In this document: piece by piece, positions 1 through 64,000 of the stretch
Numbering within the stretch: position 1 is the first letter of the stretch
Layout of the letters: every line of letters begins with the position of its first letter
Notes under the pieces: model-generated
Told to the model about the DNA's origin: nothing
The model's database searches: none
What the model saw: the letters and a program-made list of their open reading frames with translations, nothing else
Translations under genes and position numbers: made by a program
Origin: Klebsormidium nitens
Taxonomy: Eukaryota; Plantae; Klebsormidiophyceae
Reading direction: 5' to 3'
Assembly (NCBI GenBank): GCA_000708835.1
Contig: DF237067.1
Coordinates: 62,001-126,000, forward strand
Length of the DNA: 64,000 bases

Positions 1-3000
1 GCGCACGCAACAACCAACTCTACCAGCATCCCGGATGCTTTGTTGCATCTTGAGACGGAAGTAAGCCGTTTAACGAGGCACAACTAGTACAGCTATCGCG
101 CGGGGGCGGTCACCATGTTGTCGTGGCCGATCTCCTCCGCGATCTCGACGTTGGCGCCGTCCAGCGTGCCGATGATGAGGCCGCCGTTCATGGCGAACTT
201 CATGTTGCTCGTCCCGGACGCCTCTGTGCCCGCCGTGCTGCGCACGGCAAGCGGGCAATCCAATCAGGAGAGGGAAAGCAAGGGGGGCTGAAGACGGCGA
301 CACCAGACTAAACGAACTCGATGAGATGTCTAACGACAGCTTGGCGTCGCGACATTGCCCTGATATCCTGAATGACGACATTTGAAAAAGCAGCAGTACT
401 GGTCTGTTCTGAGCATCTATTTTGCCGATTTTTATCACTTGGTAGACCCTGTCGCAGAAAACTTGCTGCAATTCCATCATTCTTGGGCTTTTCTTTTAAG
501 CTTCCCTACATCAGCCGCCTGCTTCAAACCTGGAGTTGCGCCCCGAGCATTTCTCAGCGACTGCCCGTCGTGCCCTGGGCATCTCTGCCCCGTGGGTCGT
601 CCGTCCGCGGCCTGGCGGCGCGGGCCTCACCTGATGTGCTGCGAGAGGTCGGAGGCGGGGATGATGGTTTCCGCGAGGCTGACGTTGTAGTCGGGCAGGA
701 AGAAGACCTTGAGCAGGTCGCCCACGTCCGGGTCGCCGTTCACTACGTCCCCGATGGCGCTCACCAGCTTGATGATGCGCTTCGCCATGTCGTACCCGGG
801 TGCGGCCTTGCCGCCCACGATCACGACACGTGGCACCACGTGCTGCCGCTCCTCGGGCGACATCTTCTTGATGCGCTCGTACCGGTGGATCACACTCAGC
901 ATATTGAGCAGCTGCCGCTTGTACTCGTGGATGCGCTTCACCTGGAAAACAAGCGGCCGGGGCAGGGGAGGAGGGGTCAGCACACGGTCTAAAAGGCGTG
1001 GCGTTGCAGCGGGACACCAATCCAACTCGCGGGCAATGTTGTGACAATTAGAGAGTATCGCAATCCTCTACTTTTTAGAAGACGCGAGACGGCAATACAC
1101 CTGCTGCCTAACACGAGCGCTAAAGAGGAGTAGTTTGTAACATCATAGAGGCGTGCAAGCAGTCCTTATTTGCCGCACTGATCGCCCCACCTTGACAGCG
1201 CTTAGAAGCGAGCCGCATGTGCCTGCGGCACTGTGGCTGCCGTACCTGGATGTCGAAGAGCGCGTCGGTGCTGACGGTGGCCCCCGTCAGCTTCTTGACG
1301 AGCGCGGCGAGGCGCTTCTTGTTGTCGTGCTTCACGGCCATCCAGCGCTCCTGCAGCCCCGCGTCGTCCGCGTGCTTCTCTAGCTGCTTCAGCTGCGTCA
1401 GGTCCGTGATCCACGCCTCGCTGCCCACCACCTCGCTGATCAGCGCGCGCAGCCCGGGGTTGCAGAAGGCCAGCCACCGCCGCTGCACGCGCAAGGAGAT
1501 GAAAGTCAGGTGATGCCGACTGACAATCTCTTCAAACACGAGGATGTTCGGCAGAATACCGAAGGAACGCTTGCGATCAGGCAGCGGCAGGGCCAGAAGC
1601 GGGATCGAGCATGGGTGAGCCTTGCATCCGGGGCGGGCGAGCTCTGACCAGCTCGGCCCAATCTAGACACGGGATTGCTTAAGGCGCTGCGACAAGCATG
1701 TGCAGGCAGAAAAAATTGGCATTGGGAATTGGGCAGTAGTCGTGCCCACCTGTGTAACTCCATTGGTCTTGTTCTGGAACTTCTCGGGCCAAATACCGTG
1801 GAAGTCCTGCAATCCAGAGGGGGTGAAAAGGCGTTGAGGCGTTGTCTCATTTCAGGGCCGAGGCAAAAATTTCATTGCTTTCCACTTTTGTAAAAATCGT
1901 TGTGGTCTCAATCTGTGCAGCCACTTTCGACGCCAACCGCAGCAAGGGCCCTTCGCCTGACCACAACACTAGACAAAGGCCTTTGGCACTGGAGCAGCCA
2001 CAGTGAAGAAGACGGATGCGAGGCCGTGCTGCCGACCTTGAAGATGGTGGTTTTGATCAGGTCTGAGTGGATGGCCGCCACGCCGTTGACGGTGTGCGAC
2101 GCCACCAGGGCCAGGTACGCCATCCGGACTTGCTGCACGCAGCGCACCAAAGAAGCATAGATGAGCGAGCAGGCCCCTACTTTGCAGCCAGATCGACTCT
2201 CGAAGGGAGAAGGAGAAGTACACGGGGGGAATGAAGTTCACCAGAACAGCAGGGGGCGATCAGCCCGACGAAATAGCAAGGAGAAGAGGGGCAATAGCGG
2301 CAGCCCTGCTTTTCGAGGAATTCGAAATGAGCGGGTGTGGTCAATGGGCCGGTGTTTGGCTGACCTTGGGGTCGCCCTCCTCGATGATGGACATGCGCGA
2401 AATGCGCGACCAGTCGTCGCCCACGCGCTTCTTCAGGTCCTCCAGGTACAAAAAGTTGATCTGGTAGATGATCTGCACCGCACCCAAGCCTCGGCGAGTC
2501 AGCACCACTCGCACCCCCGCTGACAGCCGCCATGACGTCAGCATACAAGCAAGCACGAGGCGCGCTAGATGCCAAACGGGTGCCTTCTGCCGCATACTCT
2601 ATAGAGCAGCTGCATAACAGATCAACTCATGACCGTTTCTGTCCGTCCCGCGCTTGCCTCGAGCATGTCAGTTGTGTACCACAATTCACAGAACACGACA
2701 TTCGCCTGCGGCGCTTGCCGCTTTCGGCTGTTGGCAGGGGCGGTCGCGCGGGCGCACCTGCATGTGGCGCGGCAGGAGGCGCTCCATGAGGGAGACGGGC
2801 CACTTTTCGAGCGCCTCGGGCAGCACGGTGTGGTTGGTGAAGGCGAAGACGCTCGTCACGATGGCCCAGCTCTTGGTCCAGCCCAGGCCCTCGTCGTCCA
2901 TCAGAATGCGCATCAGCTCCGCCACGCCGATCGTCGGGTGCGTGTCGTTCAGCTGCAGCGTCACCTGCGCGGGCGGGGGGGTACACGAAGCGATGAGGAT

Positions 3001-6000
3001 CCTGCGAACATCGTCTTAATGGACTCCAATAGCATGCCAGGTGCCCTGGCGTCAAACAAAAAGGAGAACGTAGACAGGGGCGAGGCGAGGGGGTCCGATG
3101 CGAGCTTGGGCGTAGCTGCTGTATCGTTCGTTGATAAGCGGCGCTCGGAACGAGGTGCGTATTAAGTAGGTAGTCAAAACATAGTCGCCGCCACCGAACC
3201 TCAATGGAGACAGATGAAGAAGTTTCCTTCCGCAAACATCTGTGCGAGGAACATAAGGGCCTGCCTGATGGTACCCGCGATGCTGATCGCGCGTGCCGTA
3301 TATTCAGAACGACGCACCTTCTCTGGCAGCTTCTCGAGGTCAGTCTCGTGCTCCTTGAAGCGGCGCACGATGTCCTGCAGCGTGGCCGACACCATGAAGT
3401 GCTGCTGCTTCAGCCGCAGCTCCTTGCCCTGCACGCCACGCCCACGAAGCCCACGTCAGCGGGCAATACAACAGTCGCCGGGTGAGAACGACAGAACACG
3501 GACACACCAAGAACGACTTTGGGAACGGGAGACTCTCACGTCGAGACGAGCTCATTCGACGGCGTTATTTAATCAGAAAGAGACCGAAAATAGTTTGTCG
3601 CCAAGAAGCACAAGTCGGACTCAAAAGCTCCTTCTTCCGATGTATTTGTGCGTCGACGAAGTCGAATTGAATCTCCCTCCTCCCAAAGGGTCCTTTTTGA
3701 GTCCCAAGCACAAACCCAAGAATCACCAGCATGGACCACAGTAGAGCGCCTAGTCCGAGCAGAGGATCTCCGAGCCCCGCAGCAACCTCAAGGCCGTAGT
3801 AAAAAAGACAGAGCCCGGGGGTAGTAGTTGCGGAGCGTCACCTGGTAGGTCCTGTCGTCGGGGTAGAGCACGCTGGAGATGGTCTCCGCCCGCTGCTTGG
3901 CCAGAATGGCCGCCACGTAGTCGCCCGTGTTGAACGACTGCAGGTCAAACTCGGCGCTGGGCTTGCCCGCCCACAGCCGCAGGTTGATCGTGTTGCCCGT
4001 GCCGTACCCGGGGATTGGGTTGTCGTACGCCACAGCCTCCACCTACGCAGCGAGCGCGGCCGTCAAGTTACGGGACGAGCGAAGGCACGAAATCGTACAG
4101 CTCGAACGGGGTGTGGGCGCAGCTTGACGACACTCATTGATCAGGCACGGTGATGCTTGAGTAGCTGCATACGACCGGGCGCATTCTGGAGACCTGGCCC
4201 GTGAAGTTGCCAGCTAAATTTTCACCAGCGCTCAAGATTCGACATCCGTTGTGTGATGACATTTTGAGAAAACTTGTCCTTTTGCCACCTCTTCACTCCA
4301 ACCCAGAGGCGTCATGCTTTCCCATCGCGATCCTACGGAGGTCTTGCAGCTGTAGGCTCAGACGCCTAGTGACGGAACAACACATTACAAAAATGTGTGG
4401 ACTCATGCAAGGACGGGTCGGCGCTCACCCTTTCGCCTGGCACCCATGTGAAGCGGCCACGGCCCTGGCTGTCAGTGTACTGCTCCACGTGGCCATAAAA
4501 CTGCACCAACGACCAGGCAAATCATGTCCCGCACGTATTCCGCCATTGACAATCAGTGCCTTCGCTCTGCTTCCGCAGGGTCAAAGAGACGCCGAAGACG
4601 GCCCACGACAAATATAAACGAAGCAAGCATACCCTTAAAAGAAGAGCCCAGTGCTGGCTGTCCAAGCGGGTCTCCTCCGCTCCCCTCCCACAGCTGACTT
4701 CTTCAGCCCTTTCGAATTCTCTCAGAAGCAGTGTAATGTTGGTTTTTTGAAGCCAAGTGTCTCTTGAGACCAGCCATACTGGCAGGCGTTCCTGATGCAG
4801 GCAATGTAAGTCTGGAACAGTTATCGGACTCTCACTGCTTGCGAACTTACCTTGATGTCATACTTGGTGGATACGCGCTCGATCTCCCATGGGTTGCTGA
4901 AGTTGAGCCAGTAGTCAGGCTGCTCGTGCTGGAAGCCGTTCTCTAGAGTTTGTCTGAACATGCACAGAATCGAAGTCCACGGATATACTTGATCGATTTG
5001 AACGGCATGCTAGGTCACTTATGCAGATTGCTCAACAGAAAGCAACCTGTTTGGTGACTCGTGCTTTTGGTCTTGAGTTAAATGACGCCGAATCGTAGAC
5101 AGCACTTGCGCCAAGGTGGTGATCGAACTGATGGCGAATCGAAGTCGCAAGCACTTGATGTAACAAGCCACTTTGCAACTTGTGCACGGAGAATTTCGAA
5201 AATGAACTGCAAAATTACTCAACTAAACCTTCGACGAATAAAAACTCACCTAAACATTCCGTATTGGTACCGCATGCCATACCTGCACCACACCGCAGGA
5301 TCCGGTCAGACGCTCCACTTTGCCACCTTCTCAACCAAGCACAAGCAGCGACTCCATGCGATTCGCAGAATCCTGAGAAAAGCAAGATCTGTAATGTGGG
5401 CGCACGCGACTCCTTTCTCCATCTTGTGTTGTGCCATGACCTTTGCGAGTGTGCATCCACACTGCGACAGTGCCAACACAATGACCCTGTCAAGAGCGCT
5501 CCACAGTCCAGGCGCGAGTTCCTCACCCCCAGGCGGGGTAGTTCAGGGTGGCCATGGAGTCGAGGAAGCAGGCCGCCAGCCGACCAAGGCCCCCGTTGCC
5601 CAACGCTGCATCGCGCTCCTGAAGACAGTGCGGCAGGAAGGGGTGACTTGAGTACTTCATCGCCTTCACCTGTCTTGCCCTGTTCATAACCCCTCATTGG
5701 GCATCCTGTGACCGGTACAGCTCGTTGCGTCAAACCTGCCATCGGATTTAAAATGCTCCGAGCACGATTCCTGAGCTCGGACCGTCCGATCTGTGACGAG
5801 GGATCCATCGAACGGCTGAAGATCAGGAACCATGCTCAGAGAGACTCGATGGCAGGTTTGAGGCAAACAGCTGTAGCACCTCGACGGTCAGATAGCCCGT
5901 GTGCCAGTACTCCGAGTCGCTAAACGCTATACCATGCGATCTGGAATCTCGGTGACACAAGGACAAAATTCTGCAAAAGGGCGGCCACGGGACCGCAGGG

Positions 6001-8274
6001 TTTAGACAACGTTTCAAGAGCAGGTCGGGCCATGCTTTCAAGATATGGAGAAGGCAACGACCTCATAAACACTCATGTTGCCGGCCCCCTGCACAAATGA
6101 GTGGTGTACGGCCACCCACCTCTTCCTTGAGGGTCTCCAGGTCGTACCCAAGCTGCCTGAGCGCCTCCCCGTACAGGTTCTTAACATCCAGGTTGTACAG
6201 GCTGTTGAGCAGGGACCGCCCTGAACCACACGACCATACTCACGTCAATGCCCACTTATGTTACTTCGGATCACACCACGGAACAAAAATCGCTACGATG
6301 GCGGTGAAGCAGCCCACTGTGCATTCAATGTAGCCCCGTTGAGCCAGGGCGCTTTGACTGCTACTAAATATCGGAGTTCCAAGCTGATGGAGACCAACTG
6401 CAGGACAGCCCTACTGGGTAGGGTGCTTGAGAAGCAACATTGACTGGCCCTCCCAGTTTTCAAAGTGCCCTCTTTGTCCGGCGTTCGAGAAACACACGGC
6501 TGGGCTGGGCTAACGCAAGTATCCCTGAACTGAACATACCCTGTACCCAATTGAAGATGATCGCAGCGAATTGGCTATAACAGAATTCGCTGAGTTCTCT
6601 GTTGGGCGGCGTCTCACCCATAAGGAACTCCATGCTGAGGTAGTAGACACGCTTGGGGTTGACCTTCTGGAAGTGCTGCTCCGTATCGTTCCAGCTCTCG
6701 ATCAGCCGGTCGCGAACGCTGTGGGCCACCGCCTGCACGGAACAGAAGAAACAGCCGCTGGCAAACCAAGACACAGAGAGCACAAGACGATTTCTTTACC
6801 TGATTTTCAGTGGGACGATGAGAGTTCGTTGATGTCCTGGAGTGCTTGCAATTGGCTGTGGACTACATGTGGGGAAATCAATGCCAGCTGTCGCGCTCTG
6901 CCCAGCTGGCGATCGGCCGTGTACTGTGGCGCCAGATTCATTTGGGCAGCCGAGCCCCGATTGATCGGTGCGCTCACGTGGTAGGCCTCGAACGACTCGA
7001 ACTTGTAGCGCGAGCGCCCGATTGTGTACTCCACATGGTTGATGATGCTCTCCTGCACTGCCACCACGTCGTTCCGCAGGTACAGGTCCTTGAGGCGGTG
7101 GATCAGCTCCATGCGTGCCGCCTCGTCCTTGTCCTCCCCGCCCAGCTCCACCCCCACCGGCCGTATCGCCTTGTCCTGGAACACCGCCGTCGGCAGGCCC
7201 AGCAGGCGCTGCTTGGCCACCGCAATCTCGGCGTTGCTCAGCTTCTTGCCCGAGGCAGTCACCACGTAGAAGGTGTCTGCCACCAGCTTGTTGCCCACAG
7301 TGTTCACCTCGGCCTTCTGCACTTGGAGGTTCAGGTCCCTGCACACAACGGTGGGGACGGGCATGAGTGGCAGCAATCAATGCAAACGTCAGCATTGCTG
7401 GGCTTGTTAATGGTTGATGCAGCAGCTTAATGGTACAAATCTGGCAGTCACTTGCTCACAGCCGTGTCGATGATTTCGGTGCAGAAGCAGGTGCATCAGT
7501 CGCAATGTCTGCTTATTACATCCAGTGCTTGCAACCTGATTTGATCACCAGATGGATGCAAGTGCTAATTGGAACTCTGAGTTGAATGAGACCAGGACTA
7601 AACGCACACAATTCGATACAGAAACATAGTGCATTGCAGTCACCTCGACCATATACAAATGCGTTCGAGTAACATCTATATCTGGTTGCAGCATTGCATC
7701 TACGATGTTGATCACCTTTGAGTTTCCAATTGAAGCATTCGATGGATCCTGGACTTGAATCAATGCCGGAGTGTCTGCATTTGTCCAATTGCTGGAAAAA
7801 CCTGCCAACATTGAAAAGAATCCTCTGAGATTCTTCAGGATTTTATTGAAAAACTCCATGCCTCACTGACCGCAAAGTGCTTGTGATCTTGGTGAGCAGT
7901 CCCGGCTGGTTCTCTGCCTCAATCTTGATTGCCGTCCAGTTCTCCTTGTCCCGATTGCTGATACTCACTTTGAGGCTGCTTTCTGACTCAACATTGGCGG
8001 GAGCGGCAATTGCCTGAGCGCGACCACCTCGCTGCGCCTGACATTGCACTGAAGCAAGTCTGGCTGGAGGGTGTCTGCTCTGAGTCCTCAACGTATCTGC
8101 ATTTGCGACTTGAGCGCTCGCGATGGAAGCTGCAGATGATGGCAGCTTGTGAGAGAATGCTGCCGGTGAAGCAATTCTCATTCCCTGCATTTGCTTCCCC
8201 TCTTCTGCGCAGGTGGCTCTTAATGAACATCCGGCTGGCGCCGTTGCCCGCGCAAAGTGCACGGAGGAGGCCAT
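1..8274 (-). CDS. Alpha-glucan (starch) phosphorylase with N-terminal transit peptide and ACT domain; multi-exon, 3' end lies outside the window
   Basis: Minus-strand exon translations give GT35 phosphorylase motifs in correct order: [161 protein letters not shown]. Exons at 7843-8274 and 6807-7376 encode an ACT-like segment ([21 protein letters not shown]...VADTFYV). The last visible exon ends at 114 at a GT donor. Confidence 0.95.
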
Positions 8275-9031
8275 AGTGGTCGGGTGATGAGGACCCCTCT
8301 AGCCACCCAATGCAAGGCACCCTGGGGAGAGTGGCACCTCTGCTCAAAGGGGAAAACTAAAACTTCTGATCGGAGCGTGTAGCACAGTATAGGAGCGCCA
8401 GCAGACACCCAATGCCACAATGCGGCTCCACAGCCTCAGGGGCTGGCAATTTGAAGATCTCAACGCCAGCCGCCTGCTGAACGAAGTGGGCTCCGCACCC
8501 TCCCGATTTGGCAAATACCCAGTGCACTTTTTGATGCAGCTCTTTTCAAGGTTCACTTTTCTCGATCCCGCTGCGGCTCGGCTGGTCGGTAGACACAGCT
8601 CCAAAAAGCGTGTTGCCTTCGTGTCTAAAATCTTCTCTGTAGCGCCATAGCCAGAGGCGACTGAAGATTACCTGATTGTAGTTCGACAAGAAGGGCCCAA
8701 AATATCCCAAGATTGTCGAGAAATATCCCAGCGGCCTCCAACCGGTCACAGTGAACACTGATACGACCTTTGAGTTCCAACTTTCATTTTCCGGCACTGG
8801 TGACTGGAGAGGAAAGTGGCCGCTGGTACGTACCTGTTTTAGGCAGTATGCACCAGGGGTCCAGGGAGTACGAATTCTAGGCCGTCGATCACCATTGTGG
8901 ATTTGATCGAACGCCTCGACTTGCTCACACAAACCAGTGCTACTAAGCACGTCACATGCATACGTCATGTGCTTTTGCAGATTCTGTCAGAACTCGACAG
9001 GCCGGCCGCGCCGGTGCGGACTGAGTCCGGA

Positions 9032-9168
9032 GCCTAAAAACTGCGGAATGCAAATGCATCCAATCAAAAACGTAATGTCTGATTCTCTAACGCCAGCGCA
9101 CCCTCCGATATAGGTGTTTGGAGGGGCGCCAACGGCCAAGATCTCCTGTTATGGGCCCGAGCTCGCCG
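9032..9168. repeat. Split direct repeat B, terminal copy (137 bp)
   Basis: GCCTAAAAACTGCGG...GAGCTCGCCG is identical base for base to 10093-10229. Confidence 0.97.
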
Positions 9169-9299
9169 GGATGCGGCTACGGGGCACCGGTGGAGTTCGT
9201 ATGGGGCCGTTGGCACCGCGAATGTCCCGGGGTTGCGGGTCAACGCGGTCTGAGGGTCGCTGGCGGTTAATGTCCGGTCAACGCGCGCATTAAATGCGA

Positions 9300-9530
9300 T
9301 CGGCGACCGCGGGGACCAGTGACCACTGAGTCAGTGCATTAGATCAGTGATCAGTGGACTGCCGCACTGCGTTACTGCAGGGAGCAGTGTTAGTAGGGTC
9401 GGGGTTAGTAGCGTAGCGCATTATGCGCGGGACTAGTAGTGCAGTGCAGTACTACCCTGCAGTAGTGTACTGCAGTAGTGTGGTCAGTGTGGCAAGGTCA
9501 CTGACTACTGCAGTACTGGCCCTGGGGTGC
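9300..9530. repeat. CAGT/ACTG-rich low-complexity tract inside the retrotransposon
   Basis: Dense CAGTG, ACTGCAGT and AGTAGTG motifs, e.g. GTAGTGCAGTGCAGTACTACCCTGCAGTAGTGTACTGCAGTAGTG. No fixed unit length. Confidence 0.7.
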
Positions 9531-9598
9531 AGGGAATGACTTTGCGACCTGGGAGAGGAGGGCGGGGTGAATTCAAACTGTAGATTGCGGTTGTTGAA

Positions 9599-11424
9599 AT
9601 GGCGCTGCGAGCGTTAGGGGTTCCTGGGAAAGGGGATGCAAGACTTGCTATTGTGGGCGGGGCTGGGATTTCAAGTGGGGCATTGGAAGTGAACGCCGAA
9701 AGCAGGTAAGGAAAGCTTCGGATCTTTGATAGGTGCAGTGGGCGGGTGGGTCGAAAATTTCATTTTCTCGTCCCTTGAGGGCGCCTCGCCAGGCGCCTTC
9801 TCCTGCTTCTTGAACAAAACACACCTTGAATTGAGAGTCTAACGCCAAGAGTTGTATGACGACTTCTAAGCTAGTTGACGCTTCAGCGCCAGGGTTTTAG
9901 AGGTTTAACAGCCGTCGGCCGAGCGGCCGGCAGATTGCGCACGCGCGCGCCCAGTTTTCCCCCGGTCGGTCGAGGACGGCGGCTAGCACAGCTTATGCCA
10001 CACAAGAGCATTCCCGGTCCCCAAATCACTCTAGGACCTGAAATCATCTCGACCGTCGCAGGTCCTATCGTGGGGGAGGCAAGCATTCCGCTGCCTAAAA
10101 ACTGCGGAATGCAAATGCATCCAATCAAAAACGTAATGTCTGATTCTCTAACGCCAGCGCACCCTCCGATATAGGTGTTTGGAGGGGCGCCAACGGCCAA
10201 GATCTCCTGTTATGGGCCCGAGCTCGCCGCCCCAAAGAAACAATTGTTGGCCAAACAACAGTTATTGAAAAATAAGGTGCCCTTACTTGCAGGAGGGAGT
10301 TCCAGGAGCGATGCCGCGCACATGTGCTGCAGGTGCGAGGCATCGAGGGCGGGCGTGGTGGGCAGTCCGCGGGGAATGTCTGGTCCGAAGCCGAGACGGA
10401 AGCGCTGTATGCGCGTTCCCTTTCCGAGTTTGGGCGCATCGCAGAACGGAAAGTGACGCCTGCAGCCAACACTTCTCGAAAGCGAGCTGCTCGCGAGTTT
10501 GCGGAGTTCCTCGGCAAGAATCCTTACGGAGTGACAATTGAGACGGCCACTCCGGCTGACGTGGGGGCTTTTATCGTCGGAGACTGGTTGCCCAGGCATA
10601 GCGGCAACTGCCGAACAGTTCTGCCGTCGACGGGGCAGACAGTGGCTTCTGCATCAGCTGTGAAGGGTGTTGTTAAGGATTTGTCAAAGACGTACACGCT
10701 GCTCGGTTTTCCCGGGCACGAGAATCCTGCAAAGGCGGAGCCGGTGAAGTCATTTCGAGACGGGTACGAGAGGTACCTGCACGACGAAGGTGTTAAAGTG
10801 CAGAGAGCGAAAGTGTTCTCGGAAGAGAAGCTGGACGCTCTCCTGCGTTTTTTGTCGGAGCGCCTGCAAGCAGAAACTGAAGCTCTGGAACTTTGCACGT
10901 TACTGATGGATCAGGCCGCCGTTTTGTACCTCTGGGAATCGTTGGCGCGGGGGAAGGAGTGCGGAACTCTAAGCGCCGACCAGGTCGAAGGAGGGGCGAC
11001 TCCTGCGGCCTATCCTGGCTGGAGCAAAACAGTCAGACAGGAGCCCAGTGCGCGGATCCGCCTCGCCCAGCCAGCGACGACTTCCCGGCTCACCTTCGTG
11101 GAAGCTGCGGCCCGGTTAGTGAAAGGTTTAGAGCTAATCGGGGAGCACGCAACTGACGGTTACCTGTTCCGCGCCCAGAACCGCCAGCGAACGGGCTTTT
11201 CTCCCGGGCCGATCTCCAGCGCGTGCTTGCGGAAACGGATCCAGCGGCGTCTGCAACAAGCTGACCTGTTCGAGGGCGAAACCCTGCATAGCTTTAGGAG
11301 GTCTGCGGTTCAGCATGCCGCCGTCAATTTGAATTACAACGTAAAGCAGTTGATGGAATTAGGACGGTGGAAAAGTTACTCTGCCTTTAAAGTATACGTG
11401 GAAGAGGTTTGGCAGCGACGCTGA
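9599..11424 (+). CDS. Tyrosine recombinase of the retrotransposon; predicted 2 exons (9599-9705, 10293-11424), 412 aa
   Basis: The ORF 10324-11424 carries the YR catalytic residues: R (ESLARGKE), HxxR (TLHSFRR), W (LGRW) and Y (AFKVY). It has an in-frame TAA at 10273 and no ATG until about 10907. The upstream exon MALRALGVPG...NAES ends at AG|GTAAGG (9706) and joins in phase to TTACTTGCAG|G (10292). The YR identity is firm; the splice is inferred. Confidence 0.85.
9768..10095. repeat. Split direct repeat A, internal copy (328 bp), abutting the internal B copy
   Basis: 9768-10043 is identical to 16457-16732. Then comes a 21-nt extra segment (10044-10064), then 31 nt matching 16733-16763 with one mismatch. 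Confidence 0.97.
10093..10229. repeat. Split direct repeat B, internal copy (137 bp)
   Basis: Identical to 9032-9168; overlaps repeat A by the GCC trinucleotide. Confidence 0.97.
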
Positions 11425-11498
11425 ACAGAATTGTTTATATATCAATGTCATGATCCAAGTCCTGCACACTTGAACCTCATGCCTGCGCTATCAAATGT

Positions 11499-12392
11499 CT
11501 ACCACCTAATGCCGAATGCTCTCAGCTTGTACATCGCTGGGTTTACAGTTCCTTGTGGAACTCTGAAGCTGGGTGTACAAATACTCGCGCTGCGCGGCAG
11601 CTCCAGCGGCCCCGTCATGCAGGCCTCCGTGCCAATGTTTTGGAGCGCCATCCACCAATTGGTGGCCGGCGCTTCAGGCACGATGATGACGCAGTCCGTT
11701 CGGTACCGCCGCACCGCTTGGATGACGTCACTTAGCAAGCGCACAGGGGGGAAGACCCATGCCACGTCCCCCGGCGCCAGCAGCTCGCTCCAGTCGGTCC
11801 GCATAGCGTCTGCTGCCTGGGCCCCCGGGGCCAGGTGCAGGCTCACGAATCGCTCCGTGACATGCCACGTTTCGGACCCGAATAGGTCGATCGCCGGCTC
11901 CACCCCGAAGTGGCTCAGGACCCTGCGCACTTCCGAATCCCCGAGTCCCCAATCTGAGCTGTCCTGGTGCTTGCTCAGATCGTCTTCTTCCTGCATCTCC
12001 GCCCGCGGCCGCCACTGCGCGATGATGTCAAAGTCTGCCTCCACGCACAGCTCGAAGAGCTGCCTCACCGCCTCGTTCACGTCCGGCGCCCTGCTGTTCA
12101 TGGCGTTGACAGCCCGCACAGCACCCTGGTTGTCTCCCAGAAGGAGGACCGCCGCACCTTGGAGCGCGTCCCCCGCTCGCGCGCGCGCCTCTGTCAGCAC
12201 TCGGAGGAACGCGACCATCTCGCGCGCCGTGCTGGACATGCGCTTCTCCTCGTCGGAGAGCGCCCCGGCTACTGTCAGCTTCTCCTTTCCTGGGATCTTA
12301 ATTGTACCCCCGAACCCCGACTCCAATGCGTCTGAGCCTGCTTCAACCGCAATGCTGCGCGGGTACCACCGCTGCGCGGGTACCCGTTCCAC
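11499..12392 (-). CDS. RNase H plus DIRS-type adenine-methyltransferase-like domain (C-terminal Pol), frameshifted from RT
   Basis: RNase H acidic residues in GSDALESGFGG, STAREMVA, LLGDNQGAV and EEDDLSK. These are followed by DLFGS...DAMRTDW...AWVFPP...VIIVPEAP..NWW, which matches the MT domain known from DIRS elements. Confidence 0.88.
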   Translation of the reverse strand: MERVPAQRWYPRSIAVEAGSDALESGFGGTIKIPGKEKLTVAGALSDEEKRMSSTAREMVAFLRVLTEARARAGDALQGAAVLLLGDNQGAVRAVNAMNSRAPDVNEAVRQLFELCVEADFDIIAQWRPRAEMQEEDDLSKHQDSSDWGLGDSEVRRVLSHFGVEPAIDLFGSETWHVTERFVSLHLAPGAQAADAMRTDWSELLAPGDVAWVFPPVRLLSDVIQAVRRYRTDCVIIVPEAPATNWWMALQNIGTEACMTGPLELPRSASICTPSFRVPQGTVNPAMYKLRAFGIRW

Positions 12393-14084
12393 TCGTCGAG
12401 GCGCTGCAAGAAGGTCCTTGCCGCTTGCCGCGCGGATTCCGGCGTCTCGAAGACGTCATCCCAGGTGAGCTTACCCTGGATGGCGGCAAAGAACGGGCGG
12501 CTGTACAACGCCGCCGGGAGGACCGCCGGGCTAACCGATATCACCTTACCGGCCACTCTTGCCAGCAACCGGGGGGTTACCTCTGCGCACTCTGCGAGCT
12601 CGCGCAGCGCAGTGCGCAGCTTCTCCATCTTGGCGGGGGAGACCGCGAACCTTTGCCGAATTGTGTCGATGACGAAGCCGAGCCACGGCCCCTCCTGCTG
12701 GGGCCACAAGTTGCACTTGGGCAGGCTGAACACGGCGCCGAGCAGGGTGAGGGTTTTCACCACGAGGACCGTCGACCAAGCACACCTCCAAAAGTCCAGG
12801 GTCCCCGTTAGTCCGTCGTCGAGGTAGCTTGAGATTGGGATGCTCCTCAGTCGCAGCTCCTTGGCTGCTTCCTGCGTCAGCAGGGTGTAGACGAAGCAGG
12901 CTTCCGACCAGCCAAAGCACATGCCGTTGTAGTGCATGTACACATGGCCAACCTTGATGCCGAAGTACTTGCGGTAGGCTGGGTGGATGAGGAGGTGGTA
13001 GTATCCAGCCTTGAAGTCCCAGGTTGTGAAGAAGCCCCGCTCTGTGAGAAAGGTCAGCACCTCTCTCAGAGTCTCGTACTTGAACGCCTGGCGTTTGGAG
13101 AAGAGGTTGACGTACCGGGCGTTCACCACCAGCCGCCCCTTCGGCAGGTTTACCACCCCCAGCGGGTTAACCACCTTCGGTTTGCCGTCACTGGGGCCGT
13201 AAACTTCGAGCGTCCTGTTGACCACCATTTTAACCACCTCCCCAACGGCGAACTCGCTATTATCGTAGAACGACCGGTGGTTGTCGAACTCCACTGGGTG
13301 GGGGACCTGACCCGTCAGCATCGCGTCCACTTCTGCCGCCCCTACTGTTCGGGCGAGCATCGATTGGACCTGCTCCCGCTTCTTCGTGTCCGCCTCGTCC
13401 GTTCCCACGAATTGCGGCCGGACGCCGCTCCTGAGCATTTTGAGGACCCGTTTCGACGATTCCCGCTTGGAATCTTTAAGCATCTCTTCCCAAGCTGGGA
13501 GGTGCCTTTCAAAACTGCCGGCGACAAACTGGTCCGGGTCGTACGCGTGCGCCCCGACGTTCTTGAGCCAGTCTTCGATCTCCGCTTTCTGTTCCTGCGT
13601 CATCTCCTCGCCCGTTTTGGGGCCTGGCGCCAAGTCCAGAGTCTCACGCATGGCTTTGCGGAGCTGCTCCTTGTCGGGGGTGGCCGCACTCCTTACTTTA
13701 AGACCCATGAAGAACTGGTGGGAGCAATTCTGCAGTACCGTTGCGCTCCCTCTCACGAGAGGGTCCGACACCAAGTCGGGTTCACTCTCGTCCTGCTCCA
13801 TCTCCGGGGCGATCGATTCTGGACTCGGCGGTTGCGCGGGCGGCTTTGGCAGACTGGTGCCTTCCTTGTGCGCTGGGGTTTGCGGCTTATCGTCGGGCTC
13901 CGCTGGGCACGGCGCATTTCCGCCGGGGCTTGTCGTGAGAAGGGCCTCGCCCTGCCGTCCCGAGACTGTTTCGCACCGAATCCGCGGGCTAACCCGTTCG
14001 GGTGCACCCGTTCCGCCCGCCTTTTGCGGAGGTTCCGGCCGTGTGCCGGCCGTTTCGTTGGCCTTCTGGTCCGGCGAGGTTCCC
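12275..14084 (-). CDS. DIRS-type reverse transcriptase (ATG at 13801; frame open upstream to a predicted splice acceptor at 14084)
   Basis: RT motifs GRLVVNARYVN, WDFKAGYYHL, YNGMCFGW, SYLDDGL and WLGFVIDT. I translated 14084-13801 by hand: no stop codon, Pro/Ala-rich linker. Confidence 0.93.
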
Positions 14085-14852
14085 CTGGCGAGGTTCAGAA
14101 AGGTCAGCTTAGGTTGAGCCGCAGCGGCGGTCTCAGAAACGAAGAAAAACGCTGCGGAGAATCTTTTCCGCCCAGGAATAATCTCAGTTTCACTAACCCA
14201 TATTTGGGGAATTTGACCCCTAAATATACGGGGCCTGCGCGGGGCCGCTTCACACCTGTCGCAGGTTGGGGCATCTTATCGAGGTGAAAAAATCGTTCTG
14301 GCGCCCCGGGTTAGTAATCTGCGTCGCTTAACGAGAAGTTAACCAGTGGGTTAAGCGAGTTTGGCGAGCGTATTTACACCGCGTTTCGCGGTTCCGCTCC
14401 GCGGTAGAACGTCTGCTCCGCGCGCGCGTCGATCAAAAGGAGAGTTCATAGCTGCATCCTTACTAGTTGGGTGCAACATAAAGATCAGTATCCACGTTCA
14501 TGTCATACAAAGTCCATCCGAATGCAGACGCAAGCCGGGCCTCGCTCCGCCTTGCAGGAAGGTGAGCTTCTTACTGAGTGCATTCATTTGCACGTGCCGG
14601 CGCCATAAGGATGAAAGAGGGGCCGATTGAAGAGCCCTTCATTGGGCCTGTGAGACTGACGGACTGCCATGAGACATAACGTCAATGGCGTTCGACAAGA
14701 AAACAGGGGAGAACCATACTAATCAGAATATCAGCCTTTCCACTCGACTTGTTCCGGTCCGTCTACAGTCTTCCTGCCTTTCGTCTCACGTTCGATCCTA
14801 GGATGTTCTGACTATTTTCTTCTTGTGTCTCTACGTCTTCTTGTAGGTCTTC

Positions 14853-16377
14853 TTACCTACGGCCTGATCTATTTGCCGGAGCGCGATTGTCGCGATCTCC
14901 TCTATCATCGCGCTCGCGATCCTCAGGGCCTCGCTTGCCCCCCCAACCGGAGCCTTTGCCGGCGCCGCCGGGTCCGTTCCTGTTAATCGGAGAAGAACGG
15001 ATCAGCGAATCAGGCCGCTTCGGGGCCGCTTATCTGGTGTCAAAGTGAGGCATTTTTTGCCTGGCCACTGTCAGCCCTCTCCGGTCCACGTTCGTGCGGA
15101 GATTGGCCTTAAGGCCACCCATTGCGGGCTTTGGTCCGTTCGGACGTCACGCCCTTTTATGGGCCGCTTAATTTTCAACTCAGACAATCTATTGCCCTGC
15201 TAAACGTCTAACCGACAGCATCAGCACTTCCGCCATTCGCTCTGGCAGGGGCATGACGGCCAACTTACTTGCCTTATCCGTTCCTTCTCGCACTTCACAA
15301 TTAGATCGAGTTTGCGCAGCATCGAAGTGGCATCCGACCAACCCGCTCGCACTCGACAGGCTTCCTCCAGGCCCTTTCTTATGCCAGCACATTTCGAAAT
15401 CTTCTCAAAGGCTGGGTCGTCGGACATTCTCACCTTCCAAAGTTGTTTCCGCCACCTCCTGCGCCGCGCACGACATTAGGGCGTGCGTGTCCTTCTCCCA
15501 CTTGCTCTGCCGCTTCTTTGCGGTACTCCTCGTAAGTCTTTTTGATCTTCTTCTCCAGGTCGCGCACAGTCTCCGCCGACCACGCACTGCTGTCCCCGGC
15601 TTCTTCTAGTGCCAACTTCATGTCTGACACGAATCCGTCCGCTAGGTATTCCAGGTCGAGCGAAACGAAGTTGATCTGATTCGCGTAGAAGTAAACTGCT
15701 GCCATTAGATGGGCCACCTTTGGGTCAGGTTCCTTATAGATCTCAAACAGCTGCTCAAGCTTGGTGTGCCACGCAGGCGAATCGCGTGGGATTTTCCTGA
15801 GTGCCGCCTCCATGTGGGAGATCAGGGAGCCCTTTTGCACAAATTCTTTAAAGGCTCTCTCTAAGCGGGCTGCTCCCCCTGCCAAGTCAGCTTCTCGCAT
15901 GAACCCAGGGGTTAGCGCGTTGATCACTGCAGCTCCCGGCGTAACAGCAGGAGGGTCAGGGATTCTGACCCTTCTTGCTGGCTGCTGTTCTGGAATCTGC
16001 TGCCCCTGAGGCGGCTGCTGAGCCTGGTCTGCATGCCCCATCTGACCCAAGGGCGCCCCGGGCGGAGCCCCCGGGATGGCCACCTCAAAAATATCATGCC
16101 TCAGCCCAAATTCACTGAGCCTGGTAAGCAGCGTGTCCTGGGGGTACCTGGTACCTATGCCAATACTGAGCTCCGACTTGTCAACCAGTCTGTGCAAAAG
16201 CTCACCCCTTGCGTCTTCTAGCCAGAACTTCCCCGAGGCGTGATCCACATCTATTACCCTAGCCCAGAGCTTTCTCCCCGAGCCGGGCAATTCATGCAGC
16301 AAGTACTCTCCGATCAACCCTTGCGGTCCTGCTAAGTGTATGAGGGCAGCCAGCTGAGGCTCCATGCCCTGCGCCAT
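14853..16377 (-). CDS. ORF1 (Gag-like) of the retrotransposon; predicted exons 16377-15434 and 14979-14853, 356 aa
   Basis: A 315-aa ORF at the 5' end of the element ends at GGAAG|GTGAGA. Splicing to CTGAT...TTCTTCTCCGATTAACAG|G continues in frame as NGPGGAGKGSGWGGKRGPEDRERDDRGDRDNRAPANRSGRR*. The Gag role is inferred from position. Confidence 0.7.
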
Positions 16378-16456
16378 CTCTATGCGTCTCTGGGCCGTTT
16401 CTCACTGCCTTTGTACGGGGGAGACCCCTTCAGTGTGAACACCCCCAAACGTACAA

Positions 16457-16763
16457 TCGTCCCTTGAGGGCGCCTCGCCAGGCGCCTTCTCCTGCTTCTT
16501 GAACAAAACACACCTTGAATTGAGAGTCTAACGCCAAGAGTTGTATGACGACTTCTAAGCTAGTTGACGCTTCAGCGCCAGGGTTTTAGAGGTTTAACAG
16601 CCGTCGGCCGAGCGGCCGGCAGATTGCGCACGCGCGCGCCCAGTTTTCCCCCGGTCGGTCGAGGACGGCGGCTAGCACAGCTTATGCCACACAAGAGCAT
16701 TCCCGGTCCCCAAATCACTCTAGGACCTGAAACTATCGTGGGGAAGGCAAGCATTCCGCTGCC
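16457..16763. repeat. Split direct repeat A, terminal copy (307 bp)
   Basis: Matches 9768-10095 apart from a 21-nt indel and one substitution. Confidence 0.97.
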
Positions 16764-16966
16764 CGGGCGTTCCGGCGCGCGCGGCTAGCGCGGCTAGGCT
16801 AGGCTGACGGTCGCGACTTGGCCGAGTCCGGGCATGCATGCAGGAGGATGCATGCAGCATTCAACTTCAAGTTCGAGCATTCGGAAAGACGCTTTCTAGC
16901 TTTCCTGATAGTAACATTGTAACAAAGTTGTGAGCAGCTGATCGGCAACGCCATTGCCCAGTCCTT

Positions 16967-19563
16967 ATGACGGTGGCCTCTTCGAAAGCATCCGTCCAGG
17001 CTGACTTTGCATCTACCAAGCGCAGGTCGGCTCGCTTACAATGCCGCCGCTCAGAGACAGGCCACGCGGCCACAAGACACCCGGTTCCAGGCACTCAAGT
17101 CAAAATGCACGTCGTGAAGAAACGTATTTCCAGCAAAGTTGTGATCAAAAGTGCAAAGAGGAGCATTTCGGTCCAGGTTGAGTTAAAGCGCACCAGGGTT
17201 TCTGCTGGTTCCAAGAAGAGGCGAAACGATGACTCTTCGAACAAGGTGAATGCAAGTAAAGATGCACTTGCCCAGCCTGCAACTGTGGTTAGCCCAGCCC
17301 TTCTGCCTCAGTCCTGGTACCGCAGGGATTCCCTGGAGGTGGCGCCGGCCTTGCTGGGCAAGATCCTGCGCAAGGACGGCATCGAGCTGCGCATCACCGA
17401 GGTGGGCACCTCTGCAGCCTTTCTGCAGCCTGTCAAGAGGCAAGGGCCCCACCCGCCTACCACCTGTCATCGCTATCTCTTTGCGCTTGCTAAACGCCAG
17501 CTAAATCACTGATTGCACAAGTTAATGATGCAGTGATAGAGGTCAAACCAGCTGGGTCATGCTGGTGTGCAGGTGGAAGCATACCGAGAAGGGGATTCAG
17601 CCTGCCATGCCAGAGTGGGCATCACTCCCCGCACGGCTCCGCTGGTGAGACGTCAGCTTGTTCAGCCATGAATTGGTCCGTCCTCCTTCCAGCTGTGGAG
17701 AAGGCTCACTTTGTCACACAGGCAGTGCTTGTGATGGGACATGACAACGTGTGTGAAAAGGAAGCTTTGCCTGTAGTGCTCAAGTGGGCGCCACCATACG
17801 CTTTCAGCTTGTAGTGGTTGACAGATCGAAATTGGGTCTTGAGCGCATGTCGATTACGCTGAGCGCATCTGAGCAATATTTGAAGAAGGAGGAAACACTA
17901 TTCTTGACATGTACAAGTCTTCGGCTGGCTGGTATTGTCATCGAATTGATACTAGGATCTTGATTGTCTTTTAGCGTGCACAGAGTATCATTGAGAGTGT
18001 TTGGGCATATCTATTCTGGAACCTACAAAGACAAGTTTCCCGTCAGCCCACTGTTTTTTGGACCGCATTCCCCGCCTGTTGTGCAGTTTGGTCCTGCTGG
18101 GCGGTGCTACGTGTACCTGTGCTATGGGATCCACTCCATGCTGAACGTTGTGACCAACGAGGAGCAGCAGGGAGCGGCCGTGCTCATCCGATCAGCGGAA
18201 CCAGTCAAAGGTACGGCCCCATGACTTATCGGCAATGACCCCTTGAATCTCCGCGAGCTGGGGACACTGCAAGTGAAGGCACCAGTCACCCGAAGGCGAT
18301 GGTCCATCAGTTGAGAATTGTAAGATGCGAAGGCCTTCGTACATATATGTTTGTGTAAGATCAAACATCTTGGTATGATTCAAAAGGACGGGCTCTAATC
18401 CATAAGTATTCAAAGACTCAACCGCTTTGGTTTTCTTAACAGCTGACATCTTTTCAGTCTCGCATTTCTAGTATAAATCATATATGATCGATCCTCTTTC
18501 GCAGGCTTATCGCAAATCCAGGCAAACCGCAAGATGGTCTCCGACAAGCCCATTTTGCTGACGGGGCCCGGCAAGGTGCGTCTATCTAGGCCCTCGTGCT
18601 TGCACTCGCTTGTTTTTGCCTCGGTTCCCAAAGCCGTGATGAAGCCGACGAAGTGGGTGCTTTTAATGAAGCCGACAGCACACAGGAGCAGGCAGTCTCG
18701 TCCCATTGTGGGCTGCTACGTCATTCAATTTTGGAGATTGAATATGCTGCGGTTTAAGTCGCAGCCCATTCATGCAGGTGGCTGCCGCGCTTGGACTGAC
18801 TGTCAACTGGACCGGGCATCCCGTCTACGAGCCAGGTAAACATCAACTATGAATGGAAAACGAGCTTCAAAAGATGACATTGTCAGAAAATCTCACTGTT
18901 GGAAATACAGATTTTGCTGCTACTTTTTCAAGACACGCCCAGATTTGCATATCCGACAACCGATGCTTCTCTTCTTTGTTTAGATGTTCCTGAAAACCAT
19001 TCTGGGTTGAATTGGAGTCAAGATTCATGAGTATTGCAGTTTCAGTCACTACAAAATGTTCTTCACAACTTACAGTATGCTCCCAAAGGGTGTCTGGAAT
19101 GTGCACACGTCACCACTGAGAAATTAAAGCAGTTTCTTGTTCGTGTTCTGGTCAAGGCTTGCCGAGAAAAGACGAAAGACTGAGTCTCAAAGTGGAGACA
19201 CAACCAAGACGAGAACGCTTGTCGACCACGACTACGGCTCAGTTGCTCGCCCGTGCCCGAGACGACTGCTGAAAACCTGGTTGTGTGCGGATAATTGGCC
19301 TTGGACCAAACGTTTGCGGATGTCAGGCTGGGCTTGAGCATTTCCGGATACGGACAAGCTCCCTCGTGTAACGTCCAGAATGTCTGTCTGCAGGGGGGCT
19401 GGAGATCGTGGATGGTCCACCGCCCACATCCATCCTGCATGGACCACGGGTGGGTATAGATTACGCAGCCCCCAACGACATTGCTGCCCTCTGGCGATTT
19501 GCAGCCGGTGATACGCCGTGGGTCAGTCAACGGAAGACATTGACGACGAGTCAACTGGCATGA
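16967..19563 (+). CDS. MPG: 3-methyladenine DNA glycosylase (MPG/AAG family), multi-exon
   Basis: Exons give [15 protein letters not shown]...LRITE|[23 protein letters not shown]|[23 protein letters not shown]...[11 protein letters not shown]|...LLTGPGK|VAAALGL...|GGLEIVDG...GPRVGIDYA...WRFA, with GT-AG boundaries; stop TGA at 19561-19563. Confidence 0.93.
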
Positions 19564-21441
19564 CCCTCCGACCCTGCATAAAAGATAAGATCATGGGGCA
19601 TTTTCTTGACTGTACTGCACGCAAGAAGTTTTGTATTATAATGTAATTGACCAAGTATTAGCTTCTGTAAGAATCGTTGGCAATCGATCCTACTCAGTTC
19701 GTACCGTCCGGTGCATGCCATCCTATGCCGTGATCGTTCTGATCTTTGCAGTTTATGATCCTATCATCTGACCCTATGTTTGGGCAATATGGCTTCTTGG
19801 CCGGCAAAATCGAGCAGTTACTCTAGCAGCAGTCATGCATGTGCGGCCTCATATACAACGGTAGTACAATCCTAACATGTTTTGCATTGCAGTCGTGGTG
19901 GATTCGCATGCAAGGATCATGTTACATCCGGATCCACCTCCGGGGGCCCATGGATCCACAATTGGTAAATCCATTTTCCCGATTCAATGGATCGAGCGAA
20001 CGTGCATCTAGCTGCGCGCTTTGTGGGCGTTGCATGTACGGTTCCATGGGTTACCGCGAGCTAGCTGCTAGACCGACTTGACAGCTCTGATTGAATTGAG
20101 GGTCCATGCCTATAGTGACCACGTCCTTTGTTCAGCCCGAAATGGCGACTGAAGCGCCCGATTAGGTATACTCAATGACAAGATAGGATCCCACGATTCC
20201 CCTTTCTTTGACAATCCGATTTCGAGCGATTGAGACAAAATCTTGGCTGCTGCTATAAGGCTATGACTCGGAGTGTCGAATTTGCATGAATCGTTTGCCG
20301 AAACTTAGATAAGACCCACCGTACATCAATCCGCGCTCCGTTTCTTCGAGCTGGTCGAGGGCACTAAAGAGCTTTTTGGAAGACACACCTCGCGAACTAA
20401 TCAATACAGCATGCCCAATGAAAACGTGCACGATCGTTGAAGCACAAAGTTGCTCGAGAATCTTATAGCTGGCCGCCAATATGCATATAAATGCACATTG
20501 AGGACTAAAATCCGAGTCCGCAATACCTATGTTTATACGGTGACCATTTCCGAATGCAAGTCAAAGGCTTGTAACTGAGAGCGGATCGACCGAATAATGG
20601 AACGGAGGCCTTCATCATGGTTTTATGGAGGGAACCGATTGCAAATTATCAAATTACCCACTATCTTGTAGCTTGACTCGACCTAGCCGGCGGTGTACAA
20701 GTAACAAAAGTGCCACCCGATCCTTGAAAAGGTGAAATTGCGTCGAAAGAAGACACGCCAAAAAGTACAGACGTTGGTAATACCCCGAAATACTTGTCCA
20801 ACGTCGACGTTCCAAACTTCAAAATCATTGAATAAAGCTCGGCAGTGTGTTCAATGCGCAGCGGTGCGCTGTTCGTTCGTTACTACGAGCGTTGCCTCGA
20901 CCAATCTGACGTCGCCACAGGGACGGTACAATGAGTGCCAAGTGTATGCCAATTGTTTCTAAGTTGACGCCGGCCTCCGGCGGCTCGAAAGCCTGCTGAC
21001 ATGGCGAGCCTGTTGCAGCCAACTGCCAAAAAGTGCAGCGCCCAGCTAACCTCAGCTTGACACGTCAGCGCTTAGTCTGAGCTTCATTGCGAGCCCGCTG
21101 GCGCGGTGGCGGCGCAGGAAAATGGTCGCCTGCATGCAACACCTGGACTCGGAGCTAGACGGCAGTGGTTCGTATCCACATTGTTGAACGTTCCGCCCAT
21201 TCAGCGACCTAGATAGATTCCTACAGCCCAGGGAGCAGGCTTCCAGCCTTACATATGAACGGAGGTCTTTCGAGGCCGCTTTCTAGTTTACTAGGTACTA
21301 CAGCCTGCAGGAGCGCCTGATTGATCGCTGTGTATTCTGAAGGGTCAATTCCGGGCTTTGCTTAATCTCGCACTGGCTGCTCTGAAGGCGGCTCTGATCA
21401 GCGTGTATCAATAAGCAGGCGAGCTTTTTGTGAAATTAACC

Positions 21442-24400
21442 ATGGCGGCGGGTGCTGTGATGTTAAAAGCGGGGGTGGTGGCAGGGCCGGCATTGCACTA
21501 TGAGCGGGGCTCGAGCGCGTCGCAGATCAGCCCACGGTTTGAGATGCAAGGTACACTGCAAGACTTGCATGGGATGCGAGACCTTTTTAAAGTTTGTCCT
21601 GTCATATGCCAGCCCTGACTATCTTTTCTAGCCAATTGGACAAAAAGCTAGTTGTCTATGTAAAAGATGGCACCTGCTTCGTTCATTATTGGTTTTCCCG
21701 ATTACAGCTTTTGTCTGCTCTTCTCGCCTCCCTTGGTCAGCTATCAACAACTGCACTCTGCTCATTGCATGAAGCCAATGAATCGCCTGGTCCCCTTACC
21801 TGCTTAACCTTATGCATGGTGGTAGTAAATCAAGATTGTGGTCACGTTGACTTTGCGTGCGTCTGGCTCTATTTAGAGTAGGACAAAAACGGAGAACATT
21901 ATTGGGAACCGTTGAGGTCACGTGTCAAAAAGGGCGGAATGCTGTATACTTCTGAAGCCCATTCTCTGAATACAAGTGTTTTTCAGAGGCTTTTTAACTG
22001 CAACACTTCAGCCTGAAGCTCCATTCTCTATCCTAATCTGCGCAGGTTTCCATCTTGCTCCAGCCACTTTCACCCGCACGTCTGTGAAACACAGAGTGGC
22101 TCCTCACAGGCCTGCCATTCGCGCCCAGGTGAGCCGTTGATTGGTCTGCGAAAGGCTAATCACAGGATGCTTATCCTTGCATGGCTGCCTATAATGTTAT
22201 TTGCATGTAAGAGTTGTGAAGCTGCTGCGGAGCGCAATCAAGGGGTCATCTCTGTAGCTCTCTCTAAGCCACTTCTGATTGCAGGCAAACTCCCGTGATG
22301 CGTCTAGCCCAGGATCCAGCCCTCCCGGAGAGATCAAACAGACGGTACAAAGAGAAGTGGGCGTGTCTGCCGGCAAGGTAATAGGATGCCACAAACCGAG
22401 TTACCTTCCTGTGTAAGAAAGAAGGGCCATCATAGTACTTCAGGGTGGGACCTTCTAGGGTGGTAGCTGCTAGGAGAACTTGGAAAACAAACGTGTTGAC
22501 TCTCTATTCTATCATTGGGGCGGTTAGTGGTTGGTCACTCGCATTGAAAAACGTGCATCTTTTTTTCAGCTTAGTTTTTTGAACCAATTTGTCTGTGCTG
22601 GGCAGTTCGCCAGTCTTGAAATTACTTGACCTATGCCAAGCCTTTGCCCCTCTCTTTGCTGCAGGGCTCCCCCGGTTCGTCGGGCCCCCCCAATGACAGC
22701 CCCGTGTCTTCCAGCAGCAAGCATGCTAAAGTCGCCAAACAGCTCCATGACGAGGATCCGAACTCGTTTGAGGCCCGTGTGCTGAATTCTTCCACTGGGA
22801 AGGACTCTGTTTCTGACTCGGGCAAGCACTGGCAGCAAGCGTCAGCGGCGGGTGTTCCCAGTGCGGTCGACAAGCTGGCTGGGCAATTTGAGCAAAGGCA
22901 GGCAAAGAAGGTGCAGGAGGTGTCAAAGGCGGTGCAGGGCACCATGTCGTATGCTGCAGTTGCACAGAACCTGAGGCATGAGGGACCTAAGGTGGGATGG
23001 CTCGTCTGGGCTCTTGGATTGAAGATTTGTCTGGGTTTGAAAGTGAAACGAGTGTCGAAAGGAATCAGGCTCAGAGGATCCTATGAACTTCAACAAACTT
23101 CGTCACGTTTCTTCTTCAGGAGTTAAAAAAGTATGTTCGGAGTCTGATTTTGCTCTTAAGCAAGCGTTGACTGTTCATCGTTTCTTACACAATTGGGTCC
23201 GTAGCCTCTCAGCTCCTTCGGCTTCCCTGGTCACTTACAGGCTTCTTCTGACTGAGAGTCGGGGTATTGGGGGTTTAGTGGTGCTCAAACTAGTGCGCCA
23301 GCTTAGTTCGTCGTTTTTCTGTTGATCAGGAAACCCGTTTCGCTCCTTCTGCTTGCACTTTAAATTGGACTGCATTGGTTGAAAAATTACCTTCGCCTGG
23401 TCGCCCAGATCTTAGCTTCTTCTCATTTGACATGAGAAACATTTTATAGCAGTACGAACTTGAAAGCGACAGTATCCTTTGCGTATACAAATTTTCCCAA
23501 TCGGTCAATTGAGCAGTGGCAATGGGCTTCGTGACAATTTTTGTGCTTCTCACGGCCTACGTCTTGTCTTTACAGCCGGGCCCCATCCGGAGCGAGGTGC
23601 TCGACCGTGCAGCCCCCAAGCAGCAGGTACGATCGTTGGTTCTGGCGCATCTGGAGCCACCTGATGAATGAGCAAAATCGTTTTCGTGGACACAGTTGAA
23701 TGAACACTCGAAGAAATATCTCCCCTTGCCTCGTCCAAGTCTCTGTTTGTGGGTTCTACTGATGACTACATTTGGACGATTGTCTCTAAGATGCTGACAC
23801 GCTCTTGCATCCGCTGTCAGGACCGTACCGAGGAGCGTCCCCAGTCTGACGAGCGGCCATTCAAAGAGGTGAGCTCCTCTGTCGCACTTCGTGATTCGCC
23901 CACCGTTATTTATAGCGCACCCACAATTGCGCGAACTCTGGAACCGTGTTTATAGATAGTTGCAGGCTGGCTCCCGCAACCCCCAGCCCCCCGCCAGCCC
24001 GTATTGAACGCGGCGATTCAAAAGTTGTCCGCCCGTGTGTCGACTCAGACTCGCCGTATTTCTCTCATTCGTAAAATTGCTCTCTTGTGAGTCGCCTCGG
24101 TTCATCGCTGACGTCGGCTGTGCCTTTTTGCAGCCGCGTCAGGAAAGCACGCTGAACCTCGACTCCCAAACTGCCAGGAAGCTCAACCTCAAGTCCCTAG
24201 CCGCTAGTAAGTCATCAGTTCTTGCTTGGCAGCTTTACTTTCTCAGCCTTCTACTGGACAAAGCTCGCACCCCTTCGCGAGTGGCGTTACTGCTGCGACT
24301 TGACTTTAACTTCCACATACGTCTGATGAACCCTTGGTTTGCCGTGTTTCTTGCTTCACACATTAACGATTCAACGATTCAACGAAGCCGAGTTTTTTGC

Positions 24401-25193
24401 TTTTGCTATAGAGAGCAATGGTCTAATAGAGCTGCGTTCTTGCTGTCCTTGGAACTATGCGTTTGGGCCTTTCCTGACCTCTTCTTGTTGAGTGCGCAGT
24501 TGTTGCCATCCTGTTCATCGCTTTCGGTTTCGCTCCCGTGTGGTCGCCAATCGTGGGCAGGGTGCTCACGCCCTTCTTCCAACTGGTAAGGAGTTCTTTT
24601 GCATTCCCGTCCGGCTAAAGAAGTCGTTTGCCGTTCGGAGCACGAACTGCTTTGTCTCTTCAATGTCTCTTCAATTTGTAAGGCATCAACGTGGTACGCC
24701 GTGCTGGTAACAAGTTTGCAAAGTCATGGTACTGTCCTGGGACATTTTCAAATGTGTTAGTCATCATGCTTCTGGACTTCAAGTTGCCGGCGTCGCTTAT
24801 TTGTTCAGCGGCGTAATGACCGCGTTGAAGTTATGCTCGGCTTGGTGGGCCAAACGAGACTCCTGATCGCGGTGTACTGTGCTGCGGTGCAGGTCGGCGT
24901 GGCTGTGGCTGTCAAATTCTTCTTCACGGACTTCTTGCGGGCAGGTAAGCTTCGCAGCTGCGGGCAGAACCTGCTGTGACAAGGGATATTCCAACGCTTG
25001 GCAACGTCGACTCTGCCAACTTTCCCGCTTGCACTTGTCGGCGACAAATGCGAATGTGACACTCTGTGAAGGGTACTGCTTCCTTCCTTGAGGACTTTTT
25101 CTGATGTTTAGTATTGCGTTTCTGTCTGCAGATAAGCGGAAGGAATTGTACAAGAAGGGCGAGAAGTTGAAGGAAGATGTTACGGGATCCTAG
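21442..25193 (+). CDS. Hypothetical multi-exon protein; probable plastid transit peptide, low-complexity middle and one C-terminal hydrophobic helix
   Basis: A phase-consistent exon chain built by hand: MAAGAVMLK...|GFHLAPATFTR...AIRAQ|ANSRDASSPG...|GSPGSSGPP...GPK|PGPIRSEV...|DRTEERP...|...|PRQESTLNL...LAA|RVLTPFFQL|RRNDRVEVMLGLVGQTRLLIAVYCAAVQVGVAVAVKFFFTDFLRA|DKRKELYKK...VTGS*. No family recognised. Confidence 0.65.
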
Positions 25194-26841
25194 GCCAATG
25201 GCAGAGGCAGTCGTGTAATAAGATTTGCCGGTTTTGAGAGAGTAACTGCTTTTGCAATACGAAACCTTTTTTCGAGGTACAACTACCTCCTTACAGCAAG
25301 TACAAGCTAACTGAGCAGAACCTTCGGAGGCGAGCAACAGAGGCATATAGTTTGTGAAAATCATTTTTGATCTCCAACTTGTATACTAGATGTGTATATA
25401 AAAAGATGCACCAGCAATTTGTCGCCATTTCATTCTGACTGCCGCTGTAGGTTGTGAAGCCATGTTTGTAATCGAACTCCTTTTGCCGCCCACCAGGCGG
25501 AAATTTATGAGGGGTGGGGCAATGGTGACATGGAGGGTACTTGCAAGCATCATATCCCCCGTCTGAAATTACCTATTTAACACAACTGAAGCTTTCGACA
25601 TGTAAACCCACTGGGCTGTTGTTTGGAATATAGTTTCAGAAACCATTGGTGATGTCAAATTGTCGCATGAAGTCGTACAGAATCCATTATTGGTGAAATG
25701 TTGATGGATCAAAAATACGAGGAACATACTTATTCCAGCAGTTACGATAGTTACAAAGGGTTGGAGTGTATGTCATTGTTCTCAATGCAAGGCAGTCGCA
25801 GTGCCAAGCGCATCGCAAGCATTCACCAAGTACTTCTGATACCAATGACGTCGATCATGCAACATTACCTTGTCATTCCAGTCAAATGATTCTACCTACT
25901 CTTTGAACCCATTTTGTCATCAAACAAGTTGCTTTGTCGGGGAAATTTCAGGTTCGCCTCAAGTCGTCCTTCAACATCGTACATCTAAATGGAACCATGT
26001 CAGTGCAGCCGCGAGTATAGGTACTAGAGCTGCCAGCACGTGTATACCGGTATTGTATACGTACTAGCCGCAGCCCGCTGTTCTAACTTCCAACTGCCCC
26101 GGGTCGTAGCTTCGGTAGGAGCGGTTATCATAAAGGGATCCCCCTTGGCGTGGGCAAAATCCTGATCTGATCCGACCAGAAAGTTGCACAGCGGCCTGCA
26201 TGTGCCACCATCGCAAAGCGAGCACTGAATCTACATTGGACAAGTATCTTATCTTCAAATTATTATCCATGAATGATGGCAATGCACTGCTGCGCCCGTG
26301 CTTACACAGGGGACCGTACTTCCTGTTATCTACCTAAATCGCGATTGGAATTGGGAGTCCAGACGATAAAAGTGGACGATCAGAGGTGATCTGGCGGACC
26401 TTGTACCGTGTACGTTGATATGAACCTCAGATGAAATCCGGCCTGTATCCTAAATCTAGGCCTGCCAAGCTTGTTCTCTTGTTTTCGACAAACAACACTT
26501 CTTAGCATGTAAATGCACGATATAAATATTGTTATCTACGGTATAACCTAGCGCGTACTGTATTATAGGCCGGCAACAACCACGGGTCCACAACGTAAAA
26601 GTGTAGAATTCACGGTATCAGGCAACGCTCCCGCAACTCCCTCAGCTCCCGAGCTGTCCTGACTGTGGGTCGTCAGTCGCAGTTTTCAGGGCGCTGACCC
26701 AGGTCTTATGCCGAGACGCGGCGAGCGGAAGCTTGACCTTTCGAAAGTTTGTCCTGGCTCCTGATTGGCCGCCGACAATACGCGCCAATGATGGCGTCAT
26801 AGTCACTATTCGCCACGGCACACAATGACAGACTAGCAAGT

Positions 26842-27910
26842 GTACCCCAGTACACTACGGTACCTCGATCAATAGGCAGTGTCAAATTTGTACCCCCATC
26901 TGGTACCATAATTCCGGGATCGATCGCAGTTCCTGGTACCTACCTCAATTGCACCACTAGGTCCGTAATGGCACCTGCGGTGTACATAGGTACCGGCGTA
27001 CAGGCACAGGGTCGCACAGCCCCGATCAAACGAAACTTGACCCCGGCCCTGGCCCCGGGCCATCACAGTGGCAACGGGCTCTCAATTCATGGCCACAGGC
27101 TGTAATTTGGTGTGAACATCGCAAAATGCACTTTTGGCACGGATTTCTGACACGATGACAGACAGCCGGACTAGCAGCACATCCGGAAAACCGCTGTACT
27201 GCACAGAAAGGTTGCCGGGCCAAACAAACTTTTCAACGGTGAAGCTTCCGCGGAAAGGCTGGATCGACGGTAGGGATGAGAAGGCCAATTTTCAACCTAC
27301 AGCCAATTTTGTTTTTTGCCCCTTTGTCCATGATTGAGGTAGTTTGTACGTCGTACGGTCCGCTCCTTTCCGGCCGGAGCGACCGTACACTTATGAACGA
27401 TTACCGTACGTAAGCATAATGCATGCATGGCCGACAAGCTGCACAGTTAGCAAGTCCGGGACTCCGGGGCCCCCGGTTTCGGATAGCGAGTACCTACTGA
27501 AAGCCGCGAGTCGTGACTCCAGTGGCCGTGCAAAGTGCGCCTAGGTTGAACGCAGCCGACAGACCATCCATCCAACTACAGTCGGTAGATACGTATACCT
27601 AATACCGTAGACTGAAACGAGGGCACTACTCAGGAACCGGGTAGAAGCACGAGTAACGATCAGCCTGAGTTCAATGGATCGTTTGGAACGTACTATACCT
27701 AGGTAGGTTTACCGTTCAATGTTGTCATCATGTTATCATCTTGCAATGTTGTATTATTATGTTGAAATATTGGATTTAGCTTCGTCGAAGCCAGCTACCA
27801 CACCGGTACCGGTACCACCAAGCGTAGGTACCTACTTGCTTTTATTCACCTACCTACATAGGTATAGCTGGCTGAAAAAGCTCGGAGAGCCGAGGCAAGT
27901 GTACTTCAGA
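26842..27910. promoter_or_regulatory. GTAC-motif clusters upstream of DUR3 copy 1 (candidate SBP-box binding sites)
   Basis: Nine GTAC in 26842-27001 (160 bp), with more at 27345-27410 and 27805-27905. The regulatory role is inferred. Confidence 0.4.
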
Positions 27911-28101
27911 TGGGCCGACAGGGGGAAGACATGCAAGCAAGCTCTTGTAGGAATACCCGGCACATCAAGTGATCCTGCATTTGAGTTTCTCTTTGTGCTG
28001 CCACAACCTGCATTTGGCGCTGCGGTTTGGCGGACGCGCTCCTCCTCACCAGACGTCGCTGACAGCCCCAGTCCGCCGGCTGCGTCGCCGCGCTCGCCAC
28101 C

Positions 28102-31100
28102 ATGGTGTGCCCTCCCGATGGCATTGGCCTGGCCAAGTACTACACAGAGATGGCCTATGGCTCCTGCATGAGGCAGGCGTCCTTCTTTGAGAACAAGAAC
28201 ATCCTGTCCCTCGGGTTTGGCTACGCGGTTGTGCTCGGGCTGGGGCTCTTCTTTGCTGTCTTCACAGCAGCTTTGGTAAGTTGCGCTGTGCTCTCTTGCA
28301 TATCGAAGCAGTCTTGCCTCTTTCTTGTCTGCGGGTTTACGACGTGCAGGCCATTGCGAACACAATATAGTCCAGCTTAATATGGGACGCAAAGAAATCC
28401 CTCCGAGGTCAGCCCCAGGGGGACTAGCTCCGCTGGCACTGGTACTTTTGTTCGACCCCTCAACGCCGAGGTGGCAGACTAGTACCATAGTTAAGCAGAT
28501 TTCACTACGGAGAGTGGGTGATTGGATTTGGCAACGCCCAATCATGGCCCTAGAAGGCTGTTTCTTTGGTTCTTTGTTGGATGTCAAGTGCCTTTGCTTT
28601 TTGGAACCAGCCAGGAGCCAACCCACAGCTGATGGTCCTGATGTGTTTAATGCTCATGGAAGCAATGATGCTGATTCTCCTGTGGTTACAGGTGTGGCTG
28701 GAGGAGCGGTACATTGGCACAGTGGCCTCATCTGAATGGTAGGTCATGCGTGAGCTTTTTGCAGCTCCTGCTCTGCTTGACAGTCCAGAGGTCTTTGGCA
28801 GCAACCATTTTAGTCCACTGTTAAGCAGAAGCTGAGATCTGGCAGTTAGACAACGCCACCGTCTCTATTGTTGCAGGTTCAACACTGCAGGGCGCAGCGT
28901 CAAGACAAGTCTTACTGCAAGTGTCATTGTCTCGCAGGTATGTGCTTTGACTGCTTTGTTAGCTGAGCATTTTGTCGAGGATATCAAGTATGGCCAGCGA
29001 TGCAAGCAGTATCAAAGTAGGTGTGCTGCAGAAGGGTGCTTCCAAGTTCGTTAGCAAGGGCGCAATAGAGGAATGGGGGTGTCAGCATGTAGCCAGAGGT
29101 GCTCCCGACATACTTTCTTGCCGTAGAACATCTGGCCCCCTTGCTCGCCTCTTTGCCTTCCCAGGTCACTACCCTTTGATGGTCGAGACCTTTCAATCTG
29201 GATCTAATCAAGGGATCCCTGCGATGCTGCTGATCTTGTTACTCCAGCCCGGCAAGATTGAGGCAGCTTCAAAAGAAGGCATAGCGCCCTCAAAGGTGGT
29301 TACTAACTTCTCCTTTTTCCCTTTCTTGTGGTATAGTGGACCTGGGCTGCCACAATGTAAGTGTCTCCAGTCTCCCCTTTGTCCCTTTGTATGCAGGGTT
29401 TCTTCTCTCAAATTGATGGCTCAAAGCGTTGAGGACTGCTGCACACCTCCAGACCATTCAATGCGAAGTTGGTGCTGATGAGGAATCAGACTGATATCCG
29501 TGAGGTCAAAAGGAAAGAACCTGTTGAACTTGATAGTGCATCCAGGATGTCAGCTGCCAGGCCTGCCTCCATTGCTGACACGTTTCCTTGACGTCTTCTC
29601 CGCAGTCTGCAGTCAGCAAACGTTGCGTGGAAGTTTGGTGAGCTCCCTTCCTTCTCCCAGTTGCTCTGGCTGGTCTTGAGCTACGACTGTGATCAACACC
29701 TCAAGCCAACTGCATTTAAACCAGACTGCAAACGGGTGAAGCATCTACTGTGGCCGAGCCTAAAAGTTGGATTCTCCTGATGCAGGGATCAGCGGACCTT
29801 TCTGGTATGCCTCAGGGGCCACCGTCTAGGTTCTGCTCTTTGGAGTGATGGCAATCGAGATCAAAAGGAAGGCACCATCAGCTCACACCATCTGCGAGGT
29901 TGTTAGGGCAAGGTAGGGTACTCCTCCTGTTTGGAAATCCACTGAATGATTTGTGGAAGGAAGACAAGGATGCAATTGTGGATCTGGTATGAATGGAGCC
30001 ATGAAATCCAAGGTCTCGGGTGGCTTTCACCAAAAATGATAGTCGATGCAGTATGCTCTGTGGCAGGCAGTATATGAAGGGATCAATCATCGTTTCCTGA
30101 GGGCTGTTGATAAGGAGTGTAATCATTGACTATCTAACCAAGTGGAGGCATGGATTTTGCATGCTCCTTGATGAAAACTTCTTCCTGGATCCTTACCAGT
30201 GCTTTCACTTTCTGCAGATGGGGTGAGCCTTCCTGCAGCTCCCTGGACATGTCTGGGAGAGTCGGAGGTTTCCAAGCAGTGCCTCTTCTTGTGGACCTGA
30301 ACGAAGTTGCATCGAGAAAACAAGCCTCAGCTGGATTCTGCAGAGTGACTGGTGTACAGAAATCAGCTGCTTAATGTGCTTGGTTGCCCGGAGTAGTGGC
30401 TGCCTGCACTGGCTGAGAAGCGCCTTTCCCATCTTCAAGCGTATAAGCTTTTGTGGCTGCAGGACAAACGGCGCACCTTGTGTTCCTCTTCTTCTGCTTC
30501 ATGACCAACTGCATCGTCACGTCCATGCTCCTGGTAAGGATCCTGGGGCGCGCTTCAATCGATTACTGGAGCGGTCAGATGCGTGCCTGCTCCTTCCGTC
30601 CTGTTCAGTTAGTGTCTTTCTAGAACAGAGAGCCCGGACGATTCAGAGCTCAGCCGCCTTGTGGTTTTGCAAGCGCACTTCAGTGCTACTGTCATCGATA
30701 AGTAAAGAATGCGAAACCTTCAGAAATTTCAACCTCAGGAACTAAAGGAACTGATGAGAATCCTTGCTTTGACTCTTATAAGAATTCTAGTGAGAAAGGG
30801 GTCAACAAAGCTGGAGCGGTGAAGTACGACTCTAGTCTGAGTTTCTGCTGACGCACCTGCCACTTGTGCTATTTCCAGCTGGGAGGCTCCTCTGTGGTCA
30901 ACGCCCTCACTGGGATGAACATCTACCTGGCCTGCTTCCTCATTGTGAGTGCCGCTGCTTCTGACGTTGCCTAGACAGTTGTCAGCTGTGCAATCCTCAA
31001 GCGACTCCGACCTTGGCGAAAAAGGCGTTGTTGCGTTCGTAGCATCCATCAATGTTGCTGAATCTTCCGAGCGTCGATATGTTATCCAGCTGAACAACTG

Positions 31101-34100
31101 CTAAGATACTTTCTGGCAAACGTGCTGATTGTGTTCTTTGCATGTCCCTGCAGCCGCTGGGTGTGATCTTTTACACGCTGTCTGGCGGTCTCAAGGCCAC
31201 CTTCCTGGCCAGCTACACCCACAGCATCTTCAGTAAGGCCCACGGCACTCCTCCTTGCAGCTCCTCTGGGAAGATCCCAAATCCAACAATCTCCATTTCG
31301 CGAACGGACTCGAACACGCCTGAAGAACTCGACACACGATGTCTACAATCATCGGCTGCAAGTTGTCCTTGTGCAGCTCTTCCTCGAGGACCAACAGAAG
31401 TGCAGGACTCTGTTCTTGACGCTAACGGCCGCCCTTGCGCCCCCCGTTATTGCAGTCCACGTGGCGCTGATGATGTGTACACCGTGTACACATCATGTGT
31501 ACACATCATCGTGTACACCACCGACTCCGACCTGGGCAGCCCCAAGGCCGTGTACAACGCGCTCAAGGCGGTGGCCAGCAAGGACCGCGTCTGCACCGGC
31601 ATCCCTGACGGCCACAAATGCGGCCCTGTGGCCGGCAACTACAAGGGCTCCTACCTCACCATGCTCTCTAACGGAGGCCTCGTAAGTTGGCCAGGCCTTC
31701 CCAGGCCAGCAACAGCAGGCTCAAAGCCGGCACAGCATGATGAGCAGGATGCCGGCCCCAGTCTTGCCCAGCAGGTGGGTCGCCGCAGCGGGCGGAACCA
31801 GGCCGGCGCCGGCTTCGCTGACGGTGAGGGGCAGGTCGAGGGCCAAGGCGGCCAGGCCCAGGGAGGACGCCAGGGAGAAGGGCACACAAAACCAGACAAG
31901 ACCGCCCAGCTGCACGAGATGAAAGGAGGAGAGCGGTCGGGCGGAGGAAAAGGGGAACCAAGCGTCATGTGCGGTGGAGAGCCTGTCAGGTGCGCACAGC
32001 CGCTGATTGAAGGGCGTTCTCTTGCAGGAGGAGTTCCTTCGATCTCGAAGGACCGATCTCAAGAGCACGGAAGGCATTGTTTTTGGCCACAGGGGAGAGG
32101 TCGAGGGAGCCTACCAGGTAACCCTTGTGAGATGAGGACGGGCGTGCGGCGATGGCGGACTGCCAGTAGGCGTTATCGACGAACACCGTGCCGAAGTTGC
32201 CGACGATGTTGATGATTCCGAAGATCTGCACGCGGACAGATGAGCATCATGTCCGAGGAAATGCCTGTCTGGAAGACAGCAGAGGCGTCGGGGCGTCTTT
32301 GCAATTACTGACGTGCCAGTGCGCCAAGACGAGAACAGAGTACTATTACACAACTAACGTAACAAAAGCTCCGGGCCTTGCTGCTCAGAACGCCGGCAAC
32401 TCGCCGCTCTCCTTGATTGAGGAGCACTCTCTCCCCTACGAGCTTGCCAAAGTGCATCTTTGATAGTTGGAGTAGTAAGTCTCGTATTTATGGCTGTAAC
32501 AGTTCCTGCTTGTCGAACGTAGGTCGCTTTGCCTTGCATCAGCTCACGGAATGGAGACCTGGAACGCTTCTTCTCTTATCTCTTGAATCTCCGCTCGGTT
32601 ATTGTCTTTCACGTCCCCTTAGGCACCTGCTGCAAACACCTTTCAGTCTCTACCTACGTCTGATGGCTATTCTCCGTGTCTGTGCAGGGCTGTGACGTCT
32701 TCCGGTTCCGCTGAGCTGATTGCCGTGAGCTCCCTGATGACGTACGACATTTACCGCACCTACATCAACCCCAAGGCCACCGGCAAGCAGATCCTGGCGT
32801 GCTCGCGCTACTGCGTCCTCGGCTTCGGGATGTTCATGGGAGTGCTCGCCATTGCGCTGTCAAAGGCCGGCGTCAGCCTCGGCTGGATGTAAGCCGCAAA
32901 CACCCCCGTTTTGCCCCTCTCGTGACTTTTCTGATGAATCGTGTCCTCTTCAACCGTGCCTCAGTAAGCTCCAGACCTCCGGTTTCGCATCAACATAAAG
33001 TCCCGAGGTACATTTGACTGCATACTCGCTTCGGAACCGGGCCTTTGAACGTGAACCGTTGCTTGTCACCCTTGCCCCAGGTACGAGGCCATGGGCTGCT
33101 TCATCGGGTCCGCCGTCATCCCGGTCGCCCTGCTGCTGCTGTGGAAGAAGGCCAACGCCATCGGCGCCATAGCGGGCTCCCTCATCGGCATGGTGGCTGG
33201 CGTCATCACCTGGCTCGTCGTGGCCCAGGTGGGGCTGCTCAGACCGACTCTAAAAATCGGTTTACCTTCGCATCTTCCCTTCGGCTCCAATTCTTAGCCC
33301 TTCCACACGCAAAAAGTTCACCATCAGAGAAGATGCGCACAGCGCATGTGGGTTCAGTGCCAAAACGTTTGTGAGCAGCATCAAAAGCTCGGCAAAATGA
33401 CATTATCATGTTGCCAATGTTTGTCAAGATTAAGTGATGCCAGCCTCCGTTGATATTTTGATCTACTTGTCACACAGCCTCGTTGTAATTTGCGGTTCGC
33501 CCGCCAAGGAGTGGTGCTGTCGTAGGCTGACGCTGCGCGCGCGTCGGTTTCTCCCCAGGTGCACAACGGCACGCTGGACCTGTACACGACGGGCAAGGAC
33601 GGCCCCATGCTGTCGGGCAACCTGGTGGCCATCTTGTCGAGCGGCATCATCCACATCGGATGCAGCCTCGTTTGGCCTGAGGTGCGCGCGCGCCCGCGAC
33701 GTGACGGCCGTGCGGCCCAGGCTTTACCCCCGCAAAAGCCCTTGTCCTCAATTTCTCCGCCTGCTTCGGCTAAAATGTCTGCTCGCCGAAGCACATTGTT
33801 GGCCTCAGCCAATTGAAACCCATAAGGGGTCTGAAACGTAGAGCTAACTCATCCAAACGCGTTGCCTTAGCTGTATCGAAACAGCAACAGCCTCAGTCGA
33901 CTTCGCTCTTCGGTTTTAACGGCGTTTGTGTGCCCCCCTCTTCCAGGACTTCGACTTCGAGGCGACCAAGGCGATCACCATGGTGGAAAACGATGCACTG
34001 AATTTGCCCGAGGAGGAGTTTGCGCCAGAGCGCCTGAGCCACGCCAAGTGGTGGATCATCAAGTGGGGCTGCTGTTTCACGTTCGTCATGCTCGTCCTGT

Positions 34101-35154
34101 GGCCCCTCGCCACGCTCCCCGCGCGCGAGTTCAACCTCGGCTACTTCACCTTCTGGGGTGAGCATGCGCGCGCGCAGCCGGTTGATCGCTGCAGCTTGGA
34201 AGTGTTGCTTGAGCTCCAATGCAGTCTTGTCAACACTCCGCTACATTTTAAATTGCTTGAGATAATTTGGAATCTGTTCAGGTTTGACGGTAATGGTTTA
34301 CGTCTGGTCAAATATGGTGAGACTGGAGCCGAATCGGAGTCGCTCCGGTGTTTGGTCGCCACATTGCACGTCGATCGGTCTGATCTGCCTAGAACGGGTG
34401 CTCCTGGCAGATTGGATTCTGATGTATGCCACCCTCCGGTGTCGTGCAGTGACGATCGTGCTGGGGTGGGGCACCATCGCGTCCGTGGTGATCATTGTGC
34501 TGCCGGTGTATGAGTCGTGGGGGGGCATCAGCATCGTGCTCAGCGGCCTCTTCACCTCCGACATCATGTACAAGAAGATCGAGGTCAGCCATCCGCGCGC
34601 GCGCGCTCTTCGTGATGGGGCATTCTGACGCCTTCTTTGTGGCGGTGTCAGAGAGGATCAGTAACTTTAAGACGGAGGCCTGAGATGCTGTTGGAAGAAG
34701 TGACTTGGCGGAACTCAGGGTTTGGACGGGTGCTTCTCGATCCATGACTCAAAGGAGCGGGAACCCAGGGCGTCGATATATCGCTTCCTAACCGTCCACG
34801 TCACCTCTTCCAACAGCGTCCCCGAACTTGGTCCCAAACCGACTGATTCTCTGCTTGAGCTGCTCTTCGGCCTCGGCCCCAAACGACTGATTCTCCTTGA
34901 GTCTGCTCTATGCTTTGCCCAAGAGCCGATTCCTCCTTTAAAGAGACGGAAGTTCCCTGGGAGTCTCCTTTTGAAGTCGCCCTGGCTGGAGCCGCGTGTG
35001 GAGCTACTTACACCCTGTCTGACGCTTTCAGCTGCGCTGCTCTCCGCAGGCCCTGGATGCCAAGATCGACGCTATTCTACGGTCCAATCCCGAGTACGAG
35101 AAGGCCTACACGCACGTCAAGGCCAAGGAGATGTCGCCGCCCCCCAAGGATTAG
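28102..35154 (+). pseudogene. DUR3: DUR3 urea/H+ symporter, copy 1; pseudogene
   Basis: Exons match DUR3 (CMRQASFF...[46 protein letters not shown]). Lesions: TAG at 29827-29829 where copy 2 has CAG, a net +23-nt insertion at 31469-31518, and two exons (31735-31909, 32115-32225) on the minus strand. Confidence 0.93.
31735..32400 (-). other. Intragenic inversion carrying two DUR3 exons
   Basis: [37 protein letters not shown] (32225-32115) and [18 protein letters not shown]...GILLIML (31909-31735) are read on the minus strand with their own splice sites. The right breakpoint is approximate. Confidence 0.9.
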
Positions 35155-36799
35155 GCGGAGCGCAGGCGGCGCGGGACAGTCAGTATCGGTGTTGTCTTTT
35201 TGAGAATTCGCAATGAACTCCAAACGCGGAGGACGGGTGCCTCGTTAAGTAACTAGTAGTGTTCTATAGGTGGTCGTGCATCAGGTACGCAAGTTATATA
35301 TCCCGAAAAGGGCGACGCGGCCTTTGATTCTCAGCGGGAGGCGTTGTCGAGCTCGAGGTAGCAGCTTTGAGCAGGGATGTAAGGGCGTAAAGAGTCCCGA
35401 AACATTCGAATGGCAGCTGTGATAGCTAGCGAATGAAAGTCACGGCAGATTCAACAGCACGTTGATGCGGAAAGAGCCCGCATTCACGAGAGTCTCGTAT
35501 AAGAGACGTTATGGGTCCGCCAAATTGTTGCAGCGCTGTTTATCGGAATTCCATGGGTAGAGAAGTTCTACTAGTACCGGTCGAACAAGTTAGCGTTACC
35601 GTTCTCCTAAGGCGTGAGTTCGAAGAAAGTTAGGTTCAAGGGCTCTTTACTTCGGAACCTCATTCAATGCGATCGTGGTCAACAATAACGATGCACTGAT
35701 TTTGTTGTTGTAACAGTAGATTACCAGTCACTATAAAACAAAGCCCCGTTTGAGACTGCTGAGACCTCAGATTCCGCCCCAATAAGATCGATGCGGGTGC
35801 GTCCATGTACAGCTGTACATGGACAAACTTTAGACCGGAGGAATGTCACCACAAGGGCTTGCCGGTCTCAAGTAGGCTCATCTGAGACTCATCCAAATTC
35901 TAAGGCGGCCTTGTCCTGTTAAGCTTTGCATCTGATTCGTGGTCGAGCGGCACAGCCATGAAAAGTACATTAACCGGCCGATGTCAACAAGACTACACTA
36001 TCATCTCAATCAGAATGAGCATCTAAATCGTTCGATATGAATTCTATACTTCATGCGCGTGCGGAACAACGAGACATCATCGAATGATGCGCATGGTTAT
36101 TATTTTATGTATTAATCAGCCAATGAGTAATCGAATGAAGTCCTCATAAAAGCAAGCTCTTATAAAACCTGTTGACGAACCGAGGGGTATGTGAACCTCA
36201 CGTGACCGCGTAATTTGTTAAGCCTCGTGGCACCAATCCTCGTTGTTTCTCGTTGGTTACTGAATTCTGCCGTTATCTGAAACACGAGCTGGACCAAAGG
36301 TAGACATTGTACGTCAATGGTCATGCTATAAAATTCTCCAGATCTACTTAATCCACAAGCATCCCCGCTGCCTAGCTCATGATCTGTAAAATGAAACTTG
36401 CAGGTTCAGGAGCGTCTGGACCCCATATGGATTTGAGTCGTATTCTGAAAGTATGCGGGGACGACTTTGAAGAGCTGGGCACTGTGAGAGCATGGCAGTC
36501 TTTTGCACGCGCGGTAAACAGGAGCACAGTTGAAGTTTTTCCAGTGGATCCCAACATTTTTCACTGCTCAAACCCTTTCACTTCTGCACAAGGCTCAAGT
36601 AGTCTCTGCAATTGAAATCCGTCTGATGAAAAAACAATCTGTCCTGGCAACCTCCGGCGTCACTTTCCACGCCGGAACCTCGCACCACAGATCTCAACCC
36701 CGTCAATCCAGGTTTGAGTGGTTTTTTTTAAAAGGAACTCGTCAGCACATTACTTCTCTCATAGAGAACGGATCCTTTCTCGCCCTCACCATTAGGACC

Positions 36800-39700
36800 T
36801 AATGTCTAAATCCCTTGAAGCCAGGCGCACTGCCACGGAACACAAGTACAGAACTCTGCCGAGCACGCCGAGCTGTTCCGATCAGTCTTGGAAGGACGTA
36901 CTGACCAGGACAATGTCGAAGACAGTCCATTTGGGACAGCCTCCGTCGAACGTACCGCTGAGTCTGTCAGAAACCGGAGCTGCTTCGGTCAGTCTCAGAA
37001 GAGTTCGTTGAGCAATTGTCGCCCGGAAGTCGACCGGGAAAGACCGGAAGATTGGCGAGGTTCTGGAGCGCTCCCTTCTTCAGGAAAGAGCGGCGAACCG
37101 TTCCTCGGTTGCTCGACCGATCAACCGGGCGGCTGAGGCTCCCTCTCAGGCTTGAGCTCCGCGACTAACCATGGCAAAAGCACCCGGCTCAATCACCCAG
37201 GCTCTGGGGTGGAAGTTTCAGAAAAAATAGAGGTGAGCTTGCAGGAGAAGCGCGCACAGGCGAGTGAGGTTACGAGCCAGCCGATCGATCGACAGGCCAC
37301 CCCGGCAGCTAAAGGCCCCTTCCCTGATTTTAGTCCGCTAATAATCAGGGCAAAAGTGCTAGACAATGTCAGCTGGGCTCGGAGAAAGCTGCCTCGGGCG
37401 ATTCAGAGGCGAGATCGCAGGAGAAGCGCGCGCACGCGACTGACCTTACGAGCCAGCCGGAAGCCCCCCGACCGGATACCGGCAAACGCTTGAGCAGTAC
37501 GGAAGAAGCCCCGGTTTGCCAGCAGTCATGCCTGGGAGAATCTCCAGCCGCGTGAAGAACCAAAGAGAAAGGAGTTGCTTTCGAGTCTCTCCAGAAAATT
37601 TCGTTGCTAACGTGGGCTTGGTTCGTTGGGCTGGGAAGACGCGGCCGCGTCGCGCCTCACGGCCGGCAGTCCAAACGCGCGCGCTTCAAAATATGCGCTC
37701 CATGAGAAGGAGCACGATCACCGGCTCTCCATCTGCTACGGAAAGAGGGGTCTCCGTCATCAGAGGCGCGTTATCAGTGCCCATTCAGGGGTGGATCAGA
37801 AGCGAAATTGAGTGAGGTTGTGGAGAGCGGGACCGGAGCCAAAAGCGGCGAAGTTTCTGTGCGGAGCGGAAAGCTTGAGATCACAGAACCGGAAGGGACA
37901 GCGGAATCCGTTGGGAGCTATCGATGGGCTAAAATTTCAAAGTGACAGCTAGCGAGTGGGCCGCTTCGGGAGGCGTTTCGGGTGACCAAGACCGGGCGCC
38001 GTGGTTCTTGGTAGGAAGCCAAGAGAGGGCTGAGGAAGCGGGGCCTCAATTTCTGTCCGAAGAACCGGAAGTGGTCGCGTTCTTGCTCGAGAGTGTGATC
38101 TACCGGGTTGACAATGAAGCAGCATTGAGGAGTTTGGAGACAGGCATAGCCATTTCGGAAGACGAGAAGAATGCGCTCACTCCACGTGACAGTAACAGAG
38201 AAAGAGACAGGACCCCACGCCCGCTCAGTGACGAGAGCACGGACGGAGTAGAGTTGGCTGGAGATGCAGTGGTAAGACACGTGGCAGCTCGGGATGCTGA
38301 CACGGCCCCCTCAGAGGCTCAGTCTGCTGGTGCTCGGGAGACGGGGACCGGTCTGACTGCTACAGGGAAAGAGAGAGGGCGAGTGACCACGGGAAAGGTT
38401 TCAGAGCCGATGAAACGTGACCGGGAGGAGCGGCTTGAAATCGGACCGGCGGCGACGGGAATGGCGCGCAAGTGGCGGAGCGGAGCGTTCCGGTCACACG
38501 AGAAGCAGAGGAACAGCAAGGTGCATGCAGAAATGAAGAGTGTGAAGGAGGTCTGGTTTGCGCTGTTGCTGAGAATCTGGAAGGACCCGCGGGGCTTGTG
38601 CCGGGTCCAGGAAACGAACTGGAAGTGTCTGAAGCCTGGGCCGGTGAACTGGACGTAATGGAACGGGTCCCGGCGGAACGCGAAGGCGGAAGGGCCGACG
38701 AAACTGGAAGCACTGCCCGGGAGTCTGATGAGGGAGCCAGGTTGTATCGAGCAGATTTGGACAAGACCAACTTGGGCGAACTTTAACTTCGAACGGAGAT
38801 AAATTGCACAGAAGCGTGGCAAGCGGAACCAGTGCGAGCGGAACCGTCAGACACGGACGGATCCGATTCGGACAAAACGAAATTGGATAGACTCAGTCTA
38901 GTGGGAACCAATCTGGACACAAACAACTCGGACGGATTTCAGGAGGGAGCCAAGCGTGGACGGATGCTGTATGGACGGAACTGCTTTGGGCGGATCCAGC
39001 TCGTACGGAACCACCATGGACAAAATCGTTTCGGACAGAACCAGCCTGAACGCAACCGTTCTGGAGACGCACCATGTTGGAAATAACGAGCTCAACCATA
39101 GCCGATCTGGCCTCAAGTGGTCTTGGCGGAACCAGCTTGGGCGGATTCAGCTTGGGCGGGAGAAACCAGGAAGGAAACAGGCCGAGCCGAAGCAGTCTGG
39201 GCGGACGTGGGCAGAGACTCGGCGGACCGTTCTCTTTGCCGAAGCTGAAGTTTGAGAGCGCGCCCGGAGAAACAGGCTGTGCCCGCTGGGGGGGCGCATC
39301 AATTTTCCGCAACGGAAGCCGAAGCTCCGGTCAACCTGGCGGAGCTGGCGGAACGCCGGCCAGCTCTGAAGGAAGTCAAGAAGCGTAAGGCTAGCAGTCC
39401 GGAGATGATCCAGTTGAGACTCTTTGACTGACCCAATACATGTGGCACAAAATGATTCGATACAGCCAGAAACAATGAGACTCACCGCTGAATGAGGAAT
39501 CTGCCGTTCTAGGAACAATAACAAACTACATGCCCTTACAGATTCCGTCTTGAGACAATCTTGATCTGGTCTACAATTCTAGGGATCGCACAATGATAAG
39601 CTGACTGGCAGCGAGAGGGTAGAGTCAAAGCCACACTTTAGTTATGAAGTGTTCCAGAGTTCCACAATCATATGCAATGGTTGCTTTCAAACGTTCATGC

Positions 39701-40870
39701 TTTCTGGAATGCCGCAAGGAAGGTCAATCTGCTGCACGCTGCAGATTAGCAATAGATTTCAGAGTCTACTTGAGTTATTCCTGTACGTTATTGATTTTTG
39801 ATTGCCTTTTTATGCCTTTTTTTCGAAACCTGTGCCTCTCCTTACAAACGTAATCGACGCGTTGGCAGCAATATGATTGTCCAATCTTTGGATTGCCCTT
39901 CGACCAACTTCCGTTTAATTCACAGAACGTCAGATTTTTATGCCGTCCCTCGTACTAAAACTGATTGTTCCGTCATCGTTCCACAGGTCCACTCCCCGCG
40001 GGAGCGGAACGGCTTCGCTGCCACTTGTCTCATCAATGGGCGGGCCGTCCTCATCATTTGGCTCTCCCTGGCCCGCAAACAAGAATCGCTGACGCAGCGT
40101 GCACTACTTCCTGAACTGGCGAAAAGAGCTGCGCCGAGAGGGGGGCCAACGCTGCCTTAGATTTGGCCTCTTGCGGTGGACTAGATTGGTAACGCTGGGT
40201 TTGGATTCTGTTTCTGGCGGACGTTTGGGATCCAGCACAGTCGCTGCTTCACAACCGATTTCCGTCGGTGGTTTGAAACCGGGTTCGGATTACGTCGATT
40301 CAGGAGGGGTCCCAGTGGACACAGATACAGTCATCGCCGGTCAGTGTCGGAGGATTGGCACGGCAGGTCAACAAGAGTGGGCTTCAGAAGGAATCCCCTG
40401 GCGGAACGATTGGATCCCATACTGCTCCGATCCGCCCAGGGTAGGACGAGCGAATCAAAATTTCAGCCCCTCCGTTCCGGTTCCGGTCACGGCAGAGCTT
40501 CTCAGAATGGAAACAGAGCAGATCATCGAGGAAAACGGGGTAGAGTTGGACGTGACGGAACCAGGGCGGAAGCTTGGACAACGGAAAGGGAATAACGGAG
40601 AAGAGGCCGGGCTCCGGAGCGAGCGACAGCGTCGAGGTGCTGCTGCAGGAGCGGTCGCCGACGAGGATGGCGTCAGCGGCGAGACCGAGTCCGAGTCGGA
40701 TGGTGAGCATTACTTAGGGCAGAATCTGAGCCTAAGGAAGCGAGCCAATAAGAGTCGAGCGTGCTTCAGTTCGGGCTACCTCCGTCATCTTTTCCTTATG
40801 CCGCAAAGTCCTCTCTTGGCACCCGCTGCCACACACCATATGCGATTTTGTGAATGGGGACATTCGTGAT
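36800..40870 (+). pseudogene. Decayed coding-like tract (pseudogene or TE relic) of unknown identity
   Basis: Purine-rich plus strand with 238-aa and 256-aa E/R/G/S-rich ORFs (37942-38658, 40099-40869) broken by stops and frameshifts. There is a ~40-bp internal duplication (about 37245-37282 vs 37421-37460) and a splice-acceptor-like site near 39986. Confidence 0.45.
38740..39220. repeat. Degenerate 15-bp tandem repeat (pentapeptide periodicity)
   Basis: Units from 38957: TGGACGGATGCTGTA, TGGACGGAACTGCTT, TGGGCGGATCCAGCT, CGTACGGAACCACCA, TGGACAAAATCGTTT, CGGACAGAACCAGCC... and TTGGCGGAACCAGCT, TGGGCGGATTCAGCT. A one-base register shift occurs near 39077. Confidence 0.75.
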
Positions 40871-40941
40871 AAGGAGGACTCAAAAGGCAAGGAAAGGGAA
40901 AAGAATTACTTTGAGCACGTCTGAGCAGACAACGGCAATAC

Positions 40942-41208
40942 CTCTGATGCGGTGGCGCTCTCAATGCCCTCGCTCCTCGTAGGCGGCAAGCGCGTCCGCT
41001 GCAGGCGCGGGTGCGGGTGCGTTGACGGCGTTCGCTTTCTAGACAAATCGTTGGTTCCGTCGGGAGTTTGCGCTTTCGGGACTACGCCAGTGAGCGAGGC
41101 AAACGTCTTGGCGGCGACCTCGAAATGCGCGTGAGTGATGCGGACCAGTGGCAAGTCAACCAGGGCGAAGGCCATGGCGCCCTGGGACACCTCGCCAAGG
41201 TGCGGAAG
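40942..41208 (-). CDS. Isolated open exon (89 codons) of an unresolved gene or gene fragment
   Basis: Bounded by GCGCGCAG| and |GTATTG; encodes LPHLGEVSQGAMAFALVDLPLVRITHAHFEVAAKTFASLTG...ASE. No neighbouring exons could be assigned. Confidence 0.3.
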
Positions 41209-41808
41209 CTGCGCGCCCGCGCAAAAAGCTCCGGGATCTAGGGTAGCGGTTTGCGGAAGCGAGACTTTAATGGGCTTAGGGGTTAGGACGCAGTTTGCAG
41301 ATGTGAGGAGGAGGAGCGTATGAGACGAACCAGGCCGTTGGTGCAATGTGGTGCGGAGTCCAAGGGCTAACTTTTTAACTTCATTCAGTCGCAATTCATT
41401 CAACGGAATCATACCTTTCCAGCCAGGAAACTATGGTAAGTACCGGATGCACTGTGGTAACGACTGGGTACATAACGTACTACCCAGACTATCGTATCCA
41501 CGTATCTCCGCAGTCTGGGCCCTGCACAGGCCGTTCCGACTTGTGTCGCCTTGTCGCCTATACTGCAAGCGGCCATGTAATTACGAATTTGACTCGCACG
41601 TTTGTTGGCTTGTAAGTTGTCCCCGTTCTTTCGGAGTCGCCGGGCATTTTCGTCACACCAGCTGACGAACCTGGTGTAGGAAGCTGGGTACCCCATAAGT
41701 ACAGAAGCGTAAAGTACATTCTAGCTCCGCTGTCTGTACTTTGTAGTCCTAGCTAGGTATGGCTGCTTCCTAGTCTCTAGCCCGCCCCGACCTGCGGTTC
41801 CCGACGGT

Positions 41809-41836
41809 TCCGGACTCCGGAGTCCGGACTCCGGAG
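41809..41836. repeat. Four tandem TCCGGA(C/G) heptamers forming nested palindromes
   Basis: TCCGGAC TCCGGAG TCCGGAC TCCGGAG, read directly from the sequence. Confidence 0.9.
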
Positions 41837-42024
41837 CCCTCGATCTTAATTAGCGGTACGGTATCCGTACGGTGCACGGCCGCCGAAACGAATCTGACTA
41901 TGCACGACTTCTTCTGATGCACAAACCGTCTCAATTATTGACCAAGGGGCAAAAAAAGCGATTTGGCTGTAGGACGCAATCAAGGAGACTTGCCCTTCTC
42001 ACTTCCACCGAAGCAGATTCTGTT

Positions 42025-42513
42025 CCCAGGGTGGCAGCTCCCTGGATAACCCGTGGTACCTGCCTGAATATTCAACGATGGAGGGGCTTGCTTTTCCGAT
42101 ATATCTATCGAGAAATATATTCGATATTCCAAATATATTCGATATGAAAGCTTGCTTTCCAGGATTTGCACTGTATAAATATCCAAATTATCGAATAGAT
42201 TCAGGTATAAGCCCATATTTGTATTTTATCAGCAATATATCCAATATTATCGAATATATTCGGGTCAGAATCCTGGCATATCCGTGCTGGCACCCTACTA
42301 TTGGATGTATTTGGTATTTATCCGGACGAATAAATCAAATAGACATACCCCCCCCTAAGCAAATTTTAAATAAAAGTGGTGATATGTGCTCAGCTCGACG
42401 AGACGAATGCAATGGTGCAAACAAAACTGGAATATTCATTCGGATTCTGGACGATAAAAGCATTTATCAAAATTTATTGCATTTATTTTTATCCAGGGAG
42501 CTGCCACCCCGGG
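42025..42513. mobile_element. Non-autonomous DNA transposon (MITE, hAT-like), 489 bp
   Basis: 25-bp terminal inverted repeat CCC(A/G)GGGTGGCAGCTCCCTGGATAA with one mismatch (42025-42049, 42489-42513). An 8-bp direct repeat ATTCTGTT flanks it (42017-42024, 42514-42521). The interior is AT-rich with no transposase. An 8-bp TSD fits hAT, but also P and some other superfamilies. Confidence 0.88.
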
Positions 42514-42922
42514 ATTCTGTTTCGCCGAAGCTGCACCATTTGTTCACGGCAATATCCTGACTTGACCCAGGGTTACCGCAGAACGTCAATTTTTGTTGCT
42601 CGACATTCTCGGTCGGGCCGGAGATGGTCTGGGAAGGTGCAAGCTACCGAACTTGGTGGTGCCTAGATCTGTCCTATTGTGGCCACTGCTTCAGCTGCCA
42701 GCCCGTGTTTCCCGCTAGGTGTTTGTCACCAACTACGGGCCCCGGTAAGTCTTTATATGAAGTAACCCGATTCTCCAATAGTGCTGCACCTTTGGCATTT
42801 GCCTACCAGCCATGAAGGTCCCAGCTCAAACTTCCGGCAAATGGCAAATCTCTGCCCAGGGCCGCCCGAGGGCACGACCGGGTGATATCTACTGAGGCCC
42901 GCCGCCGCCCTGCACAATCTAG

Positions 42923-43018
42923 GTACCTAGATATTTGGTACCGTTGGGTACACAGATAGGTACATATGTTGGTACCGTCGTCCGCTTTTCGTACCTACCG
43001 GTACCTCTGGGACCGTAC
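42923..43018. promoter_or_regulatory. GTAC-motif cluster upstream of DUR3 copy 2
   Basis: Eight GTAC in 96 bp, including the palindrome CTAGGTACCTAG; more at 43525-43570 and 41425-41880. Confidence 0.4.
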
Positions 43019-43212
43019 GGAAAAACAGAGTTTACGGTTCACGTCAGACGAGCCGGAAAGAACTCCAGAAAGGACTTGGACATGTGCACTCTGTGTGCAC
43101 TGTGCAGGCACTGAACTTCGAAGGCAGCAACAAACAGCAAGCACCTTCAAGTTGGGCATGTGCAAGCACTGTAGAGTGTAGACTAGGACTAGCTACTTAT
43201 AAGCTACCGTAG

Positions 43213-43491
43213 TCCAACGTGATGATTCCGAATAAATAACTAATTCTCTGCGTTCGGAAAGTCAGAAATTCGGATTTCCCATTCGGAAAGTGAAAATTTC
43301 GGAAAGGTAAAATAACCCTGAAATGGTCCTCGGAAGCCGTAAAACTGCCAAAAGCAGCCAAAAACTCCCCTTTTGAGTGAGACCATAGGGCATTCGGATT
43401 TTGGTCGGAATCAGCATAAATAATTCCACTTTCCTGGTCGGATTGTTGGAAAATAATTCGAAATTAAATCGTTCGGAATCATCACGGTGGA
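43213..43491. mobile_element. MITE-like element with TTCGGA-rich interior
   Basis: Perfect 15-bp inverted repeat CGTGATGATTCCGAA (43218-43232 and 43472-43486), extendable to 20 bp with one mismatch. Many internal TTCGGA(A/T) motifs. No convincing TSD. Confidence 0.65.
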
Positions 43492-43782
43492 AGGCAGCAA
43501 TTTGCACTAGGGGAGACTAGGACCCAGGTACTGATCCAGAGTACTGAAAAGTATCTACCGAGGTACCGGACGTAGGTAGGAAGATCGGCGAGTCTGCCTG
43601 GCTCTGCCACTTTGATTGTCCCTGCATTGCATTCTCACCTTCAAATTCAAGTTCAAGTTCGTCTAGATCAGCTGCATTCACGACCTGCATTTGGAGTTTC
43701 TGTTTGTTGGACGCGCTCCTCCACACTACTCAACGCCGCCGCCCAGCTCCGGTCCTCTGGCTGCGTCGCCGCGCCTGCCACC

Positions 43783-46700
43783 ATGGCGTGCCCTCCCGAT
43801 GGCATTGGCCTGGCCAAGTACTACACAGAGATGCCCGATGGCTCCTGCATGAGGCAGGCGTCCTTCTTTGAGAACAAGAACATCCTGTCCCTCGGGTTCG
43901 GCTATGCGGTGGTGCTCGGGCTGGGGCTCTTCTTCTCCGTCTTCACAGCAGCTCTGGTGAGTGGTGCTGCGCTCTTTTGAACTCTAGTGCAGTCTTGTGT
44001 GTACGTTCAAATTGCATAGCCCGTCAAAATGCGATCTAGTGCAGTATCTTGGAGTGTGCAATGAAAGTTGTTTCCCAAAGTACAGCTGCAGGTTGCCTAG
44101 CTCCCTAGTGCTGGCAGCTTTGTGGGGCGCCCGAATGCCGTGCTGGCAACAAGCAAGTCAGTGCAAGCAGATTGCACTCGGTCAGAGTGGGTGAATTGGA
44201 TTCCTGAGCCAGTACTCACAGTGCTGAGTGATGTTCCTTACAAAGCACAACTGCTGATGCTTTGTGGGTCTACAGGTGTGGCTGGAGGAGCGGTATATGG
44301 GCACAGTGGCCTCATCTGAGTGGTAGGTCACACGGAAGCTCTGCTCTGCTCCAGCTCTGCTCCAGATCTCAGAGGTCTTTGCAGCGCCTACCTATCCCAA
44401 AGCTGTATACATTGGAGATCTATGGTCAAGCAGAACTTGAGATCTTGCAGTTGGTCATAGCCACTGTTTCCATTGTTGCAGGTTCAACACTGCTGGGCGC
44501 AGTGTCAAGACAGGTCTCATCGCCAGTGTCATTGTCTCACAGGTATGTCTTTTTAGTTCTGTGTTGAAGAAGGTCTTTTTCAGTCAGTCTCATACTCGGT
44601 CAATAATGCAAGCATAGCGGGGCCCCTCCGCTCAGGCAGGGGGGCGTGATGTAGGAATGTGGGCGCAAATGTGGGTGCGAACGTTGGTATGGAGCTGCGC
44701 CTCTGGGGAAATGGAAATCTGGGTTGTATTCTCATATGAACAGTCTGGCATACGCAAGTAGTCAGCTGGAAATTGCAGACTTGTGCACCCCCGAGGCTGA
44801 TGAAGTGGGAATGTGGGTGCCAGCTTGCTTGCCAGAGTTTCTCCGTGGAGTATCTTCTCGTTCAAACACTAGTTTGGCGTCCTGCGGGCTCCCTCAGTAG
44901 ACTTCCTTGATGATTGGAGTTGTGGATCTGGAGTGCTCCAATTGACCCCAACCATCCTCCTATCCCGTCAGTCTTGCGGCAGATTCAAGGCAGCCCTGGA
45001 GGGGAGTGGCTCTTCGTTTCTGGCAGGAATGCGATTCTGAATAAAAATGCCTCTTAAGATTGTTACTAACTTCTCTTTTCTTCCCTTTTGTTGTGGTACA
45101 GTGGACATGGGCTGCCACAATGTAAGTGCCTCCAAGCTGCCTTCCAAGCCCTTTGTAGGCAGGGGTTCCTTCCTGACTCTCTGTTTGGAGGCTTGGAAGA
45201 TGACGACACTGCTGCCCAGCTCTTAATCTTCTTGATGTCAAGGTGGTGCAAATCGAGGATCTCTCAAAATTCCAGGGGGGCATTGGGGGAAGCTTGGCAA
45301 CATTTTGCCCCCAAACCACCAGCTGTGAGGGTTGCCCCATATGCTGACAAACCTCTCAACGTCTTCTCTGCAGCCTGCAGTCAGCAAACGTTGCGTGGAA
45401 ATATGGTAAGCTCCCCTCCTCCCTCCTTGTCCTTTTCCTGGTCTTGTGTAAGGAGCATCGCTGGAATCCAAAGCTAACTGTATGTGAAGAGGGGCTGCCA
45501 ATCCAAGCGATAGCAATTCAAGCAACTTCAGTGGCTGGACCTGAACATGAACTCTTTGTACTGCAGGGATCAGCGGACCTTTCTGGTATGCCGCGGGTGC
45601 CACAGTCCAGGTGCTGCTCTTTGGAGTGATGGCAATTGAAATCAAGAGGAAGGCACCGACAGCTCACACCATCTGCGAGGTCGTGAGGGCAAGGTAGGAA
45701 GCCCCCTTCTGCTGGCCAACTCACTGGCAACTCTCAAGAGGAAGAGAACCCATGACTTTTGGGTTTTTGGTGGACTTCTATCAGCAATGATGGCAGATGC
45801 ATAATGCACTGTGGCAGGCAGTTTGTGAAGGGGTCTTACCACTGCTTTTGAAGGCTGTCGATCCAGAGTTCGATGGACTGGCAACGAAATGGAGCCACGC
45901 AACTGTGTCTTTCCCTCGGGTGAACCTTTGCCCAGGTGTTAACAAGTGCCTTTTGTTCTCCTGCAGATGGGGTGAGCGCTCCCTGCAACTCATTGGACAT
46001 GACTAGGAGATTCGGAGTATCCAAGCTGTGTCCAGATTGGGATTGGGAATCCAGCCTCGTTATGCAGAGCATTTGGAATGCAAAGGTAGACTGCTTCACG
46101 TGCTTGATGCCCTGGCCCTCTTTGCCTGACTGATTGGGAGCCGCCTAGCTGATTGCCAAGTCTGAAAGCTCTGGTACTTGCAGGACAAACGGCGCATTTT
46201 GTGTTCCTCTTCTTCTGCTTCATGACCAACTGCATTGTGACGTCAATGCTCCTGGTGAGTGGCATGGGAGCACACACATTTCAAAGACACGAAACCAGAT
46301 TCTTGCTATTAGTCTAGTCCTGCTCATCCACTTTCATTCTCACATTGAGAAGTTCGACAAATCCTTGCTGTAGTCTTGAAGCTCATGCTGTAAAGAGACT
46401 GCTTATCAAACGCTGATCGTTTCCATTCAATTCTTACTTTGTTTCCTCTCTGATGCACCTGCCACCTGTTGCCACTTTCAGCTGGGAGGTTCTTCTGTCG
46501 TCAACGCCCTCACTGGAATGAACATCTACCTGGCCTGCTTCCTCATTGTAAGTGCCCCATGTCCTCATGCTTGCTTTGCTCGACACGCATCATCTATGTA
46601 CTCCTCCAGTAGAAGTTCTCTGACCAAGGGGGTGAGCCTGCTAAGCGTAGCACTTCATCTCCTGTGTTTGGACGGACTACTCTGCTCATCTCTGTTGCGA

Positions 46701-49700
46701 TTGCATCCTGTGACAGCTGATGAGAACTTACACTGAGAGTATACCCTGTCTTGCTTGCAGCCTCTTGGTGTGATCTTCTACACGCTGTCTGGCGGACTCA
46801 AGGCCACTTTCCTGGCCAGCTACGTCCACAGTATTGTCAGTAAGTTCCGCCACAGTCCTTGAGCTCCTCGTGCGCCGATGCCGCTAATTCCGATATTCTC
46901 CAGCTCAGAAGTCTAGTCCATCTCTGGCTTTCGGGTTTGGCAACGATTCAAGCTGAGTCAAAAGACAGTAAAAATCTCGGCCTCTTCAACTTTACAACTT
47001 ACTGCAACACTGGCAAATAACTTACTGGTGCTCAACCTCAAGCTGCAGGCTAACGGGTGTCTCGTCCCCTCTATTGCAGTCCACATCGCGCTGATGATGT
47101 TCATCTGGATCGTGTATGCCACTGACTCCGACCTGGGCAGCCCGAAAGCGGTGTATCACGCGCTCAAGGCGGTCGCCAGCAAGGAACGCGTCTGCACCGG
47201 CATTCCCGACGGCCAAAAGTGCGGCCCAATCGCCGGCAACTACAAGGGCTCCTACGTCACCATGCTCTCCAATGGAGGCCTCGTGAGTGGCCAACAAAAA
47301 GAGAATAAGCAAGGCTTGGCTTGTGTCATTAAAGGACTTCCCTAACGTTGCTCAATTGGACCCATTCGAACGGACCAGTGAAGTCAGTCTCACGGTAGCG
47401 CTTTCTCTGTGGCTGCCGGATTCTGTGCACGAGGAGCCCTCCCTCGCATGGTTGGGGACCGTTGTATTACGTGCACTGGGCTTTACGTATTGTCTTGGTA
47501 ACATGATAATAATCATCTCGTGCAGATTTTCGGAGTCATCAACATTGTCGGCAACTTCGGAACGGTGTTCGTTGACAACGGCTACTGGCAGTCTGCCATC
47601 GCTGCGCGCCCCTCCTCTTCCCACAAGGGTTACCTGGTACGCTCGCCTCGACCTCTTTCATCCTTTTTCTTTATATCTCTTGCTATTCGGAGCTCTTCTT
47701 AGCGAGGCCTCCCTCATGCGCAAGCCTCTGTCTTGCACCATTTGACGAACTGGCTCCCTCTCTTTCTCGTAAGAACACCTACTCGACACCCGACTCTCCC
47801 CGCACTGAATGGTTGAGTATGTGGCTTAATACACCCCTGCATTGGAAGCCGTTTTTTGGGAGAACGGTGTTCCTGTGAATTTCTGACACGTGTTCCGTTT
47901 TCGTGTTTGCTGCAGCTGGGCGGTCTCGTCTGGTTCGCGGTGCCCTTCTCCCTGGCGTCCTCCCTGGGCCTCGCCGCTGTTGCGCTCGACCTCCCCCTCA
48001 CAAGCAGCGAAGCCGGCTCTGGCCTGGTGCCCCCCGCGGCGGCGACCCACATGCTGGGCAAGAGTGGGGCGGGCCTCTTGCTGGTTATGCTCTTCATGTG
48101 AGCCTCGCCGTTCCCTGCAACCGTCTGGGAGCATGACTGACGCTTCTGGTTGAAATGACTGACCAGTGGTTCACCATTGTACTCATCATACTACGTGATA
48201 TCGTAATCGTACAGCTAAGCCGACTACGTTTCAGCCTGTTTTCAACTGCTCTTACACGTCTTGGCTCCATTCTGTGCCGTCCGCTCCATGGATATCTCCA
48301 AGAGGAGCCGCCGAGTTGCCTCGAATCTTTCTCACTAGCCCCCATATTCTCTTCCGGACTGGCTCCGAGCTCGGCTGCCCTACCTCGAAGAAACGCAATC
48401 CGAACTTAATGGCTGTTTTTCCCCGTATCTTGCAGGGCTGTCACGTCTGCCGGCTCTGCAGAGTTGATTGCTGTCAGTTCTCTCATCACGTACGACATTT
48501 ACCGCACCTACATCAACCCCAAGGCCACCGGCAAGCAGATCCTGGCGTGCTCGCGCTACTGCGTCCTCGGCTTTGGGCTGTTCATGGGAGTGCTCGCCAT
48601 CGCGCTGCAAAAGGCCGGCGTCAGCCTCGGCTGGATGTGAGGCGCACTCCCTCAACCCCGCTCTGCCCCAGACTTTTTTTGGGGTACATCTGGTCGAGCG
48701 ACGGCCTCCTGCTCTCTTCTCGCCCTTAGTCGTCTGATCGTAGCCCTCGAGCTTTTATGTTTGTATCCGGACACACAACTTGCTCTCTGCTGCAAGCTTC
48801 CGAATTCACGACATGCGTGAGATTTTGTGCCCCGTGTGGAAGGGAGCATCAACGATCACTCACTTTGTGTGCCCTGTTTGGAAGTAGCAATGATGTGACT
48901 CGCTCGTCGCCCCCTTTCCAGGTACGAGGCCATGGGCTGCTTCATCGGGTCCGCCGTCATCCCGGTCGCCCTGCTGCTGCTGTGGAAGAAGGCCAACGCC
49001 ATCGGCGCTATGGCGGGCGCTATCATCGGCATGGTCGCCGGTATCATCACCTGGCTCGTCGTGGCCCAGGTCCGTACACGCTCCGCATCTCTTCGCAATT
49101 TCTTTGATTCTCTGTGATCTGTCTGTGACTCTCTTTGAGCTTCCGCAATCTTTCTGAGCTTCCCTGCTTGGTTACGCCTTGTAGCATGTTGACGATAATG
49201 CTGGCGTAAAATTCCGGCCAATTGTGACAATGTCCAAAGCACTCGTCAATTAGCTTACTTTGGAAGCAAGAGACGGGCTACACTGTGCCTCCGCGATCTG
49301 CCTCTTGTGCTGACGTGATCTGTGCGTCGTTTCTCCCCAGGTGCACAACGGCACGCTGGACCTGTACACGACCGGCAAGGACGGCCCCATGCTGTCCGGC
49401 AACCTGGTGGCCATCCTGTCGGGCGGCATCATCCACATCGGATGCAGCCTCGTCTGGCCCGAGGTGCGCCCCAAACCCACCCCGCTCTAGATCTCTTCCC
49501 CCGCACTGCCGCCTGCCTGCGACGCCTACTGCTGCTGTCTTAATGAACGCTGCGCCATATCTTGGAGACGGCCGCAGCCATTCTGGCGCCAGTTTCCCCT
49601 TCCTCGCTCGCGCTCGCGTTACCGCAGTGCTGAATTTCATGTGTTTATCCTCTCTCTGCTGCCAGGACTTCGACTTCGAGGCGACCAAGGCGATCAGCAT

Positions 49701-50832
49701 GGTGGAGAACGACTCCCCGGACCTGCCCGAGGACGAGTACGACCCGGCGCGGCTGAACCACGCCAAGTGGTGGATCATCAAGTGGGGCTGCCTCTTCACG
49801 TTCATCATGCTCATCCTGTGGCCCATCGCCACGCTGCCCGCGCGCGAGTTCAACCTCGGCTACTTCACCTTCTGGGGTGAGCATGAACCCCTTCTTTCTG
49901 CCGAGGTGCTGCCCTCAAGCGGGAGTCCGATTTATGCGAGATTGATCAGGAGTCCGATATGCGAGATTTGGTTGGGAACCCGATTCTGCGAGATTGGTTG
50001 GGAACCCGATTATGCGAGATGGATTGGGAGTCCAGAGTATGCGGGATTGACTGGGAGTTCAATTTATGCGCGAGAATTCGACAAGGCAACGGTTCCTTCA
50101 AAGCGAGGGTCAAGTTGATGGCTGCGCTTGGTCTGACCTTACCCTTCGCGTCTAACCCGTCCTGTTTGTGCGACGCCCTTTTAAAACCCCCGTCGGTCCG
50201 CTTGCTTTGCAGTGGTGATCGTGCTTGCATGGGGCACCATCGCATCCATTGTGATCATCGTGATGCCGCTGTGGGAGTCGTGGGCGGGCATCAGCATCGT
50301 GCTCACCGGCCTCTTCACCTCCGACATCATGTACAAGAAGATCGAGGTCAGCACCCCCGCGCGCAGACCGTAAACCAGCCCGCACCCTCGCGCGATCGTC
50401 CAGTCAATAAGGATTGCACAAACTCTTGCGGATTCCTATCAAACAGTGCTTTTGGGGTCGGCAATATTGCTTCTTTGAATTATTTGGTTTTGAAGAAGTC
50501 AAAAGAGCATGGGGTCAAAAAGAGGATGGGGGCCGCCGACAGTTGGCTTTAACGTCTTCTATAAGAAGAACCGAAGGTTTTATCCAACTCCGCTTAACTT
50601 TGTTCCTACAAGCCGAGTATCCACCTTTGTCTAACAAATAGCTACCTTGTCTTACTACTGTGATTTGAGCCTTGTGTGGACACTGGAGACCCAGGTGAAC
50701 TAACGTGATTTTGGTGCTGCCCCACAGAATCTGGATGCCAAGATCGACGCCATCCTGCGGTCCAACCCCGAGTACGAGAAGGCCTACACGCACGTCAAGG
50801 CCAAGGAGATGTCGCCGCCGCCCAAGGATTAG
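43783..50832 (+). CDS. DUR3: DUR3 urea/H+ symporter, copy 2; appears intact
   Basis: All exons are in order with phase-consistent GT-AG junctions, from [14 protein letters not shown] to EMSPPPKD*. Includes [37 protein letters not shown], a 5-nt micro-exon at 45967-45971, [16 protein letters not shown] and [12 protein letters not shown]. Confidence 0.95.
49921..50078. repeat. Intronic minisatellite, about 6 copies of a 25-28 bp unit
   Basis: Units resemble GGGA(G/A)(T/C)CCGATTATGCGAGATTGGTT, head to tail with no spacers. Absent from the equivalent intron of DUR3 copy 1. Confidence 0.85.
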
Positions 50833-52250
50833 GCGGAGCGCAGCGGCGCGGAAAAGTCGGTATCAGGGGTTGTGTTCTGAGAACTCACAGGGTACTCGAG
50901 ACGCGGAAGAGGGGTGCCTCGTTACATTACTAATAGTGTCCCGTAGGTGGTCGTGCATCAGGTACGTAACTTAATCCCAGAGAAACGACGACGCAGTCTT
51001 GGTTCCTCAGCGGGAAGCGTTGCCGAGCTCGTGGTAGCAGCTGTCGAGCGGGGGTATTAAAGCACGTACAGGGTCCCAAAACAGTCACGAGTAGCTGTAA
51101 TGGCTAGCGAAATAAGGAGGCTAAGGCAGATTCAACAGCAGGCTGATGCGGAAAGAGCCCACCTCCACGTGAATCTCGTAAGAGAGACGTTCTGGGTCCG
51201 CCGATGGTTTCCCGGCAGCGCTGTCTATCGCTTACATGGAAAACGGAAGCCGTGGGTAGAGCCAAGCAACTAGCACTGGCTAAAGAACTTAGCGTCACGT
51301 GTAAGGCCGAAGCTCGACTAAAGCAAATTAGGTTCGAGGGTTGTCCTAACACAACTGTCATTTCATAAGATCGTGGAAAAGGATTTGCTGTCGTTCAGTA
51401 CCTGTCATATCATGTCATTGGATCATTATGCCTGCGCATGTGCACTCGCTTATCATTCGCAAGATTACAACGTCGAGATTCCTTCTAACGTGAAATTTAC
51501 ATGGCACCGATAATTGCAAGCATGCAGATATGTGAATCTTGTATGGAGACCCCCAAGAGTGTGCCCTAACAATGTATGCGAAGTTGCACGTCATAGTGAC
51601 CGTCAAACTGTCGGACAGTTGGCTTTTGCTCGAGACAATTGCACCTGCCGCAATGAATCGTTGTGAGGTTCGGGCAGACAATGCAGAATACGATGTGATT
51701 ATAGAATGACATGCGACCGAGTGTATACATGCTTCAGAAGAAAGTCGGATCGGTAGATGATCAACTGAGTGACTCAAGTCAACAATCTACATGTTGTTTT
51801 CAAGCTGCAGAGGCAGTGCACGGGCCGCCCAAGGCTAGATCTATATGTCGAACTCACCGGCTGATCCTCGATTGCTTGCATTAAGTTGCAGTACGGCTGC
51901 GCTCACATGCAATCGAGCTATGCTAAGTATGCAGCTATCAACGTACACCAAGCTAAGAACTTAGCTGCGTGATTGATGTCGGCCAGCTCCGTGCATCTCT
52001 GACTCCACTAGTGCATTCTGCGGCTCCTTCCACATAATCGTCGATGTAAATCACAGCACGTGCACTTGCAGCCCGTGCATGCGTGGACCCCTCAATTGCG
52101 TGCATGAAAGGACCCCTGATATCCCTTGAAAATGTGCTGGGGATCAATTAAGCGCATGGTTCTCTCATCGCCTCACGGTGGGGTCTGAAACTATTATCCA
52201 CTTTTATAGTCGATCTCCACGACGCGCTTCGTTCCAAGAGAAGCCCACCA

Positions 52251-55200
52251 CTAGCTTGCGTCTGGGTCGTCGGCAATGTCATCCAGCGTGCCCTTCTCGC
52301 AGCGCTCGTGGGTGCGGTGCAGATCAATGGCGGCCAGCGCCTGGTTGCGCGTGTTGCCCGCGGCGTTGCTCTTGTACACGGCCGCGCTCACCGCCAGCTG
52401 CAGCTGCGCAATTACCTCCGGATGCACGCGGCCCCGCGCCAGTGCAGTCGCCTGGAAACATAGCGAAAAGAAAAGATATGCTCTCCGCACGCAGGAGTCA
52501 AGGCCGCCACAAGGGATGTATGATACTGGTGCACTGTTGCTGCAGTTAGAGGCTCGTCCTGAGAGTTGAGTGTTAAGTACAGCAGAACGAGTCGCTACTA
52601 ACGGTACACATTTGCTAAACCGATGCCAGTCAAGAGCCTACAATGGGGATCTTGTGCCAGAGACGTTGTGGGACTCTTGCGCGGAGCTGCGAATTGAACT
52701 GCTTCCAAGTACGAGCGCCGAGCCCAACGTTCAGGCCAGGCAAGTTGGCACGTTTCAATCTCAAGTAGTCCACTGCTGAGGACAGTGCCAGCGCCGGGCG
52801 CGGGGCTGCCTGACCTTCTCGATGCGTGACACGATTGGGCCGCCGTTGTTAGTGGGCATGTGCTTGATCGAGCTCAGCATGCGCACCCACTCCGGCGAGT
52901 CCGCATCGTCAGCGTGCTCGCGCTCTGCGTCCTCCTGCATCACCGCACGTGCAGCGGGCGTCATTGAACGTCACCGTGCATCAAGCCGTCGTCTTATGTA
53001 CCCCGAGTTTATCGAAGCAGTAGCAAAATCCGACGGACTCAAGGCAGGCCGGAGCCGGTCCCAATGAGAGGAGGCACAATGCCGCATATTCTCGTGTGCG
53101 ATTCTGATGAAAATAGAATGGTGCACGCCGATGTCAAGTCGACAAATCTGTGGCTTGCCCGACGAACCATGCCCGAAGCAGGCGAGGATCCCCTTACAAA
53201 ATCAACAACCGGGCCGTCACCGCACGGCATAGGTGCTCTTTCAAGACTTCGAGATCTTCTTGAAGATGCATGTTGCCTCGCTGAACGATGATCCTACCAC
53301 GAGGATCCCCACCCGCCCAGCTGAACGGGTGAGAATGTGAATTGAACAAAAACGCTTTGCCAATATAACGGCGGAGGCATCATCATGGCCTTTTGCATGA
53401 GAAACAGTTTGCCATGACGGCTGTGCTCGCCCAAATCGCTTTCGCCAAGACATGAGCGGCTCATGCAGGAGCCCCACTGTAAGACGGTCTGGCTGCCCAA
53501 GTTCAATGAAGATCGCGTCTGCCGGCCCACACGGGACCTCCGCTCACCTCGCGTTTCCTGCGGTCCCTCTCCCGCCTCTCCCGCTGCCGCTCCATCTCGA
53601 CCCGCTTCGCCTCGTCTCGTTCTCTTTGCCGCTGCCGCCTCTTCCGCTCACTTGCGGCCGTCGGGCTCTCGCTCGCCGCACCCCTCCCCCCCGCCTCGCT
53701 CTGGTTATCCCCTCGCAGCGCTCGGCACCTGTCACACACGATGCGCTGCATGCCGCCCGCCTTGTCTGGCGATTGAGGGTCCAGGTGTCCCTGCCTGTGC
53801 TGCTCGCAGTACGAATTGGAACACGTGGCGCACTCTGATTGAACGGGCTCCGAGCAGCGGTCGCTGGCGCAGGCGTGGCGGGGGCAGCACCAGAAAGAGT
53901 CCTCAGAAGTCGGGGCCTGGGAAGGAAAATATGAAAATTCAAGCGGGCAGAAGTGCACCGAAGCACACGGAGAAAGGACAACTCCGACAAAGTCAATTGG
54001 TCGACTTTCATGTCGCGAAAAAATGAAAGCTTGCGCCCTTCTTGTAACGATCCCGTCCGTTGATGGCTTTACTCCCTCGATCACGTTCAATCCAGCTTAA
54101 GCACGCCAGCTTATAGGGCGAAACCTACTCGACCTACACATCGATGCACACCCCTCATTTCCGTAAGCTTGAATATTGTCCTGCTTCGTGCACTTTGAAA
54201 AAAAGCAATCGACTGCCAGCTTCTTAAAAGGACCCCCTCGTCAAAGGTTGACTGCCAGTCTCCTCTCCAAAAGGCTGCCACGCAATTGCTCACCCGCGTC
54301 CCCAGGCATGCCACGTGGTATGCCTTCCAGCAGGGTGCTCCCCCCTCCCGATGCCCCTCTTGGCAGCACAGCAGGTCCCCCCCGTCCTTGCACAGAAAGC
54401 AGCGCTCCTCCCAGTCTTTCCGCGCCGCCGCCTGCTCCTCAATCGCCGCCAGGAGCCGCTCGTACTGCAGGTGATACGCGCGCAGCACAGCAGCGGGGTC
54501 CCGCGCTGCCAGGGCCGCCTGCATCAGTGCATGCTCCCTGCAGGAGCGGAAGCGGTAACGTATCTCCCTCCATTCTAGTCTGCCTCCCTTCGCTTCTCCG
54601 ATGCTCAGGACCGCACTCTTGATGGCCCAGATAGGGGAGGACGAAAGACCGGGAGAGCCGACAAGAACTTTCGACGAGAGAATGCCGACCTCAAATTGTC
54701 AAAGTCGGTGACGATTCTGGGTCCGCCGACAGAGAAACCAAGCAACAATGTAACGACTTCCCTAGGTGGCTCTTGCATAGAATCTTTCAAAAATTGATGG
54801 GTCAAATGCATGATTCTTCAAGACTTCGACACAATCCTTGCTGCGATCCAACTCAACTGCCGGCTCCGCTCTCTTGTTTGCCTCACCTGGCCAGCGCCTC
54901 TTCGTTGGTCTCCTCCTCCACCTCCTCCCTCGGCTCGTCGTCCTCTGAATCATCCCCACCTGTATCCCCCGCACCTCCTTTCAGCCCCTCTCCCGCTGCG
55001 CTGCCCGGCCGGATCTGCGAAGAAGCCAAATCTTGGTTGAAAACTAACCGCACAAAGCTAGGACTGTGCGTAAGTGGACGACATGTAAGTGGATGCATGG
55101 GCGTCCTTCTGAGACGCGTGCTTGCCCCATCAACTTCAACGGCACTGTCACTGATTTAAAGAGCGGCTTGACAGCGAGATCTGGAGAAGAGGCGCACAAG

Positions 55201-56724
55201 TACGGACCTGTGCCGATTTGTGGAGCTCAGGGGGCGGGGACAGCTCCCGTCCCTTCCAGCCGTACTTGTAGTAGCGCGGGCGCAGCTTGCTGTGCCAGAA
55301 GCTCTTGACCATCTTGCCAGTCCTGGCAGAGGCGGCAGGGGGAGGGTGTCAGGGGACAGGCAGAGTTTCAGGGACATGGAAGAGATGGTGGAAAGGTGAA
55401 GGGCCAGAGGGGACGCTGTAGAGGGGTTGCCGAGAAGCAGGTCAACCCGTCCGTTATTGCGATGGCTAAAGAGTTGGTGGACGCCAAGTATGACGATGGG
55501 GGAAGCAGATCCAAGTGGATGGTTGCTTTGGGAAAACAAGTCCAGGCCGCAATCGGCACCCTCTGTCAAACAGCCACGCTGGACTCATTCTCTTGTCAGC
55601 GACACCCACAAGGTTCCTGCTATGACGTCAGTCATTGTCGACCTTGCCAACGGGACAAACGCTGCCACAGCGCCCTGTTCCAAACGCGTTTCACAACACA
55701 CCATTCTAATAGACTGAGTTGGCCCCAGTCAAGACAAGATTCTCAGATGCAACAGTTTAAAGCACAAACAGAGCTTTCTCGAACCATAGAGTACCCACAG
55801 TGTCACCCCAGCCTCACCGTCCCGGCAGGAACTTGGCGACGTCGGTCCAGCAGTTGCCGAGGATGTAGCGGCCCACGAGCACCAGCATGGCCTCCTCCTC
55901 CGAGAAGGGCATGCTCTGCAGGTCCACGTGCTCCCACTGCGCCGCGCGCTGGATCAGCTGCGCAGACAGCTGCTCCTTCCACCCCCCCGCGCTGGAGCCT
56001 GAAGAGAGATCAAAACAACGGCTTGAGAGAGCACTATTATGTCTGCCTTGATTGACTTGATTGCAGAGGGGGATTGCGCCAAGCCATGCTTGGCTGCAGT
56101 TGTCAGATGGTAGCCTTCTAGATTGAGCCAGAAACATTTTCAACACCAGTTGGGGGCCAAGTTGATCTGCAGGCGACACAAAAAGACTTCAGGGAGTGGC
56201 TTGCACTTTTCCCGCTCACCACCATAGTGCGACTTTGCTTTCTCAATGAAAGTGACAGCTTCCACCGCCGGCTTCAGGTCACTGGGCTTTCCAGTGACCG
56301 GCGGGCTTCTGAAGCCCGACCCCGCCCGCTGCAAAGGTCTGCCGGCAGGGGACTGGGACAGAACTCGCGACCGCACTGACTCTGGCGGTTCTGTGAGAAG
56401 CTTGACGCCCGCCGAATCCTTGTTGACCTTGGCTGACGCCACCCTTTCAAACACCGCCGCATTCTTCCCAGCCTGGGGCAGGGAAGTGTGATCTTCAGAT
56501 TGGAAGATGGGAGTTCCTGACGGGAGCAGCAGGCTCGCTGGCACGGGCTGTGGCTCGTAGAGAAAGCTCCCGTAGTAGGCGGTCCCTGCATCCTGGTGCT
56601 GGCGCAGCTCGTCCAGCAAGTGGTTGTAGAAGAGCGGGTCAATCAGATCAGAGGCGCCGCGCTTCAACTTGCTCTTTGCAATTGGGCGGGAAGCGCTGGG
56701 AGGAAGCGGAGACGCCGCCGCCAT
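52251..56724 (-). CDS. Multi-exon nuclear protein with a single Myb/SANT repeat, a PHD finger plus C5HCH-like zinc finger, and a charged coiled coil
   Basis: Spliced Myb repeat PFSEEEAMLVLVGRYILGNCWTDVAKFLPGR|TGKMVKSFWHSKLR; PHD CFLCKDGGDLLCCQ...CWKAYHVACLG; next exon WCCPRHAC...C...CATCSNSYCEQH; then an R/E-rich stretch. Some exon limits are approximate. Confidence 0.78.
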
Positions 56725-57117
56725 CTTGAAAGGTGATCCTCCTTACTGCATTGATTGGCCTTCGAAAGGCGCCTCCAGGCAGCTATTAGTGTTTCAACTT
56801 TCTAACCACGTTGTTGTCCAACTTTCATTTCTTTTGGTGAATGGGAAGCGGTCAGCCCTCAGGCCCCAGGGCGATCCTCTTGGGTTATGGGCCGGGTTAG
56901 CCATGGCTGGATCCAAATAGTGGTTCTCATCACGCGTTCAGCTCGCTAACCCGGGGTTAAGGAGATTGTTCCAGGACCCCAGCACACCACAAATTCAATC
57001 ACAAGGAAATGATGCCCAGGACTATCCCAATGATGGGTGGAGGACATAGAAACTGAAGGGGAAGGCAAGGGGCGAGGGCGCAACTTGTTGGAAGGCTATT
57101 CGGCTGAAAAGCGCCCA
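56725..57117. promoter_or_regulatory. Probable bidirectional promoter
   Basis: About 390 bp between the divergent ATGs at 56724 (minus) and 57118 (plus). Confidence 0.45.
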
Positions 57118-59066
57118 ATGGCTCTTCTTTCCTGCAACGCTGCATGCTGTGCAGGACCTCGCTGTTTAGCGACGGGAGCTACGGCACAACCCACAAAGAA
57201 GCGGCTCCAGATAGTCGGTGTTGATCTGCTGCATCGAACAAGATTGAGAGAGGGCGTACCTCCAATCTTCAGTCTCACATTCCATCATTCTGTGTTTCCA
57301 TCAAGCATAACACGCCATTTTCAGCAGAGTAGTAGCTCGGCGCCCTCACATCAGGCGAGGCGGGGGTTTTCTTGTAGAGCTGCAGGGAATGGAACCGAGA
57401 GAAGACCGGAATACAGGTCAGTGGAGTCCTCAATCAGATTGGCGCGAGTGACAGAGCTGACCACTGAAACTTTGAAATGAAAGCTGGACAATGTGGCGCC
57501 CGCTTCCTACATTGATTTGATTGTTTGCATGATGCATCAAAGTGCACAACCTTCTCTTGGCAGCAGTGAACCGCGCCTTACACCATCTGAGAATGGGATA
57601 CTGTCTACGTAAGCCGTCTAATATAGACAATTCTTAACATGTTCACGGGGTTGAATGATGCTTACATTCAAAAGTGGTTTGATCGTCTCACTTTACTTTG
57701 TGCTTTTTGCAGCAAAGATGCTCGGGCACGAGCAGAGGTTCTTTCCCCCTTTCGAACAGTCCGGCAGTTCTTCTATATAGCATTTATGGCCTCTGGGGGT
57801 TTAGGGACTTTGATCACATTGAGCAAGGTCGCAGCAAGTCTTAGTGGGATTGACAACGGGGTCCCGCTTGAGTCCATGTTGAAAGACCTGGGCATTGATA
57901 TCGCCGCGGTTGCCGTCTTCGCTTTCCTGTATTCTCAGGATGCAAAGGCCAAGAACGCCCAGCTAGCGCGTTTAGGGCGGGAGGAGAGTCTGGGCAACCT
58001 CAGACTTGAGTTGACAAACAAACAGACCGTGACCGCGAGTAGTCTACGAGGGAGGGCCCGCCTGATCATTGTGGCGGGTCCTCCGGGCCACATAGAAGCA
58101 GTGCTTGAATCAGCCAAGCCGTTCAAAGATCGGTTAGTCGAAAGGGGCTGCTTGGTTGTGCCGCTAGTGACGGAAGAAGCCAAGGGGGCCAAGTCCAGCG
58201 AGGCGGCTGCGTCATCCGAGGGGGCCTTAACAGAGTCGTCCAGCCCGTCGCCGCCTGCCGAGTACAAGGTCAACATCGAGACAGAGCGGCGGTGGAAGGC
58301 TGCACCGCTCTACACAAACGAATGGAGAAAGTGAGACCAAACTCATTCGGCCGCTGTCATGTCAGTGTGCTATTGTATAGTTGCCACGCGCTTCTTTCCA
58401 AACGCGATGACTAGTCATCTCGGCCATCAAGAATCAACTTCTCCATCTGCATATGTATCACTCTCTTTCTGTCCACTACTGTGAGAATTTCTGAGGTAAG
58501 CGAAAGTGGTATATGTTGTCGTCCAATTCGATATGCAGGACTGCAACCTGGCAGTTCCTCTGGCGGTTTAAGCAGCACTTCTGGTGATGCGTTTGGGACC
58601 TTACAGACCTTGCTGTGTTCTTTCCAGGTGGCTCGAACAACAAATGGAACTGGCGAAAGTTGGTATGGGCACCCCCGTGTAAGTTCTTCTGGCTCGTTTT
58701 CTTATTTTTGCGTTGTGCTCTTACCTTGAACGAGCCAGTCTCTCTTCAGCTGAACATGTCTAAAAACGGTGGACTAGCAGAGTGCCTCTGAGATAACTTG
58801 CTGTTTGGTGTCCTGCGAACATCGGCTGTCCTTCGAAGACTCCCATGCACGATCTGGTTTCGGCAGGTATATTCCACTTCCACTTCTATTGGCTATCCTG
58901 TGAAGATTCTCATCCACGTTCTGGCTCCTGCAGATACATTTCACTTCGTTTAGATGGTCGGGTGAGGGCCTCCGGCCTTGGCATCCCTCCCTGGCCAATC
59001 ATTGTCGCCCAGCTTGGTCCGATGACAGGAAGCTCCTTCATGGATGGATTCGATGGAGCCGTTTAG
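57118..59066 (+). CDS. LPA1-like (DUF3493) chloroplast protein, 4 exons
   Basis: Transit-peptide-like exon 1, then DARARAEVLSPFRTVRQFFYIAF...NAQLARLGREESL...LRGRARLIIVAGP...RWKAAPLYTNEWRK|WLEQQMELAKV...PV|YISLRLDGRVRASGLGIPPW...FMDGFDGAV*. This resembles the plant LPA1 paralogue from memory; no search was run. Confidence 0.88.
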
Positions 59067-60230
59067 AATAGTAAGCGGTTGTTGAGGACTCCGAGCAGCC
59101 TTTGTTTTCCGCGTTGTTGCATTTCTGCTTCGAGAACAAGCCGCACCGGCAGTCTACATACAGGCGCGGCCGCTGATGATTTGAAGCCGTTAAACAATCT
59201 TTTCGATGAAAGCGTTTGCCAACGCATCATCATGCAGTATATTAACGTGACCGCACTGCACGCCTTGCACCCTGGGTTCTCGTGTCCGCTGGGCCCGGAC
59301 GACTCATAAGCAGCTAGTTGGCTTGATTATCGCGCGGCGAGCTTAGAAGTGGCCCAATCTGTGTCATCTCTTGACAAGACTCAAAGCTGCTGCAAGTCCT
59401 TTAATGCACCAACACGGCTTCTAGAATTGTCTGTTATATGGTCTTCAGTCGTGAACTATCTTTAAGATAGCTCAAGATAGCTGACGTGCTAGCATGGTTG
59501 ATTCACCTAGCTCTCTAGGCTTAAATCCGACCCGGCACGTTTCTTGAGTTGTGTGTATATAAACCCATCAATGGAAATGATACCGCGTAGATTATAACGC
59601 ATCAATCAAGGCATGCGGCCCACTGGCTCGTGCAGCGTACATCAACATATGCACATGCTATATGGGCGGCTCGGCCATGCGCCTGCATGGCATGATATGT
59701 ATATGCATGATTGGACAAGTGACGATTTTATTATCGACCAGTCCTGCTTGATTAAGTATGGGGATTAGCATCAGGATCCTTCTGGACATCCGAAACAAAG
59801 ATTCATTTGAGGACCAACAAGCTAGAGACGCAGGCAGGCAATGCGTAGTGTAGCCCGGTCATACTGCTCTTAGTAGGAAAACGAAAACGAATTCTATTTA
59901 GAACGTACAGGGAACCACTACTAGATAGCTTAGGATGGATAAGTATGTGTGAAAGGTTCCAAAAATGAACGTCCGTTGGCATATTTTTACAGTATGTACA
60001 CAGGGCAACTGCTTAATCCTGCTAGTGTGCAGCATATGGGTTACTAATCTAATTGCACAGAGCAGCACCTCCTTTTAAGTCGACCGCTTGTTTCAAGCGA
60101 TATATGTCCCAACGCTCGAATCGGCAATCGTTTTCGTATGTCCCCTGAAAGATTTGATAGAGATCAAACGCAGGATATGTTGCCTTTCAGCTTTCTATAT
60201 GTACAGTATCTGCACAAAACTACGGCGATC

Positions 60231-61370
60231 TCATCCTTGTTGTAGTGAGAATTTAGGCACCCCCATAAAGTACGCCAGCAGATGTTGTATGCTTGTCCAG
60301 CTTCGTCCAATTAGGTCGAATGGAAGTTGTGTCGGAAAGCTCTCACTTGGGTGCGAGTCTGAGAAAGCAACAACCTCGTAGGTGGCAAGTAGGCTGTCGT
60401 CGAGGCTAAGATTGTCAGGGTGGAACTCCGGTACAAAGTTCTCTGGTTGCTGGCTCACTGGAAGTGGGGGACAGGCTGAGGTGCCCGCTTTATGAATCTG
60501 CATACGGATGACAAGACCGACTTATCATGTGATACTACGGCCTAAGCTGGACATAGATGTGCTGTATCATTGGGTAAGCAGGACATTGATCTGCTGGAGT
60601 CCTCCATGAGTGCCTCAAGTCATCCAGACAATTGACGGCTTACAAAGCCTTCTTTGACTTCAAATAGCCCGGATACCAGAACTTACCCTGTGCACGTTTG
60701 GAGCTGGAGCAAAGAACTTCTCGTACACGGAGGTCACTATGTCTGCCACTGTTCCAAGGCTAGACTCTGCAGACGACAAGCGGGGCGTGTTTTCTTAATC
60801 AAGGCATGGGCAATAAGTGTTATTTGAGCAGAGTAGCGAAGGGGCAGAAATTGTCACCAGGATCGCATCTGTTGTGAATGCTGAAAGTGCAGTCTATTAC
60901 GGCTGCTCAGCATGCTGTCAGCTGCTGAGGTCGCATTGTCTTATCAGTACCTATGATGAGCAAGTTGCATAAGTTGATGCTTCTCAGAAACTTGTTGGTC
61001 TGCACGGAAGTTGATACCTCACCTGCGGTATTTCTGACAGTCACCAGAGCACATCTTACGAGAAACTCAACTTTCCGTGCACCCTGCTCTACAAAATGCG
61101 TGAGCTTGGGGGGATCATGTGCAACTGGCTCTACATTGCCACTGCCTTCTGAAGCGGGGTGTAAGAGCTCAGTAGGAACGTGTACCCTCTTCCGAATGCT
61201 CGATTCCATCTTCGACATTTCTCAAACTCTGAAGTTCACGTTCAGAAAACAGAACTGCTGGTTAGTGATGTGAGCTACATCAGGCCAGTACCCTGCTGGC
61301 TGCCTCAACGATATCACAAAATCGAATGAAAAGCGAAGTGTCCTCCATTCGCAGTGGACTCGTACGTACT
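60231..61370 (-). CDS. Probable multi-exon gene of unknown function; boundaries unresolved
   Basis: Open minus-strand segments with splice signals: RTSPLRMEDTSLFIRFCDIVEAASR|, LLHPASEG...ARKVEFL|GTAAG, SSLGTVADIVTSVYEKFFAPAPNVHR|GTAAG and ATGCAG|IHKAGTSAC...LATYE. A full model could not be closed. Confidence 0.35.
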
Positions 61371-61976
61371 AGAAAACATTGATCCGTCAAGAAGCTGGTA
61401 CTGAATGAGCATAGCATGCCTTTCTCTAGCAGAGATCGCAATCAGAATGGAAGCCACAGCTTGCCCGTATTGCAGCTGGAAGGCGCCTCAAACTTAAAAG
61501 TTTCAGCAAGCTTCAATTTCAAGCCAGTGCCAGCAGGCTCAACGTTTTAATACAATCACCGCCTGACAAAGTTTAGCGGTGCCGTTTTTCAGCCCTAATA
61601 CAGTATGTCCTGCCAAGCTGCGTTTCTTGGCGACGTTTCAAGTTTCTGAAGACTCTCTAAGTCGCTCATCAGATGTCACTTCCACAAGGAACGCCACTGT
61701 ACTCTGTCGACTTGGGCGACGCTGCTCTGATTGATTCTGGAAGTTCTGCGGACACTTGGTATCGAAGAATCAGATGCATTGCCAATTGATGTCATTGTCA
61801 TGTTGCTCAGCTCCCATCGCTAGGTATTTATTTTAGTAGCCCAGAGTCAAAGCAATGCTTTCAAATAGTAAAGTTCCCCTTTCTAATAACCTTTTGCATC
61901 ACGCCACTGCCGTCGGTTGTTTCAAGGTGAAGATTGACTCAAGCAACCCGCTTCTTCAGGCAAAGCGCACTTTGGG

Positions 61977-63223
61977 ATGATGGGATCGATCACTCGTCCA
62001 CCAACTCCACCATCAGAAGAGGAGGAAGGTTTGAAAGCGCCGACAATTCAGGATATTGTAAATATGCGGGTGAGTTGGGGTTTTCTGAAATTGCATTTTG
62101 CTCACTGGTGTACTGGTGGGAAGATTTTGATCATTGGATGCTAACAACAGAGTGGTTGCTGCTTGTAAGTGGAGACAGGCCATAGCCTTCATTAACAAAC
62201 TCTCTCGGCAGCCAGAAAGGAGTTGTCTTTGTGTCTTCGTTGTCTTCGTTGTCTTTGTTGTAAGACCCTGGGGACAAGGAGTGCTTCTTATTGAACGCAT
62301 TCGTTTGAAGTGCTGCTTGGTGGTGGCTACGGGCCACCAATTGTCAGCATGCACTTCATCCATTCCCAGACAGCACGGGCGCCTTCCAACCAGCCCACAG
62401 CTCCGCCAGGATTTTCTACACTGGAAGTGTGTAGAGAAAAGTATGATGAGCTGTACATGTCCTCGAAAAACGAGCTTGACTCACTTTGTAAAGCATACAT
62501 GAACAGGCCACAAGGAGTCTTCACTAAAGTGAGTTCTTGAAGAAAGTCCTTACAGGTGAAGATAAGATTTATCCTCATCGTTTCCTTGTAATGTGCAGCT
62601 TATTCAGAGTGGTGAGAAAGAGCGACTCAAGGAGTTGTTACGGGAGCGATTAGTGGAGTGTGGGTGGAAAGACGATTTGATAGCTGATTGTCGGTGAGAT
62701 CCTCCCAGAATTGAAATGAACTTGAAGTATCTTGTTTAGAGTGGGTTGAGCTTTCATTCGCAACTCTTCTGACAATTCTGGCATTTCTTTGACACAAAGC
62801 ATGCTATGTCGTTCCCTAAGAATTCATTTGTTTTTGTTGCAATGACTGCGGATCCAGAAGGGAGCTCTGTGAAGCCTGTGAATTGGTAGCTTTGGGTCCT
62901 GCAAACCTTGAGTCTTCCCGTTGCAGAAAACGCGTGAGAGAAGCTGGCCGTGGGGCTGTAACAATCGACAACCTCGTCAAAACCATTACACCAAAAGGCA
63001 GAGGTCAGATCCTTGCCAATGGTGCTTCGAATCTTCTTGCCTTGTTAAGAAGTCTTGTGATCAGCCTTCCTTGCTTGAAACTCTCTATGATCTCTTATCT
63101 GGTATCATGCTACTTCTTTTCTCTCCACTGACGTCAAGCTCAATTTGGCTTGCAGCTACCGTACCTGCTAGTGTAAAAGCTGAACTCTTACAGCGGATAC
63201 GAAGTTTCTTAGATGAGACATAG
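61977..63223 (+). CDS. ENY2: Transcription and mRNA export factor ENY2/Sus1 (SAGA/TREX-2 subunit), 4 exons
   Basis: MMGSITRPPTPP...TIQDIVNMR|LIQSGEKERLKELLRERLVECGWKDDLIADCR|KRVREAGRGAVTIDNLVKTITPKGR|ATVPASVKAELLQRIRSFLDET*, phase-consistent GT-AG junctions. Confidence 0.93.
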
Positions 63224-64000
63224 TTGTTCAGGACAAAGCCGTTCTGAATTCGCTTAAGCAGCCGATCTTTCAATGGTGAGAATTCAACAGCATGAGCCGT
63301 CTGGTGCACCTCTCATTGTGTCTGTGGCAGATCTAGGCTGATAACATACCAATGACAGTCACGTTTCTCTCAGTGAATGATCTGATGTTTGGAGTAAGAT
63401 AGTGGATCATGGCCAGATCATTTACTCATCCACCCTCTGCGGCCCGTGGAAAAAGGTCAATTTGCGGTATATCTACGAGTGAGCGATTGGACTTCGTCTT
63501 GCTGCACCTCGGCCCGCGCTTAGTACAAACATCATTGTACCAAGGATCTCATGCGTCACGCAGCCATCGGAATCCTAGTCGAGCCATCACCATACAAGAT
63601 TAGTCCCTGGCTGCAACCGCGAAAGTGGAATTACGTTTCTCTATGTGCACACTGGTTTAACGACAGCATGACTACGTTTTATTCAACTTTGAAAGATATG
63701 ACGAATGGAGAACGATGACGATTCCATTTTTCCATCACCTCGCCTCCGTAGAATGGGGCCAAGACTTTGATCACGTTGATGTCCGGCCAATTAAGGCCAT
63801 GATAGGCCCATGGTGGACATGTCCGGAAACCATTCCGTGCTGCATGGTGTGCCTCAGCTGAGCTCATGATTAGCTTGCATCTCGAGCTGCCACCTGTCTC
63901 GCTTTGAAGCAGCTTACTTTGAACGGCGGAGGCAAGCTTCAGCTCTGCACAACTCTACTATTCCGGCTCCAATAGCTAATAAGGGCTCGTAGTTCATAGT

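Follow-up and report, generated by a model that had tools for sequence, protein, structure and literature searches.

Introduction

PAT-group retrotransposons are DIRS elements with a split-direct-repeat layout, and in kangaroo the tyrosine recombinase (YR) gene is inverted (PMC4157794). Kangaroo, from Volvox carteri, has split direct repeats and no DDE integrase, and its YR gene lies in the opposite orientation to the reverse transcriptase (RT) (PMC4157794, PMC3266345). Introns have been reported in kangaroo-1 transcripts, according to a paper (PMC1636488) that cites Duncan et al. 2002. A "novel" PAT element of Daphnia pulex (Szitenberg et al. 2014, Fig. 1G) also carries an inverted YR and has its internal repeats upstream of the 3′ terminal repeat, not between MT and YR (PMC4157794). 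The description of this element includes no intron and no upstream YR exon.

Retroelements with introns are known outside this group. In Drosophila TART, the introns of antisense transcripts persist through retrotransposition, and L1, Tad, Penelope and Athena are further intron-bearing retroelements; intron size and spacing are similar between subfamilies despite diverged sequence (PMC1636488). The retention of introns by antisense genes in retroelements is therefore known in principle. In the mbsrI cassette used with DIRS-1, an antisense marker is interrupted by an intron, the fate of which is set by the strand that is transcribed (PMC7192593). In our literature search, no paper was found to describe a YR gene with an intron across the internal repeats; the Duncan et al. 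2002 account of kangaroo was outside the reach of that search.

The present analysis concerns a retrotransposon of Klebsormidium nitens located in a stretch of 64,000 nucleotides, referred to here as the window. Its antisense YR gene very probably begins with a small exon, lying upstream, that provides the start codon, and the internal repeat junction sits in the intron that separates the two exons.

Sequences Compared

Eleven relatives of the window locus were obtained by exact-protein look-up, with YR identities to the window ranging from 82% down to 45%. The comparison set thus comprises 12 loci with 45–100% YR identity. Five are from K. nitens, namely the window and four scaffold loci with eukaryote-style gene models (L001, L002, L005 and L006, assembly GCA_000708835.1). 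The other seven are from metagenome contigs (L003, L004, L007, L008, L011, L012 and L013), for which prokaryote-style ORF calls without introns are available. A short Logan contig, L009, provided extra sequence. A profile search of metagenome contigs with a 14-sequence YR alignment returned one locus, which at 28% identity was of no use for comparison. In addition, the read contigs of four runs (X1–X4) were compared with window positions 8500–12500 (4,001 letters).

Structure of the Element

The element at about 9035–16763 of the window is a young PAT/kangaroo-like, split-direct-repeat tyrosine-recombinase retrotransposon. On the + strand, the order is B1, X (9169–9767), A1 B2, YR running rightward, pol/gag running leftward, and A2 (Table 1). 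The output of the repeat analysis placed A at 9768–10048 and 16457–16737 and B at 9026–9168 and 10087–10229, each pair being 99% identical; the boundaries were then refined by reading the sequence, which gave the limits listed in the table. The element is regarded as young because of this 99% identity. A1 differs from A2 by a 21-nt insertion. The host flank at 9026–9034, TCCGGAGCC, is similar to the end of repeat A, TCCGCTGCC. The A/B junction at 10095/10096 mirrors the two ends of the element in joined form. No other YR copy was found within the 64-kb window.

Table 1. Features of the K. nitens element, in window coordinates.
Feature	Position	Strand	Description
Terminal repeat B1	9035–9168	+	Left end on the + strand, 3′ end in RT sense; 99% identical to 10096–10229
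Spacer X before exon 1	9169–9598	+	Presumed YR promoter and 5′ UTR region
YR exon 1	9599–9705	+	107 nt (ATG + 35 codons + 2 nt); peptide MALRALGV...NAES(R)
Putative GT-AG intron	9706–10292	+	587 nt; donor CAG/GTAAGG, acceptor CTTACTTGCAG/G at 10292/10293 (TTGCAG/G)
Conserved G-run motif GTGGGCGGGTGGGTCGAAAATTT	9738–9762	+	Border of X and repeat A; best-conserved block of the 12-locus alignment
Internal repeat A1	9768–10095	+	99% identical to 16457–16737; extends to 10095, matching 16738–16763
Internal repeat B2	10096–10229	+	Abuts A1 at 10095/10096
Conserved motif between B2 and acceptor	10225–10276	+	GCCGCCCCAAA..CAATTGTTG..AAACAACAGTTATTGA.AAATAA; 13-sequence alignment
YR exon 2, tyrosine recombinase body	10293–11424	+	376 codons and stop; ends ...HSFRRSAVQH...GRWKSYSAFKVYVEEVWQRR*
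gag and pol (reverse transcriptase) genes	12275–16377	−	ORFs; convergent with the YR gene
Terminal repeat A2	16457–16763	+	Right end on the + strand, 5′ end in RT sense

Two minus-strand ORFs were scanned for RT. The ORF at 12275–13801(−) gave an RVT_1 match with an E value of 2.7e-06 and 27.7 bits, just under the 29.6-bit cut-off. RVT_1 was also found beside the YR in nine of the 11 related loci taken with their neighbours, the match being weak or faint in two of those nine. The YR body displays the motifs HSFRR...GRWKS...Y, and with exon 2 as the query 179 homologues were obtained, many of them named integrase. PF00589 matches all 14 aligned YR members with a best E value of 6.5e-10; the window's own protein gives 0.025, which is below the Pfam cut-off. 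A search of PDB sequences with the YR profile produced no match at E ≤0.01. The recombinase body at 10294–11421 is 100% identical to an NCBI protein of Klebsormidium nitens.

The tyrosine recombinase, the RT and the split direct repeats with abutting internal copies are features of the PAT group, and the inversion of the YR, which lies on the + strand and converges with the RT on the − strand, is that of kangaroo. The element is not of the strict kangaroo type, since its internal A1B2 unit is found 5′ to the YR body, within the putative intron and on the flank that faces away from pol. In kangaroo the internal repeats are described as situated between MT and YR, whereas in the window element they are situated between YR exon 2 and exon 1. 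The gross order is that of the "novel" Daphnia pulex element, a likeness drawn from the published description.

Spacer X contains an array rich in CAGT/ACTG at about 9320–9530, with 20 CAGT/ACTG words against 2.9 expected from shuffles. The same enrichment occurs in L002, the closest K. nitens relative.

The Two-Exon Gene Model

An earlier note on this DNA, made from its letters, had claimed that the YR frame has no usable ATG, and all of its coordinates proved correct. The frame is interrupted by TAA at 10273–10275 and stays open from 10276 to the stop codon at 11422–11424; of its 383 codons, number 211 is the first to encode Met. The same note had joined an exon at 9599–9705 to the YR body at 10293, and the two are indeed frame-compatible in phase 2. 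The ATG occupies 9599–9601, and the 3′ end of exon 1 reads ...GAAAGCAG/GTAAGG, with the donor G at 9706. This donor is the sole site in spacer X that scores at least 7, and the phase of exon 1 is the only ATG-open phase at it. The join yields ...VNAESR/REFQERCRAHVLQVRG (...NAESR/REFQERC...), and the spliced frame runs uninterrupted for 412 codons, with consensus GT-AG splice sites. The putative intron contains six ATGs and, as had been claimed, encloses the whole internal A+B block (9768–10229).

The spliced product matches a public K. nitens protein, P0001, letter for letter (412 aa, "putative Phage_integrase [Klebsormidium nitens]", beginning MALRALGVPGKGDARLAIVGGAGISSGALEVNAESRREFQ), and the exon 1 peptide is identical to its residues 1–36. 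The K. nitens genome paper reports that nuclear genes were predicted with Augustus and that assembled transcripts were mapped by SPALN (PMC4052687). P0001 is an Augustus prediction and thus no proof of splicing; a public model that arises from the same kind of logic lends no independent support to the gene model. The gene model itself is already public, and what is added here is its conservation across the family.

Conservation among Related Elements

Wherever a contig shows it, the layout is constant across the 12 loci: B1, X, (A1) B2, then 45–70 nt, then YR. The earlier note had suggested a search for the same exon-intron layout in related elements; in the 12 loci the acceptor is placed between B2 and YR.

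In 13 of 13 sequences the codon that bears the acceptor AG is the same one, just before a conserved (E/D)FQ..C block. It reads TGCAG/G in nine sequences, TTCAG/G in L011, TACAG/G in L012, TGGAG/G in L013 and TGCAAG/ in L008. The T at −5 and the AG are kept in all 13, and the C at −3 in 11. Where Cys is not encoded just ahead of AGG, its place is taken by Phe, Tyr or Trp; these variants fit a kept −5 T, AG and −3 C better than they fit a conserved cysteine. The possibility that "CR" before FQ..C is the true N-terminus, descended from an ancestral "MCR" start, was considered and partly rejected: the "M" of L009 is a TTG call, and the non-Cys variants keep the invariant −5 T and AG. Intron-blind ORF calls often begin with "..CR", "LFR", "RYR" or "GWR" because the acceptor itself gets translated.

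On the donor side, a site scoring at least 7 (AG/GTAAGG, AG/GTGAGT and alike) lies no more than 60 nt upstream of the conserved G-run GGGTGGGTGGGTCGAAAATTT in 11 of the 12 loci, the background rate of such donors in the same loci being 2.8e-4 per nt. The sequence around the donors does not align across loci, and the distance from donor to G-run varies from 4 to about 60 nt. At the G-run site, L007 and L008 each have four G3 runs.

The reading frame was followed upstream from each donor, and a phase was called ATG-open if an ATG came before a stop. The phase required by the acceptor is ATG-open in 10 of the 12 loci, versus 6 of 24 for the other phases (Fisher p=0.0014); the loci are related, so that such statistics overstate their independence. 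In L008 the acceptor is shifted by one base, which places exon 2 in phase 0, and the donor of this locus has an ATG in phase 0 as well. The resulting join, ...STKEK/EKFQ, has the same spacing as ...AESR/REFQ. L008 is one lineage in which the donor and acceptor phase have moved together. The exon-1 peptides range from 14 to about 40 residues; several begin with M-(E/A)-x-A-L, and most have an acidic residue near the end, one or two places before the junction Arg/Lys. Even allowing for the relatedness of the loci, the donor, phase, ATG and acceptor have all been retained while the surrounding sequence was erased, which argues for selection on a real intron.

The same data bear on a different explanation, in which exon 1 is a coincidence of gene prediction and the YR frame has no start, either because the copy is dead or because it depends on recombinase that other copies supply in trans. 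On that view, the GTAAG-like and TGCAGG motifs would have a role in replication or recombination instead of splicing. Both motifs do adjoin non-coding blocks of strong conservation, namely the G-run and the CAATTGTTG motif, and these blocks probably act as cis-elements. Yet a coincidence accounts poorly for the enrichment of ATG-open frames in the phase that the acceptor requires and for the joint phase shift of L008. A donor consensus that is kept at a varying distance from the G-run is more in line with a splice site than with a segment of some fixed binding site. The youth of the element and its intact YR body also speak against coincidence. We regard this explanation as unlikely.

The in-frame TAA at 10273 is part of the conserved motif found between B2 and the acceptor, and RNAalifold predicted no structure for this motif.

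Exceptions in the Family

Several loci depart from the two-exon model. L007 has only a weak donor (AAG/GTAAAT) and no upstream ATG, and L013 has a good donor, a poor acceptor and no ATG in phase 2. A real ATG directly precedes TGCA(G/A)G in L007 and L008, and in L004 an ATG comes just after the acceptor. With an ATG at or next to the acceptor in these three loci, the family does not strictly require the upstream exon, and unspliced or otherwise initiated translation is possible in parts of it. Evidently several ways of supplying a start codon are tolerated, and the exon-1 peptide is probably a dispensable leader.

These exceptions lend some substance to a further explanation, namely that the acceptor at 10292/10293 is used with a different or additional 5′ exon or promoter (in B1, repeat A or host DNA), or that the mRNA starts inside A1/B2 and initiates at a non-AUG codon. 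Among the splice signals, conservation is highest at the acceptor, L007 lacks a coding exon 1, and the start codons at the acceptor in L004, L007 and L008 suggest that the 5′ ends are flexible. Against this stands the donor at 9706, which is alone in X above the threshold and has no rival among strong donors in being preceded by an in-frame ATG. Nor do the loci share any further strong donor at a conserved position. A different 5′ end for the window gene therefore seems decidedly improbable to us, and the exon at 9599–9705 remains our preferred source of the start codon.

Read Evidence

No contig across the 9705/10293 junction was found in the four runs X1–X4 compared with window 8500–12500, a result that would also be expected if exon 1 were a coincidence; we infer splicing at this junction from the sequence. 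Run X1, probably RNA, contributed one 242-nt contig at 10564–10805, the only probable-RNA contig on the YR body, and genomic RNA of the RT sense could equally be its source. In run X4, also probably RNA, a contig spans about 16355–16583, with 127 nt on repeat A. Its 30 printed flank letters match 16427–16456, so it comes from the A2 end, and it fits an RT-sense RNA that starts inside A. Apart from a weak DNA joint in X2 (9257/9738, with a shorter side of 21 nt), the four runs yielded no joints.

Run X2 is of unknown kind, probably DNA of another strain or sample. It contains a 99.3% identical copy of the region in which the acceptor AG has become AA (G10292A) and the donor shows no visible change. 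The YR body of this copy has six further changes spread over five codons, of which three now encode another amino acid. With these changes and the AA acceptor, the copy seems to be in decay. Its exon 1 carries two nonsynonymous changes and one synonymous change; this, together with the poor conservation of the exon-1 peptide in general, is a point in favour of the coincidence explanation.

Proposed Mechanism

Taking the gene model and its conservation together, we put the probability of the following reading at roughly 0.78. The YR mRNA would start in X from a promoter in that spacer. Exon 1 would supply the AUG and a poorly conserved leader peptide. The spliceosome would then remove the LTR-like A1B2 unit, and with it six upstream AUGs and an in-frame stop that would otherwise precede the recombinase, whereupon exon 2 would encode the whole enzyme.

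The earlier note had argued that an intron of an antisense gene is not removable from the RT-sense RNA, and the strand relations bear this out. The intron lies in the sense of the YR; the RT-sense genomic RNA therefore reads CT..AC at its borders and copies it intact, and new copies thus keep both the intron and the internal A/B junction. According to published models of DIRS/PAT replication, this junction would act as the bridge template for rejoining the ends. The equivalent ICR of DIRS-1 is experimentally essential (PMC7192593).

The comparison with a natural retrotransposition-indicator cassette, which the earlier note had drawn, has to be turned round. The intron of the mbsrI cassette is reversed with respect to its marker, lies in the sense of the element, and is spliced out and lost in new copies (PMC7192593), whereas the window intron lies in the sense of the antisense gene and is retained. 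Similarly, to say that the element "hides" its cis-signal in an intron is a description, not a mechanism or a demonstrated function. The window element differs from TART in that the product of its antisense transcript is the element's own recombinase and in that the internal repeat junction falls within the intron.

Because exon 1 lies beyond the LTR-like A+B unit, the amount of recombinase made might in addition depend on the state that the element is in, through a promoter that depends on the junction. In such a scheme, the + strand promoter feeding exon 1 would need a complete A-B unit upstream of X, which would exist only when the ends are joined in a circle or tandem with A2 abutting B1. 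A translatable, spliced YR mRNA would then come mainly from the replication intermediate that needs integration, in the manner of the junction promoters of bacterial IS circles. We consider this coupling very unlikely.

Significance

Introns are normally lost by retrotransposons because these elements replicate through RNA, and an antisense gene is the one place where an intron can persist. A whole algal family of YR retrotransposons, although deeply diverged, appears to have retained an intron fitted around its internal repeat junction. If RNA data confirm this, the family would offer a clear-cut example from nature of a retroelement gene reliant on the splicing machinery of its host, and it would explain recombinase frames that seemingly have no start codon in genome scans. 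The several conserved non-coding blocks are candidates for cis-elements that act in PAT-type replication, a process still poorly understood. Confirmation would also carry a warning for annotators, in that prokaryote-style ORF calling truncates these genes or misplaces their starts. In the metagenome contigs, the YR calls begin at GTG or TTG, or at codons CR.. that come from the acceptor.

Conserved non-coding motifs around the putative YR intron

Three non-coding features lie around the putative intron of the tyrosine recombinase (YR) gene and recur in related elements (table). Among the 12 diverged elements compared, the G-run motif at the border of spacer X with repeat A is the non-coding block with the highest conservation. 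In L007 and L008 it comprises, on the YR-sense strand, four G3 runs separated by 1-nt loops, which as a sequence is the canonical G-quadruplex pattern. The motif could be a replication cis-element or an intronic splicing enhancer.

The block between the end of repeat B2 and the acceptor reads GCCGCCCCAAA..CAATTGTTG..AAACAACAGTTATTGA.AAATAA(C). Its dyad symmetry is imperfect. In L001 and L005 the dyad arms carry a T to C change in one arm and an A to G change in the other, and RNAalifold returned no structure in the block. It might serve as a recombinase binding site, a branch-site region or a priming signal.

The array upstream of putative exon 1, with examples such as ACTGCAGTAGTG and GGTCAGTG, holds 20 CAGT/ACTG words in the window against about 3 expected, and 21 in L002 against 3.5 expected. 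The enrichment of spacer X is absent from more distant families. A promoter or enhancer array of the YR gene is a possible role.

Conserved features in the window and in related YR loci. L001, L002, L005 and L006 are on K. nitens scaffolds; the other loci are on metagenome contigs.
Feature	Location	Window (nt)	Other loci
G-run motif, GGGTGGGTGGGTCGAAAATTT	border of X with repeat A	9738-9762	L001 407-425; L002 8115-8135; L005 6926-6945; L007 7630-7646; L008 7633-7650; L011 7488-7506
Conserved block, about 50 nt (alignment A3)	B2 end to acceptor	10225-10276	L001-L006; L011-L013
CAGT/ACTG-rich array	spacer X, 5' of exon 1	9320-9530	L002 7690-7830

Element ends and putatively rearranged loci

The host flank directly left of repeat B1 (window 9026-9034, TCCGGAGCC) is similar to the final 9 nt of repeat A (10087-10095, TCCGCTGCC). 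Such a likeness would be expected if the recombinase integrated the joined A|B junction at a site resembling it, with no target-site duplication. The internal copy A1 carries a 21-nt insertion, TCATCTCGACCGTCGCAGGTC, at about 10044-10064, which the terminal copy A2 lacks; outside it the two are 99% identical.

A second GTAAGG/GTTAGG-like site, CGG|GTAAGG, falls exactly at the B1/X border in three loci (L004 1080, L005 6574 and L012 4326). No ATG-open frame was found at this site in any of the three, and it reads as a conserved motif of the repeat B end.

L013 holds two copies of the donor and G-run block, at 1937-2006 and 5772-5841, with 76% identity, which suggests a second, diverged element adjoining the first or nested inside it. 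In the metagenome element L003, repeat B1 is interrupted by about 570 nt (6313-6886), as judged from its parts at 6269-6313 and 6886-6977 against the unbroken 7726-7860; this is probably an insertion in the terminal repeat.

Contigs from public sequencing runs

A copy in run X2, probably DNA of another strain or sample, is 99.3% identical to the window (record at 10246-11260) but reads AA in place of AG at the acceptor (G10292A). With this substitution the AG would shift by a single base, and the reading frame would be lost unless the donor were altered as well.

Run X4, probably RNA, yielded a 229-nt contig at window 16355-16583, of which repeat A accounts for 127 nt. The flank letters printed for it agree with the sequence adjoining A2, and thus the contig crosses the A2/gag-leader boundary. 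This fits an RT-sense genomic RNA that begins within repeat A.

Follow-up and report, generated by a model that had tools for sequence, protein, structure and literature searches.

Splicing that bears on gag and pol has precedents among described retrotransposons. In Ogre, splicing fuses gag(-pro) to pol in just a subset of the transcripts (PMC6317226), and in copia and BARE1 alternative splicing shifts the Gag/Pol balance in favour of Gag (PMC3735527). Introns have also been reported in transcripts of kangaroo-1, an element with a tyrosine recombinase (YR), by Duncan et al. (2002) as cited in PMC1636488. Elements of the PAT group are characterized by split direct repeats and a recombinase gene that can be inverted relative to pol (PMC3266345). 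Pol expression and the Gag:Pol ratio in DIRS/PAT-type elements are poorly documented, and no description of a conserved gag/mini-exon/pol module with two introns in PAT-group elements was found in the searchable literature texts. Given the introns of Ogre, copia, BARE1 and kangaroo-1, the novelty that the original prediction for the present locus attached to a splice-controlled choice between Gag and Gag-Pol was overstated.

The window analysed here is a stretch of 64,000 nucleotides from Klebsormidium nitens (contig DF237067.1), and all positions refer to it. Its minus strand carries, at about 16763..9026, a tyrosine-recombinase retrotransposon of the PAT/kangaroo type in a streptophyte alga. 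This copy (W) was compared with related loci (L001-L005, L007, L009, L010, and L098) and with K. nitens gene models (P0002 and others of the P00xx series). The split direct repeats of W follow the order A1 ... B1-A2 ... B2 (Table 1) and deviate from the split-repeat plan in that approximately 600 nt of unique sequence separates A2 from B2; the sequence of this spacer also occurs in L001 and L002. An RNA contig of run X8 extends to 16583, i.e., into A1. The recombinase ORF lies antisense to gag-pol, likewise in L002, L003, L005, and L009, and in W it has an HSFRR...GRW...Y motif at its C-terminus. The L005 recombinase, which is 65% identical to that of W, attains the Pfam Phage_integrase cut-off (27.1 bits, E = 4.3e-6).

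Table 1. Features of the retrotransposon copy W, in window positions, listed from the 5' end of the element
Feature	Position	Strand	Basis
Terminal repeat A1 (element 5' end, transcript start region)	16457..16763	-	direct repeat of 9768-10095, 93-99% identity
Exon 1, gag CDS from ATG 16377 to final exon base	15434..16377	-	315-aa ORF; covered by RNA contigs
Intron 1, 454 nt, phase 2, GTGAGA...CTGAT...AACAG	14980..15433	-	skipped in RNA-like contigs, kept in DNA run X1
Mini-exon 2, 123 nt, Gag tail (Gly/Arg-rich, then Arg/Asp-rich)	14857..14979	-	translation and conservation
Candidate intron 2, 772 nt, phase 2, GTAAGA...CTGAC...CGCCAG	14085..14856	-	sites conserved in relatives; 5' part retained in RNA contigs
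Invariant 17-mer AGACCGCCGCTGCGGCT, 33 nt upstream of acceptor 2	14117..14133	-	identical in W, L010, L002, L001
Exon 3: 94-codon leader (14083..13802) and RT frame, ending at frameshift-induced stop	12275..14084	-	frame open from acceptor; Pfam RVT_1
8-nt insertion (local duplication) putting RT out of frame with RNase H; placement ambiguous within repeat	12376..12383	-	8 nt more than in L010 and L002
C-terminal pol frame (RNase H), which in intact relatives continues the RT frame	11499..12392	-	297-aa ORF
Tyrosine recombinase ORF, antisense to gag-pol	10324..11424	+	ORF; Phage_integrase E = 0.023, below cut-off
Internal repeat B1, adjoining A2	10087..10229	-	98.6% identity to 9026-9168
Internal repeat A2	9768..10095	-	copy of A1
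Terminal repeat B2 (element 3' end)	9026..9168	-	copy of B1

The gag reading frame (ORF1, 16377..15430, 315 aa) ends with GGGGNNFGR, and its TGA overlaps a donor site (GGAAG/GTGAGA) whose final exon base is 15434. Its product matches residues 1-314 of model P0057 at 95% identity. Against copy L010, gag shows 90.7% identity and no indels, compared with 65.5% identity and 8 indels for intron 1. Contigs of 652, 531, and 263 nt from runs X7, X8, and X9, respectively, skip 454 nt precisely, joining 15434 to 14979 on the minus strand without a mismatch and with GT..AG at the ends of the omitted interval, while a DNA contig of run X1 (14892-16042) retains it. All three runs belong to one study and their RNA nature is an automatic guess; they cover just 8-12 of 30 bins, matching the expectation for RNA. 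Since the exact GT..AG joint occurs in three RNA-like runs and the same interval is kept in a DNA run, intron 1 is real and is spliced out of transcripts. The arrest of ORF1 on the donor is no independent coincidence, because any consensus donor GT(A/G)A of a phase-2 intron brings a TAA or TGA into frame at positions +2 to +4 of the intron. Accordingly placed stops are found at donor 2 in every relative examined and at donor 1 in four (L002, L009, L010, and L098) of the seven relatives with a readable donor 1; in L003, L005, and L007 gag continues for several codons beyond it.

Removal of intron 1 in silico yields an ORF of 356 aa, and the transcript form found in the RNA contigs encodes this 356-aa Gag, with the 41-codon mini-exon as its tail and its end on the TAA inside donor 2. 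Downstream of the acceptor (TTAACAG/G) the mini-exon frame reads NGPGGAGKGSGWGGKRGPEDRERDDRGDRDNRAPANRSGRR from 14978 and stops on CGTAG/GTAAGA. The mini-exon lacks a start codon of its own. Between W and L010 it is 97.6% identical, with three synonymous and no non-synonymous changes, and all relatives measured for it have a homologous Gly/Asn/Arg-rich exon (96-177 nt). The lengths of exon 2 (96, 120, 123, 147, 150, 168, and 177 nt) are all multiples of three. Judged from sequence comparison, the mini-exon is under purifying selection, and the Gly/Arg-rich, Arg/Asp-rich tail that it adds to Gag probably binds nucleic acid. The layout described in the original prediction, namely the ORF1 stop on the donor at 15433, a phase-2 mini-exon of 41 codons, and a stop-free frame into RT, is thus confirmed, and the junction 15434/14979 turned up in the RNA-like contigs exactly as foreseen, these contigs encoding the 356-aa product. 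A further product of 315 aa, proposed to come from unspliced RNA, finds no support, as no RNA contig covers intron 1.

How Pol is made is a separate question. Between Gag and RT lie 1.6 kb in which every frame contains stops, so that ribosomal recoding from Gag into RT is impossible. We favour, with a probability of roughly 0.65, a two-intron scheme in which intron 1 is removed and intron 2 is spliced in a minority of transcripts to give Gag-Pol. In this scheme gag and pol are separated in the sense transcript by two spliceosomal introns of phase 2, and removal of the first, as seen in the RNA contigs, links the gag core to the 41-codon mini-exon. Where the start of intron 2 is kept, as in those contigs, translation halts at the TAA within donor 2 and gives the 356-aa Gag; where intron 2 is lost too, the mini-exon would come into frame with the leader and RT/RNase H. 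Pol would then arise only as a Gag-Pol fusion, with the efficiency of intron 2 removal setting the Gag:Gag-Pol ratio. The fully unspliced RNA would serve as the template for reverse transcription, a role it must have because both introns are kept in all copies.

Comparison with the relatives, which belong to several families with RT identities of 44-71%, lends strong support to intron 2 and suggests that it joins Gag to Pol. The two-intron, phase-2 layout is kept in the related elements examined, and the splice sites are conserved while the interior diverges. The mini-exon of every relative ends on a donor AG/GTA. Where the open RT frame begins, L001, L002, L004, L005, L007, L009, and L010 have a YAG acceptor in phase, in most cases behind CTGAY; L003, where acceptor 2 could not be placed, is the sole exception among the relatives examined. 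Between W and L010 the donor and acceptor of intron 2 are conserved and its sequence has 10 indels, the last at 14150, 66 nt before the acceptor. Downstream of the acceptor of W (CTCGCCAG/G), the frame read from 14083 meets no stop as it passes the ATG at 13801 and enters RT; this open region contains 15 in-phase AGs. When both introns are removed in silico, the ORF of W extends over 958 codons, up to the frameshift between RT and RNase H. In-silico joining yields 741-906 codons counted from exon 2 onward, and in the intact L005 the ORF that starts at the gag ATG encodes 1198 aa. Among the official K. nitens models, P0002 joins ...NRASRR/ATEQGV at the donor and acceptor homologous to those of intron 2. 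The junctions chosen in P0057 and P0043 are different and shift the frame, a sign of how unreliable the gene predictions are.

It could be supposed that this splice-like layout has no function, the host spliceosome cutting a cryptic intron in a dead copy and the remainder being a coincidence of GT and AG. Pol of W is indeed frameshifted and the two dinucleotides are frequent, the 15 in-phase AGs included; but in the relatives examined, which are not recent copies of one sequence, the identical four sites occur again in several families, in the same phases and with a mini-exon conserved at the protein level, at RT identities as low as 44%. In addition, L005 is an intact element whose spliced ORF is complete, and a mini-exon that lacks a start is nevertheless under purifying selection. 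We therefore regard a functionless layout as very improbable.

In the RNA data, three contigs run 83-107 nt beyond donor 2 and end at 14774, 14751, and 14750; no RNA contig lies between 12696 and 14750, and isolated small ones fall within RT (12516-12695). The joint of exons 2 and 3 (14857/14084) is absent from the RNA contigs of X7, X8, and X9, at a depth of 2-5 at which rare forms drop out. Read-through of donor 2 is compatible with an intron that is mostly retained, and the absence of the spliced form is equally predicted by the competing explanations. Of the Gag-RT fusion in the original prediction, the in-phase joining stands in silico and is conserved in relatives, while its junction is in no RNA contig, and we infer the fusion and its role in the ratio. 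Donor 2 (TAG/GTAAGA) is not intrinsically weak, and poor splicing would need another cause.

One competing explanation accepts both introns and lets the formation of 3' ends decide between Gag and Gag-Pol: most transcripts would be cleaved and polyadenylated shortly after entering intron 2, and those that read on could alone splice it. The contig ends of three samples do fall within 25 nt of each other, approximately 100 nt beyond the Gag stop, and RNA contigs are absent from there to 12696. However, no A-tails (loose ends) were reported at these contig ends and there is no AATAAA nearby; the ends also match the onset of the family indels (14778) and may be breaks of a low-depth assembly. We consider a decision by 3'-end choice quite improbable.

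Somewhat greater weight is due to the idea that intron 1 is the sole working intron, that the 356-aa Gag is the sole product of spliced mRNA, and that Pol is expressed independently, either from a transcript starting within 14856..14085 or by internal or non-AUG initiation, the ATG at 13801 being used in W. It would account for the read-through of donor 2 with its unseen joint and for the isolated RNA contigs in RT with none at 12696-14750; W does have the in-frame ATG, and the nucleotide blocks conserved in the 3'-terminal third of the interval might act as promoter or leader elements. Against this, the codon at 13801 is Phe in L010, and no ATG occurs between acceptor 2 and the invariant DPL motif of the leader in L001, L002, and L009. 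Pol has no conserved start codon, which also counters a start of Pol solely at ATG 13801, the outcome set against splicing from the beginning. Moreover, exon 2 is in phase with the RT frame wherever the acceptor of a relative can be placed, L002 and L009 have a stop only 4-6 codons ahead of the acceptor, and the leader has neither indels nor stops between W and L010. In the leader dN/dS is 0.46, not below the 0.49 of the same frame directly upstream inside intron 2, so that the evidence for coding constraint in the leader is its lack of indels and stops, not the pattern of substitutions. On balance we think independent expression of Pol unlikely, and retain the two-intron scheme.

The RT of W matches Pfam RVT_1 with E = 2.7e-6; its 27.7 bits fall slightly short of the cut-off (29.6), which is passed by its relatives P0002 (29.9 bits) and L005 (39.9 bits). 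Elements of this type are expected to carry RNase H and Dam-like methyltransferase domains downstream of RT. The C-terminal frame (12392..11499) has no Pfam match in W, and its 297 aa align with the C-terminal halves of P0002, P0004, and P0008, each a single RT-RH ORF; the L005 pol homologue has a weak Dam-like match (E = 0.012, below cut-off). Because of the 8-nt insertion between RT and RNase H, the W copy is no longer able to make full Pol, and the product of approximately 1214 aa once envisaged does not exist in it. A DNA contig of run X1 (12231-12477) matches the frameshift region with 0 differences.

Within the intron 2 interior the 3' third is partly conserved at the nucleotide level. 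The 17-mer listed in Table 1 is the longest invariant run compared, those in the RT and YR coding regions being at most 11, and no second exact copy exists in the window. It is tempting, though still doubtful, to generalize that throughout a group of YR retrotransposons of streptophyte algae Pol has no start of its own and is made only via a regulated, mostly retained intron, with the invariant blocks inside this intron, the 17-mer AGACCGCCGCTGCGGCT and a UACUAACCC/GGGUUAG stem, acting as a splicing brake and as a signal, present on unspliced RNA only, for packaging or reverse transcription. If true, such a brake and signal would explain how sense-strand introns survive retrotransposition, and the retrovirus-like logic of a 'psi downstream of the splice donor' would have evolved independently in a non-LTR, non-integrase retroelement. 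If intron 2 splicing holds, the conserved blocks would offer a testable handle on how the unspliced template is selected. Annotation of algal genomes would also gain from the correct exon structure, as predictors mis-join these elements (wrong frames in P0057 and P0043).

The algal element would work like Ogre but is no member of the Ogre group. In Ogre (Ty3/gypsy, legumes), too, an intron lies between the gag(-pro) and pol ORFs, its removal creates one continuous gag-pol ORF (here in silico), and unspliced RNA keeps the intron in new copies. Ogre, however, belongs to the LTR elements, encodes a DDE integrase and has a single intron, whereas the algal element has a tyrosine recombinase, split direct repeats, and two phase-2 introns, and its coding mini-exon also alters the Gag C-terminus; partial splicing of the pol-joining intron is here an inference only. 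With Drosophila copia and barley BARE1 (Ty1/copia) it would share the use of splicing to alter the Gag-Pol balance. There, splicing deletes pol sequence or creates a stop, so that a single gag-pol ORF yields a subgenomic RNA encoding Gag alone, whereas the algal element would need splicing for any Pol. Split direct repeats and a tyrosine recombinase that may stand in inverted orientation are shared with kangaroo of Volvox carteri, PAT, and TOC3, the hosts being algae of the green lineage, and the distance between A2 and B2 sets W apart from them. As in retroviral Gag/Gag-Pol recoding, a minority event past the Gag stop would extend Gag into Pol and the genome would be the unspliced RNA, but the proposed event is nuclear splicing and not ribosomal recoding. 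Should splicing of intron 2 be confirmed, the element would be a clear case of sense-strand introns persisting through reverse transcription, which implies that unspliced RNA is selected as template, and YR elements and the Ogre LTR elements of plants would each have acquired a splice-dependent Gag-Pol fusion independently.

Contigs of three RNA-like sequencing runs (X7, X8 and X9, three samples of one study, their RNA nature being the tool's guess) and of the DNA run X1 were placed on positions 11000-16800. One contig in each of X7, X8 and X9 lacks an interval of exactly 454 nt that is bounded by GT..AG on the minus strand, and once the cut is shifted by one base the junction falls at 15434/14979, precisely where the original prediction had placed intron 1. 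At lengths of 652, 531 and 263 nt, these junction contigs match the window without a mismatch. DNA run X1 covers 30 of 30 bins and contains the intron 1 interval in its contig 14892-16042, whereas the RNA-like runs cover only 8-12 of the 30 bins and none of the three has any coverage inside intron 1. Since the RNA-like contigs skip an interval that the DNA run contains, and nothing from the RNA-like runs lies within it, intron 1 is a real and efficiently removed intron; the same emptiness leaves the 315-aa product proposed for unspliced RNA without support.

The same three contigs pass donor 2 (14856), reaching 14774, 14750 and 14751, and a joint of 14857 to 14084 is absent from the contigs of X7, X8, X9 and X1; the RNA-like contigs are of low depth (2-5), at which minor forms drop out. 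Because the contigs run through donor 2 in this way, the assembled mRNA form encodes a 356-aa Gag and keeps the beginning of intron 2 or more of it; its Gag carries the tail encoded by the mini-exon (exon 2) and terminates on a stop built into donor 2. The contig ends of the three samples all fall in a 25-nt stretch (14750-14774) some 100 nt beyond the stop of Gag, with no A-tail reported, at the place where family copies begin to differ by indels (14778). They could mark where the transcript ends or where the assembly broke off as copies diverge, and we do not read them as poly(A) sites because of the low depth and the coincidence with the indels. A further skip of 139 nt (12369/12509) in one X8 contig was rejected as an intron, its ends being non-canonical (TT..CG, minus strand) and the copy 90-95% identical; another copy with a deletion is its probable source. 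The skipped interval (12370-12508) covers the site of an 8-nt frameshift insertion in the window copy.

All sequence statements of the original prediction proved correct. The gag frame ends in GGAAG/GTGAGA with its TGA inside donor 1, TTAACAG/G opens a 41-codon frame (NGPGGAGKG...NRSGRR) that closes on CGTAG/GTAAGA, and acceptor 2, CTCGCCAG/G, opens a frame without stops that continues into the reverse transcriptase (RT). Stop and donor fall together in any phase-2 intron whose donor reads GT(A/G)A. Removal of intron 1 in silico gives 356 aa, and removal of both introns gives a 958-codon ORF halted only at the RT/RNase H frameshift; between gag and the RT frame lie 1.6 kb with stops in every frame.

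Features of the element in the window
Feature	Position	Strand	Basis
Repeat A	16763-16457, again 10095-9768	minus	direct-repeat comparison
Repeat B	10229-10087, again 9168-9026	minus	direct-repeat comparison
gag ORF, 315 aa	16377..15430	minus	ORF
RT frame	end at 12275	minus	open frame
RNase H frame, overlapping RT frame	12392..11499	minus	ORF
Tyrosine recombinase ORF, 366 aa	10324..11424	plus, opposite to gag/RT	ORF

Comparison of repeats within the window shows that the first copy of B adjoins the second copy of A, and that these split direct repeats bound one single element, of which no further copy was found in the window. The combination of split direct repeats and an inverted recombinase is what defines the PAT/kangaroo/TOC group among tyrosine recombinase (YR) retrotransposons (PMC3266345). 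The recombinase is expressed on its own from the opposite strand; its ORF has a GTG start and no obvious ATG, and a unique stretch of about 600 nt (9169-9767) lies upstream of it, past the A2/B1 repeat junction. The closest proteins are annotated Klebsormidium nitens reverse transcriptases (RT identity ~70%), and Gag is 95% identical to the K. nitens gene model P0057, from which the host is taken to be a Klebsormidium or a near relative. An Rfam search of the element returned no match near threshold.

Relatives were taken from the K. nitens assembly (L001, L010, L098, L099), from metagenomes (L002-L006) and from Logan contigs (L007, L009). They comprise several families with RT identities to the window of 44-71%, and in every contig of sufficient length gag comes first, then a Gly/Asn/Arg-rich mini-exon and RT-RNase H, followed by a recombinase in antisense. 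Donor 1 has phase 2 wherever it could be read (AG/GTGAGA, AG/GTCAGT, AG/GTTAGT, CG/GTTAGT or GG/GTAAGT), acceptor 1 is YAG/G in 8 of the 9 elements where it was placed (the exception, L001, has GAG/C 3 nt later), and donor 2 is always AG/GTA. Exon 2 measures 96, 120, 123, 147, 150, 168 or 177 nt, all divisible by three. In L001, L002, L004, L005, L007, L009 and L010 the open RT frame begins at an in-phase acceptor 2, usually with CTGAY ahead; in L003 this acceptor could not be placed. In-phase AGs farther upstream, including the conserved GGGTTAG/, were rejected as acceptor 2, as the frame is broken by a 10-nt indel in L010 (14150) and by stops in L002. Splicing in silico gives unbroken ORFs of 741-906 codons from exon 2 on, and the intact L005 gives a Gag-Pol of 1198 aa. 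On the contig that holds L005 and L006 (ctg333617_0x_c, ENA ERZ26165376; 24,859 nt), an intact related element is present in about 3.8 copies, arranged head to tail at a period of ~6.5 kb. The contig represents a YR retrotransposon either in tandem array or as a multimeric circle; its suffix _c may mean circular.

Against the K. nitens copy L010, the window is 90.7% identical in gag without indels, 65.5% in intron 1 with 8 indels, and 97.6% in the mini-exon without indels (3 synonymous and 0 non-synonymous changes). Intron 2 is 78.5% identical with 10 indels, the last one 66 nt before the acceptor, and is followed by the 94-codon leader ahead of RT (76.3%, no indels, no stops), which dN/dS does not separate from the adjacent intronic frame, and by RT (90.7%). 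Splicing of intron 2, as originally proposed, is supported comparatively by sites, phase and ORFs, but by no contig that joins its two exons.

Pol has no conserved start codon. The Met at 13801 of the window, where Pol might have had its only start, is Phe in L010, no ATG occurs between acceptor 2 and the invariant DPL motif in L001, L002 and L009, and the frame of L002 and L009 meets a stop 4-6 codons ahead of acceptor 2. In the official K. nitens model P0002, ...NRASRR is followed directly by ATEQGV..., the joint lying exactly at the homologous donor and acceptor of intron 2. A gag-pol fusion is present in models P0057 and P0043 as well, via wrong-frame junctions, and their intron 1 junction is contradicted by the RNA contigs. 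In the annotation of the K. nitens relatives (L010, which is DF237799.1, L098, L099 and L001), the gag-pol fusion models P0057, P0043, P0077, P0084 and P0068 have internal junctions that are in the wrong frame or leave out part of gag.

In its 3' third, intron 2 contains nucleotide blocks conserved across the four families nearest the window, among them an invariant 17-mer, AGACCGCCGCTGCGGCT (14133..14117, minus strand); invariant runs in RT and YR coding sequence are 11 nt at the longest. UACUAACCC and GGGUUAG are able to pair, a possible long-range stem (~14195-14330, minus strand) in which all positions are invariant, without covariation. The 17-mer and the possible stem are common to four families whose coding sequence is only ~70% identical. 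These blocks could regulate the splicing of intron 2 or mark the unspliced RNA; in the main rival reading they could instead serve a separate pol transcript as promoter or leader elements.

Spliced or fused forms were also sought elsewhere. An exact scan of metagenome_contigs for the exon 2-exon 3 junction, with the 3' end of the window mini-exon, gave no match, and 87 contigs matching an 18-nt degenerate word of the L003/L004 mini-exon were discarded as chance matches, none encoding a related Gag or RT; one of the 87, L034 of a human gut metagenome, was left out of the reading. Among transcript-derived proteins, no fusion matched the window leader plus RT N-terminus, and residues 1-200 of P0002 returned P0002 alone. 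Logan proteins begin at called start codons, without the mini-exon. The long proteins P0057, P0077 and P0084, returned by phmmer with Gag, are spliced K. nitens gene models and not transcripts.

Comparison among relatives gives good support to the reading that a minority of transcripts lose intron 2 and thereby yield Gag-Pol, in which case the efficiency of intron 2 splicing would set the ratio of Gag to Gag-Pol. The template of reverse transcription would be the fully unspliced RNA, because all copies keep both introns and the DNA run X1 has no intron-less joint. The window copy itself is transcribed and spliced yet pol-defective, since, compared with L010 and L002, it has 8 inserted nt near 12376-12383 that separate RT from RNase H and are found also in the X1 DNA contig.

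A literature search on PAT-type elements found no conserved two-intron module, no mini-exon coding for a basic Gag tail and no start-less pol. Splicing is known to favour Gag in copia and BARE1 (PMC3735527), and kangaroo-1 transcripts are noted to contain introns, with no known role (PMC1636488, citing Duncan et al. 2002), so that neither the splice-based principle nor an intron-bearing YR element as such is new.
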